DNA from: Caldisericota bacterium
GTDB taxonomy: Bacteria > Caldisericota > Caldisericia > JAAYUI01
Direction: 5' to 3'
Length of the DNA stretch: 43,960 nucleotides
NCBI GenBank assembly: GCA_029548865.1
Contig: JAKPMO010000022.1
Location: 1-43,960 of the forward strand
A program made the position numbers and the translations under genes. This document shows positions 1 through 43,960 of this stretch, one piece after another. The notes beneath the pieces were generated by a model. The model made no database searches. It was not told where the DNA came from and saw only the letters and a list, made by a program, of their open reading frames with translations. Position 1 is the first letter of the stretch. Every line of letters starts with the position of its first letter.

Positions 1-1040
1 GGGATTTTTGCAATGTCTTCAAAAGATACAACTGGAGCAATAACAGTTGTGAAGGCAACTTCAAACTCACCTTTGAGTGGATTCTGTGTGAGTTCATTAA
101 CTGAACCCGAAGTTCCAAAGGTGATAAACTGTGCAGCCTGGCGAACTGTCATCTTGGAATTTTTTGTGACTGGCCCATTGTAGTAGTCTTCAAGAGCTTT
201 TCTGTCCTGTTTCCAGAATTCAAGAAGCTGCTTGTATTCCTCATCTTTCATGCCTTCTGGCTGGGTTGGCGGTTTCTCTTCATCAAACCTGTTGATTTGA
301 GCCATAATAAGGCTCTTGCAACCAAATCCTTGAAGGGCCTTTGATAAACTTGCGATCTCAGCATCGTTAAGGCCACCAGCGACTGTTATGACTACTGATT
401 CTTGAAGCTGGTTTTTCTCTTTGTTTTGCGGGAAAATTGAAGCCTTGAGTGCTGGATTGTGGATGGTATAAGCTCTGACAAAATCAAGCTGGGCAAAGGT
501 CTGAACATCAGCTTTGTTCATACGAACAAGATATGTGTCTGGCCAGAGAGGATATCCATCAAGTATCTTGGCGCCCATTGAATTGATCTTGTCAATCCAG
601 ACCTTTTTCATTGGACCAACGAAACGAACTACATAATAAGCAAAATCAGAGCCCTTGTAGTCCCAAGCGGCAAGATTCTTTAGATAACTATTTTCCAATC
701 CTTCGATCTGGAAAAGCTTTGAACCAGCCTTGTCAAGGGAGAGGTGCATGCCTCCAACGATACATACATCAGCCCTTCCGATGGTGACAAAATCAATATT
801 GTTGTCGCCAAGGGACTTGACCTGATCGGTCGTAGCCTCGGTAAGAATCGAGCCTTGCGCATACTCTGAAAGCTTCGGAAGGTGAAGGCTCTCAAAAGTG
901 CTTCTCTGTGTGGGGTTCTTGAGATAGACAAGAAGCTGCATGACCGGCCCATCAGCGGAAGCCCTGGTACCGATACCCACCAAGGACGGGAGAACCATCA
1001 CAATGGCAAGCAACGCAGTAAGCAACTTAATTTTTCTCAT
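1..1040 (-). CDS. Secreted protein, N-terminal part (signal peptide plus probable propeptide of an S8/KP-43-like serine peptidase); runs off window start
   Basis: Not in the ORF track because it has no stop in the window. Hand translation from ATG 1040 (AAAGGA upstream) gives MRKIKLLTALLAIVMVLPSLVG..., containing YYVVRFVGPMKKVWIDKINSMGAKILDGYPLWPDTYLVRM, which resembles the YxVQFxGP...YLVR propeptide motif. The frame is open to position 1 (...EDIAKNP). Confidence 0.7.
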   Translation of the reverse strand, partial: MRKIKLLTALLAIVMVLPSLVGIGTRASADGPVMQLLVYLKNPTQRSTFESLHLPKLSEYAQGSILTEATTDQVKSLGDNNIDFVTIGRADVCIVGGMHLSLDKAGSKLFQIEGLENSYLKNLAAWDYKGSDFAYYVVRFVGPMKKVWIDKINSMGAKILDGYPLWPDTYLVRMNKADVQTFAQLDFVRAYTIHNPALKASIFPQNKEKNQLQESVVITVAGGLNDAEIASLSKALQGFGCKSLIMAQINRFDEEKPPTQPEGMKDEEYKQLLEFWKQDRKALEDYYNGPVTKNSKMTVRQAAQFITFGTSGSVNELTQNPLKGEFEVAFTTVIAPVVSFEDIAKI

Positions 1041-1186
1041 GTACAATCTTCCTTTCATGCGAGGCAACACCTCAAAGGATTTCAGCCAAAATGCTCCAAG
1101 CGGCGGCACAATTAACCGAACGCTTAAAACACAATAAAAATGGCTGTTACGCATTCACGCCTCAACCATTTGCTCGTACGAAGAGT

Positions 1187-1214
1187 ATTATAACGAGAAG
1201 GTACCCTCTGTCAA
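1187..1214 (-). promoter_or_regulatory. Sigma70-type promoter for the S8-like gene
   Basis: Perfect TTGACA (1214-1209), 16 bp spacer, TATAAT (1192-1187). Confidence 0.75.
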
Positions 1215-1360
1215 TACCATATATAAAAGCATTTCAGTATATGCACAGACAATCAAACATAATCATGATTCTGGCAAAAAATACGATTATGGTAAAATAA
1301 TACACACCATCTGGGAATTATCTGCACATTAGTTTTTTTTGGGAACAATTTTGAGACGAT

Positions 1361-1435
1361 TGGCAGCCCCGACGAGAGTCGAACTCGTACCTACACCTTG
1401 AAAGAGTGTCGTCCTAACCGCTAGACTACGGGGCC
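1361..1435 (-). tRNA. tRNA-Glu(TTC)
   Basis: GGCCCCG/CGGGGCT acceptor stem, anticodon loop CTTTCAA, GTTCGAC T-loop, encoded CCA. Confidence 0.95.
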
Positions 1436-1443
1436 ATTTCATG

Positions 1444-1516
1444 TGAGTCGTGCAAGACTCGAACTTGCGACCCCCTGCTTAAAAGGCAGGTGCTCTACCG
1501 GCTGAGCTAACGACCC
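1444..1516 (-). tRNA. tRNA-Lys(TTT), CCA not encoded
   Basis: GGGTCGT/ACGACTC acceptor stem, TAGCTCAG D-arm, CCTGC-CTTTTAA-GCAGG anticodon arm, GTTCGAG T-loop. Confidence 0.95.
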
Positions 1517-1527
1517 ATACCCACAGA

Positions 1528-1555
1528 ATTTTATAAGTGGCTAAATACTTGTCAA
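1528..1555 (-). promoter_or_regulatory. Sigma70-type promoter of the tRNA-Lys/tRNA-Glu pair
   Basis: TTGACA (1555-1550), 16 bp, TAAAAT (1533-1528), just upstream of tRNA-Lys. Confidence 0.7.
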
Positions 1556-1564
1556 GGTTTATTC

Positions 1565-1593
1565 TTGACCGTTATTTTGCATTCGGCTAAACT
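1565..1593 (+). promoter_or_regulatory. Sigma70-type promoter of prfA
   Basis: TTGACC (1565-1570), 17 bp, TAAACT (1588-1593), 10 nt before ATG 1604. Confidence 0.55.
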
Positions 1594-1603
1594 GGATTTT
1601 TGC

Positions 1604-2677
1604 ATGAATAAAAGGGCACAAGGTGTAATACAACGATACAATGAGCTGGTCAAATTGCTGGCCGATCCAACAACTCTTTCAGACCAGAACAAGTTTAAGG
1701 AACTCTCAAAAGAGCAGTCCCAGCTTGCCGATATTGTAGAATACGCAACGCTGGTTGAAAAACTTGAGAGTGAAATCGAGCAGGTAAAAAACATGCTCTC
1801 TGGTGAAGACAAGGAGCTCAAAGAGTTGGCACAAGCTGAGATTGACTCATTAACAGCACAGCTTGAAACATCTTCAAATAGGCTTAACAGGCTCTTGATA
1901 CCCAAAGACCCAAGGGATGAGAAATCTGTAATCATGGAGATGAGGGCTGCTGCAGGCGGTGAGGAGTCTGCTCTCTTCGCCTCTGAACTCTTTAGGGTTT
2001 ACTCCCTGTACGCAATGAGAAGGGGATGGAAACTTGAAGTAATAGATTCCCATGCCACAGATATTGGTGGTTTCAAAGAGATAACCTTCTCTATCGAGGG
2101 CAAGGACGTATACCGCTACATGAAATACGAAAGCGGAGTACACAGAGTGCAAAGGGTTCCAGAAACTGAGGCTTCTGGAAGAATACACACAAGCACGATC
2201 ACTGTAGCTGTTATGCAGGAAGCTGAAGATGTTGATGTCCAGATAAAACCAGAGGATTTAAGAATAGATGTCTACAGATCATCAGGACACGGAGGGCAAT
2301 GTGTCCAGACAACTGATTCTGCAGTCAGGATAACCCACTTGCCAACGGGCATCGTGATGACTTGCCAGGACGAAAGATCTCAAACCCAAAACAAGGAAAG
2401 GGCCATGAAGGTCCTCAGGGCAAGGCTTTTTGAACTGGAACAGGAAAAACGCGAAAAAGAACAGGTCAATGCCAGGAGGGTCCAGATTGGTTCTGGCGAT
2501 CGCGCAGAAAAAATCAGAACATACAACTTCCCACAATGCCGAGTAACTGACCACCGCATCGGACTAACTATATATAGATTACCCGACGTGATGATGGGCG
2601 ACCTCGATCTTATCATCAGTGAGCTGATAGAAGCCGAGGAGAGAGCCAAACTTGAGCAACTCTCAAAAGCTCAGTAA
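1604..2677 (+). CDS. prfA: Peptide chain release factor 1
   Basis: ESGVHRVQRVPETE (PxT RF1 motif), GRIHTST, GGQ, RTYNFPQxRVTDHRI; ATG 1604 preferred over TTG 1565, which lies in the -35 box. Confidence 0.97.
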   Translation: MNKRAQGVIQRYNELVKLLADPTTLSDQNKFKELSKEQSQLADIVEYATLVEKLESEIEQVKNMLSGEDKELKELAQAEIDSLTAQLETSSNRLNRLLIPKDPRDEKSVIMEMRAAAGGEESALFASELFRVYSLYAMRRGWKLEVIDSHATDIGGFKEITFSIEGKDVYRYMKYESGVHRVQRVPETEASGRIHTSTITVAVMQEAEDVDVQIKPEDLRIDVYRSSGHGGQCVQTTDSAVRITHLPTGIVMTCQDERSQTQNKERAMKVLRARLFELEQEKREKEQVNARRVQIGSGDRAEKIRTYNFPQCRVTDHRIGLTIYRLPDVMMGDLDLIISELIEAEERAKLEQLSKAQ

Positions 2678-3494
2678 CACAATCAAGGCAGTCGAAGAAA
2701 TCCTTAAAACAAGACCCAATCCAAACTGGGACGCGATAGAGATTGCAAGGCGTACACTTGGAACCAGCAGGCAGGAGATCATTCTAAGTATTGGTGTTAG
2801 GTCAATTTCAAACGATAATTCTGACAAAATGATTAAGATTGCTACCAAGGTCTCAACAGGTTTTCCACTTGAGTATGCACTCGGGGTAACATCATTTCTG
2901 GGCATTGATATAAGAGTCACACCTGACGTTTTGATTCCAAGACCAGACACTGAGACATTGGTACTTGAAGCTGAGAAAATAATTAATGGAAGGGCCCTCA
3001 AGCTTATAGATGTTTGCACAGGTTCCGGCTGTATTGCCATAGCCCTGAAAAAAAGAAACCAAAAGTGCGAAGTTACTGCAACAGACATCTCGCCAGACTG
3101 CCTGAAGATTGCAAAGGAAAACGCTGCATTCAACAACACCGATATAAACTTTTTGCAAGCTGATCTTACAAATAATATCAAGGGGAAGTTCGATATTCTA
3201 ACCTGTAATCCACCCTACATACCCACAAAAGAAATATCTCTTCTCGAGAAAGAAATATCCTATGAACCCATATCTGCACTCGATGGTGGAGAAGATGGTC
3301 TTCAATACTACAGAAGACTTTCTCTTAGCATTACAGATGTTCTATCAGAAGATGGTTTCGCTATAATTGAAGTGGATTGCCCAAAAATTGAAACTGCCAA
3401 AAAACTTGAAAAAATTTTTGAAAATTATTCTTTCTGTTTCGCGCCCGACATATCAGGTAACAAAAGAGTGCTTAAGTTATGGAGGAAAAAATGA
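2652..3494 (+). CDS. prmC: Release factor glutamine methyltransferase
   Basis: VLIPRPDTE, DVCTGSGCIA (SAM-binding), NPPY, ALDGGEDGL; follows prfA. Confidence 0.95.
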   Translation: MSNSQKLSNTIKAVEEILKTRPNPNWDAIEIARRTLGTSRQEIILSIGVRSISNDNSDKMIKIATKVSTGFPLEYALGVTSFLGIDIRVTPDVLIPRPDTETLVLEAEKIINGRALKLIDVCTGSGCIAIALKKRNQKCEVTATDISPDCLKIAKENAAFNNTDINFLQADLTNNIKGKFDILTCNPPYIPTKEISLLEKEISYEPISALDGGEDGLQYYRRLSLSITDVLSEDGFAIIEVDCPKIETAKKLEKIFENYSFCFAPDISGNKRVLKLWRKK

Positions 3495-4411
3495 AAGAAT
3501 TTGACGTGGCGATTATAGGCGGTGGACCCGCCGGTCTTGGCGCCGCAATATATTCAGGAAGAGCGATGCTGAAAACAGTGCTTTTTGACAAATTTGGCAC
3601 TGGCGGCCAACTCAATTCATACGAAAAGATAGCTAACTATCCTGGTTTTTTTGAAGACACACCAACATACAAACTCTCCGAATCGCTCCTTGCCCACGCA
3701 CAAAGATTTGGGGCTGAAATCATCTACGACGAAATAATCTCAATAAGTGACGATGAGGAGTGGAAAATACTCAAAGGTTTTGCAGATTCGTATAGGGTCC
3801 ATGCCTCAATAGTAGCGACAGGCGTGAGGTATAAAAATCTCGGCGTAGAAGGCGAAGAGAAATTGAGGGGAAGAGGCGTATCATACTGCGCCACCTGCGA
3901 TGGTCCATTCTTTGTAGGCAAGGACATTGTTGTGGTGGGCGGAGGAGACAGCGCCCTTCAAGAAGCCCAGCATCTCACACAATTCGGCAGGGAAGTGACC
4001 ATCATTCACAGAAGGGATGAATTTAGGGCATATCCCGATCTCAGGGAGATGGTGCAGAAACATCCAAAAATAAAATGCCTTATGAATTCAACAGTACAAT
4101 CTATTGAGGGAAAAGATTTTGTGGAAGGGATAATAATAAAAAATGTTGTCACTGGAGAGGTGTCAAAAATGAAAACCAACGCGGTATTCATTTTTGTTGG
4201 TCTTCAGCCAAACACCGAGTTCCTTTCCGGATATGCTGATCTTGATGACTATGGCTATGTAAAAACTGGCGAAGATATGTCAACATCAAAAAAAGGCGTC
4301 TTTGCAGCAGGAGATATCAGGATCAAGGACATAAGGCAGGTAATAACGGCTGTCTCGGATGGTGCAATAGCCGCACAGAGTGCATGGAAATATATGAGTT
4401 GCAGAAAGTGA
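3491..4411 (+). CDS. trxB: Thioredoxin-disulfide reductase
   Basis: GGGPAG, GRGVSYCATCDG, GGGDSA, AAGD; GGAGG RBS before ATG 3491. Confidence 0.95.
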   Translation: MKEFDVAIIGGGPAGLGAAIYSGRAMLKTVLFDKFGTGGQLNSYEKIANYPGFFEDTPTYKLSESLLAHAQRFGAEIIYDEIISISDDEEWKILKGFADSYRVHASIVATGVRYKNLGVEGEEKLRGRGVSYCATCDGPFFVGKDIVVVGGGDSALQEAQHLTQFGREVTIIHRRDEFRAYPDLREMVQKHPKIKCLMNSTVQSIEGKDFVEGIIIKNVVTGEVSKMKTNAVFIFVGLQPNTEFLSGYADLDDYGYVKTGEDMSTSKKGVFAAGDIRIKDIRQVITAVSDGAIAAQSAWKYMSCRK

Positions 4412-4419
4412 GGATTGCT

Positions 4420-5505
4420 ATGGACACAAGGATTCATGATTTCAGGGAAGCAATGAAGGAGCGCAGTATTGATGCTGCATTGTTTGTCAGCACAGAAACA
4501 AGGATCAACAAAAACGTTTTTTATCTTTCCGGATTCACTGGTGAAGATGGCTATCTATTAGTCACCCAGGACAATGTGCAGCTTTTTGTCGATGGTAGGT
4601 ACCCAGAGCAGGCCCACGAAGAAGCAAAAAAAGGTATTGATGTGACACTCGTTGAATACCCGATTTCAGATTTCCTTGTCAAAATGATACAGGACGGCTG
4701 CATCCAGTCTCTTGGCCTCGAAGAAAGTATTCTTTCGCACTCTTTTTACAAAATCATGTCAGAAAAACTCCCCAAAACAGTCCTCAAATCTTCCGATGGC
4801 ATGTGCGAAGCAATGAGGATCATTAAAAGCCAAGATGAGATTGAATTCATAAGGAATTCATGCAAAGTTGCCTGTGAGTCTTTCACCGAAACACTTGGCG
4901 TCGTCAAGGAAGGGGTCTCGGAGAGAGATATCTGTGCAGAGCTTGAATACCAGATGAAAAGACGCGGTGCAAAAAAACCAAGCTTCGATATAATTGTCGC
5001 TTCCGGTTTCAGGGCCGCAATGGCTCATGGCGTCGCATCAGATAAAAAACTCAAGGCAGGCGAATTTGTTGTTTTCGACTGGGGATGTTTTGTAAACAAT
5101 TATGCCTCGGACTTTACAAGAACACTCGTTGTTGGAGAGCCAACACCAAAACATATTAAGATATACGACACGGTAAGGCGCGCCCAAGAAGCAGCAATGG
5201 GGAAATTTAAGCCAGGAACAAAAGCTTGCGACGCCGACAAAGTGGCAAGGGATATAATTTCAAACGCCGGCTATGAAAAGAACTTCAATCATTCTTTGGG
5301 GCACGGGGTTGGCTTGGACATTCACGAAAGACCAGGTGCTTCGATGAGGACGGAGGATGAATTCAAGGCTGGCATGATATGCACAAACGAGCCCGGAATT
5401 TATATTGAAGGATGGGGTGGTGTAAGAATAGAAGACACCGTCCTCATCAGCGACGAGGGCGGTGTCCCGCTTGCTAATCTGTCAAAAGATCTGATTATAG
5501 TTTAG
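4420..5505 (+). CDS. Xaa-Pro peptidase, M24 family
   Basis: Creatinase-N region (YLSGFTG, DGRY), SDFTRT, HSLGHGVGLDIHE, EPGIY, GVRIED. Confidence 0.93.
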   Translation: MDTRIHDFREAMKERSIDAALFVSTETRINKNVFYLSGFTGEDGYLLVTQDNVQLFVDGRYPEQAHEEAKKGIDVTLVEYPISDFLVKMIQDGCIQSLGLEESILSHSFYKIMSEKLPKTVLKSSDGMCEAMRIIKSQDEIEFIRNSCKVACESFTETLGVVKEGVSERDICAELEYQMKRRGAKKPSFDIIVASGFRAAMAHGVASDKKLKAGEFVVFDWGCFVNNYASDFTRTLVVGEPTPKHIKIYDTVRRAQEAAMGKFKPGTKACDADKVARDIISNAGYEKNFNHSLGHGVGLDIHERPGASMRTEDEFKAGMICTNEPGIYIEGWGGVRIEDTVLISDEGGVPLANLSKDLIIV

Positions 5506-5723
5506 AGCCTGTATACGGTGATGACGTTGTCCGGGCAAATGGTTGCACAGGACTTACAGGCAATGCACTGGTCCATGTTAACACAGTAGGCTGGATGGTA
5601 GCCGTTCTGGTTAATGTTGTCGGAGAGCGCAAGTATGTGTGTCGGGCAAACCTCGATGCACAACCCGCATGCCTTGCACCTTTCATCTATGAAAACCACT
5701 TTTCCCTTTACAGCTGTTGCCAT
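5502..5723 (-). CDS. 2x[4Fe-4S] ferredoxin (2-oxoacid:ferredoxin oxidoreductase delta-subunit-like)
   Basis: CKACGLCIEVCP and CIACKSCATICPD, N..GYHPA linker; AAGGAG RBS before ATG 5723. Confidence 0.9.
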   Translation of the reverse strand: MATAVKGKVVFIDERCKACGLCIEVCPTHILALSDNINQNGYHPAYCVNMDQCIACKSCATICPDNVITVYRL

Positions 5724-5742
5724 TTCAACTCCTTTCAACCAC

Positions 5743-5771
5743 ATGTTAGCTTGGGCAAGGTTGCATTTCAA
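5743..5771 (-). promoter_or_regulatory. Sigma70-type promoter of the ferredoxin gene
   Basis: TTGAAA, 17 bp, TAACAT. Confidence 0.5.
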
Positions 5772-5787
5772 GGACAGGGTGGCATCT

Positions 5788-5815
5788 TTGACATGACAAA
5801 ACAAATATTTACAAT
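5788..5815 (+). promoter_or_regulatory. Sigma70-type promoter of the buk operon
   Basis: TTGACA (5788-5793), 16 bp, TACAAT (5810-5815), followed by GGAGG RBS. Confidence 0.7.
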
Positions 5816-5832
5816 ATATTTCGGAGGTACAA

Positions 5833-6945
5833 GTGAGCAATTCTTTTTACATTCTGGCGATTAATCCAGGTAGCACTTCCAACAAGATTGGCCTTTTCAA
5901 GGGCCACGACAAAGTGTTCGAGCTTACCATCAGACACAGTAGAGAAGAACTTGCACCTTTCAAGGGGATCTGGGATCAATACGAATTCCGTTACAAAACA
6001 ATAAGCGAAGAATTCAAAAAACACCCGGACACAGTTGGCCACCTTGATGCTATCGTAGGAAGAGGCGGTCTCATTAAGCCCATTGTCTCTGGTACTTACG
6101 AAGTAAACGAAGAGATGATGCAAGATGCTAAAAATAACTATCAGGGAGAACACGCTTCGAATCTTGGCTGTGTACTGGCCCATGATCTTGCAAAAGAGTA
6201 TGGTTGCAAAGCATATATTGTTGACCCTACTTCAACATGTGAATTTCAGAGACTCTCCTTTTATTCTGGCCACCCCCTCATTACCAGGCGTGCTATTGCA
6301 CACGCCCTTAATATTCACGCCATCGCCAGAAAAGCGAGTCAAGATCTTGGAATTCCTTACAACAAATCAAGATTCATCGTCGTTCATTGTGGTGGCGGGA
6401 TAACCGTGGCCTCCGTCGTTGGCGGCAAGATGATCGACAACAACGATGCAACCTGTGAAGGACCATTTACACCCGAAAGATCGGGGAGCATGCCGCTCAT
6501 ACCATTCACCAATTTATGCTTCTCTGGCAAATATACCCAGTCGCAAATCAAAAAAATGATAATGGGTGAAGGCGGCTTTGTCGCCTATCTTGGAACAAAC
6601 TCAGCTGTCAAAGCCGAAGAAATGGCAAAATCTGGTGACGCAGCAGCGCTTGAAGTCTATCAAGCAATGGTTTACCAGATAGCAAAGGATATTGGTTCAC
6701 AAGCCACTGTTCAAAAAGGCAATTATGATGCCATACTTATTACTGGCGGTCTTGCCTACTCAGATTATTTTATTGACAGCCTCTCGGAAAGAATAAGTTT
6801 TCTCGGCAAGATATTGAGGTATCCTGGCGAGGACGAGCTTGGAGCACTCGCTGGTGGTGCATTAAGGATTTTGGAGGGCTCGGAGAAGGCCCTATCTTAT
6901 CCACAATTTGGAGAAAGGCCACCTGAATGGAAATTTGCCACCTAA
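5833..6945 (+). CDS. buk: Butyrate kinase
   Basis: ILAINPGSTS, GRGGL, EHASNLG, HALN, GPFTPERSG, LITGGLAYS, YPGEDEL. Confidence 0.95.
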   Translation: MSNSFYILAINPGSTSNKIGLFKGHDKVFELTIRHSREELAPFKGIWDQYEFRYKTISEEFKKHPDTVGHLDAIVGRGGLIKPIVSGTYEVNEEMMQDAKNNYQGEHASNLGCVLAHDLAKEYGCKAYIVDPTSTCEFQRLSFYSGHPLITRRAIAHALNIHAIARKASQDLGIPYNKSRFIVVHCGGGITVASVVGGKMIDNNDATCEGPFTPERSGSMPLIPFTNLCFSGKYTQSQIKKMIMGEGGFVAYLGTNSAVKAEEMAKSGDAAALEVYQAMVYQIAKDIGSQATVQKGNYDAILITGGLAYSDYFIDSLSERISFLGKILRYPGEDELGALAGGALRILEGSEKALSYPQFGERPPEWKFAT

Positions 6946-7691
6946 AAAAGAAGCTTGAGGAGGGGGTCCTCACAATTACCATTGACAGGCCCGCACAGTT
7001 AAATGCCCTGAATAAGGACGTCCTTGCGGAACTTGAACAGGTAATTGATGAGGCAGAGAAGAATACGTCCGTCAGGGCAATAATACTGACCGGCGAAGGA
7101 AAAGCCTTTGTGGCTGGGGCTGACATTTCAACCATGGTTGGAATGGATGAGACACAAGCACTGAATTTTGCTAGTTTTGGGCAAAAGGTTTTTGATAAAA
7201 TTGAGAACCTCTCAAAGATTGTCATTGCCGCAATCAACGGTTTTGCGCTTGGTGGAGGCTGCGAACTCGCAATGTCATGCGACATTAGGTATGCAAGCGA
7301 AAAAGCGAAACTGGGGCAGCCAGAGGTCAACCTCGGGGTGATCCCAGGTTTTGCAGGCACGCAAAGATTACCAAGGCTTGTTGGACCCGGAAAAGCGCTT
7401 GAATTGCTTGTCACAGGCAACGTAATAGATGCCAATCAGGCTCTTCAGATAGGGCTTGTTGACAAGGTGCTGCCACCAGAGGGGCTTATGGAAGAGGCAA
7501 TAAAACTTGCAAAAGCAATTGCAACTAAGTGCCCAGGGGCAGTATCACTCAACAAAAAAGCGCTCAAATCGGGACTCCCCAATTTCAACGAAAAGGAAGA
7601 GGCCTCACTTTTTGCCAAATGTTTCAAATCAGGTGATGCCAAAAAAGGTATGGAAGCTTTCCTGAATAAGACCCAAGCGGACTGGAGCTGA
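6927..7691 (+). CDS. crt: Enoyl-CoA hydratase/crotonase
   Basis: KAFVAGADI, INGFALGGGCELAMSCD, GQPEVNLG, GTQRLPRLVG. Confidence 0.88.
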   Translation: MEICHLKKKLEEGVLTITIDRPAQLNALNKDVLAELEQVIDEAEKNTSVRAIILTGEGKAFVAGADISTMVGMDETQALNFASFGQKVFDKIENLSKIVIAAINGFALGGGCELAMSCDIRYASEKAKLGQPEVNLGVIPGFAGTQRLPRLVGPGKALELLVTGNVIDANQALQIGLVDKVLPPEGLMEEAIKLAKAIATKCPGAVSLNKKALKSGLPNFNEKEEASLFAKCFKSGDAKKGMEAFLNKTQADWS

Positions 7692-7693
7692 CA

Positions 7694-8245
7694 GTGGAAC
7701 TCCCAGCCAATCTCAGGGAAACGACACTTGCGGAGCTTATCCAACTGATCGAGCTTCACAGCGCCTCGGGAAGGCTCCAGATAATAAAAACCGACACCGA
7801 CGAAAGAGCCTCCATTTTCTTTACGCAGGGGCAAGTTGTTCACGCAACAACCCCAAGATGTCAGGGAGAAGACGCAATAATCGAACTCTTCTCTTGGGAC
7901 AAAGGGAAAATATTATTTTCGGAAGCATCTGCCATCCCACCAAGATCAATAAACCTCTCAAACACTGATATCATAATAAAAGGACTTGGTGAAGCGCAGG
8001 AAACTGCGGAATTCATGATAGGGCTCCCTCCAATGCCCACCGTATTAAGACTCAATACCAGCTCGATGAGTGGAGATGGTGGCGAAAAGATAACGCTAGA
8101 TATATCGGAATGGAATTTTTTAATACTGGTTGATGGCAGAAGAACTCTCCAGCAAATTTTTGATGAATGCAATCTTAGCCAAAGCCAGGCGGCAAAATTA
8201 ATTGGAAGACTTCTTGAGCAAAAGGTGGTTGTTCCCATAAGATGA
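7694..8245 (+). CDS. DUF4388 (PatA-N-like) domain protein with C-terminal winged-helix-like region
   Basis: L.ETTLAELIQLI...SGRL...IFF.QGQVVHA...GEDAI.ELFSW..G.I.F pattern; C-terminal EW.FL.LVDGRRTL. Confidence 0.75.
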   Translation: MELPANLRETTLAELIQLIELHSASGRLQIIKTDTDERASIFFTQGQVVHATTPRCQGEDAIIELFSWDKGKILFSEASAIPPRSINLSNTDIIIKGLGEAQETAEFMIGLPPMPTVLRLNTSSMSGDGGEKITLDISEWNFLILVDGRRTLQQIFDECNLSQSQAAKLIGRLLEQKVVVPIR

Positions 8246-10611
8246 GATTTTTTTCAATTCTGTCAGTTATTGCCATTATTTCTACCTCATCGTTTCCTGT
8301 GGGGATGATAGGCATTAGAGACGATGGTTCACATTTCAAATACCCAAAATCAGTATTTGTTGACCCTGAGTCAAAGAACATGTTCGTGGCAGACACCGGA
8401 AATAAAAGAATAGTGCTATTAAAAAGTGATGATGGCACATTCATAATGGATTTTGGCAAAGAAAGATTGAAAAATCCAACAAAAGTGATCCAGGATAAGG
8501 GTTCAAGACTGCTAGTTTGTGACCCAGAAGCAAAAGCAATCCATCTTTTCGACAGAAAAGGGGCTTACCTTGCCGATTTCTCCGTAGGGAATGATCCTGT
8601 AACAGGCATTATCGAGCCAATATCATTGGCTTTTGATAAAAATGGTAGATTCTTTGTGCTCGATCATGGGGCCTGCCAAATCAAGATATTTGAAAGCTCG
8701 GGTGAATTTCTGTTTTCGATGGGGTCCAAAGGTGATGGGGAAAGCCAATTATTAGAACCTTCTGATGTTGCTCTCGATGCAGAAGGGAATGTTTATGCAA
8801 CTGACACAGGCAACAACAGGGTTGTGGTATTTGATAAAACTGGCACCTTCAAAATTTCTTTTGGCCAAGATGAACTCTCCCACCCAACAGGGATAGCAAT
8901 AAATTCCACCAATGTATACGTCTCAAACACTGGCAAGCACGAAATCTCTGTCTTCTCAAAAAAAGATTTTACCTACAAGGGGAATTACGGGGCAATCGGA
9001 AGTGGTAATTCCCAGCTTAGGTTCCCAATAGGACTTTGCCTTGATTCCGATCAAAAGCTCTGGATAGCCGATTCCGGCAACTGCAGGGTTGTTCAAACTC
9101 AAAAACTGGAATTTGTAAAATCCATCGGTACTGATGGCATAACGATTTCCCCAAAAGGTTTGGTTCTCAAAGATGGCATGATTTATGTCTCGGAGCCAGA
9201 AGCAAACTGCATCAACGTTTACGAAGTCCAAAGTGGGTCCTTTTCAAGATCCATAGGCCTTCAGGGAACAAACCTTACAAGCCTAAATTCACCACAATCA
9301 TGCTGTATATCGTCAAGAGATGATCTTATAGTTGCAGACACAGGGAACCACAGGATACAAGTATACAGTCTGTCTGGGGAACACCTTGTGAGTTTTGGCT
9401 CGCAAGGTTCTGGAATCGGTCAGTTCGAATCACCAACATCCATAGCTTGCACAAAAAGCGGAAACATAATCGTGGCCGACTCGGGCAACTCAAGGGTTTG
9501 TGTGCTCACACTTGGCGGTGCCTGGCAATTTGACATAACAAAAGAGCTAAAAAAACCTGTTGCAGTTGCAGAGGACATGATTGGCAACATCTGGGTGTGC
9601 GACCAGGAACTTGGCAAGGTGCTAATATTTGACCAGAAGGGAAACCAGGTCAATGAAATCCAAGGTTTCAACAAACCAAGTGCGATTTTCTGCGATGCAA
9701 TGGGAAGATTGTTTGTAGCTGACGAAGAAACAGGTCTTATAAAAGTGTTTTCAACAACAGGGTACGAACTTGCAGCAATAGGTGGGGAAGGCGGCCCAAT
9801 GTCAGCTACAAAACCACCTTTCTTGCCAGAACAACCTGGCAAGTTCTTCAAGCCTTATGGAATAACAGCTTCTGATGATTACGTTTATGTTTCAGACACA
9901 GGGAATTCCCGCATCCAAAAGATTCCTCTTGCGGCATTTGGCGGACTCCCAAAACTCGGAACAGACAAATTTACTTTGGATTTTCCAAAGGTGCCAAGAT
10001 CGTCAAAACGTTCCCAAACACTAAAAATAACCAATGATGGCGACGGGCTCATCGAAGGAACAATTTCAACCGACCAGCCATGGATACTAGTCGGACAGGC
10101 AACATTCACCGGCGACACTGAGGTAACAATAACACTTGATGGGACAAAAGCGCCAGAAGGCCAAAGAGAAGGAACCCTCACCATTCAAAGCAATGGTGGC
10201 ATAGTAAAAATCAAAATCACTGGAAGATTTTTTACCGGACAGATCAAACGGCTTGAAATAAAGGTTGGCAGCAACACAGTCATCTCCAGCGGAAAAAAGA
10301 TTTATGTCACGCCGGCACCACTAAAAGATACTAAATACAACAAGGTTTACACTGCTTTTAGATTTGTAGGCGAAGAGCTTGGGGCAGACGTAATACTCTC
10401 CGGTAAAAAAATAATCTATATCCTGGAAGGCAGAACATTACAGCTAACAATAGGGTCCCAAAAAGCATCATTCCAGGGAAAAGAAATGGACATGGGTTCA
10501 CCATGCTACATGTATGGCAAAGTACCACTTGTGCCCCTCAGGTTTGTTGCCGAAACACTTGGCGCAACCTTGATGTCCGAGGGCAACAAAATAATTGTCG
10601 AATACCCATGA
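8242..10611 (+). CDS. Secreted NHL-repeat beta-propeller protein with Ig-like (BACON/ASH-like) and C-terminal copper-amine-oxidase-N (stalk) domains
   Basis: Signal peptide; many F..P.G...YVADTGNxRI repeats; LKITNDGDG...PWI; C-terminal VPLRFVAETLGA. Confidence 0.85.
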   Translation: MRFFSILSVIAIISTSSFPVGMIGIRDDGSHFKYPKSVFVDPESKNMFVADTGNKRIVLLKSDDGTFIMDFGKERLKNPTKVIQDKGSRLLVCDPEAKAIHLFDRKGAYLADFSVGNDPVTGIIEPISLAFDKNGRFFVLDHGACQIKIFESSGEFLFSMGSKGDGESQLLEPSDVALDAEGNVYATDTGNNRVVVFDKTGTFKISFGQDELSHPTGIAINSTNVYVSNTGKHEISVFSKKDFTYKGNYGAIGSGNSQLRFPIGLCLDSDQKLWIADSGNCRVVQTQKLEFVKSIGTDGITISPKGLVLKDGMIYVSEPEANCINVYEVQSGSFSRSIGLQGTNLTSLNSPQSCCISSRDDLIVADTGNHRIQVYSLSGEHLVSFGSQGSGIGQFESPTSIACTKSGNIIVADSGNSRVCVLTLGGAWQFDITKELKKPVAVAEDMIGNIWVCDQELGKVLIFDQKGNQVNEIQGFNKPSAIFCDAMGRLFVADEETGLIKVFSTTGYELAAIGGEGGPMSATKPPFLPEQPGKFFKPYGITASDDYVYVSDTGNSRIQKIPLAAFGGLPKLGTDKFTLDFPKVPRSSKRSQTLKITNDGDGLIEGTISTDQPWILVGQATFTGDTEVTITLDGTKAPEGQREGTLTIQSNGGIVKIKITGRFFTGQIKRLEIKVGSNTVISSGKKIYVTPAPLKDTKYNKVYTAFRFVGEELGADVILSGKKIIYILEGRTLQLTIGSQKASFQGKEMDMGSPCYMYGKVPLVPLRFVAETLGATLMSEGNKIIVEYP

Positions 10612-11330
10612 ACGAAACTGGCAATTTTATAAGGGGACTCAGATGGCACATCGGCGATCTTGATGGCACCGCAGATAGAATCGCAAACCTTCTAAATGAC
10701 AACAAAATCAATCATATAATCACAACAAATATGGAGATTCTTTCCATGGCTTTCAAAAATAAAGAACTCCGGGAATTGTGTACAAATGCCGATATGCACA
10801 TTCCGGATGGCATTGGCGCCGTAAGGTTGCTTAAAAAGCTTGGTTTTTCAAAAACACAAAGAATCCCTGGCATAGAGCTCTGCCTTGAGGCACTCAAAAA
10901 AATGCCCGAAGGAACAAAGATTTACCTGTTTGGGGCAAGGGAAGGTGTTGCCATAAAAGCCCTTGAAAAACTTTCTGCCAGGTTCCTCCAACTGACCTTT
11001 GCTGGTTGGCATGAGGGTTTCGGATATGAAGGCAACAAATTGGTGGAAGAGATAAACAATTCCGGGGCACAAGTTCTCCTTGTGGCCCTGGGCGTCCCAA
11101 AGCAGGAACTGTGGATAGCAAAAAACAAGTGTAATCTAAATAATATTCGTGTTGCAATAGGGGTCGGCGGAAGCTTTGATGTCTGGGCCGGAGATGTAAA
11201 CAGGGCACCCAGGTTTTTCCAGAAAACAAATCTGGAATGGGCCTGGCGCATTTTATCGCAACCTGCAAGATTACCAAAGTTTTTGAAGACCCTTGCCGGT
11301 TTTCTTCCGATCTATTTGAGGGCAAAATGA
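10608..11330 (+). CDS. tagA: WecB/TagA/CpsF-family glycosyltransferase (N-acetylmannosaminyltransferase-like)
   Basis: PDGIG, RIPGIEL, VALGVPKQELW, GVGGSFDV, RAP..Q..LEW.WR. Confidence 0.9.
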   Translation: MNETGNFIRGLRWHIGDLDGTADRIANLLNDNKINHIITTNMEILSMAFKNKELRELCTNADMHIPDGIGAVRLLKKLGFSKTQRIPGIELCLEALKKMPEGTKIYLFGAREGVAIKALEKLSARFLQLTFAGWHEGFGYEGNKLVEEINNSGAQVLLVALGVPKQELWIAKNKCNLNNIRVAIGVGGSFDVWAGDVNRAPRFFQKTNLEWAWRILSQPARLPKFLKTLAGFLPIYLRAK

Positions 11331-12394
11331 AGAAACTCACCCTCTGGGGCTACTATGGATTTGGAAATGTTGGCGATGAGGCGCTTCTTGATGTTTGCCT
11401 GAGTCTCATGAAAGATGTCAAAGTTGACCTCGTATGTGGGCCTATGCCATCGGTTAAAGTTTCAGAAAAGCTGTCCATTGTCCCGAGGAGCCCGGAAAAT
11501 CTGTACAAATCAATAAAATCTTCTGATGGTTTTGTGCTTGGCGCCGGGGGCTTGATACACGAGAGAGCAAAACCACTCGGAACCTACTACCACCTTTTGG
11601 GGCCATTCATATCAAAGTATTCCAGGAAACCGTACTGCGCCATTGGCCAGCAAATCGGCCCTTTTCAGAGGGACCTTACAAAAACACTTGCAAAAAAAGC
11701 GCTTGAAAAGGCAAGATTTATAACCGTTAGAGACAATATCTCGCAAGTTGAAGCAAGCTTTCTTGGTCTGAACACAACACTTTCTGCAGATCTGGCATTT
11801 CTCCTGAACCCCGAAGACCCATCAAGCGAAATTAAAAAAGTAATCGAATCAATGCCAAAACCAAGAATAATTTTTGCACCAGCTTCTTACATGGAGGAAA
11901 CCCCTTCTCCAGAATTCTGCGCAAAAGTTCTTGGAAGGATCATCTCATTAACCGGTGGCTCTTTAATAATAATCCCGTTTTTCCCGGGCAAAGATGACGA
12001 ATTTGGCGAAAAGACAGAGACGTTATTGCTCCCTGGAAGGGTACTGAGGCTCAAAAGTCTTATTGACTGGCGAGATGCCTTTGGGGCATTCAACTTATGC
12101 GATTTTTCGGTCCCAATGAGACTTCACTCTGTTATAGCATCCTCACTGGCCTGTATTCCAGCTTTGCCCATGCCATACTTTCAAAAAGTACGTTCCATAT
12201 CCTCCGAGATAGGCTATAGCACCATGATTGAAAAGGATGATCCAGATTGGGAGCAAAAATGCCTGTCCTTCCTCTCCACAAGCCAAAATATATGCCAGCA
12301 AACAGCTCTTCTCGCAAAAGATATGAGGAAGCGTGCCGAGATAACCGCAAAGTTAATGGAGGGCTTCATTGGGGATATGGAAAGAACTGCTTGA
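11327..12394 (+). CDS. csaB: Polysaccharide pyruvyl transferase, CsaB-like
   Basis: GYYGFGNVGDEA, GAGGL, QQIGP, TVRD, ADLA, MRLHS. Confidence 0.88.
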   Translation: MKKLTLWGYYGFGNVGDEALLDVCLSLMKDVKVDLVCGPMPSVKVSEKLSIVPRSPENLYKSIKSSDGFVLGAGGLIHERAKPLGTYYHLLGPFISKYSRKPYCAIGQQIGPFQRDLTKTLAKKALEKARFITVRDNISQVEASFLGLNTTLSADLAFLLNPEDPSSEIKKVIESMPKPRIIFAPASYMEETPSPEFCAKVLGRIISLTGGSLIIIPFFPGKDDEFGEKTETLLLPGRVLRLKSLIDWRDAFGAFNLCDFSVPMRLHSVIASSLACIPALPMPYFQKVRSISSEIGYSTMIEKDDPDWEQKCLSFLSTSQNICQQTALLAKDMRKRAEITAKLMEGFIGDMERTA

Positions 12395-13004
12395 TTTCGT
12401 ATTCCCTCCATCATGTGTGCTGTGCGGGGAAAACGGCACCCACCCCCTGTGCCGCAGTTGCATGGGAAAAATAGAAATAGATCCCGTTTGTTCGACCAAA
12501 ATGGGGTTGACGGTCACCAGTTTTTCAAAATACGAGGATGCAACAAGAACAATACTGGCAAGGTTCAAGTATGACTTTCAGGAACAAGTAGGGGTAATCA
12601 TCGCAGACCTCATGACCCCGTACTTATCGACTCTCGCGCCAAGAATACTCGTCCCGGTACCATTGCATTTCGTCAAGATACGCCAGAGAGGATTTAACCA
12701 GTCTGCGATCATTGCAAAAAGACTTTCAAAAAATCTCGGCTGGAAATATACCCCAAGGCTCATCATCAGGCAAAGGAACACAAAACCCCAGTTTGAGCTC
12801 GATGATGAAGAGCGGCTGGCAAATGTAGAAAAAGCTTTTGCCAGATATCCTTTTGCAACCATACATCCGGACCACCCATACATGCTTGTTGATGACATCG
12901 TCACCACCGGAGCAACACTGGCAAGCTGTGCAAAAATGTTAAGAGAGTCAGGTGCAACAAGGATCGAAGGCCTTACTTTTGCCAGGGCGAGGAATGTAAA
13001 CTAG
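12369..13004 (+). CDS. ComF-family double zinc ribbon/phosphoribosyltransferase protein
   Basis: FPPSCVLC..LCRSC, PVPLH, RGFNQS, LVDDIVTTGATL. Confidence 0.9.
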   Translation: MGIWKELLDFVFPPSCVLCGENGTHPLCRSCMGKIEIDPVCSTKMGLTVTSFSKYEDATRTILARFKYDFQEQVGVIIADLMTPYLSTLAPRILVPVPLHFVKIRQRGFNQSAIIAKRLSKNLGWKYTPRLIIRQRNTKPQFELDDEERLANVEKAFARYPFATIHPDHPYMLVDDIVTTGATLASCAKMLRESGATRIEGLTFARARNVN

Positions 13005-13060
13005 CAACCATTGAAACGCGAGGAATTTGTGATAAATAAAACCGCCATGGAGGAAAGAAT

Positions 13061-13609
13061 ATGAAAAACTCATGGTTTAGTTTCCTGGTTCACCTAAGAA
13101 GTCTTGTCACTGTATCAATTCTTACAGCCCTTGCAATCGCCTCAAAGTTTGCAACCTTCTTCATTGGAGCAACAAAATTCGATCCAGCTGGTCCTGCAGT
13201 AATAATGATCGCTGGCATGATGTATGGGCCAATCGCTGGCGCAATTGTTGGAGGTTTAGCTGATTTTCTCGGTTTCCTTGTATACAACCCTACGGGGTTC
13301 GCATGGAACCCGGTAGTGACAGTTGGAAATATCTGTCTTGGTTTCTTTGCCGGCCTTTTTTATTGGATTTTTAAATATTTTTCCAAGCCAAAACAGGCCG
13401 CGGCACTACCAATAATAATATCTACCTTTGCTGGAAGATTGATAGGATTTTTTGTCACAACATGGGGGCTTATTGCCACATACAAAATGGATTTCTACGG
13501 AACCCTCATGGCAAGAATTCCCTCAGAACCATTTCTAATGATCTGGTATATCGTGGTCACCCTGGCAATCATGCTCTGGGTAGAAAAAAACAAATGGAGT
13601 GAAGAATGA
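13061..13609 (+). CDS. ECF transporter S component (FolT-like, substrate uncertain)
   Basis: About 6 TM helices, GMMYGPIAGAIVGGLADFLG motif; GGAGG RBS. Confidence 0.75.
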   Translation: MKNSWFSFLVHLRSLVTVSILTALAIASKFATFFIGATKFDPAGPAVIMIAGMMYGPIAGAIVGGLADFLGFLVYNPTGFAWNPVVTVGNICLGFFAGLFYWIFKYFSKPKQAAALPIIISTFAGRLIGFFVTTWGLIATYKMDFYGTLMARIPSEPFLMIWYIVVTLAIMLWVEKNKWSEE

Positions 13610-13812
13610 CGGTAGACATCAGAAGTAAAAGTATAATGTGCAGTGGCTGTGCGCAAACCATCACCAAGGCCCTGATGGGTGTCATAGGGGTCAAGTCGGT
13701 ATCGGTTGATGTGCCCAAAAAAACAGTCACCGTGGACTTTGACGAGAGAACAACCAGCGAGCTTGTGCTCAGGACTGTAATGATAGGAGCTGGCTACCCG
13801 CCAGACGCCTGA
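13606..13812 (+). CDS. Heavy-metal-associated (CopZ-like) chaperone
   Basis: IMCSGCA (CxxC), GV..V.VD...K.V.V, AGY; 68 aa. Confidence 0.85.
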   Translation: MTVDIRSKSIMCSGCAQTITKALMGVIGVKSVSVDVPKKTVTVDFDERTTSELVLRTVMIGAGYPPDA

Positions 13813-13819
13813 TCCAGGC

Positions 13820-14767
13820 CTAGTAAAGCAAGTAGAAGAGGCCAAGCATCAGTAAGCCAAAAACTGCTGATGCCACCCAGAACACCACCACCACTTTGAT
13901 CTCTTTCCAGCCGGAAAGTTCAAAGTGGTGGTGGATTGGACTCATCTTAAAAATTCTGACACCCTTTTTCAGCGGAGATATGTATTTTGTGTATTTGAAA
14001 TAACCCACCTGAATCATCGAGGAAAGCGCTTCTATGATGAAGAGGCCTGCACCAACAGCGAAAAGCCAGATATGTCCTGAATAGATTGCAGAAACAACAA
14101 GCACTCCCCCAATGGCATTTGAGCCAAAATTCCCCATCCATATCTTTGCAGGCTTGAGATTGACAAAGAGAAAACCCAGAAGGGCACCTGCAAGAGCAAG
14201 CGGGACAACTGTCGCTGTAGGCTGTGTCGCCCAGATGATGGGCGCGAGGCACAACAAAGTGATGGAAGAAGCACCCGCTGCGAGACCATCAAGACCGTCT
14301 GCAAGATTGGCTGCATTGACCCCGCCAACCATGATAAACAGATAGAATGCGAAATTGAGCCAGTTTGGGGCTGATTGCCCAAAGGCACTTGGCAGGGTGC
14401 CCCAATTAAAAATGAGGAACGGCAAAGCAAAAATTACCTGGAGGATTACAGTCCATCTACCTGAAAGACCATATGGCGAGTGACGGAAAACTTTTATATA
14501 ATCGTCTATAAAACCCACCAGCCCATAAGCAAGCAGGGCATAGACTCCCCAAAAAACATCTTTTGTCTTTACTGGTGAAATGATGGCAGCAAGCAATGTT
14601 GCCAAAATGAAAATAAAACCACCCATGGTTGGAGTCCCAGCTTTTGCATAATGTGTTTTTGGGCCTTCTTCCCTAACCTGCTGACCAGCTTTTAATTTGC
14701 GCATAAGCCAAATGACTGGCCATGAAAAAACAAGCGAAAATATAAACGAGAAAATCAAAGATTCCAT
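13820..14767 (-). CDS. mraY: Phospho-N-acetylmuramoyl-pentapeptide transferase
   Basis: GQQVREEGPKTH..KAGTPTMGG, GFIDDY, NLADGLDGL, PIHHHFELSGW; GAGGTG RBS before ATG 14767. Confidence 0.92.
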   Translation of the reverse strand: MESLIFSFIFSLVFSWPVIWLMRKLKAGQQVREEGPKTHYAKAGTPTMGGFIFILATLLAAIISPVKTKDVFWGVYALLAYGLVGFIDDYIKVFRHSPYGLSGRWTVILQVIFALPFLIFNWGTLPSAFGQSAPNWLNFAFYLFIMVGGVNAANLADGLDGLAAGASSITLLCLAPIIWATQPTATVVPLALAGALLGFLFVNLKPAKIWMGNFGSNAIGGVLVVSAIYSGHIWLFAVGAGLFIIEALSSMIQVGYFKYTKYISPLKKGVRIFKMSPIHHHFELSGWKEIKVVVVFWVASAVFGLLMLGLFYLLY

Positions 14768-14789
14768 TTTCACCTCACAAATACAAGGC

Positions 14790-14817
14790 ATTATAACTTC
14801 CGAGTGTTTCGTGTAAA
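14790..14817 (-). promoter_or_regulatory. Sigma70-type promoter of mraY
   Basis: TTTACA (14817-14812), 16 bp, TATAAT (14795-14790). Confidence 0.6.
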
Positions 14818-14886
14818 GTGAGGGTAAGTTTTGTTTTTACCCAAATAGTTTTAGATTAGATTTGTGTTTATATTATAGGAGGCAAC

Positions 14887-16308
14887 ATGAGCGAAGAAGA
14901 AAAAAAAGAAACGCTGGGTTCCAAGCTGTTCTATAAAACCAAAAACGTTTGGGAAACCACAGAGAACCACGCTGAAATCATGAATTTTGCAAAACCATAC
15001 AAAACATTCCTCGACCAGTGCAAAACTGAAAGGGAAGCTGTGGCTTGGGCTGCAAAAAAGCTTGAGGACGCTGGTTTCAAAACACCTGGCAATGGAGACA
15101 AAATCTTCATGGTCAATAGGGGCAAGGCAGTCATCGCTGCAAGGCTTGGCAAAAAGCCGATCAAGGAAGGCTTCAACATTGTGGTTTCACACGTTGATGC
15201 ACCAAGACTGGATCTCAAGCAAGTGCCATTCTACGAAGATTCCGGGCACGCAATGCTCGATACCCACTACTATGGCGGAATAAAAAAATACCAGTGGGCC
15301 AACATACCGCTTGCCATGCACGGCAGGATAATCAAGGCTGATGGCTCAAAGATTGATCTTGTCTGGGGTGAAGACGAGAATGAGGGATCACTCCTGATTC
15401 CAGATATCCTCATCCACCTTGCACAGAAGCAGATGGAAGGGTCGGCCGCAAAGGCACTCACAGGCGAACAGATGAACGCTATCGCCGGAACGATCCCGAT
15501 ACCAGGCAAGGAATATGAGAAAGAGTCAGACAAGGTAAAATTGAATGTTCTCAAAATCCTCAACGACAAATATGGCATCATGGAGGCAGATTTTGTCTCG
15601 GCAGAGATCGAGCTTGTCCCATCAGAAAATTGCAGGGAGATTGGCATAGATAACTCCTGCATCATTGGCTACGGCCATGATGACAGGATATGTTCCTATT
15701 CCGCACTCCAGGCCCTTCTGGATATGAAGGAACAGCCAGAGCGTACCGCAATAGCATACCTCGTCGACAAGGAAGAGATCGGTTCCGAAGGTACAACCGG
15801 TGCAATCACAAAATTCCTTGAATACTTTATCGAGAAGATTGCCGGTACATGCGATACAACAGAAATCATGCAGAATTCGTTCTGCATGTCAGGTGATGTA
15901 AATGCAGGGTATGATGTCAACTTCAAGGAAAATTTCGAAGCGAAGAATGCCTCTTTCCTTGGTAAGGGCATAACCATAACAAAATTCACCGGCAGGGGTG
16001 GAAAAGGTGGAGCAAACGACGCATCGGCCGAATTCATGGGCGCAATAAGGAAGCTCCTCTCTGACAATAACATTGTCTTCCAAACTGCAGAACTCGGCGC
16101 TGTCGACATTGGTGGCGGTGGAACTGTTGCAATGTACTTCGCAGCAAGAGGGATAGACACAATCGATGCTGGCCCGGCAGTCCTTGGAATGCACGCACCA
16201 AAAGAAACTATAAGTAAGGCAGACCTCTTCAGCACCTACCAGGCATACAAGACCTTCCTCGACAAATTCGCCGGGGAGTATGCAAAGATAGCTAAAAACA
16301 CCAACTGA
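14887..16308 (+). CDS. M18-family aminopeptidase
   Basis: SHVDAPRLDLK, HYYGGIKKYQW, GHDDR, DKEEIGS, GMHAP. Confidence 0.93.
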   Translation: MSEEEKKETLGSKLFYKTKNVWETTENHAEIMNFAKPYKTFLDQCKTEREAVAWAAKKLEDAGFKTPGNGDKIFMVNRGKAVIAARLGKKPIKEGFNIVVSHVDAPRLDLKQVPFYEDSGHAMLDTHYYGGIKKYQWANIPLAMHGRIIKADGSKIDLVWGEDENEGSLLIPDILIHLAQKQMEGSAAKALTGEQMNAIAGTIPIPGKEYEKESDKVKLNVLKILNDKYGIMEADFVSAEIELVPSENCREIGIDNSCIIGYGHDDRICSYSALQALLDMKEQPERTAIAYLVDKEEIGSEGTTGAITKFLEYFIEKIAGTCDTTEIMQNSFCMSGDVNAGYDVNFKENFEAKNASFLGKGITITKFTGRGGKGGANDASAEFMGAIRKLLSDNNIVFQTAELGAVDIGGGGTVAMYFAARGIDTIDAGPAVLGMHAPKETISKADLFSTYQAYKTFLDKFAGEYAKIAKNTN

Positions 16309-16727
16309 TGAAAATCAAAAAGCTCAGACAGGACGCAATACTTCCTCAAAGAGCACATGACACGGACGCAGGGCTCGATCTCACCACACCGGATGAGGTC
16401 GAGCTTTTGCCTTTAGAGAGAAAGCTTGTCATGCTCGGATTTTCAATGTCCATTCCCGACGGGATGGTCGGTCTCGTTTGCCCCCGCTCAGGGCTTGCGG
16501 CCAAAAATGGCATAACCGTATTGAACGCACCAGGAATAGTTGATTCGGGATACAGGGGTGAAGTAGGGGTTGTGCTGATCAATCTTGGGAAAGACAAAAC
16601 CGTGCTTCCAAAAGGTTCAAGGATTGCCCAGATGGTCATTGTATCATACAATGACATGCAGCCGGTGTGGGCCGAAAACCTTGATGAAACAGAGAGAGGG
16701 CAAGGCGGTTTCGGTTCAACTTCCTGA
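16308..16727 (+). CDS. dut: dUTP diphosphatase
   Basis: AGLDL, PRSGLA, GIVDSGYRGE, RIAQ, RGQGGFGST. Confidence 0.96.
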   Translation: MKIKKLRQDAILPQRAHDTDAGLDLTTPDEVELLPLERKLVMLGFSMSIPDGMVGLVCPRSGLAAKNGITVLNAPGIVDSGYRGEVGVVLINLGKDKTVLPKGSRIAQMVIVSYNDMQPVWAENLDETERGQGGFGSTS

Positions 16728-16740
16728 GGAGGAAGTTACT

Positions 16741-17676
16741 TTGGACAAGCAACATATTGAATTGTTCACTAATCTTGACGGGAATTTTCATGACTCATTC
16801 ACGGAAGCACTTTCCACAACATTAAATATCAATGGAATTATCACCAGCACAGGTTTTCTGGCAGGACTCACGGGCACAGCATTCGCCCCCGCATGCAATA
16901 CCGACGAGGAATGTACTGCATGGTGGACGGAATCTGATTGCATTGATCACAGGCTCGATTTTATCAAAGATGCGATTAGTCTGGACATAAAAACTTTCAA
17001 CCTGGGAAAAGGAATATGGCCAATCCCTGAAAAATTGCCTGAAGAAGCATTGCTACACATTGCGAACGAGAAGGCAGTTCTCCTTAAATCATGGCCAGTG
17101 TGGCAAATTGCAGCCAACACAGATGGAAAGGCTGAAAAAATAGCGTTTAAGGGATTTGAAGGACTTGATTGGTGCGAAAACTGTTTCAAAAATTGTTTTA
17201 TTATTACAGCAAAGGCAAGATCCTCCGACGAAAAATGCACTGTACTTGAAGCCATAAAGCATGGTGCAAAGCTGGCCACGGGGAATTTTTCAATTGGCAC
17301 AACTTTTTGGGGGACAGCCCTCTATGATAAAGCGATCGAGAAGCTGGAAGAAGAGTATTTTTGCCCTTCCTGCAAAGAAGAGAGCATTGGCTGTGCATAC
17401 AGAACATTCAGAAGGATTGAGGGAACCATTTTTTACGGAAAATCTTTCACCAACGAAATTAAAAAACTCGGTTTAATAAAAGGTCAAATTTCAAATGAGC
17501 TGACAAGCACTCTTGAAACTATGTCCAAGGTCGCAGAAAAATTGACAAGCAAGGGCTTCAGGGAAAGATATACTTCCGACAGTTTTGCATCAGATTCAAA
17601 AATATCACTCCTGGAGCTGAAAAAAGGCCAGGAGAAAATTGGTGAGCTATGGACAAAAGCTGCTTTATCAATCTAA
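16741..17676 (+). CDS. Hypothetical Cys-rich protein
   Basis: Long ORF; GGAGGA RBS before TTG 16741 directly after the dut stop; motifs WCENC and FCPSC...IGC. Confidence 0.7.
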   Translation: MDKQHIELFTNLDGNFHDSFTEALSTTLNINGIITSTGFLAGLTGTAFAPACNTDEECTAWWTESDCIDHRLDFIKDAISLDIKTFNLGKGIWPIPEKLPEEALLHIANEKAVLLKSWPVWQIAANTDGKAEKIAFKGFEGLDWCENCFKNCFIITAKARSSDEKCTVLEAIKHGAKLATGNFSIGTTFWGTALYDKAIEKLEEEYFCPSCKEESIGCAYRTFRRIEGTIFYGKSFTNEIKKLGLIKGQISNELTSTLETMSKVAEKLTSKGFRERYTSDSFASDSKISLLELKKGQEKIGELWTKAALSI

Positions 17677-17737
17677 TTAGAGGGTGTATATATTTTGACC
17701 CTTTGATTGTTATTTTTCTTTGCTAAAATAGCCTGCA

Positions 17738-18601
17738 ATGAAAAGCGTCCTGGTCACAGCCGATGATTTTGGATTCACAAAATCTGTTACAGATGGTGTT
17801 CTAAAGGCACATGACGAAGGAATCGTAACCCACACAGGCTTGATGGTCAACATGCCAGATGCCCAAAGAGCGGTTGAGTTGGCAAAATTAAGGCCTTCGC
17901 TTTCTGTAGGACTCCATTTCAATCTGACCCAGGGCAAGCCCATCTCAGACCCAAAACTTATACCAAGCCTCGTCCGTGAAAATGGTGAATTCAAAGGACT
18001 TTCACTCTGGTATCCGCGAAGAGCCAACCCAAAAGACATCGAAGTAGAGCTCAGGGCCCAAATCGAAAAATTCATGTCATTTGGTTTCGACAAAATCCAC
18101 ATTGATGGCCACCATTATGTAACTTTCATACCTAACATCCTCGAGATTGTTATCAAGCTATCAGAAGAATACCCAATAATGTCAACGAGAATGATTGACC
18201 CAGGCATGATCAAAAAGGGTGTAAAAAGAAAAATTATTGGTTTTTCAATACTTTGCCTTGGATCAAAATTTGTATTTGGTCTTGGAAGATACATCAAGTT
18301 CTGGCTAAAAAAGCTTGAAGAAGCAGGGCTTGTTTATCCTGATGCTTTGGTTTCATGGGAGCTTTTTGGCGAGTCCGATTGCGAAGCATCACTTTTAAAA
18401 AGCCTTGCAACACTTGGCGATGGTATTACGGAAATTTTCGGGCACCCTGGTCTGGTTGATGAAGAACTCCTTGGCATATCAACATATACCGACATAAGGG
18501 AAAGGGAGCTCGCAGCTTTCACATCAGCAAGGGTGAAAGATGCCATCACACAATCAGATACTGAACTCATAAACGCTTTCTGCTTGGGAGGCCATCTATG
18601 A
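17738..18601 (+). CDS. ChbG/HpnK (YdjC) family carbohydrate deacetylase
   Basis: VTADDFG, VGLHFNLT.GKP, ELRAQIE, HIDGHH, HPG. Confidence 0.9.
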   Translation: MKSVLVTADDFGFTKSVTDGVLKAHDEGIVTHTGLMVNMPDAQRAVELAKLRPSLSVGLHFNLTQGKPISDPKLIPSLVRENGEFKGLSLWYPRRANPKDIEVELRAQIEKFMSFGFDKIHIDGHHYVTFIPNILEIVIKLSEEYPIMSTRMIDPGMIKKGVKRKIIGFSILCLGSKFVFGLGRYIKFWLKKLEEAGLVYPDALVSWELFGESDCEASLLKSLATLGDGITEIFGHPGLVDEELLGISTYTDIRERELAAFTSARVKDAITQSDTELINAFCLGGHL

Positions 18602-19593
18602 AAATTGGGCCAATAGGAATCCATCTTGGTGACCAAAGAATAAAGATAGCTCAGGTTGCATCTGACAAAGACAGAATACAGATAATCGAGATGGTGTCCC
18701 TGCCAACCCCGGAAGGTTCGATTATTCAAGGTTTCGTGAAGGCACCAAGGGTAGCGGCAGATGCAATCATGAGGGCCATATCCGAATCAAAATTCAATGG
18801 AAGAAAAGCTGTAATAGCCCATCCCACCGAAATCCTAAAGGTCCACACAATGACGGTCCAGGACAGTGCAGAGCTCGACAAAGCCATCTCGACAAAACTC
18901 TCCCAGATGTCTTTTGAGCAACCAGAAGAACTCATATTCGACTACAAAATTGCTGCAAGGGAGAATGGAAGGGTAAAGGCAATTGTCGCAATAACAAACA
19001 AAAAACATGTGCAAAAGATCCAGGAGTTGGCCACACAGTCAAAACTGACCCTTGGTGGAACCGACCTGGAAATGCTTTCAACCTACAGAGTGGTTGCAGG
19101 AACATACAGGACACCTGATACACCAACTGTTATCGCAATGCTCTCCGATCAGAATGTCAAACTGGCTCTTTTCTGCGAAAGGGTGCTGTCGTATGTAAAA
19201 ACAACCGATCTTCAGTCATCACAGGCCAAAAGCGACCCAAAGCAGCTATCGTCCGAGATTGGAAAATTCCTTGGCGAATACAGAAAAACAAACCTTCTGA
19301 CAGGGGAACCGGTCATTTTCCTTGCTGGACTGCCGGAGCCAAGCTTTGAAATGGAAAAAGCTGTTTGGGAGGAACTTGACAGCCGAACAACATCTGTGAG
19401 ATGGTCGGAGGCTTTTTCGCTTTCACCAACTTACAACAATTTTGGCGAACTGACCACCCGTTTTGGTGCCTTCTGCTGTGCAATCGGACTTTCACTCTCC
19501 GACATGCAACTTCCACAAAGTTTTAAAAGCCCCATCATTCCTGATGTGAGGCAACCCGGATACACTCCAGATCTTCTAAAATTCGAGGGCTGA
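18598..19593 (+). CDS. PilM-like actin-fold protein (divergent)
   Basis: IGIHLG...IKIAQ, LPTPEGSI..G.V, ELIFDY, IFLAG, AIGLSL match the PilM pattern. Confidence 0.7.
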   Translation: MKIGPIGIHLGDQRIKIAQVASDKDRIQIIEMVSLPTPEGSIIQGFVKAPRVAADAIMRAISESKFNGRKAVIAHPTEILKVHTMTVQDSAELDKAISTKLSQMSFEQPEELIFDYKIAARENGRVKAIVAITNKKHVQKIQELATQSKLTLGGTDLEMLSTYRVVAGTYRTPDTPTVIAMLSDQNVKLALFCERVLSYVKTTDLQSSQAKSDPKQLSSEIGKFLGEYRKTNLLTGEPVIFLAGLPEPSFEMEKAVWEELDSRTTSVRWSEAFSLSPTYNNFGELTTRFGAFCCAIGLSLSDMQLPQSFKSPIIPDVRQPGYTPDLLKFEG

Positions 19594-19594
19594 A

Positions 19595-20266
19595 ATGGAT
19601 ACATTTTCCCAGGCAAAAGAATTGCTTATTTTTGCATTATTAATTATTGTTCCATACATTATTGGCTCAATTCCATTCGGGCTCCTGATAGGTCTGGCTT
19701 TTGGAATTGATATAAGAGGCAAAGGTTCCGGAAATATAGGTGCAACAAATGTACAAAGGACCCTTGGGTGGTTTCCGGGTCTTGCATCATGGATACTCGA
19801 TACCGCAAAAGGCTTTTTTCCCGTTTATTTGACCAGCTATATGCTTGAGAACAATTTTTTTGGACAAGAATTCGCTGGAGCCAGCACAGGGTGGCCAATC
19901 GCCCTCGTTGGGTTAGCTGTGATTGCCGGCCACTGCTGGTCGGTTTTCCTGAAATTCAGGGGTGGCAAAGGGGTTTCAACAACATTAGGCGTTGTAATGG
20001 CACTCGACTGGAAAATAGGAATCGCCTGCTTTATTTTGTGGGTAATTATTGTCGCTTTGACAAGATATGTAAGTGTTGCATCAATGATCACTGCCATTTT
20101 GATGCCATTTGGTTTTATTTTTCTGGGGGCAGATCCTATTTTTTGGGTCCTCTGTTTTGCAATCGCAATTATTATTGTCGTCAAACACCAAGATAACATA
20201 AAAAGATTGAGGGAAGGGACAGAAAACAAGTTTGGTTCTGGGAGGAACAGTGCTCATAAGAGTTGA
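19595..20266 (+). CDS. plsY: Glycerol-3-phosphate acyltransferase
   Basis: GSIPFG, DIR..GSGNIGATNV.R, GHCWSVFLKFRGGKGV, KHQDNIKRL. Confidence 0.95.
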   Translation: MDTFSQAKELLIFALLIIVPYIIGSIPFGLLIGLAFGIDIRGKGSGNIGATNVQRTLGWFPGLASWILDTAKGFFPVYLTSYMLENNFFGQEFAGASTGWPIALVGLAVIAGHCWSVFLKFRGGKGVSTTLGVVMALDWKIGIACFILWVIIVALTRYVSVASMITAILMPFGFIFLGADPIFWVLCFAIAIIIVVKHQDNIKRLREGTENKFGSGRNSAHKS

Positions 20267-20903
20267 TCCACAAAACCCGAAAGAATCCATGATAAAGGCA
20301 GCTTCAGGAATGGCCTCGATGGGTGAACTGATAATTTTCCCAACTGACACAATTTACGGAATAGGGACATCCTCCTACTCGCAAGCTGGTGTAATGAGAC
20401 TCTTTGCCAGCAAGAAAAGGTCACAGACAAAACCACTTGGCGTTTTTATGTCTGGTATTGGTCAACTAGTTGAACATTGCGTAATTTCTGAAGCCCAAGA
20501 GCGCTTCCTGTCATCAATCTGGCCTGGGCCTGTGACATGCGTGTTCCTGAGGCAGCCAAAAAGCATGATGCTCACTACGCCACTCAAAACACAACCACCG
20601 ACTGTGGCAGTAAGGATACCCGACAACCTCGTATGCAAAATGCTCGTGGGACTTCTTGGGCACCCTTTGCTTCAAACCTCTGTCAACATCTCGGGTCTTC
20701 CACACGGGTCACACAATGAGTTGTTGTATTACTATGAACGCTTTGCTGATGCGATGATTGATGGCGGGCCTGAGAAAGAATCTTTGCCATCCACGGTAAT
20801 CAACCTGTCCGGGCCAGATGCAAAACTGGTGCGTGAGGGTTCTGTTTCATGGGAATCGCTTAAATCAAAGCTGTTGGAGTTTGGGATAGGAGCAATAGAC
20901 TAA
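20250..20903 (+). CDS. tsaC: L-threonylcarbamoyladenylate synthase (YrdC/TsaC domain only)
   Basis: PTDTIYG, KKR...KPL, WPGP.T, VAVRIP, TSVNISG, PSTVI; GGAGG RBS before GTG 20250. Confidence 0.88.
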   Translation: MLIRVDPQNPKESMIKAASGMASMGELIIFPTDTIYGIGTSSYSQAGVMRLFASKKRSQTKPLGVFMSGIGQLVEHCVISEAQERFLSSIWPGPVTCVFLRQPKSMMLTTPLKTQPPTVAVRIPDNLVCKMLVGLLGHPLLQTSVNISGLPHGSHNELLYYYERFADAMIDGGPEKESLPSTVINLSGPDAKLVREGSVSWESLKSKLLEFGIGAID

Positions 20904-20939
20904 CCTTTAGGAATTTCTTCAGCAACACGCCTGCATGCC

Positions 20940-20967
20940 TTGCATATTGCGCTGACGGGACTATCAT
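20940..20967 (+). promoter_or_regulatory. Sigma70-type promoter of the rpiB-glyA operon
   Basis: TTGCAT, 16 bp, TATCAT, 9 nt before ATG 20977. Confidence 0.55.
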
Positions 20968-20976
20968 TTTTCTAGT

Positions 20977-21438
20977 ATGGAACACCCAATAATAGCTATC
21001 GGCAGCGACCATGCCGGCTGGCAGCTCAAGGAGTTGTTAAAGCCGATATTGACCCAGTCAGGATACCACGTGATTGATTGCGGTCCAAATTCCAAAGATT
21101 CCGTAGACTACCCAGATTATGCCCAGCTTGTTGGCCAAGAAGTAAGTATCGGCCATGCCGATCTTGGTATTCTGGTTTGCGGGACAGGAACCGGAATGGC
21201 CATAGCTGCCAACAAAATAAGGGGCATAAGGGCAGCCAACTGCACAAACACAACCCAGTCAAAGCTATCCAGAGAACACAATGATGCGAACATTCTCTGC
21301 TTGGGTTCAAGAATAGTCGGAGATGAACTGGCAATCGACATAGTAAAATCATTCCTCCAGGCAACATTCCTTGGTGATAGGCATGCCAGGAGGGTAAACA
21401 AAATAAAATCATTGGAGGAAGCAGATGACAGAGCTTAA
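20977..21438 (+). CDS. rpiB: Ribose 5-phosphate isomerase B
   Basis: GSDHAG, DYPD, CGTG.G...ANK, REHNDAN, RH.RRV. Confidence 0.95.
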
Positions 21439-22675
21439 TAGGCTGGATCCAGATGTAGCAAAACATCTTGAATTGGAACTTGACAGGCAAAGAGAAAACA
21501 TCGAACTCATTGCATCAGAAAACTTCGTTTCCAAGGCAGTGCTTGAGGCACTGGGTTCGATTGCAACAAACAAATATGCTGAGGGCTACCCGGGAAAAAG
21601 ATACTATGGTGGCTGCGAGTTCCTTGATGTAGTGGAGCAGCTGGCCATCGACAGGGCAAAGGAACTTTTTGCGTCCGATATGGCAAACGTCCAGCCACAC
21701 TCCGGGGCCCAGGCAAACCTTTCCGCCTATTTCTCCATCCTCGAACCTGGTGACACAATCATGGGAATGAACCTTTCCCACGGAGGACACCTCACCCACG
21801 GTCACCCGCTTTCGATTTCGGGAAGGTATTTCAAGGTAGTCCCGTATGGGGTCAATGAATCCACAGAAACAATCGACTACGATGAAATGGAGAAGATTGC
21901 AAGTGAAGCAAAACCAAAGGTAATAGTTGCTGGTGCCTCGGCTTACCCACGTTTCATCGATTTCGAGAGAATTTCCAGAATTGCAAAATCAGTCGGCGCA
22001 TACCTCATGGTCGATATGGCACACATCGCTGGCCTGGTGGCAACAAATCTCCACCCATCACCAGTCCCACATGCCGACATTGTCACATCGACAACCCACA
22101 AGACCCTGAGAGGGCCAAGGGGTGGTCTTATTGTTGCAAAAAAAGAACTTTCAAAGGAAATCAACAAGGCTGTGTTCCCTGGAATCCAGGGCGGGCCACT
22201 CATGCACGTCATTGCCGCAAAAGCTGTATGTTTCAAAGAAGCTGCACAACCAGAATTCAAGACATATCAGGAACAAGTCCTCAAAAACGCAAAAACACTG
22301 GCCAGATCACTCCAGGGAATGGGCCTGAGGATCGTTTCTGGTGGAACAGACAACCACCTGATGCTAGTTGATCTGAGGAGCAAAGGTCTCTCTGGTGCCG
22401 AGGCCGAATCACTCATGGAATCCATCCACATAACAATCAACAAGAACTCGATACCATTTGATACTGCACCACCTCTCAAGCCATCAGGCATCAGGCTTGG
22501 CACCCCGGCCGTCACAACAAGGGGCATGAAGGAACCAGAGATGGAGCAGATAGCAAATATCATCGGAAGGGTCCTGACACACAAGGACGACACAAAAGTA
22601 ATCGAGCAGGCAAAAACGGAAGTTTCTGAGCTGACTAAACGCTTCCCGCTCTACCAGGGGCTTTCTTACCTTTAA
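21425..22675 (+). CDS. glyA: Serine hydroxymethyltransferase
   Basis: [42 protein letters not shown]. Confidence 0.98.
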
Positions 22676-23622
22676 TGTCCAAACCATTGCTGGCTTTCCT
22701 CATATCGCTTGGGCTTGCGGTCATCTTGACCCCACTGGCGATGATATTTGGGAGGAAGGTTGGCATAACAGACAAGGTAGGAGATACAACCCCCAGTGGG
22801 CAAACCAAGATAACAAAAAAACCGACCGCTCGTACGGGTGGTCTGGCACTTATTTTCGCAATATTACTACCATTCCTGTTTCTAAATCTCCCATCATCAA
22901 AAGCCATTGGCATTACTGGTGGGGCAGTAATTATTTTCATAGTAATGTTTCTTGATGATATCTACGGGCTTGGACCAATCCCAAAACTCCTTGGGCAACT
23001 GGCTGCTGCAACTGCTGCCATCTTCGGGGGATTGAGAATTGGATATCTGACAAATATCTTCGGTCAGGGATGGCTAAACCTTGAATGGCTCTCGATACCA
23101 CTCACCTATTTCTGGATACTGACCGTCACAAACGCCATGAATTTTATTGACGGACTTGATGGTCTGGCAGCTGGGATAACCGTCATTGCAACAATAGCAT
23201 CGGCTTTCTCTTCAAGCTCAAGGGGGATATTTCCACCAACAATCCTTCTTGCATCAATTGCTGGCGGAGCACTCGGGTTTCTTCCTTTCAATTTTAAGCC
23301 GGCAAAAATCTTCATGGGTGATTCTGGTGCCCATCTTATAGGGTTTCTTATAGCAACAGCTACCATCTGGGGAACATCAAAGGCTACATCTGCAGTCGTC
23401 ATTGGCGTAGCAATACTCTGCCTTGGTGTCCCAATGTTTGATGTCTTCTTTTCTGCCATAAGAAGAATTCTAAGTGGAAAATCTCCACTGAAGGGCGATA
23501 TGGACAATATCCACTACATCCTCGTCAAAAAAGGGTGGAGTGAAACTTCCGTCGTCTTGGTTTTTTACCTTATCACAGCGATATTATCTGCAATCGCACT
23601 CTCATTCACAGCTCTGAGGTGA
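22675..23622 (+). CDS. tagO: Undecaprenyl-phosphate GlcNAc-1-phosphate transferase (TagO/WecA, MraY family)
   Basis: FLDD, NAMNFIDGLDGL, PAKIFMGDSG; multi-TM; upstream of wecB. Confidence 0.85.
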   Translation: MSKPLLAFLISLGLAVILTPLAMIFGRKVGITDKVGDTTPSGQTKITKKPTARTGGLALIFAILLPFLFLNLPSSKAIGITGGAVIIFIVMFLDDIYGLGPIPKLLGQLAAATAAIFGGLRIGYLTNIFGQGWLNLEWLSIPLTYFWILTVTNAMNFIDGLDGLAAGITVIATIASAFSSSSRGIFPPTILLASIAGGALGFLPFNFKPAKIFMGDSGAHLIGFLIATATIWGTSKATSAVVIGVAILCLGVPMFDVFFSAIRRILSGKSPLKGDMDNIHYILVKKGWSETSVVLVFYLITAILSAIALSFTALR

Positions 23623-23629
23623 CACACAA

Positions 23630-24736
23630 ATGAAAGTCCTAACAATTTTTGGAACAAGACCAGAGGCCATCAAGATGGCCCCGCTGGTAAAATTGCTCAA
23701 AAATACTAACGGCTTTGAGGCCAAGGTGGTCGTTACTGCACAGCACAGGGAAATGCTCGATCAGGTGTTAAATTTATTTGAGATAACGCCTGACTATGAC
23801 CTCAACATCATGAAAAAAACACAAAGCCTGACCGAGATAACAACCAAGGCTCTGATTGGTCTCGAGGAAATACTTGGAAAAGAGCTCCCAGACATGGTCC
23901 TTGTTCATGGTGACACAACAACAACTTTTGTGGGTGCGCTGGCAGCTTTCTATCAAAGGCCTTCCATCCCCTGTGGACACGTTGAGGCTGGTCTAAGAAG
24001 CTACGACATGCAAAACCCCTTTCCGGAAGAGGGCAACAGACTGCTCACAGATCACATTTGCGGACTCCATTTTGCCCCAACAGAGCTTTCAAAACAGAAC
24101 CTCATGAAAGAGGGTATCCCAGAGGGCACGATCTTTGTGACCGGCAACACTGTTGTCGATGCACTCCAGCAAATCAAAGTGATGAGCAAAAACATGCCGC
24201 TCCCTTTTGAAGTAAAAGAAGGGGAGAGAATCATAACAGTAACGATGCACAGAAGAGAAAGCTGGGGCAAGCCACTGGAAAATGTCTGCATGGCAATCCT
24301 GAGGCTTGTCAGGGAATTCCCCGATGTGCACTTTGTCTTCCCATGGCACCCAAACCCAAAAGTCAGGGGCATAATATCCCCAATCCTGTCAGGTGTTGAA
24401 AGAGTCAGCCTTGTTGAGCCGCTTGACTATAAAGACTTCATAAACCTTATGGGCAAGTCATATCTTGTAATGTCTGATTCAGGGGGAATTCAGGAAGAGG
24501 CGGCATCACTTGAGGTACCAGTCCTTCTTCTGAGATTTGTTACAGAACGCCCTGAAGCAATATCCTGTGGTATAGTCAAGCTAGTAGGGACAAAAGAAGA
24601 GGATGTTTACAATAATGCCTCTGAACTCCTCACCGACAAAGCCAAGAGAGCAAAGATGATACCAAGCTCAAATCCTTTTGGTGATGGCCATGCATGCGAG
24701 AGGATCAGGGACCATCTCATCACATACGGGAGGTGA
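23630..24736 (+). CDS. wecB: UDP-N-acetylglucosamine 2-epimerase (non-hydrolysing)
   Basis: FGTRPEAIKMAP, AQHREMLDQ, HGDT, HVEAGLRS, DSGGIQEEA, TERPE. Confidence 0.96.
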   Translation: MKVLTIFGTRPEAIKMAPLVKLLKNTNGFEAKVVVTAQHREMLDQVLNLFEITPDYDLNIMKKTQSLTEITTKALIGLEEILGKELPDMVLVHGDTTTTFVGALAAFYQRPSIPCGHVEAGLRSYDMQNPFPEEGNRLLTDHICGLHFAPTELSKQNLMKEGIPEGTIFVTGNTVVDALQQIKVMSKNMPLPFEVKEGERIITVTMHRRESWGKPLENVCMAILRLVREFPDVHFVFPWHPNPKVRGIISPILSGVERVSLVEPLDYKDFINLMGKSYLVMSDSGGIQEEAASLEVPVLLLRFVTERPEAISCGIVKLVGTKEEDVYNNASELLTDKAKRAKMIPSSNPFGDGHACERIRDHLITYGR

Positions 24737-24738
24737 CA

Positions 24739-26031
24739 ATGGAATCTTTCGTCGTAAAAGGTGGCAAAAAACTCAGCGGTAAGGTACAGATCTCCGGTGC
24801 CAAAAATGCCGTAATGCCAATCATAACGGCATGTGCGATGGTTGGCGGAGAAGTCATCCTCCATAATGTACCTGATTCAATTGATCCGCTCACTTTGCTG
24901 GATGTGATGAAAAAGCTTGGCATGAAAATCAAGCAACTCTCACCCGGAACATGGTCTCTCTCATCAAATGGTGACCTGAAATCGGTTGTCGAGGGTGCTC
25001 AAACAGAGAAAATAAGAGGCAGCCAGACCCTTTTGGGCGCCATACTGGCCAGAAAAGGTGAAGTGACCCTCCAGGCACTCGGCGGGTGCAGGATAGGCGC
25101 AAGGCCAATTGATCTTCACATCAAAGGCCTGAAAGCTCTTGGTGCCGAAGTGGAAATGGTAAAGGGCTCAGTTTTCGCAAAAGTAAACGGAAGGCTTAAA
25201 GGGGCAAATATATTTCTTGATTTTCCCTCGGTAGGTGCAACAGAAAACATAATGCTTGCGGCATCAACAGCAGATGGGCAAACAATAATAGAAAATGCCG
25301 CTGCAGAGCCGGAGATTGAAGACTTGGCAAAATTCCTCAGGCTGTGCGGTGCAAAAATATCAGGCGATGGAACAAAAACAATCCAGATTGAGGGTGTTGA
25401 GTCATTGAAGGGTACCCACCATTCAATAATACCGGACAGGATAGAAACCGGGACTTTCATGATTGGAGCAGTAATGGCTGGTGGAGATGTTCTCATCGAG
25501 CAAGCACTGCCATCAACTGTCGATTCCTTAATTTTCAAGCTCCAGGAGGCAGGGGTAATCGTAAGAATTGAAAACCACACATCAATAAGGATCAGAAACA
25601 CGTCCAGGCCTAAAGCTATAAACATAAAAACATTGCCATATCCAGGCTTTCCAACCGACCTACAACCACAGACAACCGCAATGTGCTCGATTGCTGATGG
25701 TGTTTCAGTGATTTCCGAATCAGTTTTTGAAAGCAGGTTTGGCGCAGTTCCTGAACTTGTAAGAATGGGTGCCGAGATACAGGCAGAAGGTCATTCGGTC
25801 ATTGTCAAAGGTGTTGAAAAACTCCAGGGGACCGAGGTGATTGCTCCCGATTTAAGAGGTGCCGTTGCACTTGTTCTGGCAGGACTCTGTGCAGAAGGAA
25901 CAACAAAAGTTGTTGGGGCACACCACGCCGACAGGGGATATGAAAAGTTCGAGATGAAGCTAAAGGGAATCGGCGCCGATATCGAAAGGGTGACCGAAAA
26001 CCAATCTAATCAGCATCCGGAGGAACAATGA
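24739..26031 (+). CDS. murA: UDP-N-acetylglucosamine 1-carboxyvinyltransferase
   Basis: GAKNA, GGCRIGARPIDLH (catalytic Cys retained), SVGATEN, DRIE, PGFPTDLQ, DLRG, DRGYE; GGAGGTG RBS. Confidence 0.96.
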   Translation: MESFVVKGGKKLSGKVQISGAKNAVMPIITACAMVGGEVILHNVPDSIDPLTLLDVMKKLGMKIKQLSPGTWSLSSNGDLKSVVEGAQTEKIRGSQTLLGAILARKGEVTLQALGGCRIGARPIDLHIKGLKALGAEVEMVKGSVFAKVNGRLKGANIFLDFPSVGATENIMLAASTADGQTIIENAAAEPEIEDLAKFLRLCGAKISGDGTKTIQIEGVESLKGTHHSIIPDRIETGTFMIGAVMAGGDVLIEQALPSTVDSLIFKLQEAGVIVRIENHTSIRIRNTSRPKAINIKTLPYPGFPTDLQPQTTAMCSIADGVSVISESVFESRFGAVPELVRMGAEIQAEGHSVIVKGVEKLQGTEVIAPDLRGAVALVLAGLCAEGTTKVVGAHHADRGYEKFEMKLKGIGADIERVTENQSNQHPEEQ

Positions 26032-27245
26032 TAGATTTCGAATACACTTCAGAGCAAAACATGGTGGCAAAGATGGTCAGAGAGCTTGCGGCAAGAGAAT
26101 TTGCACCGCACATTAAGGAATGGGACGAAAAAGCAATTTTCGATCCTGGAGTTTTACCAAAACTGGCCGAGCAAGGCATTTTGGGACTCTCCACTCCCGA
26201 AAAATATGGTGGGGCAGGTTTTGATTATGTTTCATTGGGGCTTGCCTGCGAGGAACTGGAATATGTAGACACAGCTCTTCGCGTCATTCTCTCCGTGCAT
26301 ATCGGACTGGTCACACTCCCAATACTTACTTGGGGCAATGAAAAACAAAGGACAAAATATCTGCCAGACCTCGCTTCCGGAAAAAGAATAGGTGCATTTG
26401 GGCTCACAGAACCAAACGCCGGTTCGGATGTTGTTGCGCTTGAAACAAAAGCCGAAAAAGATGGTGATGGTTGGCTTATTTCCGGCGAGAAGATGTGGAT
26501 TTCCCTTGCAGATGTTGCTGATACTTTCCTAGTCTTTGCATGGACTGACCAGGACAAAAGAAAAAAGAGAGACCACTCCGGCATTTCAGCTTTTGTTATT
26601 GAAAGAGGAATGCCAGGCATCACAACTGCCTCAATCCACGGCAAGCTCGGCGTCAGGGCTGGGAACACCGGCTCGATCTCGATGGACAGGGTCAAGGTTG
26701 GACCAGAGCATGTCCTCGGCGAAGTTGGTGAAGGATTCAAGATAGCCATGTTCTGCCTCGATCAGGGCAGATTTACTGTCGGTTGGGGTGCAACCGGCCT
26801 CGTTAAAGCGTGCCTTGATGCTTCTGTCTCCTATGCCCTGTCCAGGGTCACTTTTGGAGTGCCAATCGGCCACCATCAATTAATAAAAGAGATGATCGGG
26901 AATATGAAGGTAAACTACGAGGCAAGCAGATTGCTGAATCTGCAGGCCGCATGGATGAAGAACAAGGGCTTGAGGTGCACAAAAGAAACTGCGCAGGCAA
27001 AATGGTTTGCCTGCAACGCATCAGAAAAATCGGCCTCAGATTGCGTCCAGATCCACGGTGCATACGGCTTCTCCAATGAATTTCCGGCAGAGAGGTTCTA
27101 CAGGAATGCAAAAGGCGCTGTCATTTATGAAGGCGCAAGGGAAATCCAGGCGCTTATGGCCGCAGATTATGCTCTTGGTTTCAGGACAGACAAACCAACC
27201 AGAAAATCACTCCCACCACACCCATACCCAGAAAACTGGCAGTAA
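26028..27245 (+). CDS. Acyl-CoA dehydrogenase (substrate uncertain)
   Basis: FGLTEPNAGSD, GEKMWIS, KLG.RA, QIHGAYG, IYEG. Confidence 0.9.
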   Translation: MIDFEYTSEQNMVAKMVRELAAREFAPHIKEWDEKAIFDPGVLPKLAEQGILGLSTPEKYGGAGFDYVSLGLACEELEYVDTALRVILSVHIGLVTLPILTWGNEKQRTKYLPDLASGKRIGAFGLTEPNAGSDVVALETKAEKDGDGWLISGEKMWISLADVADTFLVFAWTDQDKRKKRDHSGISAFVIERGMPGITTASIHGKLGVRAGNTGSISMDRVKVGPEHVLGEVGEGFKIAMFCLDQGRFTVGWGATGLVKACLDASVSYALSRVTFGVPIGHHQLIKEMIGNMKVNYEASRLLNLQAAWMKNKGLRCTKETAQAKWFACNASEKSASDCVQIHGAYGFSNEFPAERFYRNAKGAVIYEGAREIQALMAADYALGFRTDKPTRKSLPPHPYPENWQ

Positions 27246-27260
27246 GAACCAATAATACAG

Positions 27261-27303
27261 CCCCCGTTTCTTCACAGAATTCATAGAAGCGGGGGATTTT
27301 TTT
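27261..27303 (+). terminator. Rho-independent terminator
   Basis: CCCCCGTTTCT...AGAAGCGGGGG stem followed by a T7 tract, 15 nt after the stop codon. Confidence 0.8.
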
Positions 27304-27475
27304 GAAAACCTTTTTATAGAATTCCTCAAAAACATTTCAAAAAATCTTTGCTATTTCAAAGAAAAACTATTCCAATAATTCCAATTTGTGAATTCTATTA
27401 ACAAGAAAGTGATTGATTTCCAATTTTAAAGTATAGAATCAATTCCTTCGAACAATTGTATAAAGGAGATGAAAA

Positions 27476-29170
27476 ATGGTTGCTGGTGAATTGATGATTG
27501 TTGCACTCATTGTTCTTGCAACAATTGCATGTGCCTATCCATTTGGCATTTATATGGCCAAAGTTTTTGGTGGCGAAAAAACTTTTATGTCAAAGGTCAT
27601 GAGGCCTGTAGAAAATTTCTTTTACAGATTTGCCGGCATCAAAGAAAATGATGAACAAAACTGGAAACAATATCTGAAATCTTTTGTTCTATTCTTTGGT
27701 TTGGGTTTTGTTGTTCTTTTTACAATTCTTTCCATACAAAAATGGCTACCAATGAACCCGTCTGGTTTTGGCAACATCAGATGGGACACTGGCCTGAATA
27801 TCGCAACATCATTTTGCACAAACACAAATTGGCAGTCTGTCGGTTTTGAATCTTCTCTAACACCATTTTCACAAATGGTCGGAATTGCAGTCCAGAACTT
27901 TGTTTCAGCCTCTGCCGGTCTTGCCGTTGGGATTGCGCTTGTCAGAGGCTTTGCAAGAAAAAACACGGATAAAATAGGCAATTTCTGGGTGGACCTTACA
28001 CGAGGCACACTCTATGTTCTTGTTCCAGTATCGCTTGTCATGGCAATTTTCCTGATCTGGCAGGGTGTTCCTCAAACATTGGGCAATACAATACAGACAA
28101 CAACAATACAGGGGCAATCTCAAACCATTGTCACAGGTCCAGTTGCATCCCAGGTGTCCATAAAAATGCTTGGAAGCAATGGTGGTGGATACTTCAATGC
28201 AAACGGGGCACATCCATTTGAAAACCCAACACCACTTTCAAATGCGATACAAACCATGGCAATTCTCTTTATACCGATGTCACTTCTGTTCACATTCGGG
28301 AAAATGATTGGCGACATGAAGAAGGCCTGGTCACTATTCTTTGTGTGCATGTTTCTCTTTTTAATAGGTTTCTCCATAACCATGTACGCAGAAATGTCCC
28401 CGAATCCAGTTTTAAGGAATGCTGGCGCAACCACACTAAATATGGAAGGAAAGGAAATGCGCTTTGGGATTCCATCTTCAGCGCTCTGGGGTCAAGCCAC
28501 AACGGTTGTATCAAACGGCTCAGTTAATGGAATGCATGACAGTTTCATGCCATTGTCAGGGTTAGTGTACATTTTCAACATGATAACAGGAGAGGTAATT
28601 TTTGGTGGAGTAGGCGTAGGCCTTGCCGGTCTCCTTCTTTATTCCATTCTGGCAATGTTTATTGCTGGTCTGATGATTGGCAAAACTCCTGAATTGCTCC
28701 GCAAAAAACTTGGAGTCAATGAAATGGTGTGGGCATGTGTTGGTTTGCTGACTCCATGTATTGTTGTTCTGATACTTACTGCAACAGGTTTCGTGACACC
28801 AAATGCTGTATCGAGCTTGTCTGCCAAAGGTTCACATGGTTTCTCACAGCTCCTTTATGCTAACGCATCGATGGTGGGCAACAACGGATCGGCCTTTGGC
28901 GGTCTTTCTGCCAACACGCCATTTTTCAACCTGACCGGCTCATTTGCAATGCTTTTTGGCAGGTTTGCAACTGTAATTTCAGCAATTGCCGTCGCTGGTT
29001 CTCTTGCCAGAAAAAACCAGTCCCCGGCGAATGCAACCCAGATTCCGATGACAAGTCCGGCATTTGTAGTGATGCTGCTTGCCGTGATAATAATTGTTGG
29101 TGCACTCACTTTCTTCCCGTCGCTTGCAATAGGACCACTTCTTGAGCACCTCAAGATGACAGGAATGTGA
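27476..29170 (+). CDS. kdpA: K+-transporting ATPase subunit A
   Basis: [36 protein letters not shown]. Confidence 0.96.
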
Positions 29171-29178
29171 GGCAGAAA

Positions 29179-31209
29179 ATGGCAAAAAAGAGTCTATTTA
29201 CCGGAGATATTGTAAAAACAGCCATTTTGGGCTCGTTTGTCCGCCTCAATCCTGCAAGATTATGGCGCAATCCGGTCATGATGATAGTTTTTGCGGTCTC
29301 GGCAATAGTAACAGTTCAAATGGTTTACCTTGCAGCAACAAGGCAACCATTCGGTTTTGAATTGCAAATATCAATATGGCTATGGATCACTGTACTGTTC
29401 GCCAATTTTGCAGAGGCATTGGCCGAAGGCAGGGGCAACGCACAGGCCCAAAGCTTGAAAACAAACAGGAACAACACGGCTGCAAACAAACTCGAACATG
29501 ACGGTTCCATCAAGGTAGTCCCGGCAACAACACTCGAAAAGGACGACATAGTCATCGTTGCCGAGGGTGAGATCATTCCCTCTGACGGAGACATTGTTCA
29601 TGGCGTAGCATTGATTGACGAATCAGCAATAACAGGAGAGTCTGCACCTGTGGTCAGAGAATCAGGTGGAGACAGATGTGGTGTCACAGGTGGAACTAGA
29701 GTGCTTTCTGGAAAGTTGGAGATCAGAATAACGGCTGGCCAGGGTGAAACATTTATTGACCACATGATTTCGATGGTTGAGAGCGCCAAAAGGATGAAAA
29801 CACCAAATGAAATCGCCCTGGAAATACTATTGATTGCGCTCACATCAGTCTTTCTATGCGTAGCAATTACCCTTCCAGTATTTTCAAATTTTTTTGGCAC
29901 ACAAATATCGGTGGTCATTCTTGCAAGCCTACTTGTGTGCCTGATGCCGACAACAATAGGCGGTTTGCTGCCCGCCATCGGAATAGCTGGCATGGACAGG
30001 CTCCTCTCCAAAAACGTCATTGCGCTGTCTGGAAGAGCTGTTGAGGCATCCGGCGATGTTGATGTAGTCCTGTTGGACAAAACGGGCACAATAACACTTG
30101 GAAACAGGCAAGCTGTTGAGTTGATACCAGTTGATGGCATCGATGAACGCCATCTGTTCAGGTGTGCGCTCCTTTCATCCCTTGCCGATGACACGCCAGA
30201 AGGCAGATCAATCCTCTCTCTTTCAAAAGAAAAGCTTGGAATCAAGGGCCGCGACATAAAGGCACCTGAACTGGCAACATTTGTCCCCTACACTGCTGAA
30301 AACAGGATGAGCGGTATTGATGTTGAAGGAAGAAAAATAAGAAAAGGCGCTTTTGATGCCATGGAGCAATTTGTGCATTCACTTGGCGGGAGCATACCAA
30401 GCAAGGCAAAAATAGCTGTTGACTCAATAGCCAAGAATGGTGGGACCCCTCTCGTTGTTTCAGAAGGCCCCGATGTCATAGGTGTGGTAAACCTCAAAGA
30501 CATTCTGAAAGAAAACATCAGCCACAGACTCAGCCAGCTCAGAAAGCTTGGCATTGTATCTGTAATGATCACTGGCGATAATCCCCTCACAGCAGCAGCC
30601 ATCGCAGCTGAAGCAGGCATTGACGACTTTATCGCCCAGGCAAGGCCGGAAACAAAGCTTGCGTCAATAAAAAAGTACCAGGAAGAGGGCCACCTTGTGG
30701 CGATGATAGGTGATGGGACCAACGATGCCCCTGCGCTTGCGCAAGCTGATGTCGGTGTCGCAATGAACGCTGGCACGCAATCAGCAAGAGAGGCCGCCAA
30801 CATGGTAGACCTCGATAGTAATCCGAGCAAATTGCTGGACATTGTTGAAACCGGAAAACAGATCCTTATAACGAGAGGCGCACTTACAACTTTTTCAATA
30901 GCAAACGATGTCGCAAAATATTTTGCCATCATTCCCGCGATATTTGCTGTCACATTCCCGGAGCTCGGCATACTCAATATCATGCATCTTGCCACTCCAA
31001 ATTCGGCTATCCTATCATCTGTGATCTTCAATGCAATAATTATTCCCGCATTGATACCACTGGCACTAAAGGGCATCTCCTACAAATCAATGACCGCCCA
31101 AAAGATGCTCCTGGCAAATATCTTTATCTATGGCCTTGGTGGTCTGTTGCTCCCATTTGTCGGCATCAAACTTATTGACATGATTGTTGTTGCCCTTGGG
31201 CTCGTGTGA
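29179..31209 (+). CDS. kdpB: K+-transporting P-type ATPase subunit B
   Basis: [36 protein letters not shown] (start may instead be GTG 29167). Confidence 0.97.
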
Positions 31210-31217
31210 GGTGGAAA

Positions 31218-31784
31218 ATGGAACTGAAAAGAGGACTTTTAATACTTTTAGCGATGGTGGTTCTTACCGGAATCATTTATCCGCTTGCCGTGACAGGCAT
31301 TGGTCAATTATTTTTCAGTCACCAGGCAAACGGGAGCCTTGCAACAAAGGATGGGGAGGTAATAGGCTCTGAACTGATTGCACAAAAATTTGAAGCACCA
31401 TTCTACTTTGTTCCACGCCCATCGGCCATCAATTATGATGCTGCAACATCTGGGGGGACAAGCAATGGCCCAACCTCGGAGGCATTGAAATCGGAGGTGG
31501 TGCAAAACATAAACGTGGCAAAAAAAATGTTTGGCTTGAAAGAGGGCGACCAGGTCCCGGCCGATATGGTGACATCCAGTGGGTCTGGCCTTGATCCAGA
31601 AATATCATTTGATTCCGCAATGATTCAGGCAAAATCTGTTGCAAATGCCAGAAAAGTTGCTGAAACAGAGATTACAAAACTGGTCGAAGAACAGGCAACA
31701 AAAGGTTTGTTTTCGCCAAAAAGAGTAAATGTTTTATTGCTCAACCTGGAACTTGACAGATTGTTTCCGAAAGGAACAAAATAA
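31218..31784 (+). CDS. kdpC: K+-transporting ATPase subunit C
   Basis: YPLAVTG, QANGSL, GSELIAQ, SGSGLDPEIS, VNVLLLNL. Confidence 0.95.
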   Translation: MELKRGLLILLAMVVLTGIIYPLAVTGIGQLFFSHQANGSLATKDGEVIGSELIAQKFEAPFYFVPRPSAINYDAATSGGTSNGPTSEALKSEVVQNINVAKKMFGLKEGDQVPADMVTSSGSGLDPEISFDSAMIQAKSVANARKVAETEITKLVEEQATKGLFSPKRVNVLLLNLELDRLFPKGTK

Positions 31785-31789
31785 CAGCC

Positions 31790-33730
31790 ATGACAGACAC
31801 CAGACCTGATCCCAACGAGATACTGAAGAGGATTCTTGAAAAAGAAAAAGACAGCGAACAGGAAAAGAAAAAAGGCAAGCTGAAGGTTTTTCTTGGTCTT
31901 GCCGCAGGTGTCGGCAAAACCTACAGGATGCTCGCAAGAGCACAGATGCTCAAGGAGTCAGGCGTTGATGTTGTAATTGGCATTATAGAGACACATGGAA
32001 GGATGGAAACCAAAAAGCTTGCTGAAGGCATAGAAACTCTCCCCAGAAAAGAGATTGAGTATGGCGGGATCAAGCTGGAAGAGATGGACATTGATGCCGT
32101 CATAAAAAGAAAACCTGAACTCATCTTGGTGGATGAGCTCGCGCATACAAATGCACCTGGTTCGAGACATAACAAACGCTACCTGGATGTTGTGGAACTC
32201 CTAGAAAATGGGATTGATGTTTATACCACACTGAATGTCCAGCACATAGAATCTTTCAACGACATAGTTTTCCAGATCACAGGAGTAAGGGTCAAGGAAA
32301 CGGTCCCTGATGAGATACTTGAGAGAGCACACCATCCGGATGGCATCGAAGTGGTTGATTTACCACCTGAAGAGCTGATACAAAGGCTTAAAGACGGCAA
32401 AGTCTATGTTCCAGAAAAATCCAAGCAGGCCATTGAAAGGTTCTTTAGAAAAGGCAATCTTCTTGCTCTTCGAGAAATGGCTCTCAGATACACTGCCAGG
32501 CTAGTTGATGAAGACATCAAAACATACATGGAGCGGCATGATATTGTCGGGCCATGGTCGGCTGCACCCAGACTGCTGGTTTGTGTTTCGCCAAGCCCAA
32601 CATCTGCCAGGCTGATAAGACTTGCAAAGCAATTGGCCCCAGGTATTGATGCAGAATGGTATGCCATCCACGTTGAAGAGCGGAATGCTCCTGAGCTTAC
32701 AAGTGATGCTTCAGAAACGCTTACATCAAACCTGAGGCTTGCTGAGGAACTGGGTGGGGAAGTTGTCACAACAGTTGGTTCAAATATAGCTGATGAAGTC
32801 ATCCGATTTGCAAGGGAAAAGAACATCATCATCATTTTGATTGGCTACGGTCCAAGACAAAAATTCAGCTTCACCAGAAAAAACCTGGTCGATGAGGTAG
32901 TCAGAAAATCAGGCAATATCCATGTTCTGGTTGTAACGGACAGTGAAGCGGCGCCTGTCAAATCAACTGTTGCTAATAAGCTTACTTTTTCTTATAAACA
33001 CACTTTTTATTCATTGTTGACACTATTTGTGTATGCAACTATTTTCTTCTTCCTAGGCAAGTGGCTGAACTATGCCAATATAGTGATGCTCATGACTTTG
33101 CCGATCATTTTCTCGGCCATTGTCTGGGGGCGTGTTGCAGGGATCATCAATTCCATCGTAGGAATGGTGCTGATTGATTTGTTTTTTATACCACCGCTAT
33201 TTCAATTCACCATTGAAGACATTAATCTTCTCCCATCATTGCTGGTATACCTTGTGGTTGGATTAACAGCATCTTTCTTGGCCGAGATGGTCAGATGGCA
33301 AGGCAAGATAGCCAGGCAACGCGAGATTTTCATTGAATCTCTATACAATTTGAGCCGGGAATTGCTTGTGTTTACAAACCCAAAAGACATAACAAAAAAA
33401 GCAGTGTCTGAAATGGACAGAGTTTTTGAGTGCAAAACAGTTTTTTTTGAAGGTGTTGGTGATGAGCTGGCCATTCTCTCAAAATCAGACGAGCTTGAAA
33501 TTCACGACAAAGATAAGGTCATTGCCACGTGGTCGCTTACACACGGGGGAAAAACCGGCAAATACACCGACACTCTCCCCCATGCCGAATTTACATTTGT
33601 CCCAATCAATATTGGCTCTAAAACAAAGTATGTTGCAGGGTTTAAGTTCAATCAGAAATTGACTCCAGAACAATCAAAACTTCTTGATTCATTCATAAAC
33701 GTTATTGCTACTTCGCTTTCGATCTTTTAG
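31790..33730 (+). CDS. kdpD: KdpD sensor lacking the histidine kinase module (KdpD-N, Usp, TM/DUF4118, GAF only)
   Basis: GVGKTY, VDELAHTN, LNVQHIES, LALREMALR, Usp-like LLVCVSPSP, FFIPP TM region, GAF-like end; stop at 646 aa with no H-box or ATPase boxes. Confidence 0.9.
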   Translation: MTDTRPDPNEILKRILEKEKDSEQEKKKGKLKVFLGLAAGVGKTYRMLARAQMLKESGVDVVIGIIETHGRMETKKLAEGIETLPRKEIEYGGIKLEEMDIDAVIKRKPELILVDELAHTNAPGSRHNKRYLDVVELLENGIDVYTTLNVQHIESFNDIVFQITGVRVKETVPDEILERAHHPDGIEVVDLPPEELIQRLKDGKVYVPEKSKQAIERFFRKGNLLALREMALRYTARLVDEDIKTYMERHDIVGPWSAAPRLLVCVSPSPTSARLIRLAKQLAPGIDAEWYAIHVEERNAPELTSDASETLTSNLRLAEELGGEVVTTVGSNIADEVIRFAREKNIIIILIGYGPRQKFSFTRKNLVDEVVRKSGNIHVLVVTDSEAAPVKSTVANKLTFSYKHTFYSLLTLFVYATIFFFLGKWLNYANIVMLMTLPIIFSAIVWGRVAGIINSIVGMVLIDLFFIPPLFQFTIEDINLLPSLLVYLVVGLTASFLAEMVRWQGKIARQREIFIESLYNLSRELLVFTNPKDITKKAVSEMDRVFECKTVFFEGVGDELAILSKSDELEIHDKDKVIATWSLTHGGKTGKYTDTLPHAEFTFVPINIGSKTKYVAGFKFNQKLTPEQSKLLDSFINVIATSLSIF

Positions 33731-33741
33731 GATTTATTAAA

Positions 33742-34803
33742 TTATCTTTTGACAAGCATCGTCTTGTCAAAAGATCTCCAGTAGAGCTCTCGTTGGAAGA
33801 TTCCACAGAACTGTCTTAAAGGAACCATGGGAATTCCCTTTACTGTTTCATATGGGGCCACGACCCACTGCTGTTTTTTCCCATCAATCTGGAATTCTTT
33901 TTTGCCAAGCGTAAATTTGACTTCCAGCCACTCTTTTTCAATGAACCTTCTAAATGTCCAGAGTTTTGTTTTTTCATCATAGGAAGTGGTATTTGAGCTT
34001 GTGAGGTTTTCGAGGACCCATTTGCCAGGAACCATCGTTGTTCCATTCCTTGTTTCCACCTTTGCAGGAAGGGCTTTCTTTTCTCCATTTACAAACGTAT
34101 CTCGTTCCCCAATCTTCATCCATATATAGCCACCCCAGGAAGCCACAGGGAAATTATACAGCGCTGGTGCGCATTCATTTCTAACATCCGGATTGACAGC
34201 TTCCATTTTGTAAAGGCTCAGTTTTTCCCCATCATATTTCCTAATGTCGACATTGAAATTTCCATCAGCAAAGAAACAGGAGCCGGGAGGCAGTTTTTCT
34301 TTGCAATAGCACGGTCCCATATCAAAGTTCATTAGCGAACACTCCTGGTCTCTATTGTGGTAAAGCCTCTTCATGTAGTAGAATCCGTTATCTTTATTCG
34401 ATATGACCATGCCTAAATACAGTCCTCTGTCATATGATGGGCCCAAAAATTTGCAGCTGAATCTGCCATCGAAACATTTTCTGGCCTCTTCAAAAAAATT
34501 CTTGGCCGAGGGATCAAGCTTGACTGGATTGCCTTTGGCATCTTTTGCTGGTATGGCGAAAGTTTTACCATCTTTGGTGATTTCTGTGATTTTGTAGAAA
34601 GTAAAACCATTCTCACCGTATTCGACAAGCGGCATCTCCTTGTCTAGAACATAAACATCACCTTTTTGATCATACGATTTTAACACCATTATTTTGAATG
34701 GCTGCATTTTTTGCTTGGTTGTTTCTGTTCGTGCGCAAGGGATACATAAGCCTGTGATAATAATTAACGCCACCAAGATGCTTATTTTAGAAGATTGCTT
34801 CAT
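33742..34803 (-). CDS. Secreted protein with C-terminal stalk (Cu_amine_oxidN1-like) domain; family A, copy 2
   Basis: Signal peptide; VPLRQFC C-terminal motif; shares motifs with 41505-42632; GGAGG RBS. Confidence 0.8.
   Translation of the reverse strand: MKQSSKISILVALIIITGLCIPCARTETTKQKMQPFKIMVLKSYDQKGDVYVLDKEMPLVEYGENGFTFYKITEITKDGKTFAIPAKDAKGNPVKLDPSAKNFFEEARKCFDGRFSCKFLGPSYDRGLYLGMVISNKDNGFYYMKRLYHNRDQECSLMNFDMGPCYCKEKLPPGSCFFADGNFNVDIRKYDGEKLSLYKMEAVNPDVRNECAPALYNFPVASWGGYIWMKIGERDTFVNGEKKALPAKVETRNGTTMVPGKWVLENLTSSNTTSYDEKTKLWTFRRFIEKEWLEVKFTLGKKEFQIDGKKQQWVVAPYETVKGIPMVPLRQFCGIFQRELYWRSFDKTMLVKR
33744..33775. repeat. Perfect 13-bp inverted repeat with 6-nt loop
   Basis: ATCTTTTGACAAG-CATCGT-CTTGTCAAAAGAT. 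Confidence 0.9.
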
Positions 34804-34847
34804 ACTTCCTCCCTGAATTTATTATTGAGGATCCAAAAAACTGCTTG

Positions 34848-36113
34848 TCACTCAAAGCCATAAAGGTATTTGTCGTCAGCAACAAGCACTAGATCGCTTA
34901 CAGATAATACGACCCTAGCACCCTCACCAAGGTTATTTTTCTTTTTGCTGATTTGCCATTTTTTGTCTCCAGTAATGGGGGAGATGGCAAAAATGTTGTC
35001 CTTGTCTTCCTGCCAGTATTCCCTCTGGTTTAATGGAAAGGTTTCATCAACAACATTCAACTTGTTTTCCAGCTTGACAATCGAGTCATTCTTGTAAAGG
35101 CACAACAAATAGTACGATCCGCCTGCTTTGAATTCAAAAGGGAAATCGGTCCTTCTGTCAAGGAACGATCCAATGGTATTTCCAATCTTTGCTTGATATT
35201 CTTTCTCGACCAGCCCACTTACTTGGTTAATCCTAACTATTTTTGTACCGTTTTCAGTAACAATATAAAGCCTCTCCTGGTCAACTTCAAAAGAAAAATA
35301 ATCCTCTATATTCTTGAAAGCCAATTCTGATATTTTGAGGGTGTCGAGGTTGATCCTGTACAATTTGTGGCCTTCATTATTGAAAGGTGAGGTCAACACC
35401 CATAAATATCTATCCGTATTAATAACACCACTTATCACCTGCCCGTCAAATGATAACATCCACTTTGGCAATCCAGACCAGCAATTGAGGCACAAAAGTG
35501 ATCTGGAATTAATGCTGACAAAGATGTTGTTCTTGTATCCAATATTGTACAGGTGGGCTTCTTTTATCCTGTACCCCCAGAAAGTTTCATTGCTATACAA
35601 ATCCCAATAGGCGAGGTTTCCATTTTCCCTGAACCCAAAAACATTTTCACGCACATCAAAAATGATTCCCCCAAGTGTATTTAGTTTTTCGGATTTAGGG
35701 AGAAGCGCTGTTTTCCCTGTTTCTGTTTCAATCACAAGTGTCATTGGTGAATATTTTATGCTTAACAACTTGTTTTCTGGGGAAAACATGTCCCTTTTAG
35801 ATGTGTTTTTTAGGTCTGATGTCATTCTTCTGTAAGGCAATTCTTTCCACAGAAAAAGATCATATTCCTTGTTATCAGAAACTGACAATGGGACTGGAAA
35901 ATCCTTGATGGGTGCCATTTTGAAATCTTTTGCCGGCACGAGTAGTGATTTGTCCTCAAAATTGGCATCAGGAGTGATTGTGTGTTTTTCAATATTCTCC
36001 TTCATTTTGTTCATTATCCCAAGAGGGCCATTTCCCGAGCACCCCGAGATTGCAATGACCAGAAAAATCAGCAATAAAATGTGCAAATATTTTTTCATAT
36101 TGTCCTTTATCAT
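34848..36113 (-). CDS. Putative lipoprotein, beta-propeller-like; family C, copy 3
   Basis: AGGAGG RBS, lipobox ISGC, G...W repeats, C-terminal KKWQISK...LYGF. Confidence 0.75.
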   Translation of the reverse strand: MIKDNMKKYLHILLLIFLVIAISGCSGNGPLGIMNKMKENIEKHTITPDANFEDKSLLVPAKDFKMAPIKDFPVPLSVSDNKEYDLFLWKELPYRRMTSDLKNTSKRDMFSPENKLLSIKYSPMTLVIETETGKTALLPKSEKLNTLGGIIFDVRENVFGFRENGNLAYWDLYSNETFWGYRIKEAHLYNIGYKNNIFVSINSRSLLCLNCWSGLPKWMLSFDGQVISGVINTDRYLWVLTSPFNNEGHKLYRINLDTLKISELAFKNIEDYFSFEVDQERLYIVTENGTKIVRINQVSGLVEKEYQAKIGNTIGSFLDRRTDFPFEFKAGGSYYLLCLYKNDSIVKLENKLNVVDETFPLNQREYWQEDKDNIFAISPITGDKKWQISKKKNNLGEGARVVLSVSDLVLVADDKYLYGFE

Positions 36114-36123
36114 ATCGATCCTC

Positions 36124-37278
36124 CTAATCCCCATAACAAAAAATGAAATCACCAGAGAAAACAAAGAGTTTTCCAAAACCAATTCGAAGTTTGTCAGCAG
36201 GTTTGGGCAGGTTCATCCTATATACTTCTTCTCCAGTAAATCTGTTAATTTTGCTTATAGCTCCGGTGTGCGTATGACAACAATATAACCAATCGCCACA
36301 AACAACAAGTTTTCCATTAAAAGATGGCTTTTCTTTGAACCATAACGCTTTCCCATCCGGAGAATAGCAAGTGACCTTGTGTCCTATTGCATAATCAGAA
36401 ATATAGACATATCCATCGCTTGTAATGCAATATTCAATATTTCCTATTCTTTCAATTTTTGGATCCAGAAATGAACCATTGTCCAGCTTGACGCAACGAA
36501 GTATCGGTCCTTTATCGATGTAATATGCCTTGTCACCCTGTATTGTCACATACCAAGGTAAAACAGGAGGACCTTCATCAACTTCCTTCTCTTCATCAAC
36601 ATCCAAGTTCCTGTCCCATAACAAACTGCCATCTTTTGTCCTCAGGGCAATTACTTTATAGAGGGTCATATAGACACAAACACCATTAGATACTGATGAG
36701 ATTGTCCTGCAATTCCGGCCATCATAGTATGACCAGATAAATTTTTGTTCTGAAATGGAATAACATGATATTCCATCATAAGTTGAGATATACAATTTCC
36801 CATCTGAGGCAGTCATTGATTTATAACCATAAACTCTGCTTGGCAGAAACTCTTCCTGGATCAATTCACCACTGTCAGCATCAAGTATCTCCAGTTTTTG
36901 TTCATTGATTACATAGAAAATTTTTCCGTCTGCATAGCATAACTCCTCCCCCACCTGGTCTATTTTTAGACAATCTGTTTTCCAGAGAAGCTCTCCAGTC
37001 TCATAGCTAACACAAACGACGGAACGCTGCCGATTTTTATAGGCAAACATAAAAAGCTTGTTATCTGTAACCAATACGTCATTTTCCAAGTATCTCGATG
37101 AAACACCATAATCTGCTTTAAACTGCCATTCGAGCTTTAGCTCATTCGATTTTGGGGCAAAATAATGTATTGGGAGATCGAATGTATGTCCTGGCCCACC
37201 TCCATATTGGGTCCAGGGAGTGAGATAGGCTAAGATAAAACTAGAAAGTAGAAGACCCACCAGCTTTACTGCGCCCAA
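36124..37278 (-). CDS. Secreted PQQ-binding-like (BamB-like) beta-propeller protein; family B, copy 2
   Basis: AGGAGG RBS with TTG start; WTQYGGGPGHT, ETGELLWK, KDGSLLWD, DGKALW repeats. Confidence 0.8.
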   Translation of the reverse strand: MGAVKLVGLLLSSFILAYLTPWTQYGGGPGHTFDLPIHYFAPKSNELKLEWQFKADYGVSSRYLENDVLVTDNKLFMFAYKNRQRSVVCVSYETGELLWKTDCLKIDQVGEELCYADGKIFYVINEQKLEILDADSGELIQEEFLPSRVYGYKSMTASDGKLYISTYDGISCYSISEQKFIWSYYDGRNCRTISSVSNGVCVYMTLYKVIALRTKDGSLLWDRNLDVDEEKEVDEGPPVLPWYVTIQGDKAYYIDKGPILRCVKLDNGSFLDPKIERIGNIEYCITSDGYVYISDYAIGHKVTCYSPDGKALWFKEKPSFNGKLVVCGDWLYCCHTHTGAISKINRFTGEEVYRMNLPKPADKLRIGFGKLFVFSGDFIFCYGD

Positions 37279-37389
37279 TTTTCCTCCTACCCCACAAATA
37301 AGCTTGCTTACCAGTTACTCTTCTGGAGCAACGCCATTATGGCATATCACAAGCTGTCTGTATATGGCCACATAAACAAGGAAAGTTTC

Positions 37390-38607
37390 TCACGGCCTGA
37401 AACCGTAGACAAACTTGTCATCCCTAAGAACAACACCATGCTCGTCAGATAACATAATTGTGTAGTCTTCCCCAATCCCCTTTTTGTCGATTGACCATGT
37501 GTGCTTGAAGGTGCATGGATCAACTCCAATGATCTTTTTGCCATCATCAAAATAGTAGTCATTCTTAAGCTCTGTTATTGGATCATTGATACTGGTCACC
37601 TTACGAGACAAAAAATGGAAGACTTTTTGCCCGTCTTTTGTTTCAATAACCAGAATATCATCTGGACCAATTCCAGTGATATCATCAGTGCTGGAGATGA
37701 CTCCTGACAAGTCAGAAACCATCTTTTTTTCGAATGTTTCCTCGTTAACAGCATAAATCTTCAAATCATTGTCAATATAGCAAAAAGAACCATTTATGAA
37801 GCCAAGGAGAAATACATCCTTGGATGCAAATACTTCCACAACGATATTCTTGTCTGGATCATATGCGTAAACATGTGTATAGGCAGCATATTCTCCATTA
37901 CTAAAATCAAAATACCGCATCCACAGACATTTGCTATTGCCACCTAGGCCTGATAGTATTCCTCTATAGTCCTGCTCACATACTATCCCCCAGGCGGGAG
38001 TACCATCATCAAGGTTGATCTTAGTGACGTCATTCCCAAATTCTTCCTGGACAAAAAGCTGGTTGTTCCAGATGAAGGTATATTGCCTGTCCAGGCCGAA
38101 TTTCCACAATACCTTTCCATTCTCCTTGTTTTCCCACATCCCGAGATAGTTTCCCCCGTCAACTCTCCCAACAGCAATCTTTCTATCTGCATCATAATAA
38201 TGCGCGCTTTCTCTTACTGAACTTTTTTTGCCATCTTTGGGTGATAGAAAGTACTCGGAAGAATCTCTTGAGCGAATTACCCAACCCTTAGGAGTAGATC
38301 TAACGTATCCGAGAAAATCGCCGCTAGATTTGTGCAGGTATTTCTGAATGTCGTCCCTCCAGAATTCTTTTAGTTCAACGCTTGATTTGATGTATGAACT
38401 TCCCCAGAAATTGTATTGGGAGTTCTTGTTGTCTGCATTTGTATAGATAACTTTTTTGAATTGCAGATCTGCTTCCACCAAACCATTGGGAGTTACCGCA
38501 TATGATTTGACATCTACAACGTCTTTTCTTGTAAGGTCGATGCCAGAATAACAGCCAGGGGAAAACACTATCAACAAAACTGCCAACAGACAACCAAATT
38601 TGTTCAT
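37390..38607 (-). CDS. Putative lipoprotein, beta-propeller-like; family C, copy 2
   Basis: MNKFGCLLAVLLIVFSPGC lipoprotein-type signal; NGKVLWK, DDGTPAW; C-terminal HTWSIDK...VYGF. Confidence 0.75.
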   Translation of the reverse strand: MNKFGCLLAVLLIVFSPGCYSGIDLTRKDVVDVKSYAVTPNGLVEADLQFKKVIYTNADNKNSQYNFWGSSYIKSSVELKEFWRDDIQKYLHKSSGDFLGYVRSTPKGWVIRSRDSSEYFLSPKDGKKSSVRESAHYYDADRKIAVGRVDGGNYLGMWENKENGKVLWKFGLDRQYTFIWNNQLFVQEEFGNDVTKINLDDGTPAWGIVCEQDYRGILSGLGGNSKCLWMRYFDFSNGEYAAYTHVYAYDPDKNIVVEVFASKDVFLLGFINGSFCYIDNDLKIYAVNEETFEKKMVSDLSGVISSTDDITGIGPDDILVIETKDGQKVFHFLSRKVTSINDPITELKNDYYFDDGKKIIGVDPCTFKHTWSIDKKGIGEDYTIMLSDEHGVVLRDDKFVYGFRP

Positions 38608-38634
38608 ATCATTTGTCTCCCTAAAATATGCCAC

Positions 38635-39942
38635 TCAAGGTGGCCCGAAGGCGATGACTTCATCACGTGTCGCAACAAGAACACCTCGCCAGTCGCACTC
38701 CAGAACGTCGTATGACTCGCCTTTTTCCAACCCAAGATCAGCTTTGTCAATCCACCAGTATTGTTCGCCAGTACTAAAATCAAACCAAGATATTTTCTTT
38801 TTTGAATAAACTATTCCATAGTGTTTATTGATTTGCCAGCCTTTTTTTGATGACCATATAGAATCAGTATACCCATCTATTGGGATTGGGTTTTTGGGCT
38901 CCTTGAGGTTGAAGATAAAATTGCCATTTTTTGATGTCACGCTGAGAAAGGCCACATTTGGATCTTCGACCAATTCTAGAACGCCACCTTTTATGTATTC
39001 ATCAATTTTAAAGGTTTTTGAGGGCACACAAGTTTCAGGGTCTATCTCTGTCAAAACTTTGCCTTCCTCTGATATCACGTATAGCCTATCACCATCAATA
39101 AAAAAGGTATTGAAATTTTTGAAATCAACCTTCATTATTTCAAGCGTTTCCGGATTTATTCTATAGAGGTAATATTGTGTTGGTTCGAACCATTCATCTC
39201 CATCTATAAATATGTATTTGTTCGTGAAAGCGTAACGACCAAAGAATAGACCTTTTCTGCCTCTCTTAAGCTCCCAGTCCGGAATCCCAGTCCAAGCATT
39301 AACCTTCAATAAAATTGAATCTAAATTTCCTCTATAATAAACAGAGCTGTCTTTTGAAGAAACCCATAAATCTAATTCTTCCAAAGGCAACCTCCAATAC
39401 TCCTCGTTAAGACCAAGGCTCACCGATACTGCATATCTTTGAAAATAAAGCAAGTTCCGATCCTCAGCAAAAGCCACTCCATTTTTCTCATCCAACAGAT
39501 AATATTCGAACCTGGCTCCAATCTTCTTGCCAGTTGCAGGGTCATAAAGACCAGAGTCAGAGCCATTTTGTATTTGCCACCCATCCTCAAAATTGTCTGA
39601 AGTGACTCCATAGCCAGAATAATCCTTATTCTTGAGGTTGTTCTTGCTCCACATCTTCTTTAGTTGGCCCTTATAAAGAAGGGGCTTTGGTTCATAGGGT
39701 TCAAGTGGTGTGTTTCTTGGTTTACCAATTTTTGTTGGGATTGGCATTTCCTCTAGAGGGACAAGCCTCATGTCATTGGTTGGCACAAGAAGGGAGCCTT
39801 TTGGAAGGTTTGTAGCAGTTTTTATCTCATATTTTGGATGGTTTTTGTAGACTTCTTCCCTGGATGGCGAGCAACCTGCACAAAAAACTAACAATAAAAT
39901 GGCTGCAAACAATTTCTGCATGGATCTTCTTCTCCCAAACAT
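38635..39942 (-). CDS. Putative lipoprotein, beta-propeller-like; family C, copy 1
   Basis: Lipobox-like CAGC; WTGIPDW, LYRINPET; C-terminal QYWWIDK...VIAFG (start 39942 or 39921). Confidence 0.75.
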   Translation of the reverse strand: MFGRRRSMQKLFAAILLLVFCAGCSPSREEVYKNHPKYEIKTATNLPKGSLLVPTNDMRLVPLEEMPIPTKIGKPRNTPLEPYEPKPLLYKGQLKKMWSKNNLKNKDYSGYGVTSDNFEDGWQIQNGSDSGLYDPATGKKIGARFEYYLLDEKNGVAFAEDRNLLYFQRYAVSVSLGLNEEYWRLPLEELDLWVSSKDSSVYYRGNLDSILLKVNAWTGIPDWELKRGRKGLFFGRYAFTNKYIFIDGDEWFEPTQYYLYRINPETLEIMKVDFKNFNTFFIDGDRLYVISEEGKVLTEIDPETCVPSKTFKIDEYIKGGVLELVEDPNVAFLSVTSKNGNFIFNLKEPKNPIPIDGYTDSIWSSKKGWQINKHYGIVYSKKKISWFDFSTGEQYWWIDKADLGLEKGESYDVLECDWRGVLVATRDEVIAFGPP

Positions 39943-40086
39943 ATCTCCTCCTGGACAGTGTTTTTGATTTCAATCAGTCCCCATCATAAGGTTTTGGGAA
40001 GTCCAAATCAATTACATAATAGCACCTTTATACCTTAAATTGGCTGTAAAAATTACCTCTCTATATGTACCTAGACCAGTGTCACA

Positions 40087-41286
40087 TCATTTTTGGCCAT
40101 ACTCCATCAGATAGTAGCAAGAAACAGTGTCATTGTTCTGGAAACATATCACACCGTTTCTGTAGGATACACCGCCAATCTGGTTGGGCACCTGGTAGCT
40201 CCAAACCTTGCTTCCATCCTTAATGTCGTAGGCGGTAATGTATGAGGCATCCTTGTAGGCTTCATAAACAATAGGGTTCTTTTCGAATGCGATGAAATCC
40301 ATGTATTGTGATTCTTTTACGTCTATGTCTTGCAGGACCTCTCCATTGCTTGCTTTGAGGCACATGATCCTGTAGTTATCTGCTTTTTCAAAACCGTTTC
40401 GATATACAACAAAGACAACGTTTCCCTTATACTGAACGCCATTTGTTATAGGAATATATCTCAAATCTTTTTCCCATATCATCTTAACATTCCCACCCTG
40501 ATTCTCGGCACAGACTAAATGGCTTCCCTTGCTGTTTTGATAACTCAAGACGATATTGTCTCCCATAAAAAATGCATTGTTAATTGAGTTGTTTATGTCC
40601 CAAGAAAGTGCGAACTCCCACATTGTTTTTCCAGTTGTTTTGTCGATCATGAATACAGAATCATTCCTTTTGTCTTTCTCTCCAAGGCACAAGACATATT
40701 TGTCATTTTCATCAGAAAACCTCAGTGAGTGTGAGCCATCAACGCTATACTTCTGGATAAGGGTTTGTGTCGCTGCCGTGACATCAAATGTGAAGATGTT
40801 CTTGCCAATGCCTATCCACAACTTGTTGTAGCTTATCTCGATACCGTTATATTGGTCATCTGGGCTTTCTTTGTATTGCTTCAGGTTGGCATAAGTGTAT
40901 TCACGTCCGTCAAATTCTGATACGTCCGTGTAGTAAACCTTATCACCCTCCAATGTATAGACATCGTTTTCAAAGGTGGCGAAATCATAAATAGTATTCT
41001 TCAGATTTGTCGGGTACTGCCAGTTCTCATTTCCATTATCGATATTGAGAGAATAAAGAAGGTGTAGGTACGGACAGCAATATGGTCCAAGGTCTCTGTA
41101 CAACAGTATGCTCGAATCCATGATGATTGGCCTGATATAGGTTGCATCAAGGTCCATGTTCCTCTCCCAGAGCCTCACAATGCTTGGCATTTTTGCTTCG
41201 GTTTTTATTGATGTATATGGGAAGATATTGGCTAAAATGACCAGAGCCACAATAAGTATTTTTTTAATTTGTGTTTTTACCATCAC
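40087..41286 (-). CDS. Secreted PQQ-binding-like beta-propeller protein; family B, copy 1
   Basis: GGAGG RBS, signal peptide; DNGNENWQ, TTGKTMWE, SNGEVL, KDGSKVWS repeats. Confidence 0.8.
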   Translation of the reverse strand: MMVKTQIKKILIVALVILANIFPYTSIKTEAKMPSIVRLWERNMDLDATYIRPIIMDSSILLYRDLGPYCCPYLHLLYSLNIDNGNENWQYPTNLKNTIYDFATFENDVYTLEGDKVYYTDVSEFDGREYTYANLKQYKESPDDQYNGIEISYNKLWIGIGKNIFTFDVTAATQTLIQKYSVDGSHSLRFSDENDKYVLCLGEKDKRNDSVFMIDKTTGKTMWEFALSWDINNSINNAFFMGDNIVLSYQNSKGSHLVCAENQGGNVKMIWEKDLRYIPITNGVQYKGNVVFVVYRNGFEKADNYRIMCLKASNGEVLQDIDVKESQYMDFIAFEKNPIVYEAYKDASYITAYDIKDGSKVWSYQVPNQIGGVSYRNGVICFQNNDTVSCYYLMEYGQK

Positions 41287-41361
41287 CGCTTTTACCTCCT
41301 CCGACTCTCAATAAATACATCTTACACACATTTACAAGCGCTGTCCATTTTTTGTAATGAC

Positions 41362-41396
41362 AGCCACCTTTCTGGTATATAAACTAGAAGGTGGCT
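41362..41396. repeat. Intergenic imperfect inverted repeat
   Basis: AGCCACCTTTCTGG-TATATAAA-CTAGAAGGTGGCT. Confidence 0.75.
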
Positions 41397-41504
41397 ACGG
41401 TGGAGGAGGGGCATACTGGTGGGGGTAGTGGACCCTTGAGGATTCAAGTTTCTCTTTGGAGGGGAGGGAACTTTTTAAAATTGATTCCCCCCACTTGCTT
41501 GTTG

Positions 41505-42632
41505 TCATTCATTCATTGGGGCGAAGAATCTGGCAACTAGAGCTGTGTTGTCAGTTGTTCTGTAGTGACAAGGTGCTTTTATAAATTTGCACAAATCACG
41601 CAATGGAACATAGAAAATATCATCTTTTTCAAATGGTGCAAATTCCAGTTCTTTTCTTTCTCCATTTACAATGGCATAATTTTTACCTAGCTCAAATGTT
41701 GCTGTTATATATTCAACAGGGTGACTGGAGTAAAACTTATACAACCTGTGAAATGTGTGGGTTTTCATGTCACCAGATGTTGGAGTAAGCATAAATCCTG
41801 CCAATGAATACATATCAACCGCAGGTTGATTGTTTTCACTCAAAATCAACAATGGATGTGGTATTTCCTCATATTCTTTCCAAACACACACCTTGTTGGA
41901 AAAAGTTTTCATCCAGATGTAGCCCTCATAATACCCACCCTTATATGGGATTTCATCCATTTTTTCTCCATATGGTATTTCATGCACATAATAAAAGTCA
42001 GGATTTATCGCTTCTGTTTTTATTGTTTCAAAATCTTTCCCCGTGTATTTCAATATCTGAAAGTTAAAATCATTATCAAAAGCGAAAATGGAACTCTTTG
42101 GCAAAGATAAACCTTGTGACTCTTCCTTAAGATTTGTTTTGGTACTTATCCAGTTTGTGTACTTATCTTTTTTATTATTAATGACCTTTGATGTATAAAA
42201 ACTATAGTTCCAACCTTCATCTTTTTTTATTCCAACAAGTAATTTCTTAATTAGCCCATTTTTCTGGTTTTGCTCAATCGAGGCCAATATTGTAGGGTTA
42301 AGTGTTAACATTAGCTTTGATGCAAACTCTTGATCATCTGTAAATAATTGCACCTGTTTGCTATCAGAATCCAGCTTTGGAAATAAATATTCGCCAAAAT
42401 CATCAGACTGCTTCTTTATGTATTCATAAAAAAACAGTTTACCATCTTTATACTCCATCACTTTGTACTGCGCCTCAAAATTGACTTCTTTCTTTGTATC
42501 AGACAATGACATAGCTGCAACAATCTTCAAATCAGGCATCTTTATTGGATCACTTTCAGCCATACTTTGCGGGCTATTGCATGCAAACAAACAAATTATT
42601 ACAAACAAAATTATTTTATTATAGTATTTCAT
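41505..42632 (-). CDS. Secreted or lipo-protein with C-terminal stalk domain, directly downstream of the Rhs-like gene; family A, copy 1 (immunity-gene position)
   Basis: GAGGAGG RBS, MKYYNKIILFVIICLFAC signal, C-terminal GKNYAIVNGE...APF...YVPLRDL. Confidence 0.8.
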   Translation of the reverse strand: MKYYNKIILFVIICLFACNSPQSMAESDPIKMPDLKIVAAMSLSDTKKEVNFEAQYKVMEYKDGKLFFYEYIKKQSDDFGEYLFPKLDSDSKQVQLFTDDQEFASKLMLTLNPTILASIEQNQKNGLIKKLLVGIKKDEGWNYSFYTSKVINNKKDKYTNWISTKTNLKEESQGLSLPKSSIFAFDNDFNFQILKYTGKDFETIKTEAINPDFYYVHEIPYGEKMDEIPYKGGYYEGYIWMKTFSNKVCVWKEYEEIPHPLLILSENNQPAVDMYSLAGFMLTPTSGDMKTHTFHRLYKFYSSHPVEYITATFELGKNYAIVNGERKELEFAPFEKDDIFYVPLRDLCKFIKAPCHYRTTDNTALVARFFAPMNE

Positions 42633-42646
42633 TTTGCCTCCTCGAA

Positions 42647-43960
42647 CTACCAACTTGCCAAATGATCTATGTCCCATTTTAAGCTTTTTTCATCCCATAA
42701 ATTATAGTTTATCTCTTCACTCTTACCAAATCCACGTATAATTACTATCTTACCACTGTCAGATTTAGTTTTCATAAATTCGTGTAGATTTCCTCGCATT
42801 TTTCCTCCAGAATAAAACCTATATACCATAGTGCCAACTAAATTTCTTTCGACAATGTTAACCTCCCCATTCTCCCCTTGATACTTTTTTGGTGCATCAT
42901 CATTACCAAATTCAGCGCATCTCCCTTCTTTAACATAAGTACCGTCTTTATCTACAAACACACCGACCCACATCCCATCTGATCTCACACACATTCCAAC
43001 AGAACCTGACGTTTTAAAGTGTGCTTCATTGAAAAAATTTATTTCTGAGTCCTTGGAGCCAATGCTTGAACATATGTTTTTCCATGATTTTGCCATTGCT
43101 TTTCCGGCTTCTGGCGAGTAGGTCCAATTGTCTGCAAACAAATTTATTGTGCCGGTTCTTTCTCCATTTGAGTTAGTTTCAAAGATATAAACTTCGTCGT
43201 CCTTAGTACAACATGCTGTAATATTGCCATTGGAATCACGAACTACCCATTTATATTGTTTACCATCATTTTTTTTATCTTTGTCATCTAAAATATCATT
43301 CATCTCTTCAATCATTTCTGCAAAAGTGTCAAGAATCCCCTTCATTGGGAGAAGTATTGGCATCTCACTGACTTTATGTATGGAGCCCTCGTCAGAGACA
43401 ATCTGACCATCCCTGAGGTCTTCCATGAACTTCTTTCTTTCTTCGTATTCCTTCCAGGTCTCACCACCATTACCATCAAAGGTGAATCCTAAGTTCTCAC
43501 TGTTACGTTTGAGGATATCACCACCATCTTCAGCACTACCATTGGTACAAATAATACCATTGATGTTCTTTTCTCCAACATCCTTGGCACCAACAAGCTC
43601 TGCATCTGGATTGGAGAAGTCTAGGCTTGGTGGGCCAGATTGTCTGCCAGAGTGGGAGATGCCATCAGATGGTCCTGCAGGGGGAGCAAAGGAGCCAGGT
43701 TCACCACCAGAGGAGGAGCCAGCTGTGGTGGCAGAGGTGATGGAGTGGGAGAGTAGCTGGTCTTCAGGGAGGGAGGAGGTGGACATAGAGTTGATGGTGG
43801 AGATGGAGGTGGGGTTAGGCATGGCTGGTGAGCCTGTTCCTTGGAGGAGGGTGCCTGTCTGTGGGTTGTAGTAGCCTGAGGAGAAGTAGAGGTTAGTTTC
43901 TGTATCAAGGATGGTCTGTGATGCTCCCATGAAGGTGAAGGGGTTTGGTATGGAGTCAGG
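42647..43960 (-). CDS. Rhs-like protein, 3' part (degenerate Rhs-associated core, Ser/Pro/Gly linker, variable C-terminal domain); runs off window end
   Basis: Frame open to 43960: PDSIPNPFTFMGASQTILDTETNLYFSSGYYNPQTGTLL, resembling the Rhs core NPFxYxG...DxETGLYY...YYxPxxG. Confidence 0.72.
   Translation of the reverse strand, partial: PDSIPNPFTFMGASQTILDTETNLYFSSGYYNPQTGTLLQGTGSPAMPNPTSISTINSMSTSSLPEDQLLSHSITSATTAGSSSGGEPGSFAPPAGPSDGISHSGRQSGPPSLDFSNPDAELVGAKDVGEKNINGIICTNGSAEDGGDILKRNSENLGFTFDGNGGETWKEYEERKKFMEDLRDGQIVSDEGSIHKVSEMPILLPMKGILDTFAEMIEEMNDILDDKDKKNDGKQYKWVVRDSNGNITACCTKDDEVYIFETNSNGERTGTINLFADNWTYSPEAGKAMAKSWKNICSSIGSKDSEINFFNEAHFKTSGSVGMCVRSDGMWVGVFVDKDGTYVKEGRCAEFGNDDAPKKYQGENGEVNIVERNLVGTMVYRFYSGGKMRGNLHEFMKTKSDSGKIVIIRGFGKSEEINYNLWDEKSLKWDIDHLASW

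Follow-up and report, generated by a model that had tools for sequence, protein, structure and literature searches.

A Caldisericia Rhs locus without core autoprotease residues, followed by an array of candidate surface immunity genes

What might an Rhs gene be doing when it is followed by a row of large proteins that all appear destined for the cell surface? We addressed this question in a Caldisericia bacterium from sludge (genome G000, 93% complete), using a window of 43,960 nucleotides that is an entire contig (C25), with an Rhs open reading frame (ORF) at its edge that is open at the 5' end. A sequence-only reading had described an Rhs-like 3' end followed by seven co-oriented genes with ribosome-binding sites (RBS) and export signals, and all eight ORFs were indeed found on the minus strand. 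The seven array genes have RBS-supported starts and encode proteins of 375, 398, 435, 405, 384, 421 and 353 aa. GGAG-type sites precede six of them, the site of C2 (agggag) being weaker. A simple hydropathy scan, not SignalP, gave an N-terminal hydrophobic stretch (best 11-residue mean 2.6-3.8) in 7/7 array proteins and no membrane helix beyond it in any of the seven. We favour, at a probability of roughly 0.55, a Sec-exported polymorphic toxin locus in which a tethered tip would act on the envelope of kin and the seven predicted-exported partners would serve as surface immunity. The features are as follows.

43805..43960, minus strand: Rhs-associated core, 3' half, non-canonical, with no catalytic Arg, no DPxG motifs and NPTS at its end
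43361..43804, minus strand: linker and charged helix, low-complexity Ser/Pro/Gly/acidic
42647..43360, minus strand: type-I tip of about 237 aa, a beta/alpha module and a hypervariable C-terminal part
41505..42632, minus strand: A1, 375 aa, signal peptide, A domain and stalk domain
41402..41470, minus strand: 70-base Rhs-body remnant, 94% identical to C18:70132-70201
40087..41286, minus strand: B1, PQQ-type propeller with signal peptide, orphan
38635..39942, minus strand: C1, lipoprotein propeller, whose ortholog in G003 lies directly behind a hydrophobic tip
37390..38607, minus strand: C2, lipoprotein propeller, orphan
36124..37278, minus strand: B2, PQQ-type propeller with signal peptide and TTG start, orphan
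34848..36113, minus strand: C3, lipoprotein propeller, orphan, which ends the array in G001 and G003
33742..34803, minus strand: A2, 353 aa, family A, whose ortholog in G002 lies directly behind a different type-I tip

The array proteins had been sorted into stalk-anchored (A), PQQ-like propeller (B) and lipoprotein (C) families. Pairwise and profile matches support this grouping, although B and C share a fold, since family C is also a PQQ-type propeller. A1 and A2 are 25% identical (E 1e-17), and the stalk domain PF07833 was detected in A2 (E 9e-12) and weakly in A1 (E 3e-4), whose model matched an amine-oxidase stalk (Z 9.8, rmsd 2.4, 74 residues). The A domain itself matched no known family or fold, the fold search with the whole of A1 as query returning the stalk only. 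B1 and B2 both match PQQ_2 above the cut-off and are connected pairwise only at E 0.005. Within family C, which is BamB-like (E 6e-8 to BamB), C1 and C3 are 24% identical (E 2e-20) and C2 and C3 22% (E 1e-8), and the lipobox cysteine is present in 15/15 aligned members. Genome-wide there are 33 propeller and 78 stalk ORFs, so such proteins are everyday surface scaffolds of this genome. Promoter and terminator scans stayed at chance level (30 versus 29.1 and 11 versus 7.8, respectively), and no long repeats were found within the array. RNA runs contain 17-23% of words, counted as word-level matches only.

The YD/Rhs repeats expected upstream were located at the end of contig C18, on a body of 1,552 residues with a signal peptide (identified by eye), DUF6531 (E 8e-10) and 20 stretches of RHS repeats (PF05593, E 2e-104). 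The core in the window continues the core broken off at G000:C18:70668; the C18 body was joined to the C25 tip by synteny with G001, where the same flanking genes lie on one 116.6-kb contig, and not by a single G000 contig. We read the 5'-open ORF of the window as most likely an orphan module, not as the main Rhs gene. The Rhs protein runs from signal peptide and DUF6531 through the RHS repeats, core and linker to a variable tip, and would be exported through Sec, as for WapA.

The Rhs gene had been called atypical, and what makes it so is a loss that the earlier reading had not identified. The Rhs autoprotease residues, an arginine and two aspartate motifs, are absent from 8/8 aligned non-canonical cores and from 35/35 top homologues; they are kept in 9/9 canonical control cores. 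The pattern DPxG-x18-DPxG with its conserved Arg is not present in the Rhs core, and TIGR03696 gave no match to the core in G000. The loss is the most unusual feature of the locus. A core aspartyl protease has been put forward as the universal means of toxin release in Rhs effectors; in RhsA, D-to-N changes at the autoprotease sites are reported to halt cleavage and killing, and RhsA with an uncut tip does not kill, release being required (PMC8765631). Animal teneurins are described as having no cleavage site and carrying the C-terminus outside (PMC8765631; PMC13018210). Because the Caldisericia core is without autoprotease residues, its tip likely stays tethered and, as in animal teneurins, would leave the shell uncut on a flexible linker of 110-170 residues. 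The first 110 linker residues are 66% S, P, G, T, A, E, D and Q, and the linker and charged helix are shared, in mosaic fashion, with other tips.

An arguable but unlikely alternative retains the same toxin-immunity logic and has the tip freed, most plausibly by Asn-driven self-cleavage at the conserved NP(T/S)S or by a surface protease acting in the linker, before it acts on the envelope. Proteins of the FlhB/YscU type possess autocleavage chemistry at NPTH. In 35/35 homologues the motif N-[PQ]-[TSVA]-[ST] is conserved at the border to the variable part, where it resembles that NPTH site (PMC3189125), and the dependence of RhsA killing on release argues in the same direction. However, in the alignment this NP falls on the structural NNP that canonical cores carry, and its conservation therefore needs no new function, one homologue carries NQTS, and the long linker suits threading out of the shell.

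Under the favoured reading of a tethered toxin, the tip would carry the activity. In a type-I tip, about 115 aa form a conserved beta/alpha module, with the hypervariable C-terminal part behind it. None of about 15 tips scanned gave a Pfam or PHROG match at a meaningful E-value; the type-I tip had no match in PDB sequences and a best Z of 3.7 in fold searches (PDB, VIA wide, viral). An ESM Atlas search gave no usable match. An alignment of 18 type-I rows has 0 invariant columns, so there is no invariant catalytic-looking set. 'Immunity' and 'envelope-acting' are accordingly interpretive terms here, for tips that match no toxin family or fold. Two type-I domains sit in stand-alone secreted proteins without an Rhs or A gene. 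The strand order of the type-I tip and the A domain is alike, but hhalign gave 1.2% and 1.8%, which does not support homology, and a relation between tip types I and II found no support either (0.3%). We also abandoned the notion that the shell could not accommodate a tip of this size, because tips on canonical cores in the family are equally long (306-473 aa). In a second locus (C24), the tip has an E-S...GLMQ pattern recalling lytic transglycosylases; Pfam SLT, PDB sequences and nine homologues lend this no support, and we regard it as a lead only.

The tip type was found to co-vary with the family of the next gene, as had been anticipated, at the family level. A profile built solely from stand-alone A genes, and hence non-circular, matches the gene behind 8/8 type-I tips and 0/20 other tips, and type-II tips are followed by a propeller in 7/7. 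One pair (G046) was in neither starting alignment, though it lies on a 2-kb contig that is possibly mis-binned, and kin are not independent. Across 20 pairs, tip and partner similarity correlated with rho 0.41, a value reached by 0/10,000 free and 82/10,000 within-genome shuffles; within type I alone the correlation is not significant (rho 0.35, p 0.13). The C lipoproteins were found behind at least four unrelated tip types, and the pairing is thus not one-to-one. They are also arrayed behind the tips of the second Rhs locus, which is canonical.

The locus shows a polymorphic C-terminus on a conserved core together with orphan modules, and the array is variable, the four genomes of the genus having four different arrays. 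G009:C1 carries five complete cassettes and a stub, and G007:C16 three and a stub. Other tips branch from the same core in three sequencing runs, where contig depth at the core gives no copy number and is a hint only, and other tips on the same core also occur in P0048, P0049 and P0013. The 70-base remnant between A1 and B1 is likely the scar of a deleted orphan module. Array genes have dN/dS of 0.09-0.32, versus 0.01-0.09 in flanking genes, and include 50-residue blocks at 42-60% identity; their dN/dS remains below 1.

With its start 14 bases behind the tip stop, A1 is by position the putative cognate partner of the tip. The A2 ortholog in G002 (88%) and the C1 ortholog in G003 (78-80%) each stand directly behind a tip, and so a cognate tip elsewhere is known for two of the six orphans; none was found for B1, B2, C2 or C3 in the relatives examined. 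B2 is present in G003 and missing from the G001 array. The locus is best read as one cognate gene (A1) and six orphan candidate surface immunity genes. Core, tip and partner recur together as cassettes that are exchanged, probably by recombination in the identical core. A partner held by its stalk domain or lipid anchor would bind the tip outside the membrane; A1 would neutralise the tip that precedes it, and B1, C1, C2, B2, C3 and A2, retained after tip loss, would protect against other strains. The tip would be used against the envelope of neighbouring kin, with the wall, the S-layer or the outer face of the membrane as candidate targets.

The loss of the autoprotease residues keeps a receptor or surface-display reading alive, in which the tip of the uncut Rhs protein would serve as a strain tag and the anchored A, B and C proteins as receptors through which cells bind or recognise matching kin in flocs, a non-lethal system of identity and adhesion in parallel with teneurins. 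We consider this rather improbable. The missing protease site, a trait of animal teneurins too, the absence of a toxin fold among the tips and the nature of the partners as large surface scaffolds are consistent with it, as are two G004 pairs in which the partner is homologous to its own tip (E 1e-8 and 4e-12) and a secreted G080 protein that fuses an A-like stretch (hhalign 49%) with a type-I tip domain. In contrast, the strict order of tip then partner, the orphan cassettes and the retained partners are typical of toxin loci of the CDI and Rhs kind (PMC3150448); tip loss with partner retention suits defence better than mutual recognition, and members of family C also stand behind a canonical, cleavable Rhs. 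It is tempting to speculate, with little confidence, that this lineage independently made the teneurin step, with a disarmed autoprotease, swappable new-fold tips outside the shell, wall- and lipid-anchored receptors and a strain-identity code read on contact, by which kin may be bound or told apart with no cytoplasmic toxin delivered.

Finally, a decaying or domesticated Rhs gene, functionally unpaired with its neighbours and lying next to a hotspot where generic surface-protein genes insert, would fit the abundance of propeller and stalk genes, the A genes that occur without tips (a tandem of four on C5, a single one on C22 and two in the complete genome G010, in which no type-I tip was found), the lack of a known cognate tip for B1 and B2 and the adjoining kdp operon, which is also gained and lost among relatives, but is very unlikely given the 8/8 versus 0/20 pairing, the intact full-length Rhs genes of 2,029-2,078 aa in G001, G009 and L042, the body dN/dS of 0.09 and the same core loss in three genera.

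A family-wide natural loss of the autoprotease site, in loci that still swap tips and collect partners, would imply either that the tip is released by another route or that Rhs proteins can act without releasing it. The locus may serve as a living model of the passage from YD toxins of bacteria, which are cleaved, to teneurins, which are not. It brings to light two or more tip families, and a partner domain, for which no fold match was found, and offers a first glimpse of antagonism or recognition among sludge and digester Caldisericia.

No paper on such a locus was found in the literature searched. Bacillus WapA is an Rhs polymorphic toxin of monoderms. The Caldisericia locus shares with WapA/Rhs of monoderms, as represented by Streptococcus suis WapA (PMC12704120), the signal peptide, DUF6531, YD shell, variable C-terminus, downstream partner and truncated orphan cassettes. 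WapA, however, retains the DPxG cleavage sites, whereas the Caldisericia core is without the catalytic Arg and both Asp motifs, has a long linker before the tip, and is accompanied by partners that are all large and predicted to be exported. With T6SS Rhs effectors and CDI (PMC8765631; PMC3150448) it has in common the core as exchange point, orphan tip-immunity modules and kept immunity genes; in contrast, neither a T6SS sheath nor a BamA gene was found (no PF05943 and no PF01103 match in the 93%-complete genome), DPxG-x18-DPxG is lacking and the tips match no listed toxin family. Animal teneurins have likewise lost the core cleavage motif, and bacterial teneurin-like proteins are likewise secreted and polymorphic with a partner gene behind (PMC13018210), but in the one studied the motif is retained and cleavage occurs, the tip of about 15 kDa being hidden. 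The C-terminus of teneurins is fixed, with no array of partners, and no NHL domain was matched on the 1,552-aa Caldisericia body. Immunity outside the cytoplasm, a propeller scaffold and tandem divergent paralogs each have a counterpart, namely in Tsi1, an exported immunity protein and partial propeller that sets a precedent for propeller immunity (PMC3391265), in Imm65, the only lipoprotein immunity family in a 2012 survey (PMC3482391), and in tsaI/esaG, which form strings of immunity paralogs (PMC9484751). The Caldisericia partners differ from all of these in being full BamB-like propellers, together with a putatively new stalk-anchored fold, of 350-720 aa.

The window is contig C25 of genome G000 (1.8 Mb, 93% complete) in its full length, and the following features of it were considered:

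43960 to 33742, minus strand: a 5'-open ORF of 437 codons ending in the Rhs tip, followed by seven genes of 353-435 aa
43659 to 43746: a branch at which contigs from three of four runs split into other sequence; X3 may be the run from which this DNA came
31790 to 33730, plus strand: KdpD, which stops after 646 aa and has no histidine-kinase part by Pfam

The 646-aa KdpD length is identical in the relatives G001 and G003, G002 has no kdp operon at the same site, and no second KdpD-like ORF was found in G000.

The sequence-only reading had taken the window edge for the 3' end of an Rhs-like gene, and the upstream part was indeed recovered at the edge of contig C18, where an open ORF of 1,552 aa comprising a signal peptide, DUF6531 and 20 RHS repeats breaks off ~50 codons before the window's Rhs ORF begins. 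A single contig of 116.6 kb joins body side and array side in G001, and its flanking genes are the same. Other assemblies have the window's tip (variable Rhs C-terminus) as a separate module of 583 aa that has a start of its own (P0050; judged the same by eye), and contigs carrying members of the P0050 cluster reach 117.7 kb, exceeding C18 and C25 combined by ~3 kb. Owing to this separate start and the longer contigs, what we see in the window is most likely an orphan cassette, the main tip and its partner (the gene directly 3' of it) having been lost in the C18-C25 gap; one loose end at the branch looks by eye like the main tip of G001. Neither BamA nor a T6SS sheath gene was found in G000 (93% complete), which points to a putative WapA-like export of Rhs via Sec.

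We compared eight cores of this lineage with nine canonical cores carrying DPxG autoprotease motifs, of which five belong to the same family. Each of the eight has Gly in place of the Arg of ARYYD, misses the Asp after RF as well as ~14 residues, and terminates in NP(T/S)S or NQTS, with DPxG absent. The same losses occur in 35/35 top homologues, which show 24 distinct strings of spacer plus motif and in part represent the same loci, and a strict pattern detected a DPxG-like motif in 19 of 30 lower-scoring Rhs proteins. A flexible linker lies directly behind the core and a 58-92-residue insertion in the repeats ahead of it. Excerpts of PMC8765631 describe that RhsA neither is cleaved nor kills once it carries D1324N or D1346N, and that the corresponding region of teneurins is a plug that stays uncut, the C-terminus lying outside; according to excerpts of PMC13018210, a bacterial teneurin-like protein retains both Asp and the Arg, and mammalian teneurins are without the autoprotease motif. 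Within the literature searched, PMC13018210 alone covered uncleaved Rhs. These proteins may appear in the supplements of PMC13018210, PMC3482391 and the Toxinome paper (PMC10790787). We favor, at a probability of about 0.55, a tethered, envelope-acting toxin with surface immunity, in which the tip would stay attached to Rhs and the array proteins would protect the surface. Release of the tip via another cut seems unlikely.

About a dozen credible relatives of the window's tip class (type I) were found among 1.84 billion representatives, the remainder being repeat noise. Its model has a mean pLDDT of 72 (75-98 per block in the conserved module), and a fold search gave no match (best Z 3.7; no Foldseek E below 0.036).

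The three families proposed for the array, A (stalk-domain), B (PQQ-like propellers with signal peptide) and C (lipoproteins), are real. All seven proteins are hydrophobic over a stretch at the N-terminus, and none has a membrane helix further on. The C lipoproteins form a branch within the same PQQ-type propeller fold as family B, with the lipobox Cys kept in 15/15 rows and BamB as best natural PDB match; a C profile from which the window's own genes were left out recovered C1-C3 with E-values of at most 1e-24 and B1/B2 at just 1e-8 to 1e-10. Family A has 8 full-length matches among 5.8 billion proteins, and in the A1 model (pLDDT 86) the stalk is the sole part with a fold match (Z 9.8). The stalk domain is a wall anchor for proteins. 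Excerpts of a preprint (bioRxiv 10.64898/2026.09.23.753664) name it as one of several modules predicted to bind the wall, and no publication on the stalk/copper amine oxidase domain in Caldisericia was found in the literature searched. Purifying selection acts on the array genes (dN/dS 0.09-0.32 in 9 comparisons; flanks 0.01-0.09 in 10), in which identity falls to 42-60% in local blocks.

The array varies between genomes, as anticipated: four genomes of the genus have four different orders, namely tip-A1-B1-C1-C2-B2-C3-A2 (G000), full Rhs-P516-orphan-P500-B1-C1-C2-C3 (G001), tip-A2 (G002) and tip-C1-B2-C3 (G003). An A2 ortholog (88%) starts 19 bases 3' of a different type-I tip in G002, and a C1 ortholog (78-80%) starts 44 bases 3' of a tip carrying a hydrophobic helix in G003, an adjacency that could be a deletion junction because the 5' end of this C1 differs. 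A 70-base piece of Rhs body lies between A1 and B1. The tip protein matched 8/10 other genomes of the family and 0/30 from four other families, and core-profile scores >80 bits among 84 class genomes were confined to the family.

To relate tips to partners, 31 cores were listed and four removed (no next gene, or truncated/frameshifted tip), so that 20 non-canonical and 7 canonical pairs remained; tips, grouped after removal of linkers and stalks, fell into type I (7), type II (7) and small groups. The expected co-variation of tip type with the family of the next gene was borne out: a profile of 16 stand-alone A paralogs matched the partners of 8/8 type-I tips (E 6e-11 or better) versus 0/20 others, the eighth being G046, a later find on a 2-kb contig from another family, and type-II partners fell in the propeller cluster in 7/7 cases. 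Within types, tip and partner mirrored each other significantly for type II (p 0.008) and not for type I (p 0.13). C lipoproteins are found behind several unrelated tips and also occur in arrays at a second Rhs locus, one with a canonical core, and A genes stand without tips in several genomes, including the complete G010, in which no type-I tip was found; together with the 33 propeller and 78 stalk ORFs of G000, this disfavors a strict tip-partner code. Non-lethal recognition is unlikely, and we place it just behind tip release. Chance clustering is very improbable. Tip and partner similarity over 20 pairs gave a rho of 0.41 that was reached by 82 of 10,000 within-genome shuffles.

Several loci were seen alongside. 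Four tandem A-family genes lie ahead of valS with no Rhs nearby (G000:C5:32236-37139; kept in G002), one of which matches A1 at the 3' end (75 bases, 84%). In two G004 cassettes (L032:10058-12570 and L116:1977-4899) the gene behind the tip is homologous to that tip (E 1e-8, 4e-12), possibly as decoy or homotypic immunity. Secreted, non-Rhs proteins carry the type-I tip domain in G080 (L167:3219-4589) and G008 (L157:6612-7571); the former also has an A-like N-terminal stretch and is a possible natural tip-partner fusion. Behind a non-canonical Rhs that is full-length at 2,078 aa, the partner (L042:11540-12241) combines a stalk domain with a phospholipase-D-family-like region (by eye). The second Rhs locus, whose core is of the canonical DPxG kind (G000:C7:1-4567 and C24:3-2437; L084, L085, L090), has a candidate lytic-transglycosylase-like pattern in its tip (unconfirmed) and, in G001, arrays with up to four C lipoproteins. 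Rhs proteins of 2,400 aa (L118:3167-10381 and L119:3474-10733) extend, by eye, beyond a helical domain through a region resembling a propeller to a stalk-like terminus, suggesting a YD shell anchored at its own C-terminus. Just upstream of the Rhs cassettes of G006 (L028:3-16663), a radical-SAM-like gene precedes repeated cysteine-rich ORFs that have a leader in common. Behind each ORF comes a large exported protein, and the whole may be a second polymorphic array, here of peptides and partners.

No publication on Rhs in Caldiserica was found in the literature searched, which includes few subscription papers; other searches yielded general Rhs papers. The layout is like that of CDI and Rhs orphan arrays, whose orphan immunity genes are expressed and protective (excerpts of PMC3150448), and also like WapA loci bearing signal peptides (excerpts of PMC12704120). 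For the favored tethered toxin, the predicted export of the partners implies action outside the cytoplasm, as with Tsi1 (excerpts of PMC3391265) and the L,D-peptidase and Imm65 cases (excerpts of PMC3482391). The locus would work like an Rhs/WapA toxin-immunity locus but has a core without autoprotease residues, and for this reason we class it as a variant and not as a plain member of that group.
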